From IMG/VR virus record IMGVR_UViG_3300031269_000004: a DNA stretch of 64,000 nucleotides; one strand, written 5' to 3'. The position numbers were made by a program, and so were the translations under genes. Positions 1 through 64,000 of the stretch are shown here, piece by piece (within the stretch, counting starts at the first letter, position 1; the number at the start of each line of letters is the position of its first letter). The notes under the pieces were generated by a model. That model did not search any database. It was not told where the DNA came from and saw nothing but the letters and a program-made list of their open reading frames with translations. The DNA is from an uncultured virus (IMG/VR IMGVR_UViG_3300031269_000004). Taxonomy: Duplodnaviria > Heunggongvirae > Uroviricota > Caudoviricetes.

Positions 1-146
1 TGATGACAATATAAAACCTACAATATCACATTACGTTGCTGGCATTGCAATGGAAGATTACACCGATGTAATTGTATTTTCTTTTAACACAGGTAGAATT
101 ACTAAGTAGCATTACTTACGACAACAAGCAAATAAAAATAATAACT

Positions 147-794
147 ATGAATGAGTTTGAAATGGATGAAAACAGTAAAAAGGTGGCACAAACAACAACG
201 CTTAGGCAGTTAGTTCTTGGCATAGACTTTAACTGTAAGAGGACCCAAAGCGAAGTTAATTGGGAAAGTATTGGTAGCGAACTAGGCATAGTATCACTAA
301 CTTGGAGTGAAGATACTAGGCTAAGGGCTTATTGGCTTAAAGTTTGGTACTGCACAGACAGTTGGGTTGGTACACGTGCATACTTTTTAGACGGTAAATT
401 AGTAGCAATATCAACACAAAGTGGCCGAAAGTCGAGCGAGCTGTTTAAGTTTACATCAGGACCCATAGTAGCTGAACTAATAGGATATCTAAAAAGTCTA
501 GAAGAAACAGTGGAGGTCTACGACACAATTACAGACTTGGACACAGTTATACCAAACATGTACAGACTACAATACAACGCCCAAATATTACACACAACTG
601 CAATGTATGGTGACATCAAGGTTAAAATTATTCGAAAGAGATACCCGTGGTCAAACGACAAGTCAAACGGCAAGTCAAACCATGACTATTTTCATACTGT
701 TGAAATTGAACTTAAACCAGGTCAGCGCAGGACTGTGCATGTCAACGAGTTGGCTTTTGAATACTGTAGCGTTACAAATGGACTTACTGTATAA
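147..794 (+). CDS. hypothetical phage protein
   Basis: Long ORF; ATG at 147 after an A-rich stretch preferred over the TTG at 72; no recognisable motif. Confidence 0.7.
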   Translation: MNEFEMDENSKKVAQTTTLRQLVLGIDFNCKRTQSEVNWESIGSELGIVSLTWSEDTRLRAYWLKVWYCTDSWVGTRAYFLDGKLVAISTQSGRKSSELFKFTSGPIVAELIGYLKSLEETVEVYDTITDLDTVIPNMYRLQYNAQILHTTAMYGDIKVKIIRKRYPWSNDKSNGKSNHDYFHTVEIELKPGQRRTVHVNELAFEYCSVTNGLTV

Positions 795-854
795 GTTAAT
801 CATTGCAACTTGTTTATACATATTCTAATTAAAGCACCAAATAAATAGCAAAAC

Positions 855-1925
855 ATGCGTAAGTTTACTACTAAGATTAATGAATCTGAATCATCTATGA
901 CGTTTGACGATATGCTTTTAGAACTGCAAGGTTCGGGTTTTATTATTCAAGAACTAAAACCAGGCTTAGTATATGAAGCAACACGGTCTAGCTTAACGAT
1001 AAAGATTGAATGGGATGGTCAAAGAGAAGAAACAGTTAAGGTTCAATCTAGTCAAGAAGATATGACAACAGAATGGCACCAAATGTCAATTGACAATATC
1101 GTGCTTTACTTAGACGGTCTAGAGGATGACACTACAGACAACGAAACCATTTCAGAACAGGCAAAAGATCGGATAACGCTAAAACAGGGTGAAGTGTATC
1201 TAATTAGCAAAGGCTCAATAGAGGCATATCATACATACATTGGATTCCGCAAAGACATGCACGAATTTGATAATTCTGGCACAGTCATCAAGCTTAGACC
1301 AGAAGAAATAACACCAGCAACAGTTATATTAGAGCACAGAACGGTTGCTGCATTCTTGTCTGAGCAAGGTTATAGCCATATGCAAACTTCTAGTATGACA
1401 ACAAACAACAAACATAAAAATATGAAATCATTATCACAAAGACTAAATGAAAGTCTAGGTTCTGCAAACTCTTCGTTTATGCTTAAACGAAAGGCAACAG
1501 TACAAGAAATTATTGAACTAGCAGGTAGCTTTACTAATGATGACATTTCCAACATTGCAAAAGAAACTGAGGACCCGATGGAGGCTGCACAGCGTGTACT
1601 TGCTTGGTTAGACAACCAGCAGTGTCTGGCTTTTGGTCAAATGCTAAAGTCATTCCGATTTGACAATGTTAGAGACATGGTTGGTGTTAGAGCAACAGGA
1701 AAAGTTGCACTACTGCTTGAAGGCTTAAATGAAGCAATGACTATTAACATTAAAAAGTTAACGTCAATAGCAAAAGAGGCTGGTGAAACAAATCCAAAAA
1801 GTAAGAAAGAACTAAACGGTCTTGCAATTAAATACGGTAACAAGGTGCCAGCAACTGAAGTTATAAAAATACTAAAAAGTTACGACATGTCTGAACTTAT
1901 GGCGTCCGTTAATGAAAACAAATAA
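855..1925 (+). CDS. putative internal head protein with CTS-like leader; in-frame second leader at 1422
   Basis: N-terminus MRKFTTKINESE; internal MKSLSQRLNES; TATACATA upstream (~815). Confidence 0.6.
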   Translation: MRKFTTKINESESSMTFDDMLLELQGSGFIIQELKPGLVYEATRSSLTIKIEWDGQREETVKVQSSQEDMTTEWHQMSIDNIVLYLDGLEDDTTDNETISEQAKDRITLKQGEVYLISKGSIEAYHTYIGFRKDMHEFDNSGTVIKLRPEEITPATVILEHRTVAAFLSEQGYSHMQTSSMTTNNKHKNMKSLSQRLNESLGSANSSFMLKRKATVQEIIELAGSFTNDDISNIAKETEDPMEAAQRVLAWLDNQQCLAFGQMLKSFRFDNVRDMVGVRATGKVALLLEGLNEAMTINIKKLTSIAKEAGETNPKSKKELNGLAIKYGNKVPATEVIKILKSYDMSELMASVNENK

Positions 1926-2763
1926 AAAGACAATGACTGAATTACAGAAAAAGATTAAGTCAACGAGGATTGGCGACGTCAGAAGAAACATTACACAGTT
2001 AGAAGAACTGCTAAGGCTATTTGCTTTAGAATTTTCAAACACTGAGAGCAAGCAATCTGGCGCAGCTGGTGGTTGGTCTGGCACGATGCGATCTTCGCAA
2101 TCTGGTCAGGCAATATCTATATTGACTAACGGGGTCCATCGAGGTGGCCAGCATAGTTTTGATAGATCATATCTAATTCAAATTAAAGTCGGCGGTGCCT
2201 TACCATTCGAGCAGAAAAAGCTTGCTCTAGACTTAGCCAAACAAATATTGTCTAAATTTACTTTTATTACTGAATATGGTGATAGTAGTATAGAAGAAAC
2301 TAACGGCACAAATTGGTCTTCAGTAATGTTATTACCTGCCACAGATAGTGACGATACAAGCTACGCATGGAAAGGGGTTAATAAATTAAAGGAAATTAAA
2401 TCAGTAAACGAATTAACAAAAATGAAATCACTAAGAAATCACATCACGGAATCTTTTGTTAACGAAGCAAAAATCGCACCAAAAAAGACAACAGTTGACA
2501 AATTTTTCCTGTGGTACACTGGAGGAGAAAAAAATTGGGAAAAGCAAGGCAGCGATATAGAAACATCTATGACAATAGACGGCGAACACGCCGAAGATGA
2601 TGGCACCGAAGGTCTAAGTACAAAGCGTTTCTTATGGAAAAACCGCAATACCGCAATAGAAGTAGAAATTAACGATTTCGGTAACGTATACGATCACAGT
2701 TTTACTGTTGGCGGAAAAGAAATTTCAATTGACGCTACAAACGAATTCGACAAACTATTATAA
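1912..2763 (+). CDS. hypothetical protein containing an internal CTS-like leader at 2422
   Basis: ORF with in-frame MKSLRNHITESFVNE. Confidence 0.6.
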   Translation: MKTNKKTMTELQKKIKSTRIGDVRRNITQLEELLRLFALEFSNTESKQSGAAGGWSGTMRSSQSGQAISILTNGVHRGGQHSFDRSYLIQIKVGGALPFEQKKLALDLAKQILSKFTFITEYGDSSIEETNGTNWSSVMLLPATDSDDTSYAWKGVNKLKEIKSVNELTKMKSLRNHITESFVNEAKIAPKKTTVDKFFLWYTGGEKNWEKQGSDIETSMTIDGEHAEDDGTEGLSTKRFLWKNRNTAIEVEINDFGNVYDHSFTVGGKEISIDATNEFDKLL

Positions 2764-2835
2764 CAACTTGTTATAGCATTGATTTTTTAAACAAGTATAC
2801 ATATATATATCAATAACTTAAATTAAAGTAAAACA

Positions 2836-3123
2836 ATGAAATCACTAAGCAATCATATTAACGAATCAATGAGCGATACCAAATCGTTTGACTCTGAAAA
2901 CATAAACGAATCTGCAATTATGGATGTCGTGTCTACAATGACAACAAAAGAATTAGAAATGCTTGTCGGGGCAATAGGGTCAATAGGTCTTATCGCCAGC
3001 GCTACAGCAATGACTAAATTAGTTAGTTTCGTAAAAAAGAAAGGTGGTGCAACATCAAAAACTGTACTAGGAGCAATAGAAAAACTAGGTTTGGCTGCCG
3101 GCTCTGCTTCACAAATCAAATAA
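2836..3123 (+). CDS. putative internal head protein (CTS-like leader, hydrophobic segment)
   Basis: MKSLSNHINES; TATACATA upstream at ~2797. Confidence 0.65.
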   Translation: MKSLSNHINESMSDTKSFDSENINESAIMDVVSTMTTKELEMLVGAIGSIGLIASATAMTKLVSFVKKKGGATSKTVLGAIEKLGLAAGSASQIK

Positions 3124-3136
3124 AACACAAAAACTC

Positions 3137-4798
3137 ATGAAATCACTATCACAAAAAATAAATGAAGCACTTCTTAACGAAGAAAAAAAGATCAACAGCA
3201 AAGAAGAATTTAAAGAATATGTTGACAAAGTATTGAAAAAAGCACATGGTGATGACTTTGATCAGGACATAGCAACGAAACTAATTGACGACTTGTCTGG
3301 TGATGTTGAAAACGATGACTGGTCTGAAGCAATTGGTCGATTCCAGTCAGGCTTAGGTGAAAGTGTTGATCCGATGAACGAATCAGTACAAGATAAGATG
3401 GTTAAGGCAATGATTAAGGACAACAAAAACTTTAAGTGGCTTAATACAGAATTAGGTAAAGATTTTAGCATGTCAGAACTTAAAGCTTCATTAGAAAAAG
3501 AAGGCTATAGTTCAGAGTACGAGAAATACGCAAAAAAGTACAATGTTTCTGAAAGTGCAAATGCAATGACAATAAAAGAAGTAATTAATATTGCAGCTCA
3601 ATACTCTTCTGAAGATATGGACGACGTAGCAGATGCCGGCATACCATTGCAGGATGCAATCGAAATTATGGCTGAAAGAATGGCAAGGAGTGAAGCCGCA
3701 ATGTTTCGTAAAGAAATGTCAAAGTATACAATCACTGAAGATGCAGAAGAAGTATATGCACTAGACAATGCAGCTTTCGTTAAGGACCTTGGCATTGAAA
3801 CTATTGGCTCAGCAGAGTATGACAGACTAATACAAATAGGAACTAAAAAGTTTGGCCCACTTTCAGTAAAGGCTGCAATAGCAACAATTACTGATGAGGC
3901 AGACATTGTATATGAAAACTTAACGACTGGTGATAGAGTACAAACCAATATGGGGCTTGGTACTGTTAATGCAATTGTTAATGGCACTGATATTGAAGTT
4001 ACGCTTGATGATGCAGTCGATGGTGCAGGTGAAAAGGTTGCAACGTTTGACATATCAGAACTAGAAGTATATGCTGAATCACTGTATGAATCACTGTCAA
4101 ACAGAGAAAAAACTTTAGCAACAAGGGCTGCAACGTTATTCTATGCAATCAGTGAGTCATCAAACAAATTTGCAGCGTATACTGCAAACGACCTAATAGT
4201 CAAATATGCGCATGACGATGGTGATGAGGTTGAAATGATGATTGGTCGTCAATTGTCAGAGGGCAACATGACAATGTTTGAACTAACAAAGCTAGTCGAA
4301 GAACTAGTAAAACTTGCCAGTAAGTACAGTATCAACATTTCTGAAAACTTAACAGTTGGTGATAGAGTTGAAACCAATATGGGTCTTGGTACGGTTAATG
4401 CAATTGTTAATGGCACTGATATTGAAGTTGCACTAGATGATGCAGTTGATGGTGCAGGTGAAAAGGTTGCCATGTTTGACCTGGACGACATAACAATGAT
4501 TAACGAAAGTTTTTCATCAACAGATGTTGTATTCTTAGCAGGCAAATATTGCCCGCATGTCGATTTTAGCTTTCTCTTAAATAATCCACTGCCGGTAGAC
4601 GAAATGATTACAAAGGCTGCAGAATGTATGGATGAAAAAGACGCTAAGCTATTCAAAAATGTAGCAAATAAAAGATTTACAGGTAAAGGCAACCGTGGTA
4701 AAGATAATGCTAAAGCGAAATTTGCTCATAAGTTAATGGACAGTCGTGACCTTTCCGAATCTGCAAGGCGTTTAAATAGAGGCAATATAATAAATTAA
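3137..4798 (+). CDS. putative internal head polyprotein-like protein
   Basis: MKSLSQKINE leader; many hydrophobic-x-E(S/A/N) sites; duplicated ~46-aa module. Confidence 0.65.
   Translation: MKSLSQKINEALLNEEKKINSKEEFKEYVDKVLKKAHGDDFDQDIATKLIDDLSGDVENDDWSEAIGRFQSGLGESVDPMNESVQDKMVKAMIKDNKNFKWLNTELGKDFSMSELKASLEKEGYSSEYEKYAKKYNVSESANAMTIKEVINIAAQYSSEDMDDVADAGIPLQDAIEIMAERMARSEAAMFRKEMSKYTITEDAEEVYALDNAAFVKDLGIETIGSAEYDRLIQIGTKKFGPLSVKAAIATITDEADIVYENLTTGDRVQTNMGLGTVNAIVNGTDIEVTLDDAVDGAGEKVATFDISELEVYAESLYESLSNREKTLATRAATLFYAISESSNKFAAYTANDLIVKYAHDDGDEVEMMIGRQLSEGNMTMFELTKLVEELVKLASKYSINISENLTVGDRVETNMGLGTVNAIVNGTDIEVALDDAVDGAGEKVAMFDLDDITMINESFSSTDVVFLAGKYCPHVDFSFLLNNPLPVDEMITKAAECMDEKDAKLFKNVANKRFTGKGNRGKDNAKAKFAHKLMDSRDLSESARRLNRGNIIN
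3914..4480 (+). repeat. intragenic direct repeat (~138 bp, 3914-4051 and 4343-4480)
   Basis: ENLTxGDRVxTNMGLGTVNAIVNGTDIEVxLDDAVDGAGEKVAxFD twice, near-identical DNA. Confidence 0.9.
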
Positions 4799-4818
4799 TA
4801 CAAACACTCGACAAAAAT

Positions 4819-5043
4819 ATGAACACTTTACAATCAAGACTAAATGAAAGCTTCACGACAAATGAAGGTATCAGCAACACAAAAAACAAAATGGAACCCG
4901 CAGATCGTAAGGCCCTGGTTGGCATGTCAACCATTGAGGCTAAAGAATATTTAGAATTTCAAGGCTATGCACCTGCTTTTGTGAACAAGACGCTAATGAA
5001 AATGGTTAATGAAGGTAGTGTTAATATGATGCAAATGGACTAG
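4819..5043 (+). CDS. small putative internal head protein
   Basis: MNTLQSRLNESF leader; body similar to the C-terminus of the next ORF. Confidence 0.65.
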   Translation: MNTLQSRLNESFTTNEGISNTKNKMEPADRKALVGMSTIEAKEYLEFQGYAPAFVNKTLMKMVNEGSVNMMQMD

Positions 5044-5096
5044 TCTTTCTTAAAAAGTAGGGCCTAAATAATTAACACAAACATAAAACATAAAAA

Positions 5097-6197
5097 ATGA
5101 AATCATTAAAATCACTTATTAACGAAAGCTTTGTAATAAACGAAGCTTTCAGGTCTAAAATTATAAATGATCTTTTTAGTGCAAACCTAAAAAACAAGGA
5201 AATTCTTAAGCTAACATTTAATCAAAACCTAAATGCGCCTCTTAGTGAAATTCGTGACAGTGACAATAGCCTACCTGCTAACGCAGAAGATGCAATTAAA
5301 AGCTTAGATTCAATAAACAACTCTAAAGAAGTTAAATTCATAGTCTTAACTAACCCAAAGACTAATGAAATTATTGCAATCGTTAGAGGCCAACAAAAAG
5401 ATGGCAAAAAACTAATCAAGTTAATCTATTCAACTAAAAAGTCTAAGAAGTCAGACGAAGAAAGATTAAGAGGTGCAATGGCTAACAAAAAAGCAGTTAA
5501 GGGTTACGCGCTGACAGCAGACGCAAAGTATGTAGAAGCATTCGACGAAAAGAAAAAGATACAACGTGCTAGCTATATGTACGACGATCCACTAAAAGTA
5601 GCAAAAAGAAGAAGAGATTATAAAATAAATAGCAAGAAAACTGTACATAGTGAAAGAAACGCTGAACTTCAGGCAGGAAGCCACCCAGATATGTCAACTT
5701 CTGGCTGGTACTTTCCACCCTTTAGGGCTACATACCAAAAGCACAAACTTTTCATGAATCTGTCTAAGGATCGAGAAGGTGATATTGAGTTATCGATTGA
5801 AGTTGGTGAACCTGGTACTGGTTTTTATGCTGGTGCATTTAATTTTGTATTAGATTACAAAATGAAAATGCAAGAAATGACACAAAGCCCTGAAGAATCT
5901 AACATAGACGGCTTTGGACTTAACGAGTTCTTGAACAAGATCATAGCAAGAAAAGGTTATTGGTTTGGTACAGACACTGCAGCTGACCCCGAAGAACTTG
6001 CTAGTGTAAACGTAGACAATTCTGGTGAACTTGCTAGAATTAATAAACTTAAAAACAACACTAAAACCGAAATGGATCCTGCAGATTTTGGTGCCCTAAT
6101 GGGAATGGCGTCTAAAGAAGAAGCACAGTCATACCTAGACTCAAAAGGATATGCCCCTAGTTTTATTGAGACTACACTGTCTAAGATGAAATTTTAA
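5097..6197 (+). CDS. putative internal head protein
   Basis: MKSLKSLINESFVINE leader. Confidence 0.65.
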   Translation: MKSLKSLINESFVINEAFRSKIINDLFSANLKNKEILKLTFNQNLNAPLSEIRDSDNSLPANAEDAIKSLDSINNSKEVKFIVLTNPKTNEIIAIVRGQQKDGKKLIKLIYSTKKSKKSDEERLRGAMANKKAVKGYALTADAKYVEAFDEKKKIQRASYMYDDPLKVAKRRRDYKINSKKTVHSERNAELQAGSHPDMSTSGWYFPPFRATYQKHKLFMNLSKDREGDIELSIEVGEPGTGFYAGAFNFVLDYKMKMQEMTQSPEESNIDGFGLNEFLNKIIARKGYWFGTDTAADPEELASVNVDNSGELARINKLKNNTKTEMDPADFGALMGMASKEEAQSYLDSKGYAPSFIETTLSKMKF

Positions 6198-6215
6198 GTT
6201 ATAAAAAGTAAAATT

Positions 6216-6241
6216 GCCTGCAATAAGTTGCAGGCTTTTTT
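6216..6241 (+). terminator. intrinsic terminator
   Basis: GCCTGCAA-TAAG-TTGCAGGC followed by T-run. Confidence 0.85.
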
Positions 6242-6254
6242 GTGTCTAAAATGT

Positions 6255-6313
6255 AAAATTTAACACTTTAAATTGTCATGCAACAACTAATTGTTATATA
6301 TTTATATAACAAT
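6255..6313 (+). promoter_or_regulatory. repeated putative early promoter, copy 1
   Basis: AAAATTTAACACTTTAAATTGTCA...ACTAATTGTTATATATTTATATAAC, repeated 9x upstream of genes. Confidence 0.75.
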
Positions 6314-6331
6314 AAAAAACTAATACTAATT

Positions 6332-6586
6332 ATGATCACTAAAACAATAATTGAAACCAACGAATCAGGACAGATTATTTATTCAGATGGCAAACCAAAA
6401 TTTAGGACACAAAAACAAACGGCTAATCAATTCGCTAAAGAGAAACTATTAAGTTCTATGTCCTCTGCTTTTTTTTGGTCTGAAGATCATGACGCAACAG
6501 ATGGTATGACGGATAAAGAAATCATTGCAATTAATGAACAACTAGAAAAAAGATATAATTCAGTACGAAAGTACTTAGGCTTATAA
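6332..6586 (+). CDS. hypothetical early protein
   Basis: ATG downstream of promoter repeat (MITKTIIE...). Confidence 0.7.
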   Translation: MITKTIIETNESGQIIYSDGKPKFRTQKQTANQFAKEKLLSSMSSAFFWSEDHDATDGMTDKEIIAINEQLEKRYNSVRKYLGL

Positions 6587-6626
6587 TATCTTTTTTGACA
6601 ATTTAAAGTGTAACAATTTTCTTTTG

Positions 6627-6683
6627 AAAATTTAACACTTTAAATTGTCATATAACCACTAATTGTTATATATTTATATAACA
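6627..6683 (+). promoter_or_regulatory. repeated putative early promoter, copy 2
   Basis: Same repeat. Confidence 0.75.
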
Positions 6684-6699
6684 AAGAAAAACACTTATC

Positions 6700-6879
6700 A
6701 TGACAATCAGCAACTTAAATAAAAAATTCGATTCTTTAAATAAAAAATATGTAAAACTTGATAAAACTTGGTCAAAAGATATGACTGATTTTGATGAGAT
6801 GGATTTATCTGAAAAATTAGAAAACATACAAATAGAAATGAGTAGAGTAGCTGCAAAAATAGAAGAATTAGAAAACTAA
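6700..6879 (+). CDS. 59-aa coiled-coil-like protein (absent from ORF track)
   Basis: MTISNLNKKFDSLNKK...KIEELEN directly after promoter copy 2. Confidence 0.7.
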   Translation: MTISNLNKKFDSLNKKYVKLDKTWSKDMTDFDEMDLSEKLENIQIEMSRVAAKIEELEN

Positions 6880-6895
6880 AAACAATATCAAGAGG

Positions 6896-7132
6896 ATGAA
6901 TATAAAAACAAGAGGTTACCTACCTAAAGACGTTGAACGCTCTAATTTATATGGAATTAGATTAGAGCATAAATTAGATTTAAACAATGCACAAATTTAT
7001 AACGAGAATATTCATAGTAAACATTCATTTATTTATGGAACTTTTTACAAAGAAACTAATATTATACAGATAGAATTTAATGTTAAAAAGTTAATAAAAT
7101 TTGTGGTTAAAGAATTTATACTAAAACTATGA
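6896..7132 (+). CDS. hypothetical protein
   Basis: ORF in early island. Confidence 0.5.
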   Translation: MNIKTRGYLPKDVERSNLYGIRLEHKLDLNNAQIYNENIHSKHSFIYGTFYKETNIIQIEFNVKKLIKFVVKEFILKL

Positions 7133-7357
7133 ACGAATTGAAATTTAGTTGCAGTATTTCTACAATCTCAGCGACTTTGACAAAGAAGAGCTTGACGAGT
7201 ATATTGAAGATGTTAAATTTGAAACACCTTTATTTGATTCATTTACTAAAAACTTATATAACAATGGATAATTTTAGCAAACGTTTATTTTATTGCGTTT
7301 TTACGCAGGTTTTTCATTAAAACATACAATACCCAAGGAGGTGATATACAATAAATT

Positions 7358-7825
7358 ATGAGTAAACAATTATATTACAAAAATACAGAAAGTAGCAATG
7401 AATTATACACGTTGTTATGTGCAGGCTTTCCAGCAGTTGGCAAAAGTTACATTTACAACCATTCTAAACTAAAAGTTTTAGATAGTGATAGTAGTAAGTT
7501 CGATAAAGCCTTTTTTCCTAAAAATTACATAGACCATATTAAGGCAAATTTGGGTAAAGTAGACATTATATTAATAAGTAGCCACGAAGTTGTAAGAGAT
7601 GCACTTGTTAAAGAAAATATGCACTTTACTCTTGTTTACCCAAATATTGACTTGAAGCAAGAATTTATAGAAAGGTATAAACAACGAGGAAGTCCAAAAA
7701 GCTTTATTAAACTGGTGAGTGATAACTGGACTGAATGGATAGAGCAATTGCAAAATCAGAATGGTTGTAAAAAGATTGAATTAAGCACAGGACAATATTT
7801 AAAGGACGTTATAGCTTGCACATAA
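7358..7825 (+). CDS. small P-loop kinase/NTPase-like protein
   Basis: Walker A AGFPAVGKS, DSDSS, RxxxRG lid-like motif. Confidence 0.7.
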   Translation: MSKQLYYKNTESSNELYTLLCAGFPAVGKSYIYNHSKLKVLDSDSSKFDKAFFPKNYIDHIKANLGKVDIILISSHEVVRDALVKENMHFTLVYPNIDLKQEFIERYKQRGSPKSFIKLVSDNWTEWIEQLQNQNGCKKIELSTGQYLKDVIACT

Positions 7826-7945
7826 CGTGTTGTATAAGATTTGAAGCGTATAAATAGAACGTTTGCCTGACGTCGACAACACGATAATATGTAAACAATA
7901 ACTATTTATAAAGCAGTAACACCGCTTTTAATTTTATACGGTGTT
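7403..7945. mobile_element. attC-like cassette with hairpin linker
   Basis: GTTATGTGCAGGCT (7414-7427) inverted to AGCTTGCACATAAC (7813-7826); linker arms 7832-7848/7923-7939. Confidence 0.5.
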
Positions 7946-8003
7946 ATTTTTAGTTTTCTTTTCGAGCGATGGCAAATTGCGTAGCAAAACCTAACTAAAT
8001 GTT

Positions 8004-8062
8004 AAAATTTAACACTTTAAATTGTCATGTAACAACTAATTGTTATATATTTATATAACAAT
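8004..8062 (+). promoter_or_regulatory. repeated putative early promoter, copy 3
   Basis: Same repeat. Confidence 0.75.
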
Positions 8063-8081
8063 AAAAAAACTAATACTAATT

Positions 8082-8852
8082 ATGGCAACGATCTACAACG
8101 ACATACTGCAACATATCAACCCTCAATTAGAAGAAATTGTTGCATACAACAAAAAAATAGCTGAAGATAAAGGGTTAAAGTTTACTGCATTTGAAGCTAA
8201 ATGGCTAAAACTTATGGTTTCAGCAAAACTAACTAAATCAGTTGGTAAATGGCTTAATGAATCTGACCAATTAGTTACAATAGATACCCAAATTGACAAA
8301 GGTTGTAACATAACCATCAATTCAGTTTGTAAAAGAGGCCATAATGAATTCACATTTAGCACCGAAGTTATTTATGCAGGTGGCTACAACATACAATGTT
8401 TACATTATCGTTACATAACCAAATCAAACTTACCAAAAAATTCAAACAACACACCAAAATTGCTTTTAGAATTAAGGCTTAAACTAAAAAGTCTAACAAA
8501 GTCTAAATCTTTAGAAGTTGATATTGAAATGTATGAAAAAAGAATAGTGAAAACTCAAGCTGAACTTCATATATTAAACGAAACGTCTAATACTGAAGCA
8601 ATAGAAAGGTCACCACGAGCAAAGTATAGATACAGTTCCTTATCTGACATTAATCCTGATAGCCACAACGCTACTATTATTACAACAGAACAAAAACTAA
8701 CTGACTTTAATACAGAAATCGAAGAATCCATTCTTGAATCACTACACAAAAAAAGAATAGCAACACTAAGAGACATTGAAAGGTTAATCAAGTCTAAGAA
8801 AAAACTAACAATTAAGTTAGAAAAACTAGAGGCAAAGTTACAAACTCTGTAA
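8082..8852 (+). CDS. hypothetical early protein, coiled-coil C-terminus
   Basis: ATG after promoter (MATIYND...). Confidence 0.75.
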   Translation: MATIYNDILQHINPQLEEIVAYNKKIAEDKGLKFTAFEAKWLKLMVSAKLTKSVGKWLNESDQLVTIDTQIDKGCNITINSVCKRGHNEFTFSTEVIYAGGYNIQCLHYRYITKSNLPKNSNNTPKLLLELRLKLKSLTKSKSLEVDIEMYEKRIVKTQAELHILNETSNTEAIERSPRAKYRYSSLSDINPDSHNATIITTEQKLTDFNTEIEESILESLHKKRIATLRDIERLIKSKKKLTIKLEKLEAKLQTL

Positions 8853-8899
8853 CAGCCGTAACAACTTCTTGAAATTTTATGCAAAGTAACAACTTCTTG

Positions 8900-8958
8900 A
8901 AAATTTAACACTTAGAGTTGTCATTTATGCACTAATTGTTATATATTTATATAACAAT
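8900..8958 (+). promoter_or_regulatory. repeated putative early promoter, copy 4
   Basis: Same repeat. Confidence 0.75.
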
Positions 8959-8978
8959 AAAAAACTAATACATCTCTT

Positions 8979-9341
8979 ATGACAACTATCGAAAGACTAC
9001 AAAAAGACTTAGAAATAGCAAAGCTTACCCTTAAGGTTGCTCAGGCCTGCAAAGTTATCATATTGGCACACAAGGAAAGGTCAACTTATACATTTAAGAA
9101 TGAATTACGAAAAGACACAACAACTTCATTATTTGAAGAGGAACTTATTAGTTGTAACAACATTAACATTACTACTGAAACGGTTAAGTCATTCGAATCC
9201 AGCTACCTTTTAAATTTCGACACAAGGTATAAAAAGACTAAAGGCATTAAAGCTGCAATAATGACATTCGAAAAGAACGAAAATATTGCACTGGATTTAT
9301 TATTTAAACTGATATCAGAAAATCAAATCATTAATAATTAG
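8979..9341 (+). CDS. hypothetical early protein
   Basis: ORF after promoter copy 4. Confidence 0.7.
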   Translation: MTTIERLQKDLEIAKLTLKVAQACKVIILAHKERSTYTFKNELRKDTTTSLFEEELISCNNINITTETVKSFESSYLLNFDTRYKKTKGIKAAIMTFEKNENIALDLLFKLISENQIINN

Positions 9342-9508
9342 AAACATGACAACACATAAAAAGGCACAATGGGGGATTATAGCAATAGCAATAGCATTTT
9401 GCATCGTTTCATATAGTCGAATCTTGTTCGGCTAGCATAACTACTAGAGGGTGGGGAAAAGTAGCCACTTTCCAAAAAAGTATACATATTACAAATAACC
9501 TTTAGACA

Positions 9509-9790
9509 ATGAATGACTTTTTCGTAAACATGGAGTTTGCTAGTAAAGACTCTATAGAACATAAAATGTTTGGCTATCTAGAATTTAAAGAATACAGCAA
9601 TTGCTTTGATGTTGGACAGTGCCAGGTTATGGACAGTCTAGTCACTATATACAGATGCAACATATACGATCACAGTTGCTGTACTATTGAGGACGATGTT
9701 TGGTTTTTCAAAAACATTGAAGAGACTTTTGACTGGTTAGCCTTGCATCTAAACTTGCCGAAAGGCGTTAACATTCTAGAAATAACATGA
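9509..9790 (+). CDS. hypothetical protein
   Basis: ORF overlapping next start (ATGA). Confidence 0.6.
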   Translation: MNDFFVNMEFASKDSIEHKMFGYLEFKEYSNCFDVGQCQVMDSLVTIYRCNIYDHSCCTIEDDVWFFKNIEETFDWLALHLNLPKGVNILEIT

Positions 9791-11271
9791 TTAGACTTTC
9801 GCAATTAACCGCACTACACATAAGTGATCAAGACATAGCTCGAGACCTTGATGTGTCACCAAAATTATACCTGTACGAATCAAACCAGGCAGTACGTAAA
9901 GATAAACTTTTAGTTCAAGAAGACACTTCACCATTGCAACAAATGACAAGAGGTGGCGCACTGGCAACAATGTTTTCTAATGTCCTGCTTGGTACTGCAA
10001 ACTTTTATCCTGAGCAAGGCCTGTCAATAGATGACTATCACACCGACAGTCTACTGCAAACAAAGCTGAACGATAGTACCCTGCCTGTTATTGAATATAA
10101 GCAGGCAACGCTTTACTTTAGTCAAGGCTCTTTGGCTGACCAAACTGTACTTGGTCACTATGTACGTATTTTTTGCAAACTGTCAAATGGATCAGAAGTT
10201 ACGTTAGCTTCAGTCGTTGACTTCTTAAACGATAGCGCAGTTACAGCACAAACACCTAAGCTTTTTGAGTCTCAGGTCTGGAATGAAGGTATTAAGATTG
10301 AATTTATAGACGTTGAGTATTTGCTTAATTCAGGAGTTACTGAAATTGATGCAGTTAAAACTGCAATTTTTGGTAACAGTAGACCTACGGAGGTCATGAT
10401 AGAGTATAGTGCATTTGGTGCTGACGCTGTAGACCAGTTTACTCAAAATGGTTTTCAGTTTACTAGACTAAACTTTCAAGTTGTTAATCAACAAAGCTTT
10501 CCTGTTACATTCGAAACACAGGCACTAGTGGCTCAACTGTCACTAGACCAAGATGGTTTTGTTATTACATCTAGACTCATACATCAAAGATTTGATGTTA
10601 CTGCATATCTCAATACACTGAAAGCAGAAGAAGAAACATATAGGGTTGAACATCAGGTGCTTGTTACATCATATGACAGTTCAGATGTTTTACTTACAAC
10701 GACAAAGCTTGCAATGCGAGCATTCGACGATCAGCCTTTTGATGGGCAGCTGCTAAGGCCTCTATGTGACCTGCAGGCTGATCACTTTAAGCTTGACGTT
10801 ACGATTGTAGTACAAAATAGACAAACTGGTCTTACGCATAAGTCTTCAAATTCAATAGTTGTTACTGCTAACGAGGTCGGTAAATTTAAAGCTGCAGCAA
10901 CAATTGAACTAACAGGCATGACTTCTGATATATTGCAAACTGTTGTTAACAGACAAGTAAATCAAATAGTAACATCACCAGAAGTGCCACGCATTATTCA
11001 GCTAGAAAGAAAAGTGTATGTCATTGCTCAACCGTTAAAAGAATTGCAATTGATTGATGCAGACTTTACTGCAAGAATAACAGTTGCACAAGATGTTGCA
11101 GGTAACAGCAAGCTTTTCCTGCAAATAGATCAGTTAGTTATTGAAAGCGAACAGTCTGAATTGCTAACTTTTATGATACCAAAGTTTGCATACAGCACAA
11201 ATTCTGCTTCGTATACTTTGCTTGATCAAAATAGCAGGGCTATTTCTACTGGCAAAATAACTAAACAATAG
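9787..11271 (+). CDS. putative virion structural protein
   Basis: 494 aa, beta-strand-rich composition; function inferred only. Confidence 0.45.
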   Translation: MIRLSQLTALHISDQDIARDLDVSPKLYLYESNQAVRKDKLLVQEDTSPLQQMTRGGALATMFSNVLLGTANFYPEQGLSIDDYHTDSLLQTKLNDSTLPVIEYKQATLYFSQGSLADQTVLGHYVRIFCKLSNGSEVTLASVVDFLNDSAVTAQTPKLFESQVWNEGIKIEFIDVEYLLNSGVTEIDAVKTAIFGNSRPTEVMIEYSAFGADAVDQFTQNGFQFTRLNFQVVNQQSFPVTFETQALVAQLSLDQDGFVITSRLIHQRFDVTAYLNTLKAEEETYRVEHQVLVTSYDSSDVLLTTTKLAMRAFDDQPFDGQLLRPLCDLQADHFKLDVTIVVQNRQTGLTHKSSNSIVVTANEVGKFKAAATIELTGMTSDILQTVVNRQVNQIVTSPEVPRIIQLERKVYVIAQPLKELQLIDADFTARITVAQDVAGNSKLFLQIDQLVIESEQSELLTFMIPKFAYSTNSASYTLLDQNSRAISTGKITKQ

Positions 11272-11274
11272 CAC

Positions 11275-11309
11275 AAAAAAAGACTGCAATGTACAGTGCA
11301 GTCTTTTTT
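11275..11309. terminator. bidirectional terminator between convergent genes
   Basis: A-run AGACTGCA..TGCAGTCT T-run. Confidence 0.85.
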
Positions 11310-11316
11310 GTTTTTC

Positions 11317-12249
11317 TTACTTTTCTTCGAAAGTTATCTTAATTTTTGGTTCAAAATCAGATGGCAGTTGATCAACAATGCCCTTAAAGTTTTCAGTGTA
11401 GTTTTTCATAATTACAAGGTGAAAGCTGTTGTTCTTTGGATCAAGAATCATTTGTGATGTTGTTGCAAGTTTTTTAGTTGTTCTTAAAGGATTAAGATTC
11501 GATTCAGACTTAAATGGCTGCTCTCTCATATTAACTAAAATGTCAGCAGTCGATAGACTATCTCCTAGTATTTGCTCAGATTTTGTTTTTCTTGTCGTTG
11601 ATGATTTAAAATTAGGACCTTCTGTATAGCCAGCCTCTGCATGAATATCTGAATGATTAGTATACACCACTGTATCTAAGCCATCTAGTGAAGTTGTAAC
11701 AGCAGGGTGTTCTGATGTTGAACTAATAGTGTACAATTGATCGTCATTAGCAATAATCGTATTACCGTGGATGCCTGTTTTCCAAGTCTTAGCAAAGTGT
11801 AATGCATCTTCTATCGTTTGCATTGTTAGCGCCTTGATTATTTTTTCACCGTCAGCAGATGTCTTAGTATCAACTTTTCTACCTTTAGCCTTGTCGTCTT
11901 TACCTTTTTTACCTTTGTCAGTGCCTATGTTTTCATCTGCTAGGCTTAATGATGAGTTGACAATACAAATACCATTAGCATTCATACCTTCACTCCAGCC
12001 AGTATCATCATCTCTTAGGTATACAACTTCCATGCCGTTAATTACTGTATGGACAATTGAACAATTGACGTTGTATGCTCGATCTCTATGCTTTACAATA
12101 ACATAAGATTTTGATGCCGCTTCGTCATGTTCGCCTTTATCGTTAATTGTAAGACGTCTTGCTGCTATAACACATTCGTTAATGGCATTAGCAGTTGCTG
12201 AATTTAGCTTTTTTAGTGACTCGTTCATGAAAAATGACAGTGGCTTCAT
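11317..12249 (-). CDS. Ntn-hydrolase (C45/choloylglycine hydrolase/NRDE-like) with CTS-like leader
   Basis: C-VIAA...VIVKHRDR, GWSEGMNANGICIVNS, TNHS motifs; leader MKPLSFFMNES; TATACATA upstream on minus strand. Confidence 0.65.
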   Translation of the reverse strand: MKPLSFFMNESLKKLNSATANAINECVIAARRLTINDKGEHDEAASKSYVIVKHRDRAYNVNCSIVHTVINGMEVVYLRDDDTGWSEGMNANGICIVNSSLSLADENIGTDKGKKGKDDKAKGRKVDTKTSADGEKIIKALTMQTIEDALHFAKTWKTGIHGNTIIANDDQLYTISSTSEHPAVTTSLDGLDTVVYTNHSDIHAEAGYTEGPNFKSSTTRKTKSEQILGDSLSTADILVNMREQPFKSESNLNPLRTTKKLATTSQMILDPKNNSFHLVIMKNYTENFKGIVDQLPSDFEPKIKITFEEK

Positions 12250-12361
12250 ATTCAAATTGATAGTTAGATTATTTTAATATGTATACATTACAAGAATTGA
12301 TGAGTTTTGATTCAAACTCAATATCAAGTATATTGTTTAATTTACAAATACTAAATAGCAA

Positions 12362-15300
12362 ATGCCAGAAAAGGAACCAACATCATACACCAAAAAGCTT
12401 TCAGCCCTAAATATTTATCAAAAAGAAGAAAATAATCAGCTAAGACTAGAAGACCTTGATCGAGAGGACATGCATTTTAAAATGCGAACTGGTGCTGATA
12501 TCTTAATTGAAGAAAACGGCATACATGTGCCAAATCCATTTAAGTTCAGTGTACAAGATGTTTATGACTGGTCACAAAAAGAGTCTGAAAACTTTGACGT
12601 TGTATTAGACAATTATCTTAAATGGCACAAGGCAGTAAAACATAGATACGATCGTGATATTGTACCAACTTACAAGCCTTACTTTGAGCATGATGGATTT
12701 CAAGACCGAACAGACTTTAAGAATCCTGATGAAATACTAGTTTTTCTTCGTGATAGAATAGAACACCTTAGACATAATGACGCATCAGTTGATGCTTGGG
12801 CTGAAATCGAACATCGCAGAAAAAATGTTTTCGACATACTATACTATCAAGGCAATAAAAACTTAGAAGATGCCAAGCTTAAACTATACTTGCATGACTT
12901 TTCGCTAACAAATACTGTAACTGTACTACAATCTGTAAAAGAAGGTGAGCAGGTAGGAAAAGAAAAGCGACCTTATTACGAACATCAGCAAAGACAATAC
13001 ACCTTAGGTGAATGTATTGAAATGATGTCTTCTGCCACAATTAATCAACGAAACAAAACAGCAAGACCACTTGTTATGCCAAACACAACTGGTCGTCGTA
13101 TTGTTGGTGAAGATGTTTATGGTCATTGGTCGGGTTTACAAATTTTTGATATTGATACTAAGTTTTCACCAAGCTTTTTAGAAAATTATAAAGATGCCAG
13201 CGAAATTCGTGACATACTTTTTGATAAGCTAAAGCACTACCCTTGGCTAATTGGTATTACGGTCAGTGCCAGTAAGCGCGGTCTTCACATTTATACTAAA
13301 GTATCAAGAATGCACCACTTGTTTGTTGAGCCAGAAGCAAACAACAAAAACGCAAAGTACTGGTATAGAATGTCATACATGCAAAAACATGCCGCTATAG
13401 CATACTGTATTGACAAGTTTACAAAAGTTGATGACATCTATACAAATAAACAGGTCGTTGATACTTCTTTGGCTAGACCGGCTCAAGGTATTGCTATGAA
13501 TTATGATCCTGAAGCCAGGTGGAACAGCAACTTTATTGATCTGTATCCTGTGCTATTCTATCATATACCGCCTGTTGCTGACATTCCAGTCGATGCATGG
13601 CTAATGCTACCAGCAATACAAGATAAATATCAAAGTTGGGCATACGACAATGCGGTTAATGACAATGACAATGTAGAAGTACAAAAGCAACAAGGTCAGC
13701 TACAAATTATTATTGATGAAAACGATACAGTTGATGGTGTAACTGCTATTGACATGGATAGTCTAGACAAAGGTGACAAATACAACACACGTTGGCGACT
13801 TTGCAACACGATTATATATGCATACGGTGATACTGAAATGGGTAGGCAATTGTGTCATCACATTCTACAAACAAAAAAGACAGGAACACAAGGAACAATT
13901 AATAGCTTTATTCGATCTGCTGTAGTAAACAGAAAAGATGCTGACTTGTATACAATAAAACAGCTTAAGCGTTTAGGTTTACATATTGGTATTGAAGAAG
14001 AGTCATTAGCGGAAATTGCAAACGATACAGTAAGTCAACTTAAATTTACACTGGACACTTCTGACTATGGTTTTAGACAAACCCAGCCTGACATCAACGT
14101 TAAGCTTGCAAATCACGAATATTTAGGGATGCAAATGAAAAAGATGATTTCGCATATGCAGGACTTTAAAATTAATGTTATTGAAAGTGCACCAAACACT
14201 GGCAAAACTGAATTCTTTAAGCAGTTGGCAAAAACTGCAACAGTTTGTCTAGTCATACCATTTACTTCCACAATAGAAAGTAAGATCGTGTCAGACGAAA
14301 GCATTAATGAACTATTTGATGTCTACTATGGTGACAAGTCTATAAAAGACATGAGAAAAGGAAGAAGCGCAGTAATGACATTCGATAAGTTTTCGATGAT
14401 GTCAAAGTCTAAATATTCAATGTTTAAGTTTATTGCAGTTGATGAGTCACATTTATTGTTTACTTCTACGTATAGATTACCTGTAGTATCACAAACAATT
14501 GAAAACATACGCACATATTTGCATGAGGATATGAACGAAGTTAAAAATGCATTGTCAAGCGTAATGTCAGTGCAAAGTCTTATGTCTTTTGTTAAAGAAC
14601 CAACTATACAAAAAGCGACAACTAAGTTTATACTAATGTCTGGTACACTAACAGGTGAAATTGACTACTTTAAGTTTTATCAGCTGCTAAACTACATTAA
14701 GGTTCGTAAACTACACCCATACAAAAAGGAGGCCCAATTCATACTAAGCAGAAGTAGTCAGACTAGAGATATTAGACTATTTGAACATATTGCAAGTGTT
14801 ATTGGTTCAGGTGGTAAGATTATACACCCAACCAATAAAGGTGATGCCTACGCAAAAAAGGTTGTTGCCTGTGTAGAACATATTTTAGGTCGAACAGTTA
14901 AGTATGAATACTATAAGCGAGCAAATGCAGATGAGGATTTCTTGCAGGCAATTAATAAAGACACAACAGTTAATGACATAGAAATTCTATTTTGCTCAGA
15001 CTACTTGTCTGTTGGTATTGACATTAAGGATCAAGGTGACTTTAATATCGTATTTTCAAATGACTTTACGGCTGAAGCAATAGAGCAATTCAATAACAGA
15101 TTGCGATCAACAGACATTAATTGCAAAATATTTTATGACATACTAGACCAAGAAGGCTTGCAAAAGCCAAACATCATTAATACAAATCAAATTGAGTACA
15201 CATACAATGATGAACTAAAAAGTATGATTGAAGATGAACAGGCAATTGCTAGGCTACAACGTGTCATCCAAGACAAGTCACAATATTTTGCAGTCCTTGG

Positions 15301-16339
15301 TGAATTGTTTTCCAAGTATTTTGTTCAAGACTTTGCAGGCAATATAAAATACATTAGGTCTGCTTTTGAAATAGAACAGTTTGAGTTGCAGTATAGTACA
15401 ATTGCCCGTTCACTTTTGTACATTAAAACAAGTCTGCAACGAAAGTATGAATATACGATTTCAGTTAAAATGACAGAAGAGGTTACTGATGATGAAATAG
15501 ACGTGTATCAATCGTTAATGAAAGAGGCTAAAGCAGAACACGATAGAATAAAGTCAGAATCTTTTATTGAGTTAGTTGACTTTCTATCACAAGATCAAGT
15601 CTATAATGCGGTCATAACTGGAAATGTAAAGTATAACAAAGACACAGATGACATACCGGTTACTGATCTTGGTTTGCATCTTGGTTACGATCCTAACTAT
15701 CTTAATGGTTCTTTTATCATTACATGGAATAAAAGACACAAACTTATGCTAGATCATGCAAAGAAATTCGTAAAGAAAATGCGAAAACTATATGCACATC
15801 AGACAACAAACAGCATAGTTGAATCATGTCTTAAATCTGGCGGTCTAATAAATAAAACAGATATTAAGAGATACGAAAGACTTATGGGTTTACTTTTCGA
15901 TGATCGAAAGCATACCCTGTCACCAAGCACAAGGTCGATACTAAAGCTTGCGTATAAATATGTTGCAACGAATGATGAAAAGACAAAGTTGACAAGAGAG
16001 GATTATGACAATATGAAGCTTGACATTAAAGAACGTTTACAGGAACAATTTAATGAAATGACAGAATATATGCTAAAGTCAAAAAGAAGACAAGAAGGAT
16101 TGCAATTGCTTGTTGGTAAATTCGTTGATACATTGTTTCACAAAAATGTTGGCCAAGAATATGTAACTATTAGCTTTAGAAAAATATTCAAGTTTGACTC
16201 CGACCTCGTACAACAAACAATAAAACGAGACAAGATTTTCCACAAAATACTGCTAAACGAAGAGTATGATAAAGACCAATATGAAGTTAACGTATTGTCT
16301 GAATCACACCTGTCACAAGATATTGCATTAATCTCATAA
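12362..16339 (+). CDS. primase-polymerase-like domain fused to SF2-like helicase
   Basis: IFDID and SASKRGLHIY (AEP/BT4734-like); APNTGKT Walker A, DESH, MSGT, VGIDI, QFNNRLR. Confidence 0.65.
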   Translation: MPEKEPTSYTKKLSALNIYQKEENNQLRLEDLDREDMHFKMRTGADILIEENGIHVPNPFKFSVQDVYDWSQKESENFDVVLDNYLKWHKAVKHRYDRDIVPTYKPYFEHDGFQDRTDFKNPDEILVFLRDRIEHLRHNDASVDAWAEIEHRRKNVFDILYYQGNKNLEDAKLKLYLHDFSLTNTVTVLQSVKEGEQVGKEKRPYYEHQQRQYTLGECIEMMSSATINQRNKTARPLVMPNTTGRRIVGEDVYGHWSGLQIFDIDTKFSPSFLENYKDASEIRDILFDKLKHYPWLIGITVSASKRGLHIYTKVSRMHHLFVEPEANNKNAKYWYRMSYMQKHAAIAYCIDKFTKVDDIYTNKQVVDTSLARPAQGIAMNYDPEARWNSNFIDLYPVLFYHIPPVADIPVDAWLMLPAIQDKYQSWAYDNAVNDNDNVEVQKQQGQLQIIIDENDTVDGVTAIDMDSLDKGDKYNTRWRLCNTIIYAYGDTEMGRQLCHHILQTKKTGTQGTINSFIRSAVVNRKDADLYTIKQLKRLGLHIGIEEESLAEIANDTVSQLKFTLDTSDYGFRQTQPDINVKLANHEYLGMQMKKMISHMQDFKINVIESAPNTGKTEFFKQLAKTATVCLVIPFTSTIESKIVSDESINELFDVYYGDKSIKDMRKGRSAVMTFDKFSMMSKSKYSMFKFIAVDESHLLFTSTYRLPVVSQTIENIRTYLHEDMNEVKNALSSVMSVQSLMSFVKEPTIQKATTKFILMSGTLTGEIDYFKFYQLLNYIKVRKLHPYKKEAQFILSRSSQTRDIRLFEHIASVIGSGGKIIHPTNKGDAYAKKVVACVEHILGRTVKYEYYKRANADEDFLQAINKDTTVNDIEILFCSDYLSVGIDIKDQGDFNIVFSNDFTAEAIEQFNNRLRSTDINCKIFYDILDQEGLQKPNIINTNQIEYTYNDELKSMIEDEQAIARLQRVIQDKSQYFAVLGELFSKYFVQDFAGNIKYIRSAFEIEQFELQYSTIARSLLYIKTSLQRKYEYTISVKMTEEVTDDEIDVYQSLMKEAKAEHDRIKSESFIELVDFLSQDQVYNAVITGNVKYNKDTDDIPVTDLGLHLGYDPNYLNGSFIITWNKRHKLMLDHAKKFVKKMRKLYAHQTTNSIVESCLKSGGLINKTDIKRYERLMGLLFDDRKHTLSPSTRSILKLAYKYVATNDEKTKLTREDYDNMKLDIKERLQEQFNEMTEYMLKSKRRQEGLQLLVGKFVDTLFHKNVGQEYVTISFRKIFKFDSDLVQQTIKRDKIFHKILLNEEYDKDQYEVNVLSESHLSQDIALIS

Positions 16340-16412
16340 TATTTATGCCTACACAAGACCAAACTAGCACAAAATAGTTAAATTTACTAACAACAAATGC
16401 AACAATTAATTT

Positions 16413-17903
16413 ATGGAAATTTACGAACTACGCGACTTGCGTACAAAGTGTCAAATTGACATAGACCAGATAGATGGTCTTACTACTACTGACCTTGATT
16501 TGTATCTTTATCATTTTCCACTACAAAAAAAGCTGGCATACGCATATCTAAAAGAAGTTAGTACTGTAAAGTTATCAGTTTTGCATGAACTGTTTAGTCA
16601 GTTTGGTGACATTGACTATTTTAGTTCAGCAATACATACCGAAAGACAGATAGACCCTGCCTATGCTAAAGTAACAAAAAAATACGTAAGAAATCCGTGG
16701 ATATGGATTACTGCTATGCAAACAGTCCAGCCTTACCTTTTTGATGCTAAATACTTACTAGTTGGTGAATTTCAAAATGTAGCAAAAAAATGTGTGGATG
16801 ACTTTTATAAAGCTCAACTAATGCACTACACAGTATCATACAATAAGCTAAAAACGATTGATCATATGGAGGGTCATAATCAATGGTTTATTGATAGACG
16901 TGATATTGAAAAGTCATTTTTCAATGACATCTTGAAGCGATTTCATTTTAACCAAAAGCTTAGAGTCAAGTGGTACTACAAGTTTATTGAATTTTACGAT
17001 GAGTCATCAACACTAACATTACAATTTGAAATAGGAAGATACGAAACAAAAATGCGTATTATTTGGCCACCGGGTAACCGTAAGCAAAGCAGAGAAGACA
17101 GTCAATTTCAAGTTATGAAAATGTTGCAACGATATCCTGAGCTGTTTACCTTATACCACAGAATACACAACAACAGAAAAGACGTTGTACAATACTTTAA
17201 TAGTTTAGTTGCAAATGACAACAATAATTACTTAACATATCAAGTCTTAAAGGCTACGATGGTTGCCTTCTTAGAAGACCTACATAGTAACGAACCCGGT
17301 GCATATATTGAAAGTGAAGACATTATTGGTTACTTTGTGCATCATCAATCAGTCGAGAAAATAGCAATTAGACCTCAAGGTGGTCAGCTTAGATTTTATC
17401 GATATTGCAAAATATTAAATGACAAATATGGCAGAAGTGACATCTTGTCATATAGTTCATATAAGCTAAACGAAAAAGAAATAGGGAATCAGGCAACTGA
17501 ACTATTAAGAATGGGTATGGTCAACATTGGTTCAACTAAACATGCACATCAATTGCTAGATTATGAATTATTGGCAACTGAACGTGCTAACGAGTTTGCT
17601 TTGCAATTCTTTAAGTTGCCATCAAGGCAGGCTGGTGAATTTTTTGCAGATTATGAAATGTTGCTTGACTTATTAGATGGCGAAGTTAGATACTTAGCAG
17701 CAGAAGGCGCTAATGCAGAAGACACAAGAGATACCGAACCACCTGTTCAAGATTGGGTTAGTACATATTTTGAATGGCTTGCAAAAGAAAGAGACCCTAA
17801 AGTGTTTGCAGAAGAAAGAGAAATGAGGCTAAACGCAAAAAGAAAAAGAATTCGAGAATTCACAGAAACAAATAAAGCATTATTGCAAAAATTCACAAAA
17901 TGA
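16413..17903 (+). CDS. hypothetical protein
   Basis: 496-aa ORF, no motif recognised. Confidence 0.7.
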   Translation: MEIYELRDLRTKCQIDIDQIDGLTTTDLDLYLYHFPLQKKLAYAYLKEVSTVKLSVLHELFSQFGDIDYFSSAIHTERQIDPAYAKVTKKYVRNPWIWITAMQTVQPYLFDAKYLLVGEFQNVAKKCVDDFYKAQLMHYTVSYNKLKTIDHMEGHNQWFIDRRDIEKSFFNDILKRFHFNQKLRVKWYYKFIEFYDESSTLTLQFEIGRYETKMRIIWPPGNRKQSREDSQFQVMKMLQRYPELFTLYHRIHNNRKDVVQYFNSLVANDNNNYLTYQVLKATMVAFLEDLHSNEPGAYIESEDIIGYFVHHQSVEKIAIRPQGGQLRFYRYCKILNDKYGRSDILSYSSYKLNEKEIGNQATELLRMGMVNIGSTKHAHQLLDYELLATERANEFALQFFKLPSRQAGEFFADYEMLLDLLDGEVRYLAAEGANAEDTRDTEPPVQDWVSTYFEWLAKERDPKVFAEEREMRLNAKRKRIREFTETNKALLQKFTK

Positions 17904-19063
17904 AAAAAATTAAAAGAGTAAGTTCACTGGTCGGTAATGGCTACGACACTATTATTATTGGTGCTGGCTTAGCAGGCGCAACTTGTGCACATCTTGATGC
18001 AATGAAAGGCAAACGTGTCCTACTTGTTGATAGAAGATCACACATTGCCGGCAACATTTATACTAAAAAGCAGGACGATATACACGTTCATAAATATGGT
18101 GCTCATTTGTTCCACACTAACGAACTGACTGTTTGGGAATTCCTAAATCAATTTTGTACATTTAGCGGTTACGAACACAAAGTTATGGCTGCAACAGGCA
18201 AAGAAACGGTAGTTTTACCTTTTACTATGGTCACTTTTATGCAATTGTTTAATGTACAAACAGTCATTGCAGTTAAGGCTAAAATATTGGAGGAAACAAC
18301 TGCATACTTCCCTGATGGCATACCGGAAAACCCAGCAAACTTTGAGTTGCAGGCTATTGCAATTGTAGGTACAACAGTCTACGAAAAGTTGATTAAACAC
18401 TACACAGAAAAGCAATGGGGTTGCAAAGCAACAGACTTGCCGCCTGAAATCATAAAGCGTTTACCTCTTCGTTGGAATTGTGACACTACATATTTTAATA
18501 ACGCAAAGTGGCAAGGTATACCACTACAAGGTTACACGGAAATGGTTGACAATATGCTTATGTCAAATAACATAGATGTCCTATTAGATTGTGACTTTTT
18601 AAAAAACAAAGATGAAATTTTAACATGTGGACTACCTGACTATAGCTTTATTTATACTGGAGCAATTGATGAATTGTTTGACTATGAATTTGGACACTTA
18701 GAGTATAGAACAGTTCGTTTTGTTGATAAGCTTTTACCTATTGATAACTTTCAAGGTACTTCTGTTGTAAACTTTACTGGACCAGAAAAGCCTTACACTA
18801 GGACTATTGAACATAAACATTTTGACCCTAACTGTACTGCTAAAAACACTATTGTTTCTACTGAATATGCAGAAGACTTTGTGCCAGGCAAAAATGAACC
18901 ATATTACCCAATAGGTCGACAAAGAAACAAAGAGCTATGGAAAAAATACGAAACATTGTTTAATTCAAAATACCAAAAAGGCATACTATTAGGAAGACTT
19001 GCTACATATCAATACTTAGATATGGATAAAGTGGTTAAGCAGGCATTGGACTTAAGGTCATAA
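17900..19063 (+). CDS. glf: UDP-galactopyranose mutase
   Basis: GAGLAG FAD motif, HKYGAHLFHT, YTEKQWG, EPYYP, GRLATYQYLDMD. Confidence 0.92.
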   Translation: MKKIKRVSSLVGNGYDTIIIGAGLAGATCAHLDAMKGKRVLLVDRRSHIAGNIYTKKQDDIHVHKYGAHLFHTNELTVWEFLNQFCTFSGYEHKVMAATGKETVVLPFTMVTFMQLFNVQTVIAVKAKILEETTAYFPDGIPENPANFELQAIAIVGTTVYEKLIKHYTEKQWGCKATDLPPEIIKRLPLRWNCDTTYFNNAKWQGIPLQGYTEMVDNMLMSNNIDVLLDCDFLKNKDEILTCGLPDYSFIYTGAIDELFDYEFGHLEYRTVRFVDKLLPIDNFQGTSVVNFTGPEKPYTRTIEHKHFDPNCTAKNTIVSTEYAEDFVPGKNEPYYPIGRQRNKELWKKYETLFNSKYQKGILLGRLATYQYLDMDKVVKQALDLRS

Positions 19064-19243
19064 AGAGGTTGTTAAAGTAAGTAAAGTTGTTGCATTCTTT
19101 GCTTGCGCAAATCGGCGGTTAATGTTAAAGTTAACCGCTCATTTTGTTAATAAATATGTACGTAAAAGTGGCTCTATATTAACTTATTTTATTATATTTA
19201 TATAAATATATAACATACTTCTAACTTACTAACTACTTTTCAA

Positions 19244-19483
19244 ATGTCAGATTTTACTAAAAACTTGGAAGTATCAAGGCTAATATTTGCTGGTTGCATA
19301 CATGATGCAACGGCACTGATAAAAGAGCTAACGACTAATGAATTACATGCTTCTATTAAACGTTGCACTTTTCTCATTAATGATACGAAATTCTCTAGTA
19401 TGGTCACTGTTAACCACATGGCTGGGCTGGCTGTTAAGAAAAAATTGGCAGAAGACACATTAGCAACTAGAAACATAACATAA
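19244..19483 (+). CDS. hypothetical protein
   Basis: ORF after a degenerate promoter copy (~19186-19213). Confidence 0.55.
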   Translation: MSDFTKNLEVSRLIFAGCIHDATALIKELTTNELHASIKRCTFLINDTKFSSMVTVNHMAGLAVKKKLAEDTLATRNIT

Positions 19484-19493
19484 ACTTTAAACT

Positions 19494-20465
19494 ATGCTTA
19501 CACATCAAGACGACCCATTAATTGCAGAATTTGAAACATTAACAGCTGGCGGCTTAAAATATCGAAAGAAAAGAATGCTAAAAGCTAAAATTGGCAAACC
19601 CTTTGCACTAGGTAATAACTCAATAGAGGTTATGCAAGTTTCAAATAAATACGTTAAGATATCTGAAGTATTTAACGGTCTAAACCAAGAACACAAAAGA
19701 TACACAATAGGCACTGCTCTTGAATACATTACATACAGGGAAAAGCAATTTATGTGTTGGCCGACTAATGATACTCAAATTGACGTTAGCACACAAACTA
19801 AACAATATCAACAGCAATACGACAACGTAGAGGAGTCTAGAATTGACATTTCTAACTATATTACAATTTGCTGGAAATCAGCATTTACTAAAGGGCAAGA
19901 AGAATGGCAAAGTAAAATTGAATTTGATGAAAAATCAATAACGATACTATTTGAAACAGGTTTTGTGTATGCTATTAAATATGACGAAAGAGGCACAGAC
20001 AGATATACAAGATTTCAATTAACACACAATCTTGAATCATACAGCGATAAATTATCACAGTCATACTGGCTAGCACAAAGAATATTGCAAAACTTTGCAA
20101 CGCTAATGTATCGAAATGAAGATATGATGTATTTGGTTGAATCTCAGGTTAATTGCAATGCCCAACTAAAAAAACTATATACTGAGCCAATAGAATCTGT
20201 TGATCCAAGACTGCTAGCTGACTTACACCATTTTATCCAAAGTGCAAGCAATGATACATATACATATGGATTATCCAGTGTATGTGGACTAGAACGAAGA
20301 ATGGATGTTATTCGAGTATCTGACAAACGAACTGCAGTTAAAATAATAGCATCAATAGACGGCAAAGAATTTTGTGAATACCGAAAAGACATAAACAAAA
20401 TTCAACATCACATTGAATATAATGCAACAATTATTGGCAAAATAGCCGAAAATCATAACTACTAA
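19494..20465 (+). CDS. hypothetical protein
   Basis: Long ORF. Confidence 0.7.
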   Translation: MLTHQDDPLIAEFETLTAGGLKYRKKRMLKAKIGKPFALGNNSIEVMQVSNKYVKISEVFNGLNQEHKRYTIGTALEYITYREKQFMCWPTNDTQIDVSTQTKQYQQQYDNVEESRIDISNYITICWKSAFTKGQEEWQSKIEFDEKSITILFETGFVYAIKYDERGTDRYTRFQLTHNLESYSDKLSQSYWLAQRILQNFATLMYRNEDMMYLVESQVNCNAQLKKLYTEPIESVDPRLLADLHHFIQSASNDTYTYGLSSVCGLERRMDVIRVSDKRTAVKIIASIDGKEFCEYRKDINKIQHHIEYNATIIGKIAENHNY

Positions 20466-20474
20466 CAACAGCAC

Positions 20475-21386
20475 ATGCAAAACAAGCAAATAGAATACTA
20501 CATATTAGGTTTTAAACGACTTTCTGAATTTCCTAAACCGGGCTCTATTGTAGCACTGCCACAAACTGTTATTGAAGCTCATATAGAATCTATTGAATTG
20601 GAAAGAGAACCAGGAGCAGCAGCAAATGGCCTACGCATAGCAGCAAGACTACTAGCCCAAACTGACGTCGAACACAAAAAACTTTTTATTGACTCACCAG
20701 AAGAAGTTAAACACAAATTGTATTGTGAAGTTGCAGTTGGTGTAGACTCAATAATTATACCTGAAAGTAAGCGTGATCAAATGCTTGCTAAATTAGATAT
20801 CCAAAGTATGTTCATGTGGCCTACTGACATTAAGGATCAAGACAAATTTATAGAAATTGATGTTAATGATTTAGTTGTTATAGAGCCTGTACTTTGTAAT
20901 TGTGATCAACTTATTATTGACACAAAACCTAACGAGTCTACTAGCTTTGGTTGGCCAATTAAAACAAAGTCAAGCAAACAACTATATAGATCATACAACG
21001 CAGTTAGCAGCGAAGAACAAAAAGAACTTAAAGAAACTTTGTCTGCTCTATTATTCACAATGGGTCTAAAAGAGTGGTCTAGAATAATACCATACAACCC
21101 TAACATGTCACAGCATGCTACAAAATATCCAGCAGATGTTAATGCTAAATCAGGTAGCGACTATGTAAATCTGCTAAGAGAACACCCATTGCATCAATAC
21201 AGCAAGTTACTGTATCTTAACATTATTGCAACAATACTGGATCAAGGCCTACCTGTAGTCGAAGACCTAAGAAACGAGTTGTACTATTCAGTATTCGATA
21301 CAATGCTAGGTACAGGTGTTAGCGATGGCACAAGGACATATATCCCAAGTGATAGTAAGAAAAGACTTGATAACGAAGAAGACTAA
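20475..21386 (+). CDS. hypothetical protein
   Basis: Long ORF. Confidence 0.7.
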   Translation: MQNKQIEYYILGFKRLSEFPKPGSIVALPQTVIEAHIESIELEREPGAAANGLRIAARLLAQTDVEHKKLFIDSPEEVKHKLYCEVAVGVDSIIIPESKRDQMLAKLDIQSMFMWPTDIKDQDKFIEIDVNDLVVIEPVLCNCDQLIIDTKPNESTSFGWPIKTKSSKQLYRSYNAVSSEEQKELKETLSALLFTMGLKEWSRIIPYNPNMSQHATKYPADVNAKSGSDYVNLLREHPLHQYSKLLYLNIIATILDQGLPVVEDLRNELYYSVFDTMLGTGVSDGTRTYIPSDSKKRLDNEED

Positions 21387-21396
21387 AAACAAAATT

Positions 21397-22020
21397 ATGT
21401 TAGACACATTACAAAAAGAATACGGTGGTATGAACCACATTATGATAGACGTTGAAACTGTCGCAAAAAACGATACACCAATCATGCCTCAAATTAGTGC
21501 AATGCAATTTTGCCCACTAACAGGTGAACTAGGCAAATCTTTTGATATTAGAATTGATATGCAAAGTGCTCAGGATGCAGGTTTAGGTATTGATGTTAGC
21601 ACAGTTACTTGGTGGTTACAACAATCACAAGATGCAAAAAATACTGTATTTTTTAACGACAAACAACAATATATAGAAGTGCATGAAGCATTTAGACAAT
21701 TTTTAAATTGGCTAACGTCTGTTGCACCTTTTGGTGATAAGTCACAGCTTAAAGTTTGGGGTAACGGCCCTAGTTTTGATACAGCTAAAGTTCGTGCTGT
21801 ATACAAAAAACTTGGCTACACCGTTGAACCTTGGGCATTTTACAACGAAAGATGTGTTAGAACAATTAGTGCACTTAACGGTAACTATAAAAAAGAAACG
21901 GTATTCATAGGGACAAAGCATGATGGCCTTGCAGATTGTAAGCATCAAATTACATATATACATAGTGTTTTTCAGGACATATGCGAAGCACTAGCAGCAT
22001 CGATTAACAATAAACCGTAG
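21397..22020 (+). CDS. DEDDh 3'-5' exonuclease (ExoVIII/Rv2179c-like)
   Basis: HIMIDVET, WGNGPSFD, ERCVRT, HDGLADC. Confidence 0.85.
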   Translation: MLDTLQKEYGGMNHIMIDVETVAKNDTPIMPQISAMQFCPLTGELGKSFDIRIDMQSAQDAGLGIDVSTVTWWLQQSQDAKNTVFFNDKQQYIEVHEAFRQFLNWLTSVAPFGDKSQLKVWGNGPSFDTAKVRAVYKKLGYTVEPWAFYNERCVRTISALNGNYKKETVFIGTKHDGLADCKHQITYIHSVFQDICEALAASINNKP

Positions 22021-22388
22021 CAAAAACTTTGACTATGATTATGATTACAAAATATATAGATACTTGGAAACTTAAAAAATGGCAAAGCAATTTGCTATAT
22101 ACACTATTTGGGTTAGTTTACCCAGCTAAAATTGTAAAAGGTGACAAAATTAGATGTTATGGTGTAGGCTACCCTCATTGGAAAGGTGAAGAGTTTGAAT
22201 GTACACTTGACTTTAAGGATGGTACTATAGGTATAAGAGGCGCAGTAAGAGTAGCCGAAAAAGACTTTAGAAAACTATAGATGCAACGTAAAGAAACAGA
22301 ACTCGAATTACTTCAAAATATATTGACTGTTGTAACTGAACGGTCACTAGCGTTGTAACATTCTCGATTAACACGAAACAGTAATCTT

Positions 22389-22721
22389 ATGAAAAGAATT
22401 AAAAATTTTATTAGCAGCTGCATAATGCAAGGCATTAATGATGCTCAGCCTAAAGAAGACATTATAACTACTATTATCGAAAGTCATAAAGTGGCTGAAA
22501 ATAATTGGCTTGAAAAGAAAAAAAATCAAAGCCAATATGAAATCGTTTGCTTAATAGCAGACTGTAGAGGTATACGGCGTGAACGCGCTACGGAAGAAAT
22601 GCATAGACACGTAGAAAAAGTCCATGACAACAATGACAGCATACTGTTAGAAACAAAAATCGTAACAAAAACAGGGCATATACTAATTAGTTCTTATGCT
22701 CGTCTTAAATACAAACTGTAA
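22389..22721 (+). CDS. hypothetical protein
   Basis: ORF. Confidence 0.55.
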   Translation: MKRIKNFISSCIMQGINDAQPKEDIITTIIESHKVAENNWLEKKKNQSQYEIVCLIADCRGIRRERATEEMHRHVEKVHDNNDSILLETKIVTKTGHILISSYARLKYKL

Positions 22722-23026
22722 TGGCAAAAAAGATAAATAATACAATTAACGTAGAGATACTTAAGTCCGTTATGTCAATTTGGACTACAGCGACTAGGCT
22801 ATTAATGTTCATAACTATAATAAAAGGACTGTCTATTGGTGTCATCGTCTCAGCAACAGCACTTAGTCTACTGTTGCAAGTAAACGAAGTGACATATTGG
22901 TCATTAGTAGCAATAGGTATTTCACTGTTGCTTTGTGTTACTTGCTTTTTGTTGACGAGGTCTATAAATGTTCAGTTTACTGTCGGTGTCGACACAATTA
23001 TGCAAACATCTAAAGGCGTTATTTAG
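22721..23026 (+). CDS. small two-TM membrane protein
   Basis: Two hydrophobic segments. Confidence 0.55.
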   Translation: MAKKINNTINVEILKSVMSIWTTATRLLMFITIIKGLSIGVIVSATALSLLLQVNEVTYWSLVAIGISLLLCVTCFLLTRSINVQFTVGVDTIMQTSKGVI

Positions 23027-23054
23027 ATGACAATTATTAACATGGTGTATACAT

Positions 23055-23294
23055 ATGAAATCATTAACAGCACGCATTAACGAAAGCTTTATCACAGAAG
23101 CAATTTCAGTCACAAAAGGCCATTTCGACAAGTACTTTAAGTTAATAGCCAAAGACATTGGTGCAAGAAGTTACGACGTCAATATAAAAGATGGTCTTAC
23201 GGAAGTCAAATTTGATAACAGTCTTAGCCTTTATGTTGCAATTGACAACGACCAGACTGGTCGACTGGTTGCATATTCAGTAGAAGGTGTCTAA
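23055..23294 (+). CDS. putative internal head protein
   Basis: MKSLTARINESFITE; TATACATA immediately upstream. Confidence 0.6.
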   Translation: MKSLTARINESFITEAISVTKGHFDKYFKLIAKDIGARSYDVNIKDGLTEVKFDNSLSLYVAIDNDQTGRLVAYSVEGV

Positions 23295-23547
23295 TGTTAA
23301 GACTACTAGTTGGCTTAACATTAGACTACTTAAGTCAACGGTTGCTAATGATGCCTCTAGTCACTTTGTTGATCACGGTATGACAATAGATCAGTGCACG
23401 CAAGACATTACTGATACAAAAATAGTAAACAGTAGTGACTTCAGTAAACCATTTGACATTACGCACAATCTTATTAAGCGTAAATTTTAATTGCTTAGCA
23501 AGTTTATGGCAATATAGTTTAATTACATTATACAAATTACACAAGTT

Positions 23548-24519
23548 ATGCAACAAAAAGTAAAAAAGTTGTCTGAAAAGTTATGGGTTGAAAAGTACAG
23601 ACCTAAGCAGCTAAAGTCATTAATTATACCAGAAAGAATAAGAACAAGATTCTCTGATGGTGATATTGGTGCAAACTTATTACTTGTTGGTAGTGCTGGT
23701 TTAGGTAAGACCACATTGGCCCATATCTTGGCTCAAGGTCGAAGTGCACTATTTATTGATGGTAGTACCGAAACAAGTATCGAAGTCGTAAGAGGTAAAA
23801 TATTAGACTTTGGCAGTACTGCTTCACTTAAAAGTCTTAGCAAAAAGGTTATCATACTTGATGAAGCAGAGCAATTTAGTTCTGCTGCACAAAAAGCACT
23901 AAAGGCAACAATTGAAAAGTTTGCCAATAATGTGTTTTTTATTTTTACATCAAACCATCCTGAAAGACTAGATGCACCACTAAAATCAAGACTAGAAACG
24001 ATAAACTTTAACTTTTCTGATACAGAAGAAGTTGAACAAAAACGTCAATACGTTAAGCGCATACAAATGATTCTTGAAAGAGAAGGCAACTTTAAGGTTG
24101 ATGCACCTGCACTAACGTATATACTAAAACGAGTCTATCCTGATCTTCGTCAAATAATTAATCTTTTGTACCAGACCACAAGGTCTATGAAAGAAGGCAG
24201 TGTAATTACTATTGATCACGTATCTAAAAATTACGGTGGTGAAAACGTAGAACTATACGAAACAATTATCAATGAGCACAGGCCTGAAGCACTATACAAA
24301 TACATAAAGAGCAACCATAGTGGTAAAGAATTGCAATGTCTTAACTCTTTAGGTAACAACTTTTTAGAGTATCTTAACAATACCGAAAAATGGCAATCTA
24401 AAACCTTACCGGCTGCAGTAATTACACACAAATACCTATACGAAGCCAATACTGGTAGCATTAATCCGTTACTGCCCTTATTGGCAGCAGCTAATGCGTT
24501 GTCAGACCTCTTTAAATAA
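23548..24519 (+). CDS. clamp loader large subunit (T4 gp44/RFC-like)
   Basis: LWVEKYRP, GSAGLGKTT, IILDEAE, LKSRL, YPDLR. Confidence 0.9.
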   Translation: MQQKVKKLSEKLWVEKYRPKQLKSLIIPERIRTRFSDGDIGANLLLVGSAGLGKTTLAHILAQGRSALFIDGSTETSIEVVRGKILDFGSTASLKSLSKKVIILDEAEQFSSAAQKALKATIEKFANNVFFIFTSNHPERLDAPLKSRLETINFNFSDTEEVEQKRQYVKRIQMILEREGNFKVDAPALTYILKRVYPDLRQIINLLYQTTRSMKEGSVITIDHVSKNYGGENVELYETIINEHRPEALYKYIKSNHSGKELQCLNSLGNNFLEYLNNTEKWQSKTLPAAVITHKYLYEANTGSINPLLPLLAAANALSDLFK

Positions 24520-24750
24520 AAATAAAACTATGTCAAAACAAGAAGCAATACAGGCAGAAGCAAAATTCTTAGTCAATATTATTTATCAACCACTAGGTTT
24601 TCTTGGTTGCTCAGTTAACAATAGTTCACTTTGGGAATGGGCAAAAGGTAGAGCAGCTGACACACTGTCGTATAACATTGACAAGTTACCGCCACGCTCT
24701 AGAACACGAGGTCTTCAGACTAAAGTACTTGAACAAATAAGACAATTATA

Positions 24751-25275
24751 ATGAAAAAGTTGATATTTTTGGATATTGATGGTGTGCTTGCTGTTCCAGT
24801 TGAAAGTCATGCATGGGGACTAAGTGACGAGTTACAAACAAGACTTGGTGAAATATTAAACACTACAGGTGCTATGATTGTTATGTCTTCATCTTGGCGA
24901 AAGGAAACCGTGCACGACACAAAACTGTACATGGCTAGTCGAGGCTTTCAGTTTTGCGATAAAATAATTGGTGTTACTATTAGAGCATATCACTATTTAG
25001 AACGAGGTGCAGGTGTTCATCTTTCTATCCCTAGAGGTGTAGAAATCAAGCAATGGATTGACACTAACATACATTCAAACATGGGCAAAGATTGGAAAAA
25101 GCTTGATCTTGGTGTAGATTTTAATTATGTTATACTTGACGATGACACAGACATGTTACTAGAACAAAAAAGTAAATACATAAACGTTGATGGTATACTA
25201 GGTCTTACTGCTGCTAACGCTACTATGGCAATCAAAATACTAAACGAAAGCAACAAAAATCTTTTGAAAATTTAA
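24751..25275 (+). CDS. HAD-family protein (HAD_SAK-like)
   Basis: IFLDIDGV, SSSWR, RGVEI, YVILDDD. Confidence 0.8.
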   Translation: MKKLIFLDIDGVLAVPVESHAWGLSDELQTRLGEILNTTGAMIVMSSSWRKETVHDTKLYMASRGFQFCDKIIGVTIRAYHYLERGAGVHLSIPRGVEIKQWIDTNIHSNMGKDWKKLDLGVDFNYVILDDDTDMLLEQKSKYINVDGILGLTAANATMAIKILNESNKNLLKI

Positions 25276-25322
25276 CACTTTAAGTTGTCATGTAACCACT
25301 AATTGTTATATATTTATATAAC
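25267..25322 (+). promoter_or_regulatory. repeated putative early promoter, copy 5
   Basis: Same repeat. Confidence 0.75.
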
Positions 25323-25338
25323 ACTAAAACATAATAAC

Positions 25339-25842
25339 ATGGCCTTACTATTTCCCGATACTCCACAATTTATGCCTCACTATACACCAATACAAATGGT
25401 TCGGCAAGGCATCTTTGGTGGCAATTATTTTAATCCACTACTCGATGATATTATACCAGGTTCATGGCAAGATTACGTTCCTGGTGAATTCTTAGATGAA
25501 TTTCAAGACACATCAGGCAAAGATAACTGGTCAAGCATTCGATCTGCTTCATATGTAAAGTCTACCAATCTTCACGGTGTACTTAGTGGCAGTAGTTACT
25601 CAGATTGGCTCAATGCTGGTTGGCTACGAAATCAAGACCCATACGGTTGGTTTAACTGGTATATCAACTTTTATTACGGTCGGCGTTCTATTGATGATGC
25701 AAGACAAATTCGCCGATGGCAAGCATTTGGTATTAGGCACGGCGGTATGCTAAAGCGTTACCCTAATAGCAAAAAAACAAGGCAAAACTTATTACATTTT
25801 GCTATTGATTATTCATTAATTATAAAAAGCACACAATCATGA
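25339..25842 (+). CDS. uncharacterised protein (FGGNYF / QDPYGWFNWY...GRR..DD.RQI.RW type)
   Basis: ATG after promoter; aromatic motif pattern, function unknown. Confidence 0.7.
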   Translation: MALLFPDTPQFMPHYTPIQMVRQGIFGGNYFNPLLDDIIPGSWQDYVPGEFLDEFQDTSGKDNWSSIRSASYVKSTNLHGVLSGSSYSDWLNAGWLRNQDPYGWFNWYINFYYGRRSIDDARQIRRWQAFGIRHGGMLKRYPNSKKTRQNLLHFAIDYSLIIKSTQS

Positions 25843-26135
25843 GTCTTTATAAAAAACTAGAAGAACAAAAATACACTGTCGATATAAAACACAATACTGA
25901 TACTGGAAACATTAACATGCTATTCTGGTCTGATTGTGGTAAGCATGGTACACACGAAATACTTGACGAACATGAGTTGACAACTAAAGAATTACTAGAC
26001 ATACTACAATCGAATGAGAATTCACAATTGATAGCATTCGAAAAAAGACAACTGTCACAAAATAAAAATGACAGAAAGGTATTGTACTATGCAGCTGCTG
26101 TCTTTATTGCCTCAGCAGTCTTAACTTTCTTTTGA
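25839..26135 (+). CDS. hypothetical protein with C-terminal TM
   Basis: ORF. Confidence 0.55.
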   Translation: MSLYKKLEEQKYTVDIKHNTDTGNINMLFWSDCGKHGTHEILDEHELTTKELLDILQSNENSQLIAFEKRQLSQNKNDRKVLYYAAAVFIASAVLTFF

Positions 26136-26165
26136 AAATTTATGCAAAGCAACAATTTTCTTTTG

Positions 26166-26255
26166 AAAATTTAACAATTTAAGTTGTCATGTAACCACTA
26201 ATTGTTATATATTTATATAACACCAAAAGTTTTGGTTAATTACATCTTTGATGCA
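26166..26255 (+). promoter_or_regulatory. promoter copy 6 plus two-hairpin leader
   Basis: Repeat followed by ACCAA..TTGGT TAAT TACATC-TTT-GATGCA. Confidence 0.7.
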
Positions 26256-26276
26256 AAACAATAAAACATACCAATT

Positions 26277-26522
26277 ATGGAACAAGTTAAAATTGCAGTT
26301 ACAATAGTTGCTATTATAGTAACGGGGTTCTTTTTAGTTCAGACTTATATAATAGGGCAAAAGTTAAAGCGTGCTAAACAAGTCGACGATCGATACATAA
26401 AATTGATGGAATTCAGAAAAACACTCGAGACAAAAGACAAGCAACTTTTCATAAAGCTACCAACTTTTGCAGAAATGTTAAACAGCAATAAGCCACTAAC
26501 TATAGAGGCTTGGTCTAAATAA
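26277..26522 (+). CDS. small protein with N-terminal TM
   Basis: ORF after promoter. Confidence 0.6.
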   Translation: MEQVKIAVTIVAIIVTGFFLVQTYIIGQKLKRAKQVDDRYIKLMEFRKTLETKDKQLFIKLPTFAEMLNSNKPLTIEAWSK

Positions 26523-26532
26523 ATATAAAATT

Positions 26533-26751
26533 ATGAGCTACAGCATACATTATGTAACAGGTAAAAAGGAAACAGTAGATGATAGAACAGAAGCAGTTTG
26601 GAACCTTGGTGCCAAATATGGGGGTGTTGTTTACAATCACGCACTCAACATGGGACACATAAAGTTTGAAGATGACCATGCAACAGTTAATGATGCTAAA
26701 ATTGCAACAGGTAGTAGCTACACAGCATTCGATAGTGGCAGCAAACAATAA
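26533..26751 (+). CDS. hypothetical protein
   Basis: ORF with A-rich initiation region. Confidence 0.55.
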   Translation: MSYSIHYVTGKKETVDDRTEAVWNLGAKYGGVVYNHALNMGHIKFEDDHATVNDAKIATGSSYTAFDSGSKQ

Positions 26752-26800
26752 CACAACATTGTTATATTTTTTTAATACCAAAAAAACATAAAATAATAAT

Positions 26801-27928
26801 ATGCTTACACTAACTATTGATGGTAACTACTTTGCTCAAAGATTAAGAACTGCTATAGACCTAACATTTATCGATGATCCAGAAGCAGATAAGAAAATCT
26901 TGTTTACAGAAGCAGCAAAATCAATGGCTGCTGAAATCAGATCACTAGGTGGACTTATTAGCCATGTCGTTGTAGCAAGAGACTGGTCTTCTTGGAGAAA
27001 AGACATTACACCTGTTTATCCTATAGAGTCACAAAAAGAAGATGGCACCAAAGAAGTATACAAAGCAAATAGAGGAGGTGACAAGTCTTATGATGTAGGT
27101 GCATTCTATGCAGCATATGATGAATTTTGTGATCGATGCGAAAAGGCATTAGGTATACCAGTTATAAAAGCACCAAAGGCTGAAGCAGATGATGGTGTTT
27201 ATATTGTTAGTCTAATCTTAGGTAAAATGGGGCAGCAATGTCTAGCATGGTCTTCTGATGGTGACTACATACAATTAGTGTCTGACAGTTGTCACTTAAT
27301 GAAGTTTCCACAAAGAAAGCTTTGCATACTTAAAGGTGGTAAGGCAACAGCAGTTAACCCGATTAAAACTTTAGATGATGTCTTTGGCGGTAAAGCACCT
27401 GATAGATTTAAGGCTGTTTTAGAATCATATGACAAAAACCTTGTTGCAAGAGTTAATCCAATGAAGTCACTATTCTTTAAAATAGTACATGGTGATCCAA
27501 AAGATAACGTGCCTGAACTATTCATGTGGTTGTCATCAACAGGTAAAAGAAAGTATAGACCATCAGATAAGCAAATAACAAAGGCTTGGTTGCAACTAGG
27601 TTATGATTACACCGATATTACTGAAGACATGATTTATAATAAAAAGCTTATTTTTGAATTTATAACCGCCCTGTTGCAAGTAACAAAACAGACTAGAGAC
27701 CTTGATCATTGCTGGAAAGTTTATACTGCAAGTTTAAAGTTAAAACATCTTAGCATTAAGCAAATACCAAAAGAAATTAGCCAGTCGCTCGTCCGGGCAT
27801 GGAATGATAAAAAGCACATAAAGGCTGACATCAGTAAATGTACAAATTATCAAAAAATATTAGAAGCTATTAATGAAGTTGAAGCAGGTAGTTACTTTGC
27901 TGGCTTTGACCTAACAGAAAAAACATGA
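26801..27928 (+). CDS. 5'-3' exonuclease / T4 RNase H-like
   Basis: IDGNY, SWRK, YKANR, EADD, SSDGDYIQL, GDPKDNVP. Confidence 0.85.
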   Translation: MLTLTIDGNYFAQRLRTAIDLTFIDDPEADKKILFTEAAKSMAAEIRSLGGLISHVVVARDWSSWRKDITPVYPIESQKEDGTKEVYKANRGGDKSYDVGAFYAAYDEFCDRCEKALGIPVIKAPKAEADDGVYIVSLILGKMGQQCLAWSSDGDYIQLVSDSCHLMKFPQRKLCILKGGKATAVNPIKTLDDVFGGKAPDRFKAVLESYDKNLVARVNPMKSLFFKIVHGDPKDNVPELFMWLSSTGKRKYRPSDKQITKAWLQLGYDYTDITEDMIYNKKLIFEFITALLQVTKQTRDLDHCWKVYTASLKLKHLSIKQIPKEISQSLVRAWNDKKHIKADISKCTNYQKILEAINEVEAGSYFAGFDLTEKT

Positions 27929-28302
27929 AAACAGATAAACTAAAAGTCTACATAGCAAGTCCATACACAATTGGAGATGTAGCAGTAAATGTTCGGGTTC
28001 AACTGGACACCGCTGATGAACTTATGGACATGGGTTTAGTACCGTTTGCACCGCTAATGTCTCATTTCCAACACCTTGTGCACCCTCGACCGTACGAAGA
28101 CTGGATTGATGTTGACCTTGAATGGGTTAAATCTTGCGATATACTATTAAGACTTGAAGGTAAATCTGATGGTGCTGACAATGAAGTCTACGTTGCGAAT
28201 AGTCTAAAGTTACATGTTGTATATGGCATGGCAGAACTAAAGAGGCAAATTAATGCGGGTCTACTAACAAGACTTAGTGAATACTACATACATTACCCAT
28301 AA
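27925..28302 (+). CDS. nucleoside deoxyribosyltransferase-like (DUF4406/DUF1937-type) protein
   Basis: VYIASPYT, CD.LLRL.GKSDGADNE. Confidence 0.65.
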   Translation: MKTDKLKVYIASPYTIGDVAVNVRVQLDTADELMDMGLVPFAPLMSHFQHLVHPRPYEDWIDVDLEWVKSCDILLRLEGKSDGADNEVYVANSLKLHVVYGMAELKRQINAGLLTRLSEYYIHYP

Positions 28303-28308
28303 AGAGGA

Positions 28309-28347
28309 TAAACACAAGAACTAAACACAAGAACTAAACACAAGAAC
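28309..28347 (+). repeat. 13-bp tandem repeat x3
   Basis: (TAAACACAAGAAC)3 just before the thyX start. Confidence 0.9.
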
Positions 28348-28351
28348 TAAC

Positions 28352-29269
28352 ATGGCTAACGAATTAGCAAATCACAATTATCAAGCAATAGACGCAACTG
28401 TCATTGCTGACAGTAAAAATGAACAGACTGGAGACAGAATAACAAGTTTTGTACTTACTTTGCCTCGAATAGTACTGGCAGAATTTAATACACATAGGGC
28501 CTTGTCAAGAAACAGCGCCAGCTCTAGAGCAATACCAATTAAGACCATGTTGGAAATTGTTAGAGCTACACCATTCGTGCCGATTCGCTGGCAAAAAGAG
28601 CACAAAGGCATGCAAGGCACCGAATATCACAGCGAGACTGACTCTGAAATGCTAGCAGAAAAATGGCTATTGGCAAGAACTGCAGCAGCATTACATGCTG
28701 AGCAACTAAGTGCATACCCAAATGGTGGTGTGACAAAGCAATTATGCAATAGACTACTTGAACCTTTCCTTTGGCACACAGTCATTGCAACTGGTACTGA
28801 ATTAGAAAACTTTTTCGCATTACGTGCACACCCTGCTGCAGAAATACACATAGCAAAGCTTGCTGAAATGGCACTGGATGCACTTAATGCCAGTACACCG
28901 AAGATGTTAATGGCTGGTCAATGGCATATACCGTTTGGCAACAATTTAGATACTGGAAGACTAAAGACAATAATGTTTAAGCTTTATGATGCACCAGACG
29001 TTTCGGTATTAGTTAAGGATGCAATGGTTAAAATTGCAACAGCAAGATGTGCCAGAGTTAGCTATCTAAATTTCGAAGGTAAAGATGATTACTATGCAGA
29101 CCTTAAGCTTTACGATATGTTAGCTGAAATGGGACACTGGTCGCCGTTTGAACATTGTGCCACTGCAATGACAAAAGGAGGTCAGTCTGGTAACTTTAAC
29201 GGTTTTGTTCAACATCGAAAAACTTTTATCAAAGAAAACAAAACTGACAGCAGAGTAATAGCAAAATAG
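28352..29269 (+). CDS. thyX: flavin-dependent thymidylate synthase
   Basis: EFNTHRALSRNSASSRAIP, KQLCNRLLEPF, NFFALR, ARCARVSY, GHWSPFEH. Confidence 0.85.
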   Translation: MANELANHNYQAIDATVIADSKNEQTGDRITSFVLTLPRIVLAEFNTHRALSRNSASSRAIPIKTMLEIVRATPFVPIRWQKEHKGMQGTEYHSETDSEMLAEKWLLARTAAALHAEQLSAYPNGGVTKQLCNRLLEPFLWHTVIATGTELENFFALRAHPAAEIHIAKLAEMALDALNASTPKMLMAGQWHIPFGNNLDTGRLKTIMFKLYDAPDVSVLVKDAMVKIATARCARVSYLNFEGKDDYYADLKLYDMLAEMGHWSPFEHCATAMTKGGQSGNFNGFVQHRKTFIKENKTDSRVIAK

Positions 29270-29340
29270 ACTTACTGGCAAGTTTTTTATACATTTTTAT
29301 AACAAACTTGCCTATTTACTTCTTTAAGTGGTCTATTTTT

Positions 29341-29391
29341 TATATATTTATATAACACCAAAAGATATTGGTTAATTGCACATTTTGTGCA
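29341..29391 (+). promoter_or_regulatory. partial promoter copy plus two-hairpin leader
   Basis: TATATATTTATATAAC then ACCAA..TTGGT TAAT TGCACA-TTT-TGTGCA. Confidence 0.65.
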
Positions 29392-29412
29392 GAACAATTA
29401 AAAGTCACAGTA

Positions 29413-29751
29413 ATGAAGCTCGAAAACATACAATTTTTAAACAAAGGCGCCAGTATGATGGCAATCATAAGTACGAGGTCAGTCATCAATGAAGATGCAA
29501 TCGTTACAGGAACCAAAAACGTAATGCTACTTAAGATGCTAGTCGAAAAAAGTCCACAGCCAGTAGAATTTACAACTATAGCTAATGAAATTTGGCAATC
29601 TGATGCAGGCTGGAAAACACAAAGATCAATTGATCAATGTTTGCATAGCATTAAGAAGGCAGTAATGCCTTTTGGTCTAGAATTAAAAAGAGAAAGAGGC
29701 AAATCGATTGCCATAATTGAAACAGAAATAAACATAAACGAAAATGATTAA
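29413..29751 (+). CDS. winged-helix (OmpR C-terminal-like) DNA-binding protein
   Basis: LLKMLV...IANEIW...RSIDQCLHSIKK...ERGKS pattern. Confidence 0.55.
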   Translation: MKLENIQFLNKGASMMAIISTRSVINEDAIVTGTKNVMLLKMLVEKSPQPVEFTTIANEIWQSDAGWKTQRSIDQCLHSIKKAVMPFGLELKRERGKSIAIIETEININEND

Positions 29752-29977
29752 TCTAAAACACTATATAGTACTTGCATTGTTATATTGCGTAATGCCTGTT
29801 GCATCAATAACAGCATCTGCAATGAACGAAGACACTGTTCCAGTGGTTATCAACAATGACATCATCGAAGTTGACAATATGAGTAATTATCGCATTGAAC
29901 AAAAACGGGCATACGGGGAAACGTTTTTTGTATTGGTTGACGGCAGTGGCAAACCTATCCAGTTCATACAGCGATAA
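29744..29977 (+). CDS. small protein with signal-like N-terminus
   Basis: Hydrophobic N-terminus. Confidence 0.55.
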   Translation: MINLKHYIVLALLYCVMPVASITASAMNEDTVPVVINNDIIEVDNMSNYRIEQKRAYGETFFVLVDGSGKPIQFIQR

Positions 29978-30426
29978 TGACAGAACAGCAAGATATAATA
30001 AGTTCTATTGGTCTTTTTCCTTTCTATGCTGCGTTCTTTTGTACTGACGGCATATGGGAAAGACTAACTGACAAAGTCAAACTAGGTCATGCATTCATGA
30101 TAATGCAACTATTGGCAATAAAGTACCCTGAATACGTGCAGGTACTTAACAGGAGTCACAATGTTCATGTTATTGATGCTTTACATAATGCATTCAAGCA
30201 TAACGGTAGGCAACCAGGCTGGTCGTATACTAAAGTAGTACACAATAAGACAGCTACGGAAACTGGTAAATATCCAAAATGGCTAATAGATCAATTTATG
30301 AAAAGCAACGGTTTAGAACAAAAAAGCTTTGATTTTTTGGTGCAAATAGAACCAGAACTGATTATACCATTACTAGATGAAGAGATGGTTAAGATTAACA
30401 TGGCAGTTAAACCTAAAAAGAAATAG
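29977..30426 (+). CDS. possible clamp loader small subunit (gp62-like)
   Basis: Size and FMIMQLLAIKYP...LN resemblance; tentative. Confidence 0.35.
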   Translation: MTEQQDIISSIGLFPFYAAFFCTDGIWERLTDKVKLGHAFMIMQLLAIKYPEYVQVLNRSHNVHVIDALHNAFKHNGRQPGWSYTKVVHNKTATETGKYPKWLIDQFMKSNGLEQKSFDFLVQIEPELIIPLLDEEMVKINMAVKPKKK

Positions 30427-30710
30427 GAAAAAAGCGTTAAGCCTATGACGTAGTGGTTATTCAAGGAACAGAAACAGGAAAGGTAATTACTTTCAGGACG
30501 TACAGAAACGTTTAATGACTAAATAAAAATATATTGCCCGTACAAGTTGATGTTAAAGGGTTCATCGAAACTTATTTGGTTCAGTATATTGGCTACACTC
30601 AACAGGCTGTAAAATGGGTGTAGCTTTTTTTTAATAACAAGCCCTAAAAGCAACAATAACATTAACAAACAACTCATTAATTATATACGTTGCTGTACAC
30701 TTTAAAAATT

Positions 30711-30854
30711 ATGATGCACTCAGATAAAATAGGTAACGAAGTATATGTTTATAGAAATGGCATATTGATTTACAAAAAATGGCTTAAAGAAAATAATTCC
30801 GTAATATTTAACAACCCTCCAAATTGGAAAAATGACCAAACGATAACTATTTAA
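30711..30854 (+). CDS. 47-aa cassette protein (absent from ORF track)
   Basis: MMHSDKIGNEVYVYRNGILIYKKWLK...ITI filling one cassette. Confidence 0.6.
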   Translation: MMHSDKIGNEVYVYRNGILIYKKWLKENNSVIFNNPPNWKNDQTITI

Positions 30855-30920
30855 TAATTTTTTATTGCCTACAACGCATTGGGTATGGTTAGTGCGGAAT
30901 TAATAACTAAAATTTTAAAT

Positions 30921-31199
30921 ATGAACGTAATTGAAAAAACAAGAAATGAGATAAAGGCTTATGTAAGGTCTTTAAATACTCCTGAAAACACAGTCTATCA
31001 AGAAAACGAATTACTTATTCTTTCTTGTTTTTCTAAAGCACAGGAAATTTTTGAGAAAAACGAAAAGTTAGCATTAACTATACCCGTTGTCGTAGGGCAC
31101 AGCGAACAGTTACCTAAGAGTTTAAGTAATAAGGCTTATAAGTGTGCTAATAAAATGACCTACGAAGGATTTGTTGAATGGTGGGATTTGCACTCTTAG
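30921..31199 (+). CDS. hypothetical protein spanning a cassette junction
   Basis: MNVIEKTRNE...LALTIPVVVGHSEQL... Confidence 0.6.
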   Translation: MNVIEKTRNEIKAYVRSLNTPENTVYQENELLILSCFSKAQEIFEKNEKLALTIPVVVGHSEQLPKSLSNKAYKCANKMTYEGFVEWWDLHS

Positions 31200-31309
31200 T
31201 TAATTGCCTACAACGAATTGCATAAGGTTAAGCGATAGCGACCCGCAGGGTTAACTTTATACGGTGTTATTATTAGTGCGGGTTAATTAACTATAAATTT
31301 ATAAATAAG

Positions 31310-31492
31310 ATGAAGATAAGAAAGCCACAAGCAATTAAACCCCTAATAGGATTAATACCTAAATCGATTAGACAAAGAGAAAGACTTAATGAGATAAGAG
31401 AAGCGATAGTAAGATACTATGATGCTGAAATGGAAATACCAATTAAATGGGTTGAAGAATACAATGAACTTATTAAATTAACGAAAGTCTAG
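31310..31492 (+). CDS. small cassette protein
   Basis: GLIPK...RLNEIREAIVRY...IPIKWVEEYNEL. Confidence 0.65.
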   Translation: MKIRKPQAIKPLIGLIPKSIRQRERLNEIREAIVRYYDAEMEIPIKWVEEYNELIKLTKV

Positions 31493-31647
31493 CATTAATT
31501 ATAACGAAATGTATAAGGTTGAGCCATAGCAAAAAGTCAAACTGTTGCACATATTGCAAAAAATGCAAACATTTGTACAGTTTGTTGCTAATTATGTAAA
31601 GAATTGCGTCTTGTAATACATAATATGTAAATACAAACATACATTAA

Positions 31648-32937
31648 ATGCAAGATAAGCGCACTAAAGACAATCTACTTATTAATTTTTTTAACACTAA
31701 CCCACAAAGCATAAAAGAGTCTAGAAGTTCAATTGCCCGGACACTAGGAATAAACAGAGGCACAGTTGCGAATTTTATAGAACGATCATTTAGCGAAGAG
31801 CAAATAGAGGCAATGTTGCGCGGTACACCGCCAAATTTAATCATAAAACCAAAAAGTACAACGACAACTAGCGAATACAGTGATTTAGATAAACTCGACG
31901 ATCCAAAAACATTCGATGAGTATTGTGAATTTTATCACATACCAACAAATAGTATAACAAGCGCTAAATTTGTAAATCATCACGGGCAAGAAGCATGGAA
32001 CGTTGTATGTGACTTTACTCAAATCACCGAATTAGAATTAGATGAATACTTTGAAAGACTAAAAACAAGTCTTGCTGTACAAATTCCAGCAGTTACTATA
32101 CCGGAAATCGATAGGTCAGAAGACCTCATTGGTTATCATATGTATTACGCAGACAAGCACGTTGGTGCCAAAACGAGAGACAACAGCATATATAAAAACG
32201 ACTGGGATGCCAACAAGCTACGTTCTAGACTAATGAAATCATTAGAAGACTTAAAGCATACAGTTGCATATTTTGGCACGCTCGACAAAATACTTATATG
32301 TGACCTTGGTGATCCTGTTGATGGTTGGGACGGTAAAACAACAAGAAAAAGTGCACATTCACTACCACAAAACATGGATAACAGGGAAACCTTTGACAAC
32401 TATGTTGTAACAATGATTGAATGGTTTGACACAATAATCGCACTTGGCTATACAGATGAGTATGAATTCATATGTACTTCAAACGACAATCATGGTGGTG
32501 CATTTAGTTATATTGTCAACAGAACAGTTGAAATTTGGCTCAACACTAAATACCCACAAATTAAGACAACTATCAGTACTAAATTTGTAGAGCCTTACAT
32601 TTATGGTGTACATGCATTCCTATTAACTCACGGTAAAGACGAGGAAGATATGAAATCAGGCCTGCCACTAAATTTAGACCAAAAAACAGAATCATGGTTT
32701 GATGACTACTTAATTAATAACAAACTACTAGAGTACGAATGTCATGTTATCAAAGGTGACCTACATCAAGAGGCACTTAACTACGGTAAACGTTTTCGTT
32801 ACAGAAATGTACTTAGTCTTTATGGTTCTTCTGCTTGGATGATGACAAACTTTGGTTCAGGACAAGCAGGTCTTAGTAATGAACTTGTATGGAAAAATCG
32901 TGCTAAGGTTATGCCTAGCCTAGTTAAATTAAATTAG
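31648..32937 (+). CDS. calcineurin-like metallophosphoesterase with N-terminal HTH
   Basis: IARTLGINRGTV; DKHVG, GDPVDG, NDNH, THG, GDLH. Confidence 0.7.
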   Translation: MQDKRTKDNLLINFFNTNPQSIKESRSSIARTLGINRGTVANFIERSFSEEQIEAMLRGTPPNLIIKPKSTTTTSEYSDLDKLDDPKTFDEYCEFYHIPTNSITSAKFVNHHGQEAWNVVCDFTQITELELDEYFERLKTSLAVQIPAVTIPEIDRSEDLIGYHMYYADKHVGAKTRDNSIYKNDWDANKLRSRLMKSLEDLKHTVAYFGTLDKILICDLGDPVDGWDGKTTRKSAHSLPQNMDNRETFDNYVVTMIEWFDTIIALGYTDEYEFICTSNDNHGGAFSYIVNRTVEIWLNTKYPQIKTTISTKFVEPYIYGVHAFLLTHGKDEEDMKSGLPLNLDQKTESWFDDYLINNKLLEYECHVIKGDLHQEALNYGKRFRYRNVLSLYGSSAWMMTNFGSGQAGLSNELVWKNRAKVMPSLVKLN

Positions 32938-33067
32938 CGTAATGAAAATATGAAATCTTTAATGAGGCACACGCTTGCAAGAATACTCAGCAACCCTACA
33001 GTAGGAAAGGATGGTAACTCTTAACACTTTTGAATACATAAATAAAATACGTACTAATTTTTAGAAT

Positions 33068-33634
33068 ATGAAAACATTAAAACAACACATAACCGAAAGC
33101 TTTCATGTATCAGAGGCTGCTAATTTTATTGCAACCACAACATTAAAGCCTGGCGATAACTTGTCTAAATTTAAGGATGCACTACAGACTGATGATGGTT
33201 CAATAGGCAGTAGAGGCTTAAACAGTAAAGTGCTTAAGCAAGTCGAAAAAGAAATGGACAATAAAAATTCCAACATAGAAAAAATTGAGATTAGTGACAG
33301 TGGATACTTTTATATTTATACGGTTGACGATGGAATTTTTGACCCAGCCAATATGGAAGTACATAGTGAATGGATTGTTGGTGAACCTAGAACGCAAGAA
33401 CGATTAGCGCAAGACATTGTAAAGAAATGGGCTTTTGACTTACGAGACGGTACAGCTATTAGCTGGGTATCAAATTCAAACTGGAACTATCATGAAAAGT
33501 CACGTTCAGAACAAACAGGAATTAATAAATTTGACTTACTAGTTAATGGTAAAGTAATTGGTAATGGTAAAGATGCAAATGCAATATTGTCTGTTATCAA
33601 GTCAAATATTAGATTGTTTAAAGACTTAAAGTAA
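33068..33634 (+). CDS. putative internal head protein
   Basis: MKTLKQHITESF; AATACATA upstream. Confidence 0.6.
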   Translation: MKTLKQHITESFHVSEAANFIATTTLKPGDNLSKFKDALQTDDGSIGSRGLNSKVLKQVEKEMDNKNSNIEKIEISDSGYFYIYTVDDGIFDPANMEVHSEWIVGEPRTQERLAQDIVKKWAFDLRDGTAISWVSNSNWNYHEKSRSEQTGINKFDLLVNGKVIGNGKDANAILSVIKSNIRLFKDLK

Positions 33635-33647
33635 AGAATCAAGTAGG

Positions 33648-33693
33648 GCACAAAAAGAGGCGACTTTTTATCTAAAGTTGCCTCTTTTTGTGC
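33648..33693. terminator. intrinsic terminator (symmetric)
   Basis: AAAAAGAGGCGACTTT..AAAGTTGCCTCTTTTT. Confidence 0.8.
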
Positions 33694-33721
33694 AGTGATA
33701 TATATTACATAAACAACGACT

Positions 33722-35287
33722 ATGGCATTGTATCAAACAACAACAGATTGCACACGAATTTTATATTTTGAATCCGTGTTGACGTGTGACACAATAGCCA
33801 TATCTGATGACATGTCAGGTTTTGCACCAACAGTACTACTTTGGTCTTACAGTTTAGATCAGTCAACCTGGTCTGAATGGACTACAGCAGAAGACAGTTT
33901 GGCAGAAGCAGCAGGCGATGTTGGTTGGGGTTCAGTTGATGTATTTTTACGAGTTCAGGTTACAACAGTAAAGATTGCTTCTGATACAGGCTTTGCTAAT
34001 TATCAAATAAACTCAATTGAGTTTGACTCAGTCAGCGTTGGGGTTAGAAATATAGAAATTGTTTCATCGACAGTACTAATTAACACAAGAAAAAAAGGCC
34101 TACTTAATCCATATAGGAACGTTGACCCACAAAGGGTGTTGTTCAATAAGATGTCAAGGTCAGTATCTGATATTTTTGGCTTTATTTGCATTTATTTTAG
34201 AGTTGAACCAGACGAGTCAACATCTGACATTACGTTTAAGTCATACAGGCTGTCAGACGTTGCAGATTTTAAGTCACTACAAGTTGTTATTAATGAAAAC
34301 GAACTTCCTGGTAACAGAATGGTTTACTCTGAGCTTGACATTGACTTCCAGGACGAATTAGAAATTCACATAGTAAAAGAAGTCTGGCAAGAAGTGTTTG
34401 GTACAAGTCAACCTGACGCTAATGACTTTTTGTACTTACCGCTAACAAATAGAATGTACGAAGTTAACACGGCCAGTAGCGGTGATACATTTATGAACGT
34501 TTCCCCATTTTGGAAAGCATATCTAGTTCGATACGAAAACCGTGCAAGTGTTAACAAAGATGATGATGCATTCGCTAAGCTTAGCGAATATGCAGATTTT
34601 GCTCATGATTTTGAATCAGAAAAGCAAGAAGAAGAGTTGTTTGATGCAGTTAAGCCATTTGCTAAAGTTAAGCTGGATGATCGTGACCTTGCTGTTGCCA
34701 CTGGCGGTATTAGTGTTGGTGACCTTGATACGATAAGATATTCTTACAATTGGAACAAGGTTGCGATAGACACTGCTGCGTTTAACTATCCTTTTGTTGC
34801 GACTGCAAATCAAGTGTCCCTAATTGCCTGGTTTAAGCCAACTGTAGAAGGTCAGGTCATGGCACAACTTGGAGAGTTGTCACTAAGATGGTCAAATTCT
34901 GGACCAAGTGTTATGATGAAAAATGAACTGTTAATTGTTGCCAGTAGCATAGTACCAAACACTACACTAGAGCTTGGCTCTTTTTACGGGCTAGTTATGA
35001 ATTGGCAGGCACTAGCCGAAACAAAAATAGTTACACTAACTGTATTTGACACTAACCTAGATAAACTTTTCGAAGTAAGTGATACTAATGCAATTGAAAT
35101 AGAAAGACCAACGAGTCTTGACATTATGGGTCAGTTACAATGTGCAAACATTAGAGTAGGGAAGCAGTTTATTGCACCTAGTGCAATGATTGCTGAATTG
35201 TCTACCCTATTGCCTAGCTCTTCTGCCTACTATGTTTTAGATAACGCAATACCAACATTGTCAGAACCAACCACTGACGTAAACTAA
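33722..35287 (+). CDS. neck protein (T4 gp14-like) with extra domains
   Basis: IFGF..IYFR...D..F..Y, QPDANDFLYLPLTNRMYEV motif. Confidence 0.6.
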   Translation: MALYQTTTDCTRILYFESVLTCDTIAISDDMSGFAPTVLLWSYSLDQSTWSEWTTAEDSLAEAAGDVGWGSVDVFLRVQVTTVKIASDTGFANYQINSIEFDSVSVGVRNIEIVSSTVLINTRKKGLLNPYRNVDPQRVLFNKMSRSVSDIFGFICIYFRVEPDESTSDITFKSYRLSDVADFKSLQVVINENELPGNRMVYSELDIDFQDELEIHIVKEVWQEVFGTSQPDANDFLYLPLTNRMYEVNTASSGDTFMNVSPFWKAYLVRYENRASVNKDDDAFAKLSEYADFAHDFESEKQEEELFDAVKPFAKVKLDDRDLAVATGGISVGDLDTIRYSYNWNKVAIDTAAFNYPFVATANQVSLIAWFKPTVEGQVMAQLGELSLRWSNSGPSVMMKNELLIVASSIVPNTTLELGSFYGLVMNWQALAETKIVTLTVFDTNLDKLFEVSDTNAIEIERPTSLDIMGQLQCANIRVGKQFIAPSAMIAELSTLLPSSSAYYVLDNAIPTLSEPTTDVN

Positions 35288-35301
35288 ATAATTATAAAAA
35301 T

Positions 35302-36090
35302 ATGGCTAAGGACACAAGAAACCCAGGTGATGATATGTTCCAGCAAATGGAAGACGTATTAGGCACTGGTGGTGACATGAAACAATATGAAAAGTATGAA
35401 ACTTTTGATGTTGAAACTAAAATTACTGAACTAGAAGAAAAAGCTAAGGCTCTTATTGTTCAAATTTGTAACGTATACATTAAGGTTACTGATGATGCTG
35501 ATAGTGAATACATATCGTCTATTAGTCATGCAGAAAAAACAAACCTTGTTGTACTAATGAAGCAAGTAAAATATTCAGAGCATATTATTGACAGTCTAAT
35601 GAGGCAGTTAGATGCTGGAGGCTACATGGACCCCAGCATTTACGAAACAATTAGGGAAATGCAAAAATCAACAATAAGCATAACTCTAGAAATATCAAGA
35701 TACATTAGAACCCTGCCTGAATATTTCAAGTTTATCAAAAAAGAAATATCACTGTCAAAGGCTGATGACCTACATGAAATTGAAATTCAAGAAGGAAGGA
35801 GCAGGCAAGACAGTACTAGGAAAATAGGGCAGGCAGCAAACGAAGAAGAGTTTACAACATCAATGCCTGTTCGAGGTACTAGAGAATTAATGTTGCATAT
35901 TGCTGATAGTTCAAAGTCACTAGACAATGCAATTAAAAATGCTGACACTGTTGTAGCAACACCAATTAGTGTTGACGACATAGATGATGAAGATGAAGAT
36001 GAAGATGACACCATAAGTGATGAAGACAAGCCATATGAAGAGTCATTAGAAGACTTTGACATTGAAGAGTCCAAAGACGATGACGAGTAA
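35302..36090 (+). CDS. possible terminase small subunit (gp16-like)
   Basis: Helical core, PSIYETIREM and RGTRELM resemble gp16 motifs; acidic tail. Confidence 0.4.
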   Translation: MAKDTRNPGDDMFQQMEDVLGTGGDMKQYEKYETFDVETKITELEEKAKALIVQICNVYIKVTDDADSEYISSISHAEKTNLVVLMKQVKYSEHIIDSLMRQLDAGGYMDPSIYETIREMQKSTISITLEISRYIRTLPEYFKFIKKEISLSKADDLHEIEIQEGRSRQDSTRKIGQAANEEEFTTSMPVRGTRELMLHIADSSKSLDNAIKNADTVVATPISVDDIDDEDEDEDDTISDEDKPYEESLEDFDIEESKDDDE

Positions 36091-36143
36091 GACTCTTAAA
36101 CGTCTTTTTTCTTTAAAGATATATATACTATAAAGCCACATGT

Positions 36144-39100
36144 ATGTCAACTTTTTCATTAAATAAAACAAATCCTCGTCTTAGCGGTAACATAAAAATA
36201 GTTATCGACTCTAAGTCTAAGATGTTTATAGAGTCAATAAACTCAAGTGAATACTTGTCCAGATCATTGTTTAAAGGCTTTGAATGGAACAATCAGCTTG
36301 CCTATGGCACAAACGTTAGAAATTGGTGTAGTCAATTTACAGACATTAACATATTGTATGATGTTGTTGATGAGTCACAATTTAACCCGAACGATAGTTT
36401 TGCATTGCAATACCAGCAAATATATAATTGGGGTTGCTATTCAGAAGAGTCTCAACTGGTTGATGAAAATATGCGATTCCTTGCACCTATTCATGTTGGA
36501 CAAGACAGTGAAGCATGGCCTGACCTGTTTGTTGTCTTTCGTGTGCCTGAAACTCAATTCCTTGCATATGATCAAGACTCTCCAGTATCACACTGGATAA
36601 ATGAAGGCACACTTGTTCATGTTCAAAACCTAGACATCATAAAAAAGTCTGTATTTAGTCAGCTTGAACCGACAACAATAGACGCTCAATTTGATCAAGG
36701 TATTGGTACTGTTGGATTAAATGTTAAGACTGGTCAATGGAACAGGGCTGAAGAGGACACAATAGAACAACTACTTAGAAACGAAACAACAATAACTGAA
36801 TTTGACAATTGGATTACGAATAGTTTTAAAAGACAAGGTCTTTTGTATTCATCGATAGCAAATTTAGAGTTTGCATTTACAGACTCGACAGCAGACAACA
36901 AATTTGCAAGATACGTTGGTTTTTATGTTAAACAAAACGATGTTGATTTTGAAACATTACGTGAATATCAAGGTTCTGGTGCTATTAGACTTATCCAAAC
37001 TGAAACAGGCATAGACAAGTTTAGTCAACTTGATGAAGAGTCAACATATTATGAACAATCTTTTAGTCGTTATGCTAACAGCTTTGGTGCACAAAAGCCT
37101 GCACTGTTAGAATTTAAGTTTAGACTTAGACCTGCACTGGGTCAGGAGTTTAAAATATTACTGCAAGACCAAGTTGAATATAGTGTGTTGTTCACAGCTA
37201 ACAATATAGGTCGTAATGCACAAGAAACAACAGCACTATTAATAAATGACATTAACAATAATTACAAAGGTCAGCAGTCAACAGTTACTGCACAAATGGT
37301 TAATGGTTGGATCAGACTAGAGTCAGGTTCAAGACTAGGTAGATTTAACCAGTTAAGCATTGATGTACCCAATGCATTTATTGTACGAAAACCAGCATAT
37401 GACAAGACTTCATGGGCCAACAACTTTATTGGTGGTAGTCTTGCAACAGTTGTACTAAATGAATTTATAAACCCAGAAGTGTACCCTGTCCTTATGTACC
37501 TTAACAGCGCAGGTGAAAAGAAAAAGAGTAAAATTGTTCAGGTTTCGAATTGGAAGGGTGACTGGTTATACAAACTTGATGAGGATTGTGATCACACAGT
37601 TGAGCCAGATCATATTTGGTTTGTTAAAGAGCTTAGAAGCCAGCCTATACTGGGTTCAATACAAGAGCATAGAGCCCTAGATTTTGACCAAACAGCATCA
37701 GATCATAGCGAAGTACTAGACTTTGACCTTGACATGTATAGAGACTGGTTGCTAGACAAACTTGCATCACCAGATCATATTGGTGATGCAGTAAATTGGG
37801 CAGGTGCCAGTTCTGAAAGTGCACTAACAGCAACAGAACTTGCTGACTATAAAGAAGTCGTTAGGTCAAAATTGCTTAACTACTTTAATAGTATTTCAAT
37901 TAACGAAGAGTTCCTATATGACAGCGTAGACCTACTAACTTTACAGTCTAGAACGATTGATAATGAGTATAAAAGACTACAAGAAGTAGACAACCGGGCA
38001 CTCTCAAAGAGCAACAGATTATTTCAATATGTAAACAAGTGGCAATACAATATGGGTCAAGATGCATACATGAGACCTTATAGACTTAATGTGTCATTAC
38101 CGTTTAGATATGATGGCTTTATACCTGCGCACAGCCAAAATGACCGAGATATTAGTGGCCATACACATGCTTGGTTTGTACTAGGTGAAGGTCTACCACA
38201 ATACATTGAACAAAATGACAAATGGGGTCCAGCCTTGTTGTCATACACTAAAATGCCAATTGGTACTGCAGAATTGATCGGTACTGACAGTGATGCATAT
38301 GAACAACTAAAGTATGAAACAGTTCGGGCTACATACGAAGGTTGGTCTGATATTAAGTATGATCCAATACAAGAAGCCTGCTATGCATTTTTTAGAGGTG
38401 TACTGTATCGATTCGAAGACATAACTCTTGGTGATTATAGATTTAGTGTCATACTGAAAACAAGTGAACCAATACTTGATGACGTTTTTACTACCGAGTT
38501 TATACAAAACGACCAGTTTAAAACATTAACGTTGGTTGTTAATTTCTACATTCCTGATCCAATACTTACTTCCTTAGAAACAGGAAACGAAAATTACGTA
38601 TTGGACCGTTCACTACTTTACTTTAGCAATGAAATATTAAAAACTTCTGACAACAGCATAGACTTTGACACTGATGATATAAGTCTAAGACTATACGATA
38701 GGACAACAGCAAAGGTGTACCTAGGTGGTGTAGTAACGCAAGACTGGTACTATAACAGTAACATAGGTAATATTATTTATGTTGCTAGAGGTGACCGCAG
38801 CAGATTTAGTACACTGTTTACAGACTTGTTTAGAATTGGTGACGACTTTACAATAAATTACACAATGTCTACTGATGACAACAATCCATTTTATGGTATG
38901 ACTATTACATTTCAAGATATGGTTGAAGTCACAGATGACTATTTTTGGTGTAAGCATATAGTCGTTAAGTCTAACTTATCAATTGACCCTGATGGTGTTA
39001 ATGACTTGAACATTGCAGATAACGTTGTACAATCAGTAACAGAGCAAAACGTACTGACTGAATTTTTACAAAATCCTTTACTGTTTACACAAAACAATAC

Positions 39101-40028
39101 GATATACATTTCAAGGGCTATTGCTTATGAAAACGCAATATACGATAAAATAGTAAACGCTAGGGCAAACAACGCCCGATACAAAGAATTAAGTCTTGCC
39201 AACTTTCGAAACTATATTAGTAACACTGCAATTGCTAGGCGTGGTGGCGATGGCAACTTCTTAAAATTCAACATTTTACCGCCAACAGAAATGCAAATAT
39301 TGGTAAAGTTACAGGCTGAAAGTGGTCAACTGGGACTTTTGCAAAATCCATATTGGTTTCCTATTAGCAGACATTCTGGTCAGTTTAAGCCAATAACAAA
39401 ATTGATACTAAAGGCAAAAGACAGTGAACAGTTTAGTTCTGTTTTCCCTACAGAATTAATAGACACTGCTAGTTATAGACTTAATATTTCTAAAAACGTG
39501 ACAGGTGACCGTTTTAGAACTGAAAAGTACAATGAGTTTATCCCTAGTACAACTAGGCAAGATCATTGGTCGTACATTAGCGCAATTACTGGTCAGTTAA
39601 TATCTAGAAAGTCATTGCCTTGGCTAGTATACCCATCAGAACATAAAGGTTTTGCTAGTCTTGTTTTTAATTCACAAGAGGTGATTACTGTAACTTCAGC
39701 AGTTCAGACTGTAATTAGCTTAGATGTATTGCTAAAGTCAAGAGTTTATTCATGGCTCAGTCTTAACACATTAGCACTAACACAAAATCAAAAGTTTGAC
39801 CTGCTTAACTTGTATTACGATGTAACACCAGAAACAGTAGACAACTATGATACAAACTCATTAATTGTTCGTGGCTTTTTAGAAAGCACATTTGGTAAAG
39901 TTTACAGAATTGATAGTATCAGTACGAACACCGGCGTGATTGTTCAATTTAATAAGGATAGTCTAATGCTTACTATGATTGACATACCAGTCGACGCAAC
40001 TTCACTTATAATTAAATTCATAAGATAA
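36144..40028 (+). CDS. large virion structural protein (baseplate/tail candidate)
   Basis: 1294 aa among late genes; function inferred from context. Confidence 0.5.
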   Translation: MSTFSLNKTNPRLSGNIKIVIDSKSKMFIESINSSEYLSRSLFKGFEWNNQLAYGTNVRNWCSQFTDINILYDVVDESQFNPNDSFALQYQQIYNWGCYSEESQLVDENMRFLAPIHVGQDSEAWPDLFVVFRVPETQFLAYDQDSPVSHWINEGTLVHVQNLDIIKKSVFSQLEPTTIDAQFDQGIGTVGLNVKTGQWNRAEEDTIEQLLRNETTITEFDNWITNSFKRQGLLYSSIANLEFAFTDSTADNKFARYVGFYVKQNDVDFETLREYQGSGAIRLIQTETGIDKFSQLDEESTYYEQSFSRYANSFGAQKPALLEFKFRLRPALGQEFKILLQDQVEYSVLFTANNIGRNAQETTALLINDINNNYKGQQSTVTAQMVNGWIRLESGSRLGRFNQLSIDVPNAFIVRKPAYDKTSWANNFIGGSLATVVLNEFINPEVYPVLMYLNSAGEKKKSKIVQVSNWKGDWLYKLDEDCDHTVEPDHIWFVKELRSQPILGSIQEHRALDFDQTASDHSEVLDFDLDMYRDWLLDKLASPDHIGDAVNWAGASSESALTATELADYKEVVRSKLLNYFNSISINEEFLYDSVDLLTLQSRTIDNEYKRLQEVDNRALSKSNRLFQYVNKWQYNMGQDAYMRPYRLNVSLPFRYDGFIPAHSQNDRDISGHTHAWFVLGEGLPQYIEQNDKWGPALLSYTKMPIGTAELIGTDSDAYEQLKYETVRATYEGWSDIKYDPIQEACYAFFRGVLYRFEDITLGDYRFSVILKTSEPILDDVFTTEFIQNDQFKTLTLVVNFYIPDPILTSLETGNENYVLDRSLLYFSNEILKTSDNSIDFDTDDISLRLYDRTTAKVYLGGVVTQDWYYNSNIGNIIYVARGDRSRFSTLFTDLFRIGDDFTINYTMSTDDNNPFYGMTITFQDMVEVTDDYFWCKHIVVKSNLSIDPDGVNDLNIADNVVQSVTEQNVLTEFLQNPLLFTQNNTIYISRAIAYENAIYDKIVNARANNARYKELSLANFRNYISNTAIARRGGDGNFLKFNILPPTEMQILVKLQAESGQLGLLQNPYWFPISRHSGQFKPITKLILKAKDSEQFSSVFPTELIDTASYRLNISKNVTGDRFRTEKYNEFIPSTTRQDHWSYISAITGQLISRKSLPWLVYPSEHKGFASLVFNSQEVITVTSAVQTVISLDVLLKSRVYSWLSLNTLALTQNQKFDLLNLYYDVTPETVDNYDTNSLIVRGFLESTFGKVYRIDSISTNTGVIVQFNKDSLMLTMIDIPVDATSLIIKFIR

Positions 40029-40032
40029 CTAT

Positions 40033-40758
40033 ATGGGATTTTTATCAAACTCTAGATTTGGCAAACTGCTAAGTTCAGTCAAAAAAGGACTCGAGCGGTT
40101 AACTAACAAGTATTCTTACGATTTTTGGGATGACATTCAAAATAATGAGATTGCAAAGTCGACAAGGCCAGAAAAAGAGGCTGTTGCATGGTACAGGTCG
40201 CAATACATGAACAATCCAGATAGACAACTAAAGCGTCGTATTATGATGCCTGGCACACTTTGTATTTTTGATTATGATAACCCAAAATACAAAGACGTAT
40301 TAGACTTTTATGACACTCAACCGTTAGTGCTTTGCTTAACACCTTTTATGACAAAAGATGAAAAGGTTAGAGTACTGGGCATAAATTTACACTTATTGCC
40401 ACCAAGGATTCGTAAGTTGGTCTTGTATCAAGCATTTTACCTTTACAAGGCTGAATATACTGCAAAACTTGCTAATAATAAGAACTCAGACAGAATGCAA
40501 GTTAACATAAACTGGCGAAGTATCAAGCGTCAACTAGAACAGTACGGAGCTGGTTTCGCAATTAGAATGTATCTGCCGAGCTTGCAAAAAAATGTTATTG
40601 AATTTACGCAAGAGGACTGGGCAAAGGCAGTGTATATTCCAAGCAAAGGCTACGCGAAAATTGGGCCTGCAAAACTTGAACAAAAATGGCGTGAGTTCGT
40701 GAAACAGCAAGGCCGAAAGGTTAAAACAGCCGGAGACGGTCACACCTCATCAGTATAA
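40033..40758 (+). CDS. DNA end protector (T4 gp2-like)
   Basis: PG...FDYD.PKYK..L.FYD..PLV, GINLHLLPPRIR. Confidence 0.8.
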   Translation: MGFLSNSRFGKLLSSVKKGLERLTNKYSYDFWDDIQNNEIAKSTRPEKEAVAWYRSQYMNNPDRQLKRRIMMPGTLCIFDYDNPKYKDVLDFYDTQPLVLCLTPFMTKDEKVRVLGINLHLLPPRIRKLVLYQAFYLYKAEYTAKLANNKNSDRMQVNINWRSIKRQLEQYGAGFAIRMYLPSLQKNVIEFTQEDWAKAVYIPSKGYAKIGPAKLEQKWREFVKQQGRKVKTAGDGHTSSV

Positions 40759-40761
40759 ATT

Positions 40762-41943
40762 ATGGAATTCACACAAGACTCAATTTTAGAAAAATATTGT
40801 ACTATTGGTCAAACATCAAATGTTGACAATACAAACAAGGCTTGTGTCTATTTAACTGTTAACACTATTACTAATAAAATATACGTTGGTGTTAGTTCTA
40901 AGATATCTAACGTTGTAGATGGTTCATATAAAGGCTCAGGTTTGCATTTACGTCGATCTATTGAAAAACATGGGTGGGGTGCTTTTGATTCTATAATATT
41001 GCTTTCATTTAGCAACATAAACCATGCATATGTAATAGAAAAAAGAATAGTAAGCCAAGCATTCGTGGAATCAAAAGCAACATACAATTTAAAATGTGGT
41101 GGTTCTGGTGGTTGGTCTTGGTCTAAAGAAATAAAAGAAAAGGCAAGTGCAAAATCAATAAAAACGGCAAAAAAGAATAGAGCATTAGGTTTACATAAAA
41201 TTCCAGCATTTTCTATTATTGGTTCAATAGCTAATACAGAATTCAAAAAGACACAAAAAAAGGCACACAATACGCAAAAGGCAAAAAGAAATCATGCTAA
41301 AGCTGCAGCTAAAAATTGGGAATCTTTAGAATATCGATCTAAAATACCAAAGAGAACAAAAGGTTTTACTGTTTTGTATAAAGACAATGTGTATATGCAT
41401 GTCTATGATGATGCACAAATCACAGCAAAATTAAAAGACGGTTGGCTTAAAAGAGGACCTAAGCATACACAAGATACGAAACTAAAAATTGCAAAATCAA
41501 CCAAGACTGCAATGACATCGTTTTTCGAAAACCCAAAAAATAATGCTAGATGGTCAAATATTAGAACAAAAATGTGGTCTGATGAAGAAACAAGAAAATC
41601 TATTGTCAATAAGCGAAAAGATGCTGCAATAATCAGAAAAATATACAGATTGCAATTATTAGACAAAAGTAAAATAAGCGAAAACATAATTTTATGTAAC
41701 GAGTCAATTAGACTTTTATGCAAATCTGGTTTTCATTTAAAGTTTAGTAAAATAAATGCATCGAATATAGCAAGGCATATTTTACTTAACTATTCTGAGT
41801 TAGACTTAAATGTTGTTATTAATAATGAAATAAAAGAATTTGTCATATTATGCAAATATATTTGGTTATCTTGTAACGATATGCAATGTACACAACCAAT
41901 TAATTTTTATGATAGAATAAGCAACTTACAACTTACAAATTAA
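40762..41943 (+). CDS. GIY-YIG homing endonuclease (Seg-like)
   Basis: VYLTVNTITNKIYVG, YKGSG, YNLKCGG, NUMOD3-like KHTQDTKLKI. Confidence 0.85.
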   Translation: MEFTQDSILEKYCTIGQTSNVDNTNKACVYLTVNTITNKIYVGVSSKISNVVDGSYKGSGLHLRRSIEKHGWGAFDSIILLSFSNINHAYVIEKRIVSQAFVESKATYNLKCGGSGGWSWSKEIKEKASAKSIKTAKKNRALGLHKIPAFSIIGSIANTEFKKTQKKAHNTQKAKRNHAKAAAKNWESLEYRSKIPKRTKGFTVLYKDNVYMHVYDDAQITAKLKDGWLKRGPKHTQDTKLKIAKSTKTAMTSFFENPKNNARWSNIRTKMWSDEETRKSIVNKRKDAAIIRKIYRLQLLDKSKISENIILCNESIRLLCKSGFHLKFSKINASNIARHILLNYSELDLNVVINNEIKEFVILCKYIWLSCNDMQCTQPINFYDRISNLQLTN

Positions 41944-42009
41944 CATATTTTACAAATCCCTATTTTTCATATAGGTATACATATTACAAATAAAAATTAG
42001 ACTAGATCA

Positions 42010-43869
42010 ATGGCTAAAAAATCTACTGTTTCGACAATGCAAGTTCCAGGTATTACTAACTACGCTAAGCTAAGAAACGCAAACACGAAAGCAACACAAA
42101 TACATAGGTTCAACCCATTTATGACTCAAATGTATGCAGAAAAAGCACACAAGCAAAGTGAAGCTGATAGTTTAGATGCAAGATATCTAGATGAAGATAT
42201 ATACAGTCAATTGCTATCTATGCAAAATACTGGTAGACACAGAAATGGTAAACGAACTACATACTATGGCTTAAATAGTAAATCAAAACGAGACCAACTT
42301 ATTCGCTTAAGTGTACATGATGTTGTCGATGAAGTCCTAACTAAACTAACTGATGAAGTAGTAGTTGCTACTAAAATAAAGGACCCGATTGTCCTACAAT
42401 TAGACACAACAAAATTTGACGCTCAAAAGTTAGATAAAGAATTTCAAAAACAACTACAAGAATACGCAATAGAGCAGTTTGGTCGAATAATGAAAATGTA
42501 TGGTTTTGGTAACCAAGGCACACAATATTCACTTTGGAACCGAGTGTATCTTTTCTTAATCGAAGGTTCACAATCATACGAAATGGTTTGGGACGACTTA
42601 AACAATCCTAAAAAGATCATTGCAATTCACGAAATTGACCCTTTAGAACTTGAACAATTTTATGCAAAAGGTGTCAAGTATTGGAAACATCACAGGACTA
42701 TGGGTCGAAAAAATGACTACATACTAATGTATGACTCTCAAATAATAAAAATTGACTGGTCAGATGCTTCACCAAACAACAGAGTTAGTTATTTAGAACA
42801 CTTGCTAAAATCGTTTAATGATCTTAGAATCATGGACGAATCAACCCTCATTAGCACAGTAACAAACTCAGTTTTTCGTATGATTGTTAAGGTTCCGACT
42901 GCCGGTAAAGGTCGAATTGCTGCAGCCCAAACACTTGCTGAAACAAAGCACATGTATAATGATGATATACAATACGATGCTGAATCTGGAGAACTAAACA
43001 TTAATGGTACAGCAAACCAAATGATGATGAAAACGTACTGGATGTCAGATGGTGATAGTGGTACGCCAGAAGTGCAAACTGTTGGAAATGATGGTGGTGT
43101 TCAAATAGACACAAATAAAAATGAGTACTTTTCCAGAAGATTTTACCAGGCAGCAAGAATGCCTTACAGTAGATTTGACTCTAACTCCTCAGACAGTTGG
43201 AATATGGACACAAGATCACAATTAAGAGAGGAAATTACGTTTGGTCGATTTGTGTCAAGAATTCAAGACATAGTACAAATGCTAATTCTTAAACCTTTGT
43301 ATATGCAGCTTGCTGCAAGGTTCCCTGAAATTAAAGATGATGATTCTATACTAGACGCAATTAAAGTTCAATTTAATTCATATTCAGTTTTTGAAGAGTT
43401 AATGCAACTTGACGTACTAAAAGAAAAAGTTGAATCTATCGGTCGAATCAGAGAAGCATTTACATCTAGAACACCAGATGGTGAAGAACTTAAATATTGG
43501 TCAGATGAGTTCTTAATCAACGAGTACTTACCAGAAATGAACAAACAAAAACTCGATCTTAACGCTAAAATGGCGGCACAAGAAAGAGAAAACATGATGG
43601 AATATCAACTTAGACAATACTTAATGAAGACTAAGTATGATCCACAAACAAACTTTGACCCTGAAACCGGACTGCCTATTAGCGACCTAGCAAAAAGAAT
43701 AGAAGATGAAATACAAGATAAGTCAGATATTGACAATGAATCTAGTCAACAGTCAACAGTAAAAGATGAAGTTGATGACGATCAAACCGAAGTTATTTCT
43801 TCTGATGAAGTTGATGGCGATGGCAAAGTCAAAGACAAAGACGGCAAGAAAGACAAAGATGAAGACTAA
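42010..43869 (+). CDS. portal protein (T4 gp20-like)
   Basis: SYLEHLLKSFNDLRIMD, YF.RRFYQAARMPYSRF, REEITFGRFVSRIQ. Confidence 0.88.
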   Translation: MAKKSTVSTMQVPGITNYAKLRNANTKATQIHRFNPFMTQMYAEKAHKQSEADSLDARYLDEDIYSQLLSMQNTGRHRNGKRTTYYGLNSKSKRDQLIRLSVHDVVDEVLTKLTDEVVVATKIKDPIVLQLDTTKFDAQKLDKEFQKQLQEYAIEQFGRIMKMYGFGNQGTQYSLWNRVYLFLIEGSQSYEMVWDDLNNPKKIIAIHEIDPLELEQFYAKGVKYWKHHRTMGRKNDYILMYDSQIIKIDWSDASPNNRVSYLEHLLKSFNDLRIMDESTLISTVTNSVFRMIVKVPTAGKGRIAAAQTLAETKHMYNDDIQYDAESGELNINGTANQMMMKTYWMSDGDSGTPEVQTVGNDGGVQIDTNKNEYFSRRFYQAARMPYSRFDSNSSDSWNMDTRSQLREEITFGRFVSRIQDIVQMLILKPLYMQLAARFPEIKDDDSILDAIKVQFNSYSVFEELMQLDVLKEKVESIGRIREAFTSRTPDGEELKYWSDEFLINEYLPEMNKQKLDLNAKMAAQERENMMEYQLRQYLMKTKYDPQTNFDPETGLPISDLAKRIEDEIQDKSDIDNESSQQSTVKDEVDDDQTEVISSDEVDGDGKVKDKDGKKDKDED

Positions 43870-43878
43870 AATAGGAAT

Positions 43879-45066
<1,188 letters not shown>

Positions 45067-45088
45067 ATATAGCGCGTATCGTTATACT

Positions 45089-45126
45089 AAACCAGCTTGA
45101 GACTTCGGTTCCTGCTGGTTTTCTTT
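45089..45126 (+). terminator. intrinsic terminator
   Basis: AAACCAGC..TTCG..GCTGGTTTT. Confidence 0.7.
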
Positions 45127-45243
45127 GTGTCATTGTGTCATTGTTTAATTATTTAAAACCAAGCATAGCAGCACAATTCTTTTTGACTGTTATGCAAGTC
45201 AACAACTTCTTGAAAGTTTATGCAAAGCAACAATTTTCTTTTG

Positions 45244-45302
45244 AAAATTTAACACTTTAAGTTGTCATGTAACCACTAATTGTTATATATTTATATAACA
45301 AT
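45244..45302 (+). promoter_or_regulatory. repeated putative early promoter, copy 7
   Basis: Same repeat with upstream tandem units. Confidence 0.75.
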
Positions 45303-45317
45303 AAAAACAAACATATT

Positions 45318-45770
45318 ATGGCGACTCAAGTAACAATATTAAATGTTTTAAAATTAGCGTACCAAGCAGGAAGAGCCTCAAAAAATATGTGGACTGAAAA
45401 ACATGGTGACCATCCAGAATATACATTTAATAAATTTATAGAAAAATTAAATGCACAAGAAAGACTTGAACAAGAATTAATTGATATGGACGAAATAAAA
45501 AACCAACTTAGCCAAACAGGATTTACCCTTGATAGGTTGCACCAAGACAAGAAAATAAGCGATGAGGCTTACACAATTTTAAAAGAAAGAAACAAGCAAG
45601 CTAAGGAATTAGATATGCTTGCTGTTAGTAGTTGCTATGCAATTTTTGATGAAGACGAGAATATAATTCGACTTTACCAAACGGAAGAAAAAGCAGATAA
45701 AGCCAAAGACGAATTTAAAATGATTCACAAAGATTCTGAATTTTATGTAGAAACAATTCAGATACATTAA
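45318..45770 (+). CDS. hypothetical early protein
   Basis: ORF after promoter. Confidence 0.7.
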   Translation: MATQVTILNVLKLAYQAGRASKNMWTEKHGDHPEYTFNKFIEKLNAQERLEQELIDMDEIKNQLSQTGFTLDRLHQDKKISDEAYTILKERNKQAKELDMLAVSSCYAIFDEDENIIRLYQTEEKADKAKDEFKMIHKDSEFYVETIQIH

Positions 45771-45817
45771 TAACTGTTTAAAGAAAAAGTAATAAAAAAG
45801 AATAAATTTATACAATC

Positions 45818-46060
45818 ATGAAAATACAAGATGTAAAAAACCAGTTAAATGAATTTAAAAATGCTGACATGAAACTGGCGTCAGTTAAATTAATTAATGA
45901 CATACGTGGAGGTGGACTATTAAGGTCTAAGGAAATAGCAGATGCATACTATACAGGTAACAGCAAAAAGCTTTTTGGTACACTAGTCATTGAAGAACTC
46001 AAGGCCTCAGCAGAGTGGTCAACTGTAAAAAAGAATATCAGAGCGCTAACAATCTATTAA
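45818..46060 (+). CDS. hypothetical protein
   Basis: ORF. Confidence 0.6.
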   Translation: MKIQDVKNQLNEFKNADMKLASVKLINDIRGGGLLRSKEIADAYYTGNSKKLFGTLVIEELKASAEWSTVKKNIRALTIY

Positions 46061-46070
46061 AGACAACAAG

Positions 46071-46475
46071 ATGACACAATCTGAACTACTAGTCCTAAAG
46101 GCAAAAATTGACCAGTTACGTAAAGTCATTTACGAAAAACAGACCGGGTACAGTTTTAGTGCAACTGGTGCAAGAGTTAAAGCATTCAAGGACCTTATTG
46201 CAAAAGAGTCAGTCGAGTTACAAAAACTATGGCGTACATACAGGCTGCATATGGCGTACACTTGCAAGACCATTGATACTAGGTATGACCGGGGCTCATT
46301 AATGACTATTGCACAATTTGTTGATCTTTGCAAAAATGAAAGAATCGAAGACCATGACGGTTATGGTCAATATGCAACGGCTACTGAAATATCAAATATA
46401 ACCTTTATACCAAGTGACACCTTGCATAACAAAGTAAGAACTGACTTTACCCACATGATGTGGTTTAACAAATAA
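46071..46475 (+). CDS. hypothetical protein
   Basis: ORF, DHDGYGQYA...THMMWFNK. Confidence 0.65.
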   Translation: MTQSELLVLKAKIDQLRKVIYEKQTGYSFSATGARVKAFKDLIAKESVELQKLWRTYRLHMAYTCKTIDTRYDRGSLMTIAQFVDLCKNERIEDHDGYGQYATATEISNITFIPSDTLHNKVRTDFTHMMWFNK

Positions 46476-46607
46476 ACGACCAGACTATGGAAGACATGAT
46501 TAAAAAGGCACAAAAAATGATCAAGCGAGCAAAGAACCAAGACGACTTAAACAGTGCCCGGTTACTGTTGGCAAAAGCAAAGGCAAAAAATAAAAAAATA
46601 TGACAAA

Positions 46608-47207
46608 ATGATAAACAGTAACGATACCACTGAAAAAGTTTGGTATGCAAGCTATGGTAGTAATATGCTAAAAGAAAGATTCATGTGCTACATAGAGGGT
46701 GGTCAGGCTGCCGGTAGTAACAGAATAAATCCCGGTTGTACAGATAAGACACCGCCACAGAGAGACAGTCCATGCACAATTAACCACAGTCTAGTCTTCG
46801 CTAAAAGGTCAAAGTCTTGGCAAGGTGGTGTTGCATTTATTGATCCAAACCCTACGCCAGGTGCCAAAACCCTAGGTAGAATGTGGTTAATCACTAAGGC
46901 ACAATTGATAGAGGTTATGATGCAAGAATGCAATATACAAGGGGAAGTCATCTCAATAGACTTCGACGAGGCACAAAGACTGGGCAGTATGACAATTAGA
47001 CGAGGCTCTTGGTATGGACAGCTTGTTAGTCTAGGCATCAAGGACGGTGCACAAATATGGACTATGACACACTGCACTAGTCTAGTCAACGAAAAGAACG
47101 GACCAAGCAAGACATACGCTGAGGTTATTAAACGTGGTCTATATGAAACATGGGGCATAAGTGAAAACAGTGCACACATTTACATCATCGAGCATAGTAA
47201 AACATAA
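46608..47207 (+). CDS. gamma-glutamylcyclotransferase-fold protein
   Basis: WYASYGSNM, GGVAF, PSKTYAEVIKRGL. Confidence 0.65.
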   Translation: MINSNDTTEKVWYASYGSNMLKERFMCYIEGGQAAGSNRINPGCTDKTPPQRDSPCTINHSLVFAKRSKSWQGGVAFIDPNPTPGAKTLGRMWLITKAQLIEVMMQECNIQGEVISIDFDEAQRLGSMTIRRGSWYGQLVSLGIKDGAQIWTMTHCTSLVNEKNGPSKTYAEVIKRGLYETWGISENSAHIYIIEHSKT

Positions 47208-47903
47208 CGGCTGGGCCACAACGAATAGGTTACTAATTTCTGTCAATAGATATATACTTTATAGAAACAAAACAAAATGAAATCACTAAGCACACACATT
47301 ACAGAATCTTTCGTTAACGAAGATTCAGAAAAATACGACATAAATTTACCGTTTAATGATCGTGGTTGTACTATAACAACTAAAGCTAATTTCTCAGGAG
47401 GCCAAGACGCATACTTGGTCAATCCACCTGAAAGCAATTTTAAATATGGCAGACCGTTAGTCTTTATAGACAAAAAAGAAGCAACTAATTTTTTAAATAC
47501 TAAAAAGACAGACTACGTCTCTGTTTATGCGTACAAGACAAAGTCTGAAGACTCTAACGGTCAATGGGGAATTTTTAAAAAAGGTGGATTTAGTGGTAAT
47601 ATGACGGAAGAGAACGAACACGACAAGTGGGGTTTGCACCTGACTAGCTTTAAAAATGAAAAAGAAGCAAAGGAATATTGCCTACTTAGTAATATGTCTC
47701 TGCAGTGGGGCAACAACGGTGGTGGTTTTGTTACTGTAAGAAAAGTTGATGGTACAACTGTGGCAGCCTATAATAAAAAATAAAAAATCTAAGCCATAAC
47801 GGCTGGGCCACGACAAATAGGTTACTAATTTCTGCCAATAGATATATACTTTATAGAAACAAAACAAAATGAAATCACTAAGCACACACATTACAGAATC
47901 TTT
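47203..47903 (+). repeat. 109-bp direct repeat (47203-47311, 47795-47903): promoter + initiation region + leader codons
   Basis: Three mismatches by manual comparison. Confidence 0.92.
47277..47783 (+). CDS. putative internal head protein
   Basis: MKSLSTHITESFVNE. Confidence 0.65.
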   Translation: MKSLSTHITESFVNEDSEKYDINLPFNDRGCTITTKANFSGGQDAYLVNPPESNFKYGRPLVFIDKKEATNFLNTKKTDYVSVYAYKTKSEDSNGQWGIFKKGGFSGNMTEENEHDKWGLHLTSFKNEKEAKEYCLLSNMSLQWGNNGGGFVTVRKVDGTTVAAYNKK

Positions 47904-48750
47904 TCGACTAAACGAGGCAGCAAAAGACGAACAAAGAATTGAAGGTATCATGAGGAAAGCTGGTGGTTCACCTTCTAAAGAGGCTCAATTTGCCAAAAAT
48001 ATGGCTAAATCAATAACAGGTCTAACAAAAATAGAAGCTAGGTGGCAAGCAGCAGTCAGTATAGCTGGTCCTGATAGTCCAATTACTAAAGAGTTTGCAA
48101 TAGCAGCACAAGCTATGGGCTCAAAATTAGTAGACTTAGAATCAGGCTCTAAGGCAGAGACTAAAGTAATACCTAGAAAAAGAGTAGCTAATGATTTTCA
48201 TATGACCGAAAATAATATGTCGCCAGTTTTAGATTTGTTTATCGAAGATAACGGCAAGGCTACTTCGAACTGCAACCAATGGAAATACAATTTTACAGAC
48301 ATCATTAGAGAGAAGATACGAAAAAAATACGCTAAAGATGGCAATATTCGAACAAGTGGTGATGTTGGGGTCACTTCAGGCGCGCCACTATTATTTTGGT
48401 CTGGTGACAATAAGAAATTTTATACTTTTGGTCATGCCTATAGGTATGATAACACGGCGATTGGCGGTGGTGGTGGTATGTACGGATTAAACTACTTTAT
48501 TGAACATGAAGTCAGTAGTACTACGCTAAAACCAAACAAGGTTAAGATCACCCCGATAGAAGCCGACATCTTACGTAGATACAACATCGAAACATACAGA
48601 GGAGGTAGTTTTTCTTTTGAACAAGCCAATCAGTACTTAGAAAAAGCATTAGGCCTAAGGAATAATTTCATGATTGATTCTGCTATTGGTGACCAAAATC
48701 GAAACAATGAAATAGCATTCAGAGACTTCATAACAAAAAGAGACAAATAA
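47869..48750 (+). CDS. putative internal head protein
   Basis: MKSLSTHITESFRLNE. Confidence 0.65.
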   Translation: MKSLSTHITESFRLNEAAKDEQRIEGIMRKAGGSPSKEAQFAKNMAKSITGLTKIEARWQAAVSIAGPDSPITKEFAIAAQAMGSKLVDLESGSKAETKVIPRKRVANDFHMTENNMSPVLDLFIEDNGKATSNCNQWKYNFTDIIREKIRKKYAKDGNIRTSGDVGVTSGAPLLFWSGDNKKFYTFGHAYRYDNTAIGGGGGMYGLNYFIEHEVSSTTLKPNKVKITPIEADILRRYNIETYRGGSFSFEQANQYLEKALGLRNNFMIDSAIGDQNRNNEIAFRDFITKRDK

Positions 48751-48835
48751 AGAAGAATGAATATCGTTAGATTCGTAATGATAACAAGAAAGTAAAGAAA
48801 TTAAATACTCCGCTCGATTCGCTACCGACCGAAAG

Positions 48836-48970
48836 AAAAAAGGCAATCTTTAAGATTGTCTTTTTTCGTGTCCGGTCAGTAGAGCCGCAAAATAAAAGCC
48901 CATATTTAATCTGAGCAACAACTGCTTTGCAAACAGTGCAATCTTTTTTAAAAAGATTGCACTTCTTTTT
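48836..48970 (+). terminator. two tandem terminator-like hairpins
   Basis: GGCAATCT..AGATTGTC T-run and AGTGCAATCTTTTT..AAAAAGATTGCACT T-run. Confidence 0.7.
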
Positions 48971-49094
48971 GTGACTGTGTCTTTATTTTTACATATAAGT
49001 TACATATGTCATTTTTAATATATTGAACATGTTAAAATTAACCTAACTTGAATACATATAACCTATTTAATAATTAACTTAATTCAAACTTAGT

Positions 49095-50756
49095 ATGAAC
49101 AACAAAAAACTTATCGTTGAGGTTTACCGGGGTTCACAACTAAAACAAATTCAAAGTGACACAGTACCAGCTGGTATGATGTTAGTCGAAGGTGTTTTTG
49201 GTAGAGTGGATTCTCAAAATCGCAACAAGCGTTTCTACCCGCGAGATGAGTATGCTAAACACGTTGAATTAATGCAAAAAAGAATCTCTGAAGAAAATGG
49301 TATCTTTGGAGAAATGGAACACCCTAAATCAATGAATATTAATCTTCAAAACGTATCACATAAGATTATGTCGATTCGTTTAGACGAAGATGGATTTGTT
49401 AGAGGTCGGGTGCTCTTATTAGACACACCAAATGGTAAAATTGCCCAATCAATTGTACGTTCTGAATCAACATTGCCAATTAGCTCTAGAGCTGTAGGTA
49501 ATGTAGCAGAAGGCGGCTCTGTTAAACTTGACTATATGTCTACGTTTGACCTTGTTGGTACTGCTGGATTTGCTGAAGCTGGTCTTCAACAGTCAGTGTA
49601 CGAATCATATGATGGCGACGGTGCTATAATAGCAGAAACTTATGAGTATCCGTTGGATGCTCAAGGGGATGTTATTACAGAATCTGCCTTATTAGGTGTG
49701 TATGAAACAGTTGAAGCTAGATTAAAATCTAATTTTGTTTCAAAAGATGCAGTACAGGATATGATCAACGAAGCAGTGAAAGCTGCCGGTATTGAAAATC
49801 CTGAAGATGCATTGGATGGAATGGATATGGATGATGAAATGGCTGAATCTAAAGTAGTTGCATTAATGAATGAGCGTTTTGCTACAATTTACTCGCCGAT
49901 TTTAGAAAATTGGATCAAGTCTCACTTTGCACCTAGTTTTGGTCAAACAATCCAGGAATGGCTTGTTGCTGACTATGCTGCGGTTACTGAAGCTTGGATC
50001 AAAGAAGATGTATTACCACACAATGCTGCGGTTACTGAAGCTTGGATCAAAGAAGATGTATTACCACACAATGCTGCGGTTACTGAAGCTTGGATCAAAG
50101 ATGAAGTATTACCACACAATGCGGTACTTACAGAATCTTGGATCACTTCACAATTTGCACCTATGTTAGGTGAGTCAATTCAGGAATGGATTTCTGGTGA
50201 CTATGCAAATGTACTAGAAGGCTGGATTACAGAATCTAAAGGTATGTATAGTGACAAAGACGAGGACGAGGACAAGGACAAAGACGAGGACGAGGACAAG
50301 GACAAGGACAAGGACAAGGACAAGGACAAAGACAAAGACAAAGTTGATGAAATGTCACACTTATTTTCATCTAAGTTATTAGGTCAAATAAATGAAGACC
50401 TTGCTGCTGCCAAATCTATGCCATCTGAAATGCCTAAACCTGACCAAGTAAAAGTAGATGAAGCATTTTTCTTTTCTGGTGCACCGTCATGGTTAAGAAT
50501 GATACCAGAAAACCTAAAGCCAATGTGGCAAGCGCTTAATGAAACACAACGCAGTGTTGTATACAAGAGAGCATCTATTCGTGTAATGGAATCTGACAGT
50601 GATGTTAGTAGATTTTGGAAGTCTTTAGATTTTGAAACAATGCATGGCGGCAAAGTTCGCACACGCAACGTTAATGAATCTGCCGAAGCTCAAGGTCAAA
50701 CTGCACATCGCAATAGTTTTATTAGTTTCGCCAAAGGGTTGCAAGGCGGATTCTAA
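49095..50756 (+). CDS. prohead protease (T4 gp21-like) with scaffold-like C-terminal extension
   Basis: NRNKRFYP, GEMEHP, VSHKI, LLDTPNG, ISSRAVG, TFDLVGTAGF. Confidence 0.9.
   Translation: MNNKKLIVEVYRGSQLKQIQSDTVPAGMMLVEGVFGRVDSQNRNKRFYPRDEYAKHVELMQKRISEENGIFGEMEHPKSMNINLQNVSHKIMSIRLDEDGFVRGRVLLLDTPNGKIAQSIVRSESTLPISSRAVGNVAEGGSVKLDYMSTFDLVGTAGFAEAGLQQSVYESYDGDGAIIAETYEYPLDAQGDVITESALLGVYETVEARLKSNFVSKDAVQDMINEAVKAAGIENPEDALDGMDMDDEMAESKVVALMNERFATIYSPILENWIKSHFAPSFGQTIQEWLVADYAAVTEAWIKEDVLPHNAAVTEAWIKEDVLPHNAAVTEAWIKDEVLPHNAVLTESWITSQFAPMLGESIQEWISGDYANVLEGWITESKGMYSDKDEDEDKDKDEDEDKDKDKDKDKDKDKDKVDEMSHLFSSKLLGQINEDLAAAKSMPSEMPKPDQVKVDEAFFFSGAPSWLRMIPENLKPMWQALNETQRSVVYKRASIRVMESDSDVSRFWKSLDFETMHGGKVRTRNVNESAEAQGQTAHRNSFISFAKGLQGGF
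49975..50143 (+). repeat. 48-bp tandem repeat x~3.5
   Basis: Encodes AAVTEAWIKEDVLPHN units; (DK/DE)n tract follows at 50253-50342. Confidence 0.9.
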
Positions 50757-50814
50757 GTTAACAATATATACTCAACAATTTAAACAATTCAATTAAACTT
50801 TTAATAAATAAACA

Positions 50815-52632
50815 ATGAGATATCGTACTTTAAACGAAGACCAAGCATTTGAAGGCTGGTCTGAACTAATTACAGAGTCTACTGGCGTAAAAGATGCGGG
50901 TAAACTAAAATGGATGTCGACTATGTTGCAGGTTAACGAAAACCTATTGACAGAGTCTGCACGTGGTAACATCAACGAAAGCTATGGTAGTCAAGGACCA
51001 GAAGCAGTTCCAGGTATGGGACCAGTAAAATTTCCTGGTGTAGGACAAAATCACGGTGATATTGTATCACCTGGTTATTCTAAAGGTTCTGGTGATATGC
51101 CAAATCAACAACTTGCTATAGCAATGAATGTTGCAGCATACACAATGGGACTTGAACTTCTACCGGTAATTCCAATGGAATTCCCTTCTATGATGTTCGG
51201 TTATTTAGATAGTGTTTACTCTGGTAATCTTGACCAAAATCAAGAAAAGCAAGGTGAATCTGATATTTTTATCGAACTATCTGGTGACAAATCTGGTACG
51301 GCTGCAGGTCGTTACGAGAACCTAGTAAAAGGAGATAAGGTTGCATTGGCGAAAACCGCTGCAGCTGGACAAGCTCAGGCTACACAGTCTGCACTTTATG
51401 GAACTTTTCTTGGTAAGCACAGAATTAATGGTAACCCAATCATTAAGTTTGACGGAGCGGTTGCACTTACCGGTGGTGCTGCAGCAACTGAATTTGCATT
51501 TGGTGATGTAACTGATGTTGTACCAAGTACACTATTAAAAATTGCTGCTGGAGCAGGTAGTACATGGATTTTAGTGAAAGGCCTTTCTGGTGCTAATGGT
51601 GAAGCTATTGCTGATATTGTTGCACAAACAGTTGCTGGTGATAACCTTACAGTTTCAGGTGATCTTGTATCTGCAGTTGACATGCACATTCCAGAATTTA
51701 CTAAGCCAGGTGCTACATATGATGGTTCAGAGCAATATACTTCAACTCGTGAAAGAGGTGAAGATGGAACTCAAAACATCGTATCTTTAAGAATGTTTAG
51801 TACTTCAGTTGAAGCTGGAACTCAAGAAGTTCTTGCTGAGATTACAAGAACTCAACTTAGAGACCTTGCTGCTTACGGACAAGATGGAATGAGTCAAATT
51901 TATAAGACTGCCCAGAATGAACTTACTCAGTCATTAAACAAAGATATCCTCAAGACTATGTTCCGCATGGGTGTTGACTCTGCTGCAAAGCTTAGAAATG
52001 CACAAGGTGTTGATTTCAACTTGTTTATTGGTGATCCTGCAGTTAATGCAAATAAGGACCTTGCTGATTTTGGTCTAACTGAATTTAAGGACCTTCAAGG
52101 TAGTGATAAGTTTGCTGAATTTACAGCAGTTAAGAATGCTGAAGCAAATAGTTCTGCAGAGAACAATGCTACTCGTTCTAGACGTATCCTTACAAGAATC
52201 CTAGCCGCATCTAACTTGATCTCCTTAGTTGGTCGTCATGGTGCAGGTGATATATGTGTTATTAACGGACAATTAGCTACTGCTATCCAGGACGTTAAAG
52301 GTTTCAACTATCTGCCTTTTGAAAATCAGGTTGGATTGAATAAGAAAAACCTTTATTCTATTGGTGAAGTAAACGGTGGTATCAAAGTTTACGTTGACCC
52401 TAACATGGCATGGTATGATAACCGTGTACTAGTTGGTCGTCGTGGTACTGATCAGGACCCAGGTCTAAAGGCGTTTATCTACACGTTAGGTGAATCTTTA
52501 GAAACTATCTCTGAAACGTCTATGGCGCCTAAGGTAGTCGTAACTTCGCGCTATGCTTTAGTTCCTGCTGGTTTCCACCCTCAGGCACAGTACATCACTT
52601 TCGGTGTAAGCAATGACTTTGGTATTGTATAA
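50815..52632 (+). CDS. major capsid protein (T4 gp23-like)
   Basis: Follows protease; LELLPVIPM, NELTQSLNKDIL, GIKVYVDP, APKVVVTSRYALV. Confidence 0.9.
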   Translation: MRYRTLNEDQAFEGWSELITESTGVKDAGKLKWMSTMLQVNENLLTESARGNINESYGSQGPEAVPGMGPVKFPGVGQNHGDIVSPGYSKGSGDMPNQQLAIAMNVAAYTMGLELLPVIPMEFPSMMFGYLDSVYSGNLDQNQEKQGESDIFIELSGDKSGTAAGRYENLVKGDKVALAKTAAAGQAQATQSALYGTFLGKHRINGNPIIKFDGAVALTGGAAATEFAFGDVTDVVPSTLLKIAAGAGSTWILVKGLSGANGEAIADIVAQTVAGDNLTVSGDLVSAVDMHIPEFTKPGATYDGSEQYTSTRERGEDGTQNIVSLRMFSTSVEAGTQEVLAEITRTQLRDLAAYGQDGMSQIYKTAQNELTQSLNKDILKTMFRMGVDSAAKLRNAQGVDFNLFIGDPAVNANKDLADFGLTEFKDLQGSDKFAEFTAVKNAEANSSAENNATRSRRILTRILAASNLISLVGRHGAGDICVINGQLATAIQDVKGFNYLPFENQVGLNKKNLYSIGEVNGGIKVYVDPNMAWYDNRVLVGRRGTDQDPGLKAFIYTLGESLETISETSMAPKVVVTSRYALVPAGFHPQAQYITFGVSNDFGIV

Positions 52633-52665
52633 GCATTAGCATATACAACACTAATTTTAATATGG

Positions 52666-52691
52666 AAAGCCACTCTTCGGAGTGGCTTTTT
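52666..52691 (+). terminator. intrinsic terminator after capsid gene
   Basis: AGCCACTC-TTCG-GAGTGGCT T-run (UUCG loop). Confidence 0.92.
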
Positions 52692-52768
52692 GTTGTTTAT
52701 TGTTAAGCATATCGAATTCTGCATCACCAGAATGACTAAACATAATTTAATTAAACATAAATCAAATT

Positions 52769-54394
52769 ATGACGACTGAGGGATTCTTAAATGAGGCTAA
52801 TAAAAAATGGATAGCTAAAGGTTATGAATATGACATGTCTAATTGGGTTAATTTAGACACTAAACTTAACATTAAATGTACGTTGCATGGCACAGAATTT
52901 CAACAAAAAGCATGGCAGCACTTAAAAAGGTCTGCTTGTAGAGGTTGCAGCCGTATGAAATGGACGACCGAACAGGTTGTTATACATTTTATCGAAACTC
53001 ATGGCTCACTATATGATTACAGCAAAGTGTTGTATCGTTCTGCTACAGATAAAGTTACTATAGTTTGCAATATTCATGGTGAATTTCAGCAAACCCACAA
53101 GAGACACAAAGAAGGCCAAGCATGTCCAATGTGCTCAGGTAGAGCTAAAAAGACTAGTCATATAGTACAGGAATTCATTAACGTGCATGGCAAAGGAAAG
53201 TTTGATTGGTCTGAAGTTAAGTATAAAGGACCTTTAGTGCCAGTTACTGTTATATGCAATGAACACGGGCCATTTTCAATAACACCAAGAACACACATAA
53301 CAGGGAAAAAACATTGCCCTAGCTGCTACAATAATCCACTTTTGGTAGAATTAGCAAGCACGCTAGAGTCTAGATGCAAACATGTACACGGAGAAAAGTA
53401 TGAATACGAAGATGCTGTTTACTTAGCAAGGTCGTCAAAAATAGTAATTGCTTGCCCTAAACATGGCAACTTTAGACAAAGAGTAGACAACCATCTTAGT
53501 GGCAAAGGTTGCCCAAAATGTGCTGCTACTTGTTCAAAACAAGAGCAAGAAGTCAGAGATTTTATTCATTCATTAGGTTTACGTTTTAAGGTAAACTGTA
53601 GACAAACAATAAGCCCTAAAGAAATAGACATTGTCATAGAAAGCCATAAACTTGCAATTGAATATAATGGTCTATATTGGCATAGCAAAAAAGGCAAAAA
53701 TTATCACGCTAATAAAACAGAAAGCTGTAAACTGGCTGGTTTTAGACTTATTCATATTTTTGAAGATGAATGGCTAGAAAAAAGGCAAATTGTTGAATCT
53801 AGAATACGTAATATTTTAGGTCTTAGCAAAAACAAAATAGGTGCTAGGCAGTGTACAATTAAACAAATAGGTGCTAAAGAATGTAATGTGTTTTTAGTCG
53901 ACAATCACATACAGGGTAGTGTAGGCTCTAAACATAGGCTTGGTCTTTTTTATAAAGAAACATTGGTTAGTGTTATGTCGTTTGGCAATCACCGATCTGT
54001 ATTAGGATCAAAGTCAAAAATTGGACAATATGAATTACTAAGGTTTGCAGTTCTTAAACATAGCATTGTGCATGGGGCAGCCAGTCGAATGTTTGCTCAT
54101 TTTTGTCAGGACAAAAGACCAGAACAAATTATTAGCTATGCAGACAAAAGATGGTCTATTGGTTCTTTATACGAAACTCTAGGTTTTACTTGGCAGCACG
54201 ATAGTAAACCTAATTATTTTTATGTTATTGGTCAACAAAGAAAACATAGGGCTCAATTCATGAAGCATAAATTAGTAAAAAGTGGTGCAGACCCAAACAT
54301 GACAGAAAAAGAAATAATGTTAAAGAAAGGCATAGATCGAGTGTATGATAGTGGACATAGCGTTTGGGTTAAGCAGTTTAGCAGCGTTGTCTAA
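52769..54394 (+). CDS. putative homing endonuclease (C..HG.F zinc-ribbon repeats + PD-(D/E)xK/Vsr-like nuclease)
   Basis: Four C..HG.F...H...C..C repeats; EIDI...LAIEYNGLYWH; IHIFEDEW; ISYADKRWS. Confidence 0.75.
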   Translation: MTTEGFLNEANKKWIAKGYEYDMSNWVNLDTKLNIKCTLHGTEFQQKAWQHLKRSACRGCSRMKWTTEQVVIHFIETHGSLYDYSKVLYRSATDKVTIVCNIHGEFQQTHKRHKEGQACPMCSGRAKKTSHIVQEFINVHGKGKFDWSEVKYKGPLVPVTVICNEHGPFSITPRTHITGKKHCPSCYNNPLLVELASTLESRCKHVHGEKYEYEDAVYLARSSKIVIACPKHGNFRQRVDNHLSGKGCPKCAATCSKQEQEVRDFIHSLGLRFKVNCRQTISPKEIDIVIESHKLAIEYNGLYWHSKKGKNYHANKTESCKLAGFRLIHIFEDEWLEKRQIVESRIRNILGLSKNKIGARQCTIKQIGAKECNVFLVDNHIQGSVGSKHRLGLFYKETLVSVMSFGNHRSVLGSKSKIGQYELLRFAVLKHSIVHGAASRMFAHFCQDKRPEQIISYADKRWSIGSLYETLGFTWQHDSKPNYFYVIGQQRKHRAQFMKHKLVKSGADPNMTEKEIMLKKGIDRVYDSGHSVWVKQFSSVV

Positions 54395-54462
54395 TCGACG
54401 ATAAACAACTTGGTAATTGTTATATTATATACATACTAAAACAAACAAACTAAAAATACAAA

Positions 54463-54957
54463 ATGATGAAAAAATTTTTATTACTTTTTATGCTTATGTT
54501 TACCTTTTCAGGTACACTAGCAATCGCAGCGGTTACAGACCCGCCAGTTGAAACCGTAGTGGTTGATACTGTAGCAGTTGATACTGTAGCAGTTGATACT
54601 GTAGCAGTTGATGAACCTGCAGTAACAGATGCTGGAGAATTAGTTACTAGCATTAGTGCAATATGGGCATTCTTTTTGCCATTTATTTTAGGCCAAGTGT
54701 TGATACTTCTTGCTGAAGCCAAAAAACATATTACGTCTAACAATGTTGATTGGGCAATATTCATACAAACTAACTTAAAACCATTTGGTGTTACACTTGG
54801 AGGCGCAATAGTAATTTATTTGTTACTGGCATGGCTACCCGTCTTGCAACCTCTATTAGAATCTGCAACTGGTGTTACGTTTACAATAATTTCTGCAACA
54901 ACCTTAGGAGCAGCCGCTACCGGTATCTACAAAGGTTTTACTGCGCAGACTAAATAA
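54463..54957 (+). CDS. membrane protein with signal-like N-terminus (holin-like candidate)
   Basis: Signal peptide, (VDTVA)3 repeat at 54562-54612, about three TMs; TATACATA upstream. Confidence 0.55.
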   Translation: MMKKFLLLFMLMFTFSGTLAIAAVTDPPVETVVVDTVAVDTVAVDTVAVDEPAVTDAGELVTSISAIWAFFLPFILGQVLILLAEAKKHITSNNVDWAIFIQTNLKPFGVTLGGAIVIYLLLAWLPVLQPLLESATGVTFTIISATTLGAAATGIYKGFTAQTK

Positions 54958-54984
54958 ACACTACAAGCTTAAATCTACGTTAAG

Positions 54985-55017
54985 AAAAACCCTGCTACTT
55001 AGTTAGCAGGGTTTTTT
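54985..55017 (+). terminator. intrinsic terminator
   Basis: AAAAACCCTGCTA..TAGCAGGGTTTTTT. Confidence 0.85.
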
Positions 55018-55072
55018 GTGCCCTTAACTCAACGGTCTTTTGACTGTTTGGCAAGGCAACATATTTCTTTTG

Positions 55073-55162
55073 AAAGTTTAACACTTTAAGTTGTCATGCC
55101 ATCACTAATTGTTATATATTTATATAACACCAAAAGATTTGGTTAATTGCATCAAAGATGCA
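55073..55162 (+). promoter_or_regulatory. promoter copy 8 plus two-hairpin leader
   Basis: Repeat then ACCAA..TTGGT TAAT TGCATC-AAA-GATGCA. Confidence 0.7.
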
Positions 55163-55180
55163 TAACATAAAACTAAAACA

Positions 55181-55384
55181 ATGTCAAACAGCAAAGGTCG
55201 TAGATTATTTCGTGAATACGCACAAAGTAAAGGTAAAGTGGCAAAGTCATTTGTTAACATCAGTAGTGAGTGCTATGAACAGGATACGTTAACAACTATG
55301 GACGACAGTGGCAAAAAGGAAGAAACAACGATATCATATAAGGATATGGTACACTTACTTATAGCCGGTAAACTAAAAATATAA
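55181..55384 (+). CDS. hypothetical early protein
   Basis: ORF after promoter. Confidence 0.6.
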   Translation: MSNSKGRRLFREYAQSKGKVAKSFVNISSECYEQDTLTTMDDSGKKEETTISYKDMVHLLIAGKLKI

Positions 55385-55414
55385 ACAAACTGGCACTATA
55401 GTTAACAACTCCTG

Positions 55415-55472
55415 AAAATTTAACACTTTAGGGTTCATTTTAACCACTAATTGTTATATATTTATATAACAA
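55415..55472 (+). promoter_or_regulatory. repeated putative early promoter, copy 9
   Basis: Same repeat, TTGTCA box altered. Confidence 0.7.
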
Positions 55473-55489
55473 CAAAACATAATACCAAC

Positions 55490-55762
55490 ATGAACATAGA
55501 AGATTCAATTTTAGAAATACTAGACACAGCTAAAGCCCTAACAGAAGCACAAAAACAAGAAATGGCAACGTCTATTTTAGGCATACAAGGCATAAAAATA
55601 CTATCGTATTTTGTTGCATGCCCTCATCCAAGCGGCTGGGAACAATTAAGTCCAGCAACAGAGTTTAGCATTGCAAAAAAGGCATACGCCGGTGTTAATC
55701 TAGACTTACACCAGTACCCATACATTTTAGCAAAATGTTCATTAGACATTACACAAGACTAA
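55490..55762 (+). CDS. hypothetical early protein
   Basis: ATG after promoter (MNIEDSIL...). Confidence 0.6.
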   Translation: MNIEDSILEILDTAKALTEAQKQEMATSILGIQGIKILSYFVACPHPSGWEQLSPATEFSIAKKAYAGVNLDLHQYPYILAKCSLDITQD

Positions 55763-55772
55763 AACAAACATT

Positions 55773-56336
55773 ATGAAAAATGCTTATCGATTTAATCAAG
55801 AAACACTACAATACGACAAGATACCACACTATGCAACGAGGCAATGCCTCTTTGTTGCCTTGTCTTGCACCTTGGTCTTACTGACAATTACTGCATTCGT
55901 GCCAAAAGAGGTTACAGATACCAGTCCTACAGGTATAGAATCCGAACTTATTGTTGTTAATGTAAAGCGTCAATTTAGTCCACTTGCACTTCGTTCTGAA
56001 TTACAGTCTCTTAATTTTAGACATGCTGATATTGTTTATGCACAATCTGTTCTTGAAACTGGCTCTTTTACGTCTACAATATTTAAGGAAAACAACAACC
56101 TGTTTGGCATGAAAGCTGCAGCATTAAGAACAACAACACATAAGGGTCTTAATCGAGGTCATGCAATATATGACTCTTGGTACGACAGTGTACTAGACTA
56201 TGCAATGTATCAATCAAAATACCTAAGCAGGTTAGATCGCAATGCCTACTTTGCCTACTTGGCACAAAACTACGCAGAAGACCCAAACTACGTTACTCAA
56301 CTAAAGGCAATCATAAATGGAACAAAAAATGACTAG
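55773..56336 (+). CDS. membrane-anchored GH73 glucosaminidase-like peptidoglycan hydrolase
   Basis: TM; AQSVLETG, NNLFGMK, YAEDPNY. Confidence 0.8.
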   Translation: MKNAYRFNQETLQYDKIPHYATRQCLFVALSCTLVLLTITAFVPKEVTDTSPTGIESELIVVNVKRQFSPLALRSELQSLNFRHADIVYAQSVLETGSFTSTIFKENNNLFGMKAAALRTTTHKGLNRGHAIYDSWYDSVLDYAMYQSKYLSRLDRNAYFAYLAQNYAEDPNYVTQLKAIINGTKND

Positions 56337-56420
56337 TTTAGAAAATGAAACAAAAACAGCAACCGCTGACGGTACAATTACAGCTAACAGCATAAGTTAT
56401 ACATATAAAAAGACAACATA

Positions 56421-57281
56421 ATGATAAAATTATCTGATGCAGTACCCGTCATAGCTGAAACAAAAACAGTTACTATTGTTGGTGACATTATGCAACATGA
56501 GAAGCAACTTGCAGCAATAGCGGCATTGCCTAGTATGTATTATGATACATTTATTGAGATTGCACATCACCTTTTAGAGTCAGAATGGTCCATTGGTAAT
56601 TTAGAAACAACAGTCTCTGAAAACTTTAAACTGTCTGGCTTTCCAAAGTTTAATAGTCCAGTCAAGCTTCTCTTGGCTCTTGAAATGCATGGCTTTAATG
56701 TTATGTCACTGGCCAATAATCATACTTTTGATATGGGCAAACTGGGGCTTGATGATACACGAGACAACTGTATAAAGTCTGGCATTGTACCAATTGGTCA
56801 CCTAGGAAAAAGAACACTGTTGCTTGAAGGCACAGATGTTTGCATACATACTGCAACAACACTTTCAAATAACATGAATGGTTCTCACTTATTAGAATGG
56901 TTAGAACCTGCACTTTTTACACCAGTACCCGGCAAGTATAATATTGCATACATACATGGCGGTCGTGAGTATCGTAAAGACCCAACACTAACCCAAAGAG
57001 GTCAAACTGCGGCCTTATGGTCAATGGGTATTGACATGGTTGTTTACACACATTCACACATGGTAGGTCAAATTGAACAGGTTGGTGACAATATTGCAGT
57101 ATGGGGTATGGGTAACTTTTTATCTGACCAAGAAAAGCTAGACCGCCAACAGGGCAGAATGCTTAAACTTGCATTTACTGGTAACAAGCTACGAGGTATT
57201 AATGATATTAGAACAGAAACAGTGTGGGCAGGCTATTCAAATATCATAACCGAAACTGGCTCAGAATACATTAAGGTGTAG
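56421..57281 (+). CDS. CapA/PGA_cap-family metallophosphatase
   Basis: VGDIMQH, GNLET, SLANNHTFDMG, HGGREY, HSH, GMGNFLSDQ. Confidence 0.82.
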   Translation: MIKLSDAVPVIAETKTVTIVGDIMQHEKQLAAIAALPSMYYDTFIEIAHHLLESEWSIGNLETTVSENFKLSGFPKFNSPVKLLLALEMHGFNVMSLANNHTFDMGKLGLDDTRDNCIKSGIVPIGHLGKRTLLLEGTDVCIHTATTLSNNMNGSHLLEWLEPALFTPVPGKYNIAYIHGGREYRKDPTLTQRGQTAALWSMGIDMVVYTHSHMVGQIEQVGDNIAVWGMGNFLSDQEKLDRQQGRMLKLAFTGNKLRGINDIRTETVWAGYSNIITETGSEYIKV

Positions 57282-57340
57282 CAGGTCAATATTTAATACT
57301 AATTAACACAATTGTATACATAAACAAAATACTAATAATT

Positions 57341-57478
57341 ATGGACGTAATACACAAAAATTGGGGTCAAGGCTCTATTATCAACAAGGCAGAGGCTACA
57401 TCAACAGTAAAGTTTTATGGAGATGGCGTAACTAGAGAGGTTAACACATCTGAACTACAACAAGTCATTAACGGCTAA
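57341..57478 (+). CDS. 45-aa SH3/Tudor-like peptide (absent from ORF track)
   Basis: MDVIHKNWGQGSII...VKFYGDGVTREV; TATACATA upstream. Confidence 0.5.
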   Translation: MDVIHKNWGQGSIINKAEATSTVKFYGDGVTREVNTSELQQVING

Positions 57479-57489
57479 TAAAATAAAAC

Positions 57490-58089
57490 ATGAAATCACT
57501 AACAAGTACGATTGCTGAATCTTTTTCTGTGACTGGATTAACAAAAACTTCAGTTAAGTTAGTACCTATTTTTCTAAAAGCTTCAGGTGAGACATTAACC
57601 GATAGCAATGTTTATCATTGTTACTCTGTTACTAATAACTCTATATCGAGTATTACTTGGAAATCTGATGATAATATTATAGTAGACACGCAGTTATATT
57701 CTAACAGACCGGGTTTTCGTGGTAAACTTACAGTAGAACAGGTTAACAAACTTGGCCTTATACCAATCCGCGACCCTGATATTCGTAACATAAAAAATGT
57801 TGCTAAGTCATTACGGTCCGATGACGATATTGCCTTATTATTATCGTGCTTTGATGCACTAGAGTTAGGTGCCGCATATGAAGTAACAACCAAAGAAGCT
57901 AGGTCAGGTAAGAGTACAGCCAGCTTTCAATTACGAGACGGTTCAACGTGCATTGTTAGCCTATATATTTCTAGTAATAAAGTTGGTGTGACTACGTCAG
58001 CCAAAACCAAGCAATATAAATATGAAGGCAATTTCGAAACGTTTTTAGAAATTGCAACTCATTACTTTTTGCTGTTTATGAAAGACTAA
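57490..58089 (+). CDS. putative internal head protein
   Basis: MKSLTSTIAESF. Confidence 0.6.
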   Translation: MKSLTSTIAESFSVTGLTKTSVKLVPIFLKASGETLTDSNVYHCYSVTNNSISSITWKSDDNIIVDTQLYSNRPGFRGKLTVEQVNKLGLIPIRDPDIRNIKNVAKSLRSDDDIALLLSCFDALELGAAYEVTTKEARSGKSTASFQLRDGSTCIVSLYISSNKVGVTTSAKTKQYKYEGNFETFLEIATHYFLLFMKD

Positions 58090-58109
58090 CAAACTAACAA
58101 ACAAAAAAC

Positions 58110-58613
58110 ATGCCTAACAAAATCAAAAACCTCAAGCCGCAAATGGGTAAGAAGTCGAGATTTAAGCAAGGCTATTTTGATGTTACAAAGTCACTTAAGT
58201 ATCAAAATCCAACAGAACCCTGCATATATCGAAGCTCATACGAGTTTAAGTTTATGCACTGGTGTGAAGTGTCTGACATTGTAGCTAGATGGTCATCAGA
58301 ACCATTTAGCATTAAGTATCTTTGTCTAAATACAGGAAAGCAGCGCAATTATTACATTGATTTTACTGTCACGACAACTAAGCCAGAAGTTTGGCTAATT
58401 GAAGTTAAACCTGTACACGAAGTGACAGAGGCTGAACGTTTTGGTAACAAATGGCAAAGGTTACAAAACCTAAAAGAAAAAAGACGTTTTGCTGATGCCA
58501 ATAAACGAGCGGCTAAAAATTGGTCAAAGTGGCAGCATGCGCAAAAAGTTTGTAATGATAGAGGGTGGCGATTTATTATTGTAACAGAAAAGTTTTTAAA
58601 CAAACCAAAGTAG
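58110..58613 (+). CDS. head completion nuclease (T4 gp4-like, TnsA-type)
   Basis: FKQGYF, KY, YRSSYE..FM.WC, WSSEP, YYIDF, IEVKP, F.IVTEK. Confidence 0.88.
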   Translation: MPNKIKNLKPQMGKKSRFKQGYFDVTKSLKYQNPTEPCIYRSSYEFKFMHWCEVSDIVARWSSEPFSIKYLCLNTGKQRNYYIDFTVTTTKPEVWLIEVKPVHEVTEAERFGNKWQRLQNLKEKRRFADANKRAAKNWSKWQHAQKVCNDRGWRFIIVTEKFLNKPK

Positions 58614-58621
58614 GTATACAT

Positions 58622-58948
58622 ATAAAAAATAAACTGAACTATGAAGTCATTAAGTACACACATCACGGAAAGTATGAACCCTAAGGCGCCAGATCGCGTT
58701 ATTAAAATTGCCCGTGCTGTAGGTGCTAAACCAGTATGGGATCAAAACCTTAAACTTTGGGACGTATCAACTGAAGATAAACAAGTATCATTTTTAACAG
58801 TAGACTTAGGTTTTGGCGATCCAGGTTGGCAAGTATTCACTTACGATGGTGACGAGTTATATACAGGCGACGATGACGACAAGGCACTAAAGACAATTAA
58901 TAAAAAATAAACTGAACTATGAAATCATTAAGTACACACATCACGGAA
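58622..58948 (+). repeat. 49-bp direct repeat (58622-58670, 58900-58948): initiation region + leader codons
   Basis: One mismatch. Confidence 0.9.
58641..58910 (+). CDS. putative internal head protein
   Basis: MKSLSTHITES. Confidence 0.65.
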   Translation: MKSLSTHITESMNPKAPDRVIKIARAVGAKPVWDQNLKLWDVSTEDKQVSFLTVDLGFGDPGWQVFTYDGDELYTGDDDDKALKTINKK

Positions 58949-59302
58949 TCTTTTGTAAATGAAGGCAAAAAGACCAAAGAAGAAATTGAAGAAATGCGTG
59001 AAAATTTAGTAGCAAAAATTAAGTCAGGGCTGCTAAAGTTTTACAAAGAGGCCAGCATAGGGTCAATCTCAGTATTTCCGCTAGAGATCAAAATATTCTT
59101 AAACGAAAAGCCAAATAACTATAGAGTAGTTGGCACAATGAAAGAAATCAGAGATGGTTTTGAGGTATTGCTAGTCGAACGAGTTAAATCAACTAGTCGT
59201 AATAAATTGCTCATGGCTAAAAAATACGAGACTAAATTTGACGAAGTAATGAAGCCGTTGCTAGATGATTATGCTCAACTAAATATGACTAAATATCAAT
59301 AA
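58919..59302 (+). CDS. putative internal head protein
   Basis: MKSLSTHITESFVNE. Confidence 0.65.
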   Translation: MKSLSTHITESFVNEGKKTKEEIEEMRENLVAKIKSGLLKFYKEASIGSISVFPLEIKIFLNEKPNNYRVVGTMKEIRDGFEVLLVERVKSTSRNKLLMAKKYETKFDEVMKPLLDDYAQLNMTKYQ

Positions 59303-59332
59303 AGTCCAACACTAACTGATAAATAATTAACT

Positions 59333-60133
59333 ATGCCAGCACTAACAGCAGACAATAGCAATAATCCTAAATATCAACAGTTAACGTTTGAAGATGTAGC
59401 TTTCCTAGACTTGATTTCTTCAAGAATTACAGGTTCAGGCGCACTACCTTTTGAGTTGCCAGCTGATGCATTTTTTGCTATTGTTGTTAGATCACTAAAA
59501 TGGTTTTGGTATTGGTACCCTGACGCAACACAAGATCAAATACTGTTCATACCTAAACAGTCAATAGTTGATGCACCACAGTCAGGTGGCAACATTGACC
59601 TATTGCTACCTAACGGCATAGAAGGCATACTTGACTGGAAAGCTGCAAACGGTAGTGGTTTAGGTTACAGAATGGATGAAGCACTAAAAATTGGATTACT
59701 TAATACGTACGGTAGTGGCGGTGGTGGTCGTGGTTCAGGTTACGGTAGCAGTGCACATAATGTTAGTAATGCTGTAATTCAAATGTATGAAATTGCACAA
59801 TACAAAGAAACATTCACTAGAGGTATACGTGCAACGTTTAACAAAAACACTAGAATATTTAGACTAATGACTTCTATACCAGACGGTTTAGCGTTAGAAG
59901 CTGCAACAAGACTACACCCTGCACAATTGTATGGTGACTATATGTTTGAAGACTATGTTACTGCTGCAGTAGAAGAGCAACTAGGTCGAATTATGACAAC
60001 ATTTAACTTTAAAATGCCCGGCGGTGTACAGTTAAACTATGACCAAATAGCATCAAACGGTCGTGATCGCAAAAGAGAGCTAGAGGACGAAATTAAGAAA
60101 ATGAGTACATACGCAGGTATGCAATCAAAATAA
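59333..60133 (+). CDS. neck protein (T4 gp13-like)
   Basis: DYVTA..EEQLGRIMTTFNFKMPGGVQLNYD. Confidence 0.75.
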   Translation: MPALTADNSNNPKYQQLTFEDVAFLDLISSRITGSGALPFELPADAFFAIVVRSLKWFWYWYPDATQDQILFIPKQSIVDAPQSGGNIDLLLPNGIEGILDWKAANGSGLGYRMDEALKIGLLNTYGSGGGGRGSGYGSSAHNVSNAVIQMYEIAQYKETFTRGIRATFNKNTRIFRLMTSIPDGLALEAATRLHPAQLYGDYMFEDYVTAAVEEQLGRIMTTFNFKMPGGVQLNYDQIASNGRDRKRELEDEIKKMSTYAGMQSK

Positions 60134-60152
60134 AAAAAAAAAAAAAAAAGAC

Positions 60153-60476
60153 ATGAAACCTTTACAAGAATTAGTCTTTGAATCATTAGCAAACGAAGAC
60201 AAAAAAGAAGACAAGTCAACGTCAAGAAAGCCATTAGACAGTGAACAAACAAACAAAGGTCTAGACAAAAAAGCTAAAGAGTCTGGTATGCCAATTGGTA
60301 TACTTCGTGCAGTAATGCGTAGAGGTATGGGTGCATGGAACACTAGTCATCATGCTGGAATGTCACAAGAAGGCTGGGGTTTTGCTAGAGTTAATGCATT
60401 CATTAAAAAAGGCAAAGGTACATGGGGTGGAGCAGACTCAGATTTGGCTAAAGAAGTTAGAAAGGGCAATAAATAA
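60153..60476 (+). CDS. small viral protein with CTS-like leader
   Basis: MKPLQELVFES; KAKESG...RRGMGAW...WGFARVNAF. Confidence 0.65.
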   Translation: MKPLQELVFESLANEDKKEDKSTSRKPLDSEQTNKGLDKKAKESGMPIGILRAVMRRGMGAWNTSHHAGMSQEGWGFARVNAFIKKGKGTWGGADSDLAKEVRKGNK

Positions 60477-60496
60477 ATAAACAAACAAACAAAACT

Positions 60497-60856
60497 ATGA
60501 GGTCATTAAGCAATCACATTACGGAATCATTTGTAAACGAAGGATTAGATTCGCCAATTCTACCAATCGGTAAAATGAATCTAAAAACTGGTAAGTCGAA
60601 ATACTTTAACGTCTATGACGAGTGGAAAGAAGACTCAACTTATGAAATCTACGAACTAAATAATGGTTCAATTAGAGTAGTTATTACGTCTGGTACTAAA
60701 CCAATTGCTAAACCAGATGAAATTCGATCATTTAAGCACGACCAAAACGGTAGACCTCTATTTTTTGGTAAAATGGTTGACTTTGCGGTTGGCTCGCAAA
60801 TGAAAAATAAAGCTGCTAAATACGGCAACAGTATTAGTGCCTATGTTTACAAATAG
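60497..60856 (+). CDS. putative internal head protein
   Basis: MRSLSNHITESFVNE. Confidence 0.65.
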   Translation: MRSLSNHITESFVNEGLDSPILPIGKMNLKTGKSKYFNVYDEWKEDSTYEIYELNNGSIRVVITSGTKPIAKPDEIRSFKHDQNGRPLFFGKMVDFAVGSQMKNKAAKYGNSISAYVYK

Positions 60857-60881
60857 TAGACTTTTTAGACCATTATATTAA

Positions 60882-60912
60882 AATCCGGCTAGATTTCTAG
60901 CCGGATTGTTTT
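60882..60912 (+). terminator. intrinsic terminator
   Basis: AATCCGGCTAGA..TCTAGCCGGATT then T-rich. Confidence 0.75.
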
Positions 60913-60934
60913 ATTTATACATAACAACTTATAC

Positions 60935-61552
60935 ATGGCACTAGAATTATTAATTATCGATGGTACTGATCGTACTGGTAAGACCACAACAATAAACAGC
61001 GTAAAGTCAGAATTAACTAGGCAAGGTATTGACTGGATTGACTTCCATAACAAAGACCTTACATATCCTAAGTTTACAGATATTATGCATCCTCGGGAAA
61101 ACGAGAACTTTTACATGAAGCAATTGGAATACTTAGCAATACAGGCTAGAACTATTAAGCAAATGTGGCTGAGGTTAGGAAATACCGAAAGGCGCACTAT
61201 AGTCATAGCAGACAGAATGCATTACGCTTTTGCTGTTTATAACATAGTCAACAGGCCAGCGCTAACTAAGCGTTACTTTAACAAGGTCAACATGTATCAG
61301 TCTGTTTACGAATTTGAGTACTATTTACTGTCAATATTTGACTCAGTAAATCAATTTGTTTTCGTAGCAGGTGAAGACTTTAAATTTAACGATGACCTTA
61401 ATCACTTTATGTACAAAATGAAGTCTAGTAAATTACGAGAAGTAAACGAACACTTTAAGTCTTTTTTAGAAACAGAAACAAAAATGAGAATATACAAGCT
61501 TGAAGTAGACACTGCAACTGACAACTCGGGCGAAATTATAAAATGCATATAA
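60935..61552 (+). CDS. thymidylate/dNMP kinase-like protein
   Basis: IIDGTDRTGKTT, IADR, VY. Confidence 0.75.
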   Translation: MALELLIIDGTDRTGKTTTINSVKSELTRQGIDWIDFHNKDLTYPKFTDIMHPRENENFYMKQLEYLAIQARTIKQMWLRLGNTERRTIVIADRMHYAFAVYNIVNRPALTKRYFNKVNMYQSVYEFEYYLLSIFDSVNQFVFVAGEDFKFNDDLNHFMYKMKSSKLREVNEHFKSFLETETKMRIYKLEVDTATDNSGEIIKCI

Positions 61553-61553
61553 T

Positions 61554-62684
61554 ATGAACTTAATTTTTATTGCGTCACCAAACCAAAACTATTTAGAACT
61601 AATAGAAGAAACACTCTTGTCTTTGTTCACTGAAACAAAAGAAAAGTTTATAATATTTGATGGCGTCAGAAGTGAAGCATCGTCAAAAATAGCAAGAGGC
61701 TTGGCGAATACGTATAGCAATAGCATACATGAAACTGTATTCTCAAGTACAGGTGAACTGTATGACACAGTACCATTAATTGATCGTGTTTTCGTTGTCG
61801 GTATGCCTATGTTTAGTGATGTTGGTCAAAAACTGGCAAAGTTAATACATAGTAACTGGCATAATAGCAAGTATGATCGTGTCATAGATGGCGTTGACAT
61901 ACCACATGTTTTTATTGATCCAGCATTTCGTTTATATGCCGTGCTTGGCTTATATAGTCAACCTGACTTGTTCCATTTTGTGATAGACCCAAAAGAAATT
62001 AAGTTTATCTACGAAGGCAATACTCGTCAATTTTATTATGACAAAATGGAAGACTCTGACTATGAGTACTTACCATTACAATTTTACATGTACAGTCAAG
62101 GTCAGGTCAACCCAAGGCTAAAGCTAGCAGATTTCACTCTAGGTATTAGTTCATTTAAGGACAAAACTAGAGACACTATCATTGAGACTGTTAAAGAAAT
62201 ACAGAGCGCTGGCGACATAACAGTTAACCTTAGATACTCAATGTATGATGCCATTACCGGTGTAAAAACAAAAAGCACAATCGTAAGCAGGAATGAGTAC
62301 TTGCTAGAGGTTTTGGAATCTAAAATCACGCTAGTTGTGCCATCTTATCACATAGATACTTTTAGTATGCTTAGGTTTGTTGAATCTGTAATGCATGATT
62401 GTTTACCTTTAGTTCATCAACATGCAATGTGGACACTAATACCTGACATAGAAGTTATGGCTATCGTAGCAAATAACTTACTAGTTGACAATAACAATTT
62501 AGAACAAAAGTTGCATGAAATGTTAGACCAAGACAAGTGGCGCGAGGTACTTGACCGTTTGCAGGCAACAAAAATGTTTCAAGACATTATTGACCAGCGT
62601 TGGTATACACCAATGATTGCACAATTGGCCTTGACGAAAAGGTCAGCTAACAATTTTGGCACTAATGGTTTAATTAAACTATAA
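61554..62684 (+). CDS. GT-B-like glycosyltransferase candidate
   Basis: SKITLVVPSY...SMLRFVESV...CLPLV C-terminal GT-B pattern. Confidence 0.5.
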   Translation: MNLIFIASPNQNYLELIEETLLSLFTETKEKFIIFDGVRSEASSKIARGLANTYSNSIHETVFSSTGELYDTVPLIDRVFVVGMPMFSDVGQKLAKLIHSNWHNSKYDRVIDGVDIPHVFIDPAFRLYAVLGLYSQPDLFHFVIDPKEIKFIYEGNTRQFYYDKMEDSDYEYLPLQFYMYSQGQVNPRLKLADFTLGISSFKDKTRDTIIETVKEIQSAGDITVNLRYSMYDAITGVKTKSTIVSRNEYLLEVLESKITLVVPSYHIDTFSMLRFVESVMHDCLPLVHQHAMWTLIPDIEVMAIVANNLLVDNNNLEQKLHEMLDQDKWREVLDRLQATKMFQDIIDQRWYTPMIAQLALTKRSANNFGTNGLIKL

Positions 62685-62756
62685 AACAGTTATTTTTTAT
62701 TTTCTCTGTCAAAAAGAAAATGAATGGTGGAGTTAGGAATCAATAAATCAGTTCCC

Positions 62757-62861
62757 GACCTTATTAATCTTAGGATTAAGTTTTCTTTGCAATCGAAATA
62801 GGTTAAGATTGGCTAGTTGCTACAAGTAGCTAGATGAGGTTCGACTCCTCACTAAGGATCA
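62757..62861 (+). ncRNA. atypical tRNA-like element
   Basis: TGAGG-TTCGACT-CCTCA T-arm, preceding 8-bp arm, imperfect acceptor pairing; no canonical anticodon arm. Confidence 0.4.
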
Positions 62862-62894
62862 TTTTTACCGCATTGGTAAATACAAAATTGCATA

Positions 62895-63280
62895 GCTGTT
62901 AGGCTTTCAATGGTTCATTAAGACGAGAGTTCGAATCTCTCCGAGTCCACTAAGAATAACATTTTAATATGGGCTCGACTGGCATTGATTAGTGAGTATG
63001 ATTTGATAGTTAGGATATGTGATACTTTAACGGACAACGTTAGACAATTAAACCCTAATCATGTTGCTCTAAGAGCAGCTGCATAAGGTAAGACATCGGA
63101 GGGCATCTTCAAATAGCCCTCCCCCTTTAGGGGGTTAAAAAATAAAAAGACTTGTGTTAGTGAGGGTGTAAGTCCTTTCAAGATATCCACTAACTGGCTT
63201 TAAACCTACTCTTAAAGTGCCACCTATGTTTTAGTAGGCTAAGGAGGCCGAGTCTTTTACACCATTGAAAGTAACACAGT
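62895..63280 (+). ncRNA. ssrA: circularly permuted (two-piece) tmRNA
   Basis: T-arm + CGAGTCC-A (62925-62949) lies upstream of GGGCTCG (62971); G3-U70 pair; tag frame 63033-63086 ending AAA-stop; outer ends approximate. Confidence 0.85.
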
Positions 63281-63408
63281 GAGTACGCTGTTAGATCAAA
63301 TACAGAAAGGGATTCAGTATTTGATAAACCAGAATCCCTGAAAAACCCAAAGCTGGTTGCTTTCTTATTTGCTTATTGTTGGTTGTTATTTGTTGAAAGG
63401 CTAGTCAA

Positions 63409-63427
63409 TCGTTGACTAGCTTTTTTT
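63409..63427 (+). terminator. intrinsic terminator closing the RNA cluster
   Basis: GCTAGTCAA-TCG-TTGACTAGC T7. Confidence 0.88.
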
Positions 63428-63510
63428 CTTGTGCCATGCTGGCCGCTAAGTTGTAAAAACTCATCATTACATGCAATGTATACATATATTACTAAAAGTA
63501 AATTTAGACA

Positions 63511-64000
63511 ATGAACGACAATTCTCTAACAGCACAGCTCGAAAACGTAAACTTATATCACGCTAACATAGTAAAATTAGCAAACGGTTATATGCAAGCG
63601 CTTACTACTCAAGAGTCAGAAATTTCTGTTGCACTCGAAAATAAAGACGGTGGCATAACTAATGTCCTTATACCTTCAAATATTGCCTTGTCTAATAAGT
63701 TACAAAGACTATTACAATCTTTTGATAACTTATCAGGCTTAACTGAAAATCAATCTGCTCTGGTCGCACAGGACGGCAGTTTTAGAGAAATATTCGTAAC
63801 TTCTCATCGAAAATCACTGCCTTCTGTAATGGCAAGTGACATTGATATGGCATCTGATGTTAAACTATCAACAAACACAATTATTGAAAGCCTGCTGTCA
63901 CCCCTAACTGAAGTTGAGCTGACACTATCTGCTGATTACCAAAAGACTAGACAGACTAGAGTTACTAAGCTGTTTGTTACTGACGGTGATATGTCAACAT
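63511..64000 (+). CDS. partial late/structural protein (runs off window)
   Basis: Open frame MNDNSLTAQLENVNLY...; TATACATA upstream at ~63479. Confidence 0.65.
   Translation, partial: MNDNSLTAQLENVNLYHANIVKLANGYMQALTTQESEISVALENKDGGITNVLIPSNIALSNKLQRLLQSFDNLSGLTENQSALVAQDGSFREIFVTSHRKSLPSVMASDIDMASDVKLSTNTIIESLLSPLTEVELTLSADYQKTRQTRVTKLFVTDGDMST

Follow-up and report, generated by a model that had tools for sequence, protein, structure and literature searches.

Probable integron-like cassette relics of a non-classical class in an uncultured T4-type phage

The window analyzed here, the whole 64,000-nucleotide stretch of the uncultured virus record IMGVR_UViG_3300031269_000004, carries a plus-strand locus of three small open reading frames and the junctions around them. 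At 30675-30700, just 5' of ORF1, a cassette end of the B' type (...TATAC) meets a cassette start of the A' type without a hairpin, a bare junction whose layout, read from the sequence, is that found at 31071-31099. ORF1 (30711-30854) encodes 47 amino acids from an ATG, or 54 from a TTG at 30690, and belongs to no known family. A junction without a hairpin follows at 30866-30897, where an R''-like box ending in CTACAAC and the spacer GCATT lead directly into a B-type cassette start. ORF2 (30921-31199, 92 amino acids) reads through another bare junction, 31071-31099, made up of a B'-type end, GTT and an A'-type start, and is therefore probably a fusion of two former cassettes. The sole intact compact site lies at 31204-31281, with an R'' box CTACAAC, a 5-nt spacer, a 12-bp helix containing one G·T pair, an 18-nt loop and the spacer GGT; its R' box, GTTATTA..., runs on into the B-type start of the next cassette. 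That cassette, with ends at 31266-31279 and 31492-31505, carries ORF3 (31310-31492, 60 amino acids), which has one IMG/VR homolog, 70% identical and without flanking sites. A decayed site at 31492-31640 (end approximate) shows a B'-type end ...TATAAC, a 4-nt spacer and an intact 5' arm; by eye, its 3' arm has eroded, and a 429-aa gene starts directly next to it. Elsewhere in the window, also on the plus strand, a full-length copy of 130 nt lies at 7820-7949, 3' of the stop codon of a 155-aa gene. A remnant of a 71-aa ORF, from the start of that ORF, survives inside it; IMG/VR contigs carry the ORF intact.

The first-pass annotation had described a tandem array of three attC-like cassettes. Its repeats and long-range complementarity do exceed chance, but the sites are unequal and only one is intact in the span it claimed: the locus is one intact site, one decayed site, one junction without a hairpin and two bare end-to-end junctions, not three equal attC sites. 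Direct repeats occur at 30861/31200 and 31209/31500 (31 nt and 84% each), at 30884/31268 (39 nt, 74%) and at 31046/31467 (37 nt, 73%). The plus strand of 30650-31560 contains 33 complementary pairs of 14-mers (at least 13 paired positions, G·T allowed, 20-300 nt apart), a count reached in 0 of 200 dinucleotide shuffles of the same interval (mean 7.1, s.d. 5.3, maximum 32); the reverse strand has 21 such pairs. The start of the ORF3 cassette, 31266-31279, is complementary to its own end, 31492-31505, at 13 of 14 positions (12 Watson-Crick pairs and one G·T), just as had been proposed. The pairing of 30881-30895 with 31071-31085 is complete (13 Watson-Crick and two G·T of 15); these arms, previously taken for those of a linker, are a pair of cassette ends and not the inner helix of a site. 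Segment 30675-30688 pairs with 30881-30894 through nine Watson-Crick and four G·T pairs of 14, and 31220-31231 with 31251-31262 through ten and one of 12. Segments 31089-31099 and 31204-31214 match at 8 of 11 positions ungapped, and at more with a one-base bulge. A recount of the pairing between 30692-30711 and 30856-30875 gives only 13 of 20, so that its earlier description as loose (30692 with 30855-30875) is accurate.

A covariance model, R1, scores the intact site at 51 bits over 31204-31276, this site being a member of the training set as well as of the alignment of compact copies, A1. The part of the upstream copy at 7892-7953 scores 20.6 bits (E 0.04), while 30865-30940 and 31495-31554, with 12.6 and 12.0 bits (E 3-4), are at noise level. 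The scan of the 64-kb window returned no copy at any other gene junction. The match originally noticed to 7813-7945 is borne out by an exact 16-mer common to 7933 and 31256, in addition to the full-length copy there. Early ad hoc hairpin detectors were noisy in AT-rich DNA and were used only to pick coordinates.

The phage is T4-type, its genes in the window including those for gp20, gp23, a gp21-like protease, gp14 and a clamp loader; the portal is 50% identical to that of phage PTm1, and the region of the locus varies between the window and PTm1. As part of the reading of the whole array given below, the phage is, on a little better than even odds, a Shirahamavirus-like jumbo T4-type phage of marine Flavobacteriaceae, with the locus in a hyperplastic spot. 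Megablast against 50,697 phage records found no close relative. Relatives in IMG/VR are either 100% identical or 42-47% identical at the protein level, those in JGI metagenomes only 41-46%, and R1 had no match on nine distant relative loci from these two sources. Variation of cassette order among relatives, one proposed check, did not materialize, as the phage records, IMG/VR and the JGI metagenomes yielded no close relative with a different order.

Members of the site family follow the consensus nnnnAAC, 5-6 nt, a helix with conserved G·T wobbles, a loop, 3 nt, GTTnnnn. The helix has 12-16 bp with two conserved wobbles, the loop ranges from 6 to about 100 nt, and whole sites measure approximately 50-135 nt. 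Alignment A1 comprises 15 compact copies, alignment A3 ten viral and five host full-length copies. In A1, 88.4% of cells are paired and 10 of 19 pairs show changes on both sides; its covariation of 0.314 compares with 0.145 in shuffles, is reached by 0 of 500 of them, and collapses when the partners are slid against each other. The same helix in A3 has 89.3% of cells paired and 13 of 23 pairs double-changed, again with 0 of 500 shuffles reaching the observed signal. For the inner helix the paired fraction rises to 97.3% (A1) and 95.4% (A3), both sides having changed in 6 of 10 and 9 of 16 pairs. This covariation supports the fold. The AAC and GTT boxes are invariant (in 15 of 15 compact and 14-15 of 15 full-length copies), and the positions beyond them vary, with some compensatory changes. 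A preponderance of G·T mismatches, first noticed in the window, proves to be family-wide: in the inner helix G·T outnumbers A·C by 35 to 1 in A1 and 31 to 0 in A3, most such cells coming from the two conserved positions. In phage-type copies the two wobbles are present in 14 and 15 of 15 sequences (A1) and in 13 and 14 of 15 (A3), with no bulge; the commonest host type (alignment A2) has a 2-against-1 bulge, as judged only by eye. In integron attC sites, extrahelical bases mark the recombinogenic bottom strand.

The first-pass annotation had suggested a covariance-model search of Bacteroidota and their phages; in the search of flavobacteria and their phages, the family is present in the marine Flavobacteriaceae phages P12002L (at least five R1 matches), JQ (two) and PTm1 (one), in IMG/VR contigs, and in 44 of 150 Flavobacteriaceae genomes, although R1 cross-detection between virus and host is not independent, because R1 was trained on viral and bacterial-assembly sequences together. 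A sequence-only nhmmer profile of 15 host elements (A2) did not detect the copies in the window. In Tenacibaculum, Formosa and Winogradskyella the family occurs in large chromosomal ORFan arrays, long and confined to one strand, in which almost every gene junction has a copy. DNA methyltransferase genes are flanked by sites in P12002L and likewise in a Winogradskyella prophage-like locus (L077). A host origin of the cassette genes was considered and rejected, ORF3 and the 71-aa ORF each being absent from 401 Flavobacteriaceae genomes.

Among four host genomes, the two best ORFs resembling the integron integrase model TIGR02249 each lie directly beside an array with family sites. These two Xer/IntI-like array-head recombinases are 41% identical to each other and score 204-209 bits against TIGR02249, below its cut-off of 265 bits, which was passed in none of the four genomes. 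They align to the model in two stretches, skipping model positions 180-238, and lack the integron-specific (IntI) insertion. In Formosa the recombinase gene is followed by a co-directional array; in Winogradskyella it is divergent from the array. A search for IntI at E ≤ 1e-40 was negative in all 301 Flavobacteriaceae genomes, with no positive control matched in the same search. The first-pass annotation had seen no integrase in the window, and indeed none of the 63 window ORFs scanned gave a Pfam integrase hit; three complete phage genomes likewise contain no integron integrase. A candidate for the co-occurring recombinase it envisaged stands beside two host arrays, but the tyrosine recombinase family PF00589 is found in none of four phage records (JQ, PTm1, P12002L, G001). 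Of 26 viral loci that encode relatives of the host recombinase, 0 have an R1 match, and on these two results a phage-borne recombinase was rejected.

In one Tenacibaculum array (L093), the four variable bases that follow GTT are complementary to the four preceding the next AAC at 24 of 32 positions, compared with 13 of 36 for the boxes of the same site and 13 of 32 for a reverse control (permutation P = 0.0002, for one host array of nine sites with ends picked by pattern and eye). In the window, the two boxes of the site at 31204-31281 mismatch each other, while the cassette start within it complements the end beyond ORF3. Two IMG/VR loci (L068 and L062) have GTTATGC...GCATAAC at cassette start and end. 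A cassette start complements its own end, according to the integron rule, both in the Tenacibaculum array and in the window. Strand orientation differs between hosts and phages. In every host array looked at, the cassette ORFs are encoded opposite the strand that bears the wobbles; that strand cannot be mRNA there, and the arrangement is that of the attC bottom strand. In the phage and viral copies seen, the window included, the folding strand is the coding strand, a mirror image of the host arrays, and phage cassettes therefore cannot simply be host cassettes carried over.

Sites of the family are dispersed into unrelated contexts. Two IMG/VR contigs (L008 and L033) have only a 338-bp module in common, 95% identical and consisting of a site, the 71-aa ORF and a site; similarity between two others (L062 and L066) ends at ...GCATAAC; and an identical 47-nt site stands in unrelated contexts in a third pair (L012 and L052). 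The core 31222-31268 occurs in contigs of 39-83 nt whose depth is 130-1100x, the phage itself being at 5-20x, and in four public DNA runs it reaches 10-100 times phage depth, with other flanks. The boundary polymorphism that had been suggested as a test is present, contigs from public runs diverging from the window at 31200, 31090, 31222 and 31268/9. One boundary, that at 31200, is polymorphic in run X4, where a 6968-nt contig is 97.5% identical to the window over 31200-32100 and unlike it upstream of 31200. A second X4 contig, of 648 nt, has only 30859-30893 in common with the window, a contig from run X2 matches 31048-31090 and then diverges, and one from run X3 has only 31073-31107 in common. 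The breakpoint at 31200 precedes the AAC box by a few bases and is outside the core, a position as compatible with homologous or illegitimate exchange as with site-specific exchange.

Other explanations were weighed against an array of cassettes. The sites might be nothing but linkers resembling PeSLs, regulatory or neutral stem-loop modules shuffled by T4-type recombination over short homology, with no dedicated recombinase and no defined crossover. The T4-type gene content and PTm1-like portal, the variability of the region between the window and PTm1, the four phage records without PF00589, and the X4 breakpoint outside the core are all in keeping with this; moreover, PeSLs flank ORFans and recombine with no known recombinase, and their authors liken them to integrons (PMC2839356). 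We nevertheless regard it as unlikely. It leaves unexplained that a cassette start complements its own end and not the other box of its own site, that the same family sits beside a dedicated recombinase at the heads of host arrays, and that the helix covaries around invariant AAC and GTT; the published stems (G runs followed by C runs) and sigma-70 promoters are unlike these sites in sequence. Mobile palindromes would account for other observations. Here the 50-135-nt elements would themselves move, like MITEs, between genes of hosts and viruses, and the small ORFs would be bystanders. The hairpin core found alone at high depth with several flanks, the identical 47-nt copies, and the junctions 30675-30700 and 31071-31099, which resemble empty sites, would suit such an element, and MITEs common to Flavobacteriales genomes and their viruses are on record in the available text of PMC11602168. 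The boxes of a site, however, match each other worse (13/36) than they match the box of the next site (24/32), the opposite of terminal inverted repeats; no target-site duplication was seen, host copies form ordered one-strand arrays instead of being scattered, and two arrays begin at a recombinase gene. This is the most improbable of the alternatives.

A role in RNA, which we would also bet against, slightly more readily than against the PeSL-like linkers, would have the hairpins act in phage mRNA as processing sites, 3' stabilizers or attenuators, with the cassette features as by-products. In its favor, all phage copies have their wobbles on the sense strand, the AAC box in most cases shares bases with the TAA stop codon upstream of it, the G·U pairs are conserved, and the long-range helices reappear when 30840-31560 is folded as RNA (z = -2.3). 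The geometry is, presumably, also similar to that of RNase III sites of phage T7; the processing-site version has an RNase III-type lower stem, internal loop and upper stem. Against this, the asymmetric strand in host arrays is antisense to the genes, most copies have no U-tract after them, the fold of 7800-7960 is ordinary (z = -1.6), junctions without a hairpin retain the logic of the boxes, and no Rfam family was found at 30400-31800 or in five viral loci. A role in RNA could coexist with one in DNA. Known RNA families were rejected on the Rfam search of 30400-31800, whose only match, ToxI-like at 30612-30648 (E 0.5), is an ordinary terminator-like hairpin, and no tRNA-like elements were found. 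A group I intron, suggested by a resemblance of the hairpin to a T4 intron stem, was discarded: there are no flanking exons, a P1 stem would have no space, and Rfam gave no match. A small protein was also rejected as the cause of the conserved 3' arm. The arm of the L008 type encodes ...TLYGVI... of the 71-aa ORF, yet coding fails to explain the conservation because compact copies without the ORF, and host copies, keep the arm.

We therefore read the locus as a short array, eroded in part, in which three small-gene cassettes are bounded by lineage-specific attC-like sites, a reading to which we assign a probability of roughly 0.55. Our verdict, from sequence comparison, is that the sites are probably integron-like cassette relics of a non-classical class. 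The first-pass annotation had proposed an integron-like gene-capture system in a phage. Its integron-like side is upheld by the attC-like anatomy, the cassette rule and the host arrays, but no IntI was found and most sites are not intact; the phage appears to take part in integron-like gene shuffling without a classical integron integrase, and, with a single intact site in the claimed span, its "gene-capture system" would be no more than a relic or a passive participant. By analogy with integrons we infer single-stranded DNA folding, a crossover point, an enzyme and any activity in the phage along the following lines. The wobble-bearing strand would fold as single-stranded DNA, a tyrosine recombinase would exchange strands at the AAC/GTT core, and each cassette would end up with the two halves of one box, one at either end. 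In the hosts the enzyme would most likely be the Xer/IntI-like recombinase heading the two examined arrays. Lacking an enzyme of this kind itself, the phage may have had its cassettes placed or exchanged by the host enzyme in trans during infection, or moved later by its own homologous recombination, which would use the conserved sites as linkers.

A broader proposal is that marine Flavobacteriaceae and their phages share one cassette economy, run by an Xer-like recombinase without the IntI domain, in which host enzymes shuffle the "mirror" cassettes in trans; we hold this only tentatively and think it more doubtful than the reading of the locus itself. If it is true, unrelated phage families (jumbo T4-type, P12002L-like, JQ-like) have cassettes whose genes occupy the folding strand, and small phage genes such as orphan methyltransferases circulate through the local phage pool by site-specific recombination, not by homology. 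Integrons are the textbook gene-capture device; to our knowledge they are barely known in Bacteroidota, and the few published phage "CALINs" we know of have all been read as ordinary attC sites. One family now unites phages of three types, a T4-type jumbo phage among them, with a published site on which IntI1 failed and with host arrays of Tenacibaculum, Formosa and Winogradskyella, some without and some headed by a recombinase. The family so united would follow the logic of integrons with a different enzyme. Active sites would offer a testable mechanism for modular exchange of small genes, anti-restriction methyltransferases included, among unrelated phages of one host group, and would broaden what counts as an integron-like system. 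In annotation, the family accounts for one kind of conserved hairpin between genes, seen in flavobacterial phages and in metagenome assemblies, where its repeats break contigs. A literature search found the site family nowhere described as a class in Flavobacteriaceae, the nearest reports being PMC9892861, the rAID-1 preprint and PMC11602168.

Among known systems, a PeSL consists of a stop codon, an AT-rich tract, a sigma-70-like promoter, a stem-loop with G-T pairs, a Shine-Dalgarno sequence and a start codon (PMC2839356). According to the portions of PMC2839356 and PMC4122927 available to us, small genes are inserted, deleted and replaced by means of PeSLs, with no recombinase known; like the present sites, PeSLs are small conserved stem-loop junctions with G-T pairs between ORFans in T4-type hyperplastic regions. 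The window likewise has a stem-loop after a stop codon, and a conserved AACTAATTAA-like tract 5' of start codons was seen by eye only. Unlike these sites, PeSLs as presented in those portions have sigma-70-like promoters and stems of G/C runs, with neither AAC/GTT boxes nor complementary cassette ends, and no counterparts in host chromosomal arrays are described there. In the rAID-1 system, as set out in the accessible text of its preprint (10.1101/471110), a XerD-family recombinase is followed by a co-directional array of small genes with intergenic repeats "reminiscent of integrons"; that text defines it by an identity of over 44% with the B. fragilis recombinase, low-GC co-directional genes and immunity-gene content, and describes no phage copies. 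The Formosa array is alike in layout; unlike rAID-1 as presented there, the Winogradskyella recombinase is divergent from its array and the window has no recombinase.

The closest likeness of the sites themselves is to integron attC sites and CALINs, with which they have in common the AAC...GTT boxes, an unpaired central spacer, an imperfect helix on one strand and a variable terminal loop. As in sedentary chromosomal integrons, the arrays lie on one strand, hold mostly ORFan cassettes and obey the rule that a start complements its own end; as in integrons generally, the folding strand in host arrays is antisense to the cassette genes. They differ from integrons in having no IntI, the array-head enzymes lacking the IntI-specific insertion and falling below the TIGR02249 cut-off. 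They differ from attC in an asymmetric spacer (5-6 against 3 nt) and in conserved G·T wobbles at the positions of its extrahelical bases, and the phage sites are mirrored relative to their genes, unlike integron cassettes. For Bacteroidetes, the consulted part of the IntegronFinder 2.0 paper (PMC9024848) lists only In0 elements and one complete integron, in Salinibacter. CALINs, clusters of attC sites without an integrase, have been reported in virulent phages by Qi et al. 2023 (PMC9892861), whose available sections do not name the jumbo T4-type myovirus of the window among their phages. Those sections treat two sites in P12002L as ordinary attC sites, tested with IntI1. One of these, P12002L_attC1 (Table S3), corresponds to KR136259 30001-30063 and scores 30.7 bits with R1; in the same sections it is predicted by HattCI alone (Figure 2 legend) and is the sole site of six without a verified attC x attI1 junction under IntI1. 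Beyond what those sections report, P12002L has at least five members of the family described here, a family specific to the host lineage, associated in host arrays with another recombinase and mirrored in orientation in phages.

The repeats from which the first-pass annotation had proposed three attC-like cassettes at 30681..31524 are real. At 73-84% identity over 31-39 nt, direct repeats pair 30861 with 31200, 31209 with 31500, 30884 with 31268 and 31046 with 31467. Its complementary arm pairs also hold in all but one case, the first pair being loose (13/20). The + strand has 33 long complementary windows where shuffling predicts 7.1±5.3, a count that none of 200 shuffles attains; the other strand has 21. 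The proposed kinship with an upstream copy at 7813-7945 is borne out by an exact 16-mer common to 31256 and 7933; that copy, delimited here as 7820-7949, retains a remnant of the start of a 71-aa ORF, a small gene that lies between sites in IMG/VR contigs. The three units do not prove equal. One site, compact and intact, occupies 31204-31281; a second, at 31492-~31640, is well preserved in its 5' half and eroded in its 3' arm; at 30866-30897 a junction has lost its hairpin. Bare end-to-start junctions occur at 30675-30700 and 31071-31099. Because the latter falls inside ORF2 (92 aa, 30921..31199), this ORF looks, from its sequence, like a fusion of two former cassettes. A covariance model search found no further site copies elsewhere among the gene junctions of the 64-kb window.

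The phage is T4-type, with Pfam matches to gp20 portal, gp23 capsid protein, prohead protease, a gp14-like neck protein, clamp loader, RNase H and ThyX, and with nearly all genes on the + strand. Its portal shares 50% identity with those of Tenacibaculum phages PTm1 and PTm5, 225-kb myoviruses of the genus Shirahamavirus. Over 29900-32100 the window matches IMG/VR record G001 (length 43.8 kb, completeness estimated at 19%) with 100% identity. The array is flanked by a 149-aa gene, which is conserved in PTm1, and a 429-aa gene, which PTm1 lacks; because the corresponding spot of PTm1 is occupied by a single 86-aa ORF and by other genes, this is a variable region. Upstream of the array, a terminator-like hairpin followed by a T run (30592-30632, + strand; weak ToxI-like Rfam match, E 0.5) is by itself common to short contigs of public DNA runs X3 and X4, in other contexts. 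Elsewhere on the + strand, 17900-19063 encodes a UDP-galactopyranose mutase (GLF domain, E 2e-67), and a 167-aa ORF at 58110-58613 has a TnsA-like endonuclease N-terminal domain (E 1e-14). Directly 3' of the gp23 gene, a 541-aa ORF (52769-54394, +) unites Vsr/MTES-type endonuclease, zinc-ribbon and Mom-family domains, a combination suggestive of a fusion, of homing-endonuclease-like or DNA-modification type, within the structural module. A permuted tmRNA match (RF04321) at 62894-63086 (+) scores 51.1 bits against a gathering score of 47; ARAGORN finds neither a tRNA nor a tmRNA in the window. This candidate phage-borne two-piece tmRNA would be worth a look.

A scan of IMG/VR with the 16-mer returned 40 loci, about 12 of which, judged by eye, show the whole architecture in unrelated contexts; the remainder resembled chance matches. 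Further scans and BLAST placed family sites in Tenacibaculum phage JQ, Polaribacter phage P12002L and PTm1. Bacterial assemblies with sites come from Tenacibaculum, Winogradskyella, Polaribacter, Formosa and other Bacteroidota, about 8 of 12 pattern matches being judged real and the other 4 chance. Literature searches found no description of the family as a class. The compact copies (n=15) align cleanly as box-AAC, 5-6 nt, helix, loop, 3 nt and GTT-box. They are 88.4% paired, with both sides changed in 10 of 19 pairs, and score 0.314 for covariation against 0.145 in shuffles (0/500 reach 0.314), a signal that collapses when pairing partners are slid. Full-length copies of about 130 nt, 10 viral and 5 from host arrays, have a common 16-bp helix that is 95.4% paired, with double changes in 9 of 16 pairs. 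The site helix has two conserved G.T wobbles. The G.T bias noticed at first reading extends to the family: because G.T outnumbers A.C in the inner helix by 35:1 (compact) and 31:0 (full-length), one strand is the folding strand. On a GC-richer viral contig of the same sample series, about 800 nt without ORFs (L040:1295-2100) hold one AT-rich full-length element; the several GGTTACAAA-like repeats that come after it may serve as iterons or as arm-type binding sites.

In a Tenacibaculum genome, elements of about 131-133 nt, of at least two subtypes, space long one-strand gene runs on at least three contigs (C9 ~78-97 kb, C3 ~312-330 kb and C12 66-83 kb; loci L091-L095). These arrays are bordered by housekeeping genes, and their own genes mostly lack Pfam families. 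Across nine consecutive sites of one host array, the four variable bases that follow GTT were compared with the four ahead of AAC: 24 of 32 positions are complementary when the AAC is that of the next site (permutation P = 0.0002), against 13/36 for the site's own box and 13/32 in the reverse control. By analogy with integrons, this pattern would be expected if crossovers at an AAC/GTT core joined each site body to box halves of different cassettes. The same rule appears around the 71-aa ORF in IMG/VR contigs (GTTATGC...GCATAAC) and in the window, where 31266-31279 is complementary to 31492-31505. A second, small element group in Formosa sp. A9 (L085/L086, 655-695 kb) sits in an island where IS21 occurs twice; the island also encodes a Cas1-like fragment, primase- and helicase-like proteins and a tyrosine recombinase of 466 aa.

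The TIGR02249 cut-off for integron integrase was passed in none of four host genomes. None was found at E<=1e-40 in 301 Flavobacteriaceae genomes, a search in which no positive control matched, so absence is not implied. The two best partial TIGR02249 matches both head arrays: a 390-aa Formosa ORF, co-directional with and directly upstream of a five-element array, and a 293-aa Winogradskyella ORF, divergent from a two-element array. They are 41% identical and match NF040815 (XerA / integron integrase) at 215-223 bits; their TIGR02249 match, at 204-209 bits, falls into two blocks and leaves out positions 180-238, where the IntI-specific domain lies. The examined stretches of the large Tenacibaculum arrays hold no recombinase gene. 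PF00589 has no match in the complete genomes of JQ, PTm1 and P12002L or in record G001, and none of 26 loci encoding viral relatives of the host enzyme has a match to R1, the covariance model of the family.

Signs that the units have moved come from IMG/VR contigs and from contigs assembled from four public salt-lake DNA runs. The salt-lake contigs represent mixed communities and attest presence, not frequency; of the five runs in which most of the stretch occurs, two may be where the window itself came from. Two IMG/VR contigs (L008:1390-1726 and L033:1390-1727) have a 338-bp module of site, 71-aa ORF and site at 95% identity, its second site already diverged, and nothing else in common over 3 kb. 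In L062 and L066 similarity breaks off at ...GCATAAC, and in L069 the site loop, 3' arm and first ~20 codons of the module are fused to a different ORF. In the salt-lake runs, phage depth is 5-20, against 130-1100 for contigs of 39-83 nt covering 31222-31268; contigs with loose ends at 31222, 31237 and 31268/9 continue into flanks other than the window's, in one case a related B-type cassette start. A 6968-nt contig has 22 differences to the window over 31200-32100 and is unlike it upstream of 31200, a 151-nt contig diverges after 31048-31090, and a 559-nt contig shares only 31073-31107.

We favor, at a probability of roughly 0.55, the reading in which the sites are those of an integron-like system of a non-classical kind, whose cassettes form a small, eroding array in the window. 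Three links in this reading are the weakest: activity in the phage, given the missing enzyme, the mirrored orientation and the eroded sites; the crossover point, with one variant breakpoint just outside the box; and the narrow base of the cassette-rule test. Pure homology-driven shuffling is a clearly less probable alternative, which could coexist with an integron-like system. Orientation bears on a role of the sites as RNA in phage: every phage and viral copy seen folds on the coding strand, the mirror image of the host arrays in the Tenacibaculum genome, Formosa, T. aiptasiae and Winogradskyella, where the folding strand is antisense to the genes. Such a role, also compatible with integron-like sites, seems somewhat less probable still. 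That the sites are a MITE is quite improbable, even with MITEs common to Flavobacteriales and their viruses, as described in the accessible text of a survey (PMC11602168).

In P12002L, and likewise in a prophage-like Winogradskyella locus, DNA methyltransferase genes have sites on both sides. Five genes of P12002L (KR136259 29500-33000, L096; L072) are annotated for DNA methyltransferase or modification functions, and family elements bracket most of them; one expanded element (L072 884-1110) holds a whole 44-aa ORF inside its loop. CALINs have been described in virulent phages, P12002L included (Qi et al. 2023, PMC9892861). P12002L_attC1 of that study corresponds to P12002L 30001-30063 and scores 30.7 bits with R1, whose training set did not include it; in the accessible text it is the sole one of six sites without a verified junction with IntI1 (PMC9892861). 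For Bacteroidetes, the accessible text of the IntegronFinder 2.0 paper gives nothing beyond In0 elements and a single complete integron, that of Salinibacter (PMC9024848). In rAID-1 of Bacteroidales, as far as the preprint's available text goes, XerD-like recombinases head arrays with integron-like intergenic repeats (10.1101/471110), and the nearest phage analogue of the sites, from the available portions of the reports, is the PeSLs (PMC2839356; PMC4122927).

Follow-up and report, generated by a model that had tools for sequence, protein, structure and literature searches.

A divergent circularly permuted two-piece tmRNA gene in an uncultured T4-like jumbo phage

The window analyzed here, a stretch of 64,000 nucleotides from a large uncultured T4-like jumbo phage from salt lakes, encodes a circularly permuted transfer-messenger RNA (tmRNA) with its own tag, as an earlier note on this DNA had proposed. 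This is supported by matches to the Rfam permuted tmRNA model (RF04321) and to a covariance model of phage genes (R1), by the tag frame, and by the phage context. The gene is a divergent new example of phage two-piece tmRNA genes and not a novel type, since permuted tmRNA genes of phages are already known and common. The architecture, the tmRNA-model match, the tag frame, and the location in an accessory insert of the phage can be read directly from the DNA. From these observations we consider it probable (roughly 0.75) that this is a functional permuted ssrA gene, most likely acquired already permuted from a phage-borne pool.

Identity and architecture of the permuted gene

RF04321 matched positions 62894-63086 over its complete length (model positions 1-213) at 51.1 bits against a cut-off of 47 (E = 4.4e-7, whole window), and was the sole Rfam family to reach its gathering score in the 64 kb. 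The margin is only 4 bits and the score falls below those of all 20 other viral copies scored (52 to 107 bits), both of which count against our preferred reading. The clade models for the alphaproteobacterial, betaproteobacterial, and cyanobacterial forms (RF01849, RF01850, and RF01851; gathering scores of 50, 84, and 70 bits), which RF04321 is described as merging (PMC11915505), all remained below cut-off. The best of these, beta_tmRNA, reached 35.1 bits against 84, local to the tRNA domain, and the other two scored lower. ARAGORN called no tRNA and no tmRNA in the whole window, and none in a near-identical locus (L008); it does call eight other permuted loci and the gene of crAss-like phage cr273_1. 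Of the software check proposed in the earlier note, the permuted Rfam model passed its cut-off, and the empty ARAGORN result counts against the preferred reading.

Nine permuted genes from phages or MAGs, and not the window gene itself, served to build R1. It scored the window gene at 95.1 bits (E = 6.9e-15), the highest among 32 sources. Because other phage copies score nearly as high (L052 at 94.6 bits and L192 at 92), R1 is not exclusive to its nine seed genes. Across these nine genes, compensatory changes were observed at 15 of the 20 predicted pairs of the T-arm, the acceptor stem, and helix P2a. The features of the gene and its flanks are as follows.

62767..62859, + strand: tRNA-like element upstream, with a T-arm look-alike (TGAGG/TTCGACT/CCTCA) at 62835-51
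62894..62949, + strand: acceptor piece (3' tRNA-like half), from a first motif GCTGTTAGG to discriminator A62949 as its last base; 5' end approximate (the RF04321 match starts at 62894, the R1 match at 62886)
62903..62914, + strand: inter-piece helix, 5' strand; 12 bp with 63261-63272
62914..62921, + strand: helix P2a, 3' strand TTCATTAA; RF04321 and R1 both align it as paired
62925..62941, + strand: T-arm GAGAG/TTCGAAT/CTCTC (sequence, RF04321)
62942..62948, + strand: acceptor stem, 3' strand CGAGTCC, followed by discriminator A at 62949 (sequence, RF04321)
62950..62970, + strand: spacer of 21 nt, presumed excised (sequence)
62971..62977, + strand: acceptor stem, 5' strand GGGCTCG (sequence)
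62971..63280, + strand: coding piece, with the acceptor 5' strand, D-loop analogue ACTGGCATTGA, P2a, tag frame, and structured 3' domain; 3' end approximate
62989..62996, + strand: helix P2a, 5' strand TTAGTGAG (RF04321, R1)
63028..63032, + strand: resume context UAACG, followed by the tag frame GAC...GCA (63033-63083) and the stop TAA (63084-63086); translation, spacing as in relatives
63063..63079, + strand: putative 7-bp hairpin within the 3' end of the tag frame (fold prediction)
63098..63122, + strand: predicted G+C-rich 7-bp hairpin GGAGGGC/GCCCTCC directly past the stop, at the position expected for helix 5
63145..63258, + strand: structured 3' domain, with a predicted 10-bp closing helix (63145-54/63249-58)
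63261..63272, + strand: inter-piece helix, 3' strand (complement search, folding)
63395..63425, + strand: terminator-like hairpin and T-run, where the primary transcript probably ends

All helices and coordinates named in the earlier note are present in the sequence. The 7-bp acceptor stem forms all seven pairs, including the G3-U70 pair of alanine tRNAs that the note had pointed out, and with the T-arm and discriminator A it makes up a tRNA-Ala-like domain that is paired in both the RF04321 and the R1 alignments. P2a comprises 8 bp, two of them G-U, with compensatory changes in nine relatives. The CCA is unencoded, as the note had also read it, since A62949 is followed by CTA; this counts against the preferred reading. 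The spacer ends (CTAAGAATA ... ATAT) are those of many marine metagenome copies.

The gene lies in a gap of 826 nt (62685 to 63510) with no open reading frame of at least 50 aa on either strand. The upstream element in this gap may be co-transcribed with the tmRNA (fold z = -1.61). It was rejected as a tRNA, with a negative ARAGORN result and no Rfam tRNA match at E up to 10.

Two IMG/VR contigs and five salt-lake metagenome DNA runs, three of the latter possibly the source of this DNA, contain near-identical copies. These copies show just two single-base variants (T63218C and C63179T), neither of which breaks a helix. Contig ends fall in or beside the tag region (63023-63048 and 63032-63091), and C63179T is the sole variant in the run contigs. 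The five DNA runs are listed as containing the stretch, and no RNA run is. Searches of the RNA against 50,697 phage records with blastn and megablast returned no match, and beyond the two near-identical contigs, an exact 25-nt pattern retrieved from IMG/VR only a single unrelated tRNA cluster. In blastn comparisons with all fetched loci, likeness was confined to the tRNA-like domain.

Tag frame, inter-piece helix, and 3' domain

Translation of 63033-63086 yields a tag of 17 residues, DNVRQLNPNHVALRAAA, and the frame closes at 63086 as ...TDNVRQLNPNHVALRAAA and a stop, which is the reading given in the earlier note; we infer the exact resume codon, GAC. A short frame with no start codon, a hydrophobic, Ala-Ala degron end, and a stop is characteristic of a tmRNA. 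Among 20,000 shuffles, 11 yielded a correctly placed open frame of 10 or more codons with AAA-stop at its end (p about 5e-4). In E. coli, the bases that set the frame are U at -5 and A at -4 of the resume codon; here, U63028 and A63029 occupy -5 and -4 relative to G63033, with the same spacing in relatives. The resume codon follows the conserved TAA by 5 nt, as it does in 15 other viral or MAG copies retrieved by their motif; in four of these, GAC is again the resume codon and the tag starts DN. Two observations on the frame count against the preferred reading: the resume codon is GAC and not GCN, and another register is possible (GGA CAA CGT TAG) that would yield a tag of three residues.

Only 36 nt separate P2a from the resume codon (62996 to 63033), and the usual pseudoknot 1 therefore cannot form, a further point against the preferred reading; the hairpin of RF04321 at this place aligns via non-standard pairs. 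Pseudoknot 1 is not universal in tmRNAs.

The two pieces share a second helix, which the earlier note had described as perfect: CTTTCAATGGT (62904-62914) is fully complementary to ACCATTGAAAG (63261-63271), and a G-U pair extends the helix to 12 bp. The folded precursor adds 5 bp (62895-62899/63276-63280). Of 5,000 shuffles, 8 produced Watson-Crick complementarity of 11 bp or more between the ends. At 6 of 19 loci examined (L213, L171, L070, L052, L061, and L069, the last being the gene's own copy), the best-scoring complement was similar and lay at -22 to -48 from the T-arm.

Between the stop codon and the closing helix lie about 190 nt of strongly folding RNA, in which a candidate H-type pseudoknot was recognized by eye (stem 63197-203/63212-18, loop 63205-10 with 63233-38). 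Variant T63218C, in contig L002, changes a G-U pair of the pseudoknot stem to G-C. The precursor has a fold z of -4.34, equaled by none of 100 dinucleotide shuffles; that of the opposite strand is -3.98. No relative found by blastn against the fetched loci or by way of the neck protein shares the 3' domain, which again weighs against the preferred reading. The oddities of the gene comprise the unencoded CCA, the 17-residue tag, the absence of space for pseudoknot 1, and the structured 3' domain with its 12-bp inter-piece helix.

The carrier phage and known tmRNA systems

The carrier and Tenacibaculum phage PTm1 have capsid proteins that are 57% identical. The phage, with a whole genome of about 225 kb, is lytic-looking, and its known relatives mostly infect Bacteroidota. 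The tmRNA gene is located within the structural-gene module, inside a 3.4-kb insert that is absent from PTm1. Among seven phage relatives examined, the tmRNA was either unmatched or of standard form, and related huge phages carry one-piece tmRNAs (LR756500.1, 95.5 bits; Lak-A1, 54 bits). A search with the neck protein, alone or aligned with that of PTm1, retrieved only the same contig and PTm1. The four open reading frames of the insert were tested for a CCA-adding enzyme, SmpB, or a like role, and yielded only DUF5824 and a weak dTMP-kinase match. SmpB was found neither among window open reading frames of at least 100 aa nor in partial contigs, two from this phage and a third from the nearest virus record searched, and both results count against the preferred reading.

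One of the closest known types is found in crAss-like phages. The RefSeq genome of crAss-like phage cr273_1 (NC_055904.1) has an annotated 'transfer-messenger RNA, SsrA' that is permuted, and we compared the window gene with it and with the uncultured or MAG-borne genes L081, L318, L260, L198, L254, L114, L313, and L290; nine genes of this type underlie R1. The window gene shares with this type the order of acceptor piece, spacer, and coding piece; the tRNA-like domain and P2a; a distance of just 55-60 nt between 5' end and resume motif (57 nt in the window gene), which leaves no space for pseudoknot 1; the context TAA-N2-G(G/A)C-AA(C/T) (TAACG|GACAAC in the window gene); and tags that open with G/D-N. 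It differs in size, as the coding pieces of the crAss-like type are short (printed sequences, read by eye) and that of the window gene is about 305 nt; ARAGORN places the whole genes L081, L318, L313, and L361, spacer included, at 300-370 nt. Unlike that type, the window gene is not of minimal size, having an extra structured 3' domain and the 12-bp closing helix, and its tag lacks the ...DYTG...AA pattern. ARAGORN calls five of the six crAss-like-type genes run (including L081, L318, L313, and L361, and not L290), and does not call the window gene.

Two-piece tmRNAs of other phages appear as 53 'Permuted' rows in Table S1 of Buchholz et al. (2022; PMC9004378), among them those of OM43 phage Melnitz, pelagimyophages, cyanophages, and others. 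As that source presents them, these phages resemble ours in being large aquatic myophages with a permuted ssrA that has its own tag, and like roles are proposed. The genes in that source are ARAGORN calls, whereas neither ARAGORN nor any of the alpha, beta, and cyano models recognizes the window gene. The Melnitz tmRNA is described there as grouping with alphaproteobacterial ones and as having a glutamine riboswitch, for which the window gene has no match. The 'Permuted' row of Cellulophaga phage phi4:1 was dropped as a comparator: it has no RF04321 match and no T-arm/TCCA pattern, the ARAGORN call overlaps tRNA-Tyr, tRNA-Ser, and tRNA-Asn, and the row looks like a false call. The paper on Maribacter phage Panino mentions a phage tmRNA copy in passages that do not state a permutation. 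The tmRNA database comprises 97,179 sequences, 11,946 of them permuted, and the table of taxa by form in its paper may already include phage permuted genes of the window gene's type.

The two-piece tmRNAs of Alphaproteobacteria and of betaproteobacterial and cyanobacterial lineages share the circular permutation and the tRNA-like domain with the window gene. They differ in the 3' terminus (CCACCA in the RF04321 consensus, against an unencoded CCA here) and in the D-loop analogue (TTCGA, against TTGA here). In the one-piece tmRNAs of Bacteroidota and huge phages (LR756500.1, Lak-A1), by comparison, TGG-NN-TTGAC is present in four, and the CCA is often unencoded (21 of 30 sampled Bacteroidota genes). 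Their tags start with G. They are unpermuted, with the resume codon at +96 to +113 against +63 in the window gene.

Origin of the permutation and proposed working

The earlier note had raised an independent permutation in this phage, in view of the normally one-piece ssrA of Bacteroidota. The premise holds, as a standard tmRNA scored above the RF00023 cut-off in 117 of 121 sampled Bacteroidota genomes. The suggestion itself is unsupported: permuted genes are abundant in viral contigs, an annotated crAss-like case exists, and the window gene ranks first on R1. A loose permuted-tmRNA pattern retrieved at least 117 IMG/VR stretches; a narrower one matched 118 metagenome stretches and none of 185,579 species genomes. 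Given that relatives have no tmRNA or the standard form, and that the insert is absent from PTm1, acquisition in an already permuted state is the simpler reading.

A permutation in place would have started from a one-piece tmRNA of host or megaphage type, for example by tandem duplication and loss of the outer halves. The one-piece genes of LR756500.1 and Lak-A1, the unencoded CCA common to sampled Bacteroidota genes, and the failure of all three clade models agree with such a course. So does a degenerate T-arm element 90 nt upstream, whose own downstream bases repeat those past the 3' end of the tmRNA (CACTAAGGAT vs CACTAAGAAT) and which could be a leftover of a duplicated 3' half, although this element matches neither a tRNA nor a tmRNA model. 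The TGG-NN-TTGA variant of the D-loop analogue recurs in four one-piece tmRNAs (three Bacteroidota genomes and one megaphage) but is rare in the phylum, being found in one of the 30 best-scoring tmRNAs of a sample biased to consensus-like genes, and we dropped it as a signature of Bacteroidota origin. The window gene moreover tops the 32 sources on a model made only from other phage or MAG permuted genes, and shares with these genes the 55-60 nt between 5' end and resume motif and the TAA-N2-G context. The 5' motif CTGTTAGG recurs in two of the nine R1 genes and the spacer ends in marine metagenome copies, and the window gene sits in an insert that PTm1 lacks. We therefore regard an independent permutation as unlikely.

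Slightly less likely still is a tmRNA-like RNA that is in decay or does not tag proteins: either a relic or a decoy, the latter sequestering host SmpB or alanyl-tRNA synthetase and thereby blocking trans-translation in the host. The low model score, the ARAGORN miss, the absence of pseudoknot 1, and the ambiguous resume register would fit this, and the tmRNA database paper describes a phage tmRNA without a coding sequence (phage DS6A) that inhibits endogenous tmRNA in E. coli. The tag frame with its AAA-stop end is intact, however, as are all tRNA-like pairs; its sequence is nearly unchanged in both IMG/VR contigs and in the metagenome runs (five, of which three are possibly its source); and many relatives without the space for pseudoknot 1 have covarying helices. 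Genes for tRNA and tmRNA are also frequent integration sites, an idea that the Panino paper raises for a flavobacterial phage, and the locus could in principle be a set of captured tmRNA fragments or the attP of a temperate element, with no RNA function. Yet the two halves occur together and are co-adapted, a short spacer, a tag frame, and a closing helix accompany them, no integrase family was detected when 59 window proteins were compared with Pfam, and the locus lies in the structural-gene module of a T4-like phage. We consider this origin highly improbable.

Under the preferred reading of a functional gene acquired already permuted, a single precursor transcript would start near 62886 and run as far as the terminator at 63395-63425. 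Host RNase P would cleave 5' of G62971, a host 3' processing activity would trim past A62949, and the host CCA-adding enzyme would supply the CCA. The pieces would be held together by the 7-bp acceptor stem, the 8-bp P2a, and the 12-bp (possibly 17-bp) helix joining the 5' end of the acceptor piece to the 3' end of the coding piece. Charging by alanyl-tRNA synthetase via G3-U70 and delivery to stalled ribosomes by host SmpB would then permit resumption at GAC 63033, appending (A)DNVRQLNPNHVALRAAA, and the Ala-Ala carboxyl end should send the tagged product to host proteases. Transcription, all processing steps, charging, tagging, and proteolysis are thus predicted from sequence features. The gain for the phage may be that ribosomes are kept free during infection.

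A further, tentative and rather doubtful suggestion is that the window gene belongs to a phage-only lineage of permuted tmRNAs, associated with Bacteroidota and other one-piece hosts and separate from the alpha, beta, and cyano lineages. Within it, this gene would be the least reduced member, having retained a pseudoknot domain and a long inter-piece helix, and the upstream T-arm element would be the footprint of the tandem duplication that makes or remakes such genes. The narrow pattern, with its 118 metagenome stretches against none of the species genomes, and the rejection of the gene by the three clade models point indirectly in this direction.

The gene is a well-delimited and fairly complete addition to the little-analyzed two-piece tmRNAs of phages, and in its jumbo-phage clade the other known members either lack a tmRNA or have it in one piece. 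Surveys based on ARAGORN err in both directions, as the window gene was missed and that of phi4:1 apparently falsely included. If the suggestion of a phage-only lineage is true, tmRNA permutation would be a trait that recurs or moves, with viruses as its carriers, rather than a marker of three bacterial clades.

Identification and architecture of the tmRNA gene

An ORF-free gap of 826 bases lies between an ORF end at 62684 and an ORF start at 63511, and no reading frame of at least 50 codons was detected on either strand of this gap. An Rfam search of the 64-kb window identified a full-length match of positions 62894-63086 (+) to RF04321, the merged permuted-tmRNA model (51.1 bits, E 4.4e-7; curated cut-off of 47 bits), and this was the sole family to reach its gathering score. 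A permissive search added only a local match of the tRNA-like domain to the betaproteobacterial tmRNA model (35.1 bits versus a cut-off of 84). The RF04321 match bears out an earlier note that described a circularly permuted, two-piece tmRNA here and proposed such a model search, and inspection of the sequence located all of the elements that it named. ARAGORN, which the note also proposed, reported nothing in the window, nor in the near-identical locus L008. The elements of the gene are as follows.

Features of the tmRNA gene, with the basis of each assignment
62925-62941, +: T-arm (sequence)
62942-62948, +: acceptor 3' strand (sequence)
62949, +: discriminator A, followed by CTA (sequence)
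Between the acceptor 3' strand with discriminator and GGGCTCG, +: spacer, 21 nt (sequence)
62971-62977, +: acceptor 5' strand GGGCTCG (7 of 7 pairs, including G3-U70)
62914-62921 with 62989-62996, +: P2a helix, 8 bp, joining the two pieces (sequence)
62904-62914 with 63261-63271, +: inter-piece complement, perfect over 11 bp (sequence self-comparison)
63063-63079, +: hairpin in the terminal part of the tag frame (predicted)
63098-63122, +: G+C-rich hairpin (predicted)
63145-63154 with 63249-63258, +: 10-bp closing helix of a domain (predicted)
63197-63203/63212-63218 (stem) and 63205-63210 with 63233-63238 (loop), +: candidate H-type pseudoknot inside the 63145-63258 domain (by eye)

Since CTA comes after discriminator A62949, CCA is not encoded. 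The inter-piece complement lengthens to 12 bp in the predicted fold of the precursor, where it is followed by a 3-nt internal loop and five further pairs (62895-62899/63276-63280). In 8 of 5,000 shuffles, the two ends were joined by a Watson-Crick complement of 11 bp or more. The precursor fold (-120 kcal/mol, z = -4.34) was equaled by none of 100 dinucleotide-preserving shuffles, and in the minimum-energy co-fold of the two pieces (z = -4.7) the 12-bp helix forms together with the acceptor stem. Folding of the opposite strand is strong too (z = -3.98), and the strand is therefore not given by folding energy alone; its assignment comes from the models and the tag. Collectively, we consider this to be a real permuted tmRNA gene that is probably functional (probability of roughly 0.75).

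An 8-nt direct repeat, GCTGTTAG, brackets the gene at its start (62895-62902) and just past its end (63287-63294), and two hairpins (63288-63339) precede a terminator at 63395-63425. A tRNA-like element (62767-62859) is located 35 nt upstream of the gene. It has a sequence resembling a T-arm (TGAGG/TTCGACT/CCTCA) and, next to this on the 3' side, CACTAAGGATCATTTTT, which matches CACTAAGAATAACATTT, the stretch that comes after the tmRNA 3' end, at 13 of 17 positions; CCTCACTAA is complementary to TTAGTGAGG (63157-63165) and to the P2a strand 62989-62996. Neither ARAGORN nor Rfam called this element, and its fold has a z of -1.61. Decay of a former tRNA, duplication of the acceptor piece with one copy left as a relic, or a role as a processing signal could each account for it.

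Tag frame and 3' domain

The frame that closes at TAA 63084-63086 translates as ...TDNVRQLNPNHVALRAAA. When the coding piece was shuffled 20,000 times, 11 shuffles gave an open frame that spanned 10 or more codons and closed with AAA-stop at a plausible distance, and 274 gave a frame with AA-stop. No GCN codon opens the tag, and the resume codon was set by alignment with permuted genes from viruses in which a TAA-N2-G(G/A)C-AA(C/T) context is also present; counted from the T of TAA, it begins 5 nt downstream in every one of them. This alignment places the putative resume position at G63033, reading GAC AAC GTT..., and a GAC resume codon with a tag opening in DN also occurs in loci L046, L055, L072, L093 and L198. 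In a competing register, GGA CAA CGT TAG would yield a tag of three residues. The frame-setting bases of E. coli tmRNA are U at -5 and A at -4, and the window gene has both. In two other salt-lake runs, contigs break off within or next to the sequence encoding the tag (63023/63048 and 63032/63091), as could happen if the tag varies among strains.

The distance from P2a to the resume codon is only 36 nt, too short for the usual pseudoknot 1. Just two natural variants were seen, C63179T, which falls in a predicted loop, and T63218C (contig L002, a near-identical copy), which converts a G-U pair to G-C in the candidate pseudoknot stem and lends that stem weak support. We infer the rest of the 3' domain from structure prediction.

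Carrier phage and insert

Matches to PHROG and Pfam indicate a T4-like phage, with a portal, prohead protease, gp23-type capsid, gp2 end protector, clamp loader, and neck and head-completion proteins. Its capsid protein shares 57% identity with the counterpart in Tenacibaculum phage PTm1 (225 kb) and matches 31 phage records, comprising 23 with Bacteroidota hosts (Tenacibaculum, 5; Prevotella Lak phages, 15; Chryseobacterium, 2; Flavobacterium, 1), two of Sphingomonas phage PAU, and six of uncultured huge phages. Based on the hosts of these records, the window phage likely infects Bacteroidota. The same DNA is present in five metagenome runs from salt lakes.

The neck gene and ORF-003 are neighbors in PTm1, with 38 nt between them, whereas their homologs in the window (59333-60133, 45% identity; 63511-63999, 42% identity) are separated by 3,377 nt. 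This 3.4-kb insert (60134-63510) encodes four ORFs (DUF5824, a weakly dTMP-kinase-like protein, and two of unknown family, one of 376 aa) as well as the tRNA-like element and the tmRNA gene, which is therefore accessory cargo within a structural module. RF04321 had no match in PTm1, PAU, pT24, MA9V-1, MaF61, LR756500.1, or Lak-A1. When five of these relatives were searched with the standard tmRNA model RF00023, LR756500.1 (95.5 bits) and Lak-A1 (54 bits) were found to encode one-piece tmRNAs, and PTm1, MA9V-1, and MaF61 had no match.

The phage smpB that the earlier note suggested looking for did not turn up: SmpB (PF01668) was not found among the 59 scanned ORFs of the window, in two partial contigs of the window phage, in the nearest virus record compared, or in PTm1 or LR756500.1. 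The tmRNA would rely on host SmpB. Other phage-encoded domains include an Rv2179c-like 3'-5' exoribonuclease and a HAD domain of the kind found in 'Swiss Army Knife' RNA-repair proteins (21316-22020, 24751-25275). Homing/HNH endonuclease genes (40762-41943 and 52769-54394) adjoin the portal and major capsid genes, and in PTm1 the corresponding site after the capsid gene is occupied by a Hef-like homing endonuclease.

Distribution, kinship and origin of the permutation

Buchholz et al. (2022, PMC9004378) reported 53 two-piece tmRNAs among phage genomes, with Cellulophaga phage phi4:1 and crAss-like phages among the carriers, and the tmRNA database paper, which describes RF04321, counts 79 phage tmRNAs (PMC11915505). 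The phi4:1 locus (KC821632.1, L328 40420-41081) has neither an RF04321 match nor a matching T-arm pattern, and its ARAGORN call overlies three annotated tRNA genes (tRNA-Tyr, tRNA-Ser, and tRNA-Asn). Because it spans tRNAs and lacks an RF04321 match, its row in the table of PMC9004378 is probably a false positive. In crAss-like phage cr273_1, ARAGORN calls the annotated tmRNA as permuted, with the tag GNINVVDYTGLQEAA and an RF04321 score of 46.2 bits, slightly below the cut-off. The accessible literature on permuted or two-piece phage tmRNA and on Tenacibaculum phage tmRNA yielded no analysis of a phage-specific permuted family.

At least 117 IMG/VR stretches match a loose pattern (T-arm, TCCA, short spacer, tmRNA 5' end); among the matches listed, 100 are distinct and most tags are classical (e.g., ...ANDNVYALAA). 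A narrower pattern fitted to the window gene, TCCACT...ACTGGNNTTGA (in full, GTTCGANTC-N8-TCCACT-N8-30-GGG-N4-ACTGG-NN-TTGA), was detected in 118 metagenome stretches, mainly marine, versus none of 185,579 species-representative prokaryote genomes, which hints that this permuted type may be restricted to viruses. Relaxing the narrow pattern gave 52 genome matches, with a fully paired acceptor stem in five, all MAG contigs. All of 20 viral or metagenomic copies pass RF04321 (52-107 bits); a single copy passes the alpha clade model and none reaches the beta or cyano cut-offs. Failure of the window gene at the three bacterial clade models is thus typical of viral copies rather than exceptional. 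In two marine metagenome contigs (L146 1-382 and L203), the tmRNA 3' half (RF00023 positions 236-374) is followed by a complete tRNA gene, its anticodon read as GCA (Cys), and then by the 5' coding piece; the tRNA therefore occupies the intervening segment of a permuted tmRNA.

A covariance model, R1, was built from nine other genes that are permuted and have a short 5' region and a TAA-N2-GGC/GAC context (L081, L114, L198, L254, L260, L290, L313, L318, and cr273_1), with the window gene excluded; compensatory changes occur in 15 of 20 predicted pairs of the T-arm, acceptor stem, and P2a across these genes. The window gene ranked top of 32 sources (95.1 bits, E 6.9e-15), in contrast to 29-45 bits for one-piece Bacteroidota genes. 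Other phage copies ranged over 50-95 bits, the next best (94.6 and 92) trailing the window gene narrowly; scores were 78.5 bits for an alpha-type copy and 49.5 for a copy whose best clade-model match is beta. The group that R1 recognizes is phage-borne and broad rather than a tight clade.

The earlier note raised the possibility that the permutation arose independently within this phage lineage. The window gene shares with L081 and L318 the motif CTGTTAGG that opens the acceptor piece, with many marine copies the two spacer ends, CTAAGAATA...ATAT, and with 5 of the 18 other loci that were compared a top-scoring complement that links the 5' region of the acceptor piece to the 3' end of the coding piece. 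Given these shared traits and the position of the gene in an insert, its history is most simply explained if it was already permuted when the phage acquired it, and we regard an independent permutation as unlikely. The window gene is notable for its retained 3' domain, long tag, and unencoded CCA, and for being missed by ARAGORN, and is a divergent new member of an already known phage cargo.
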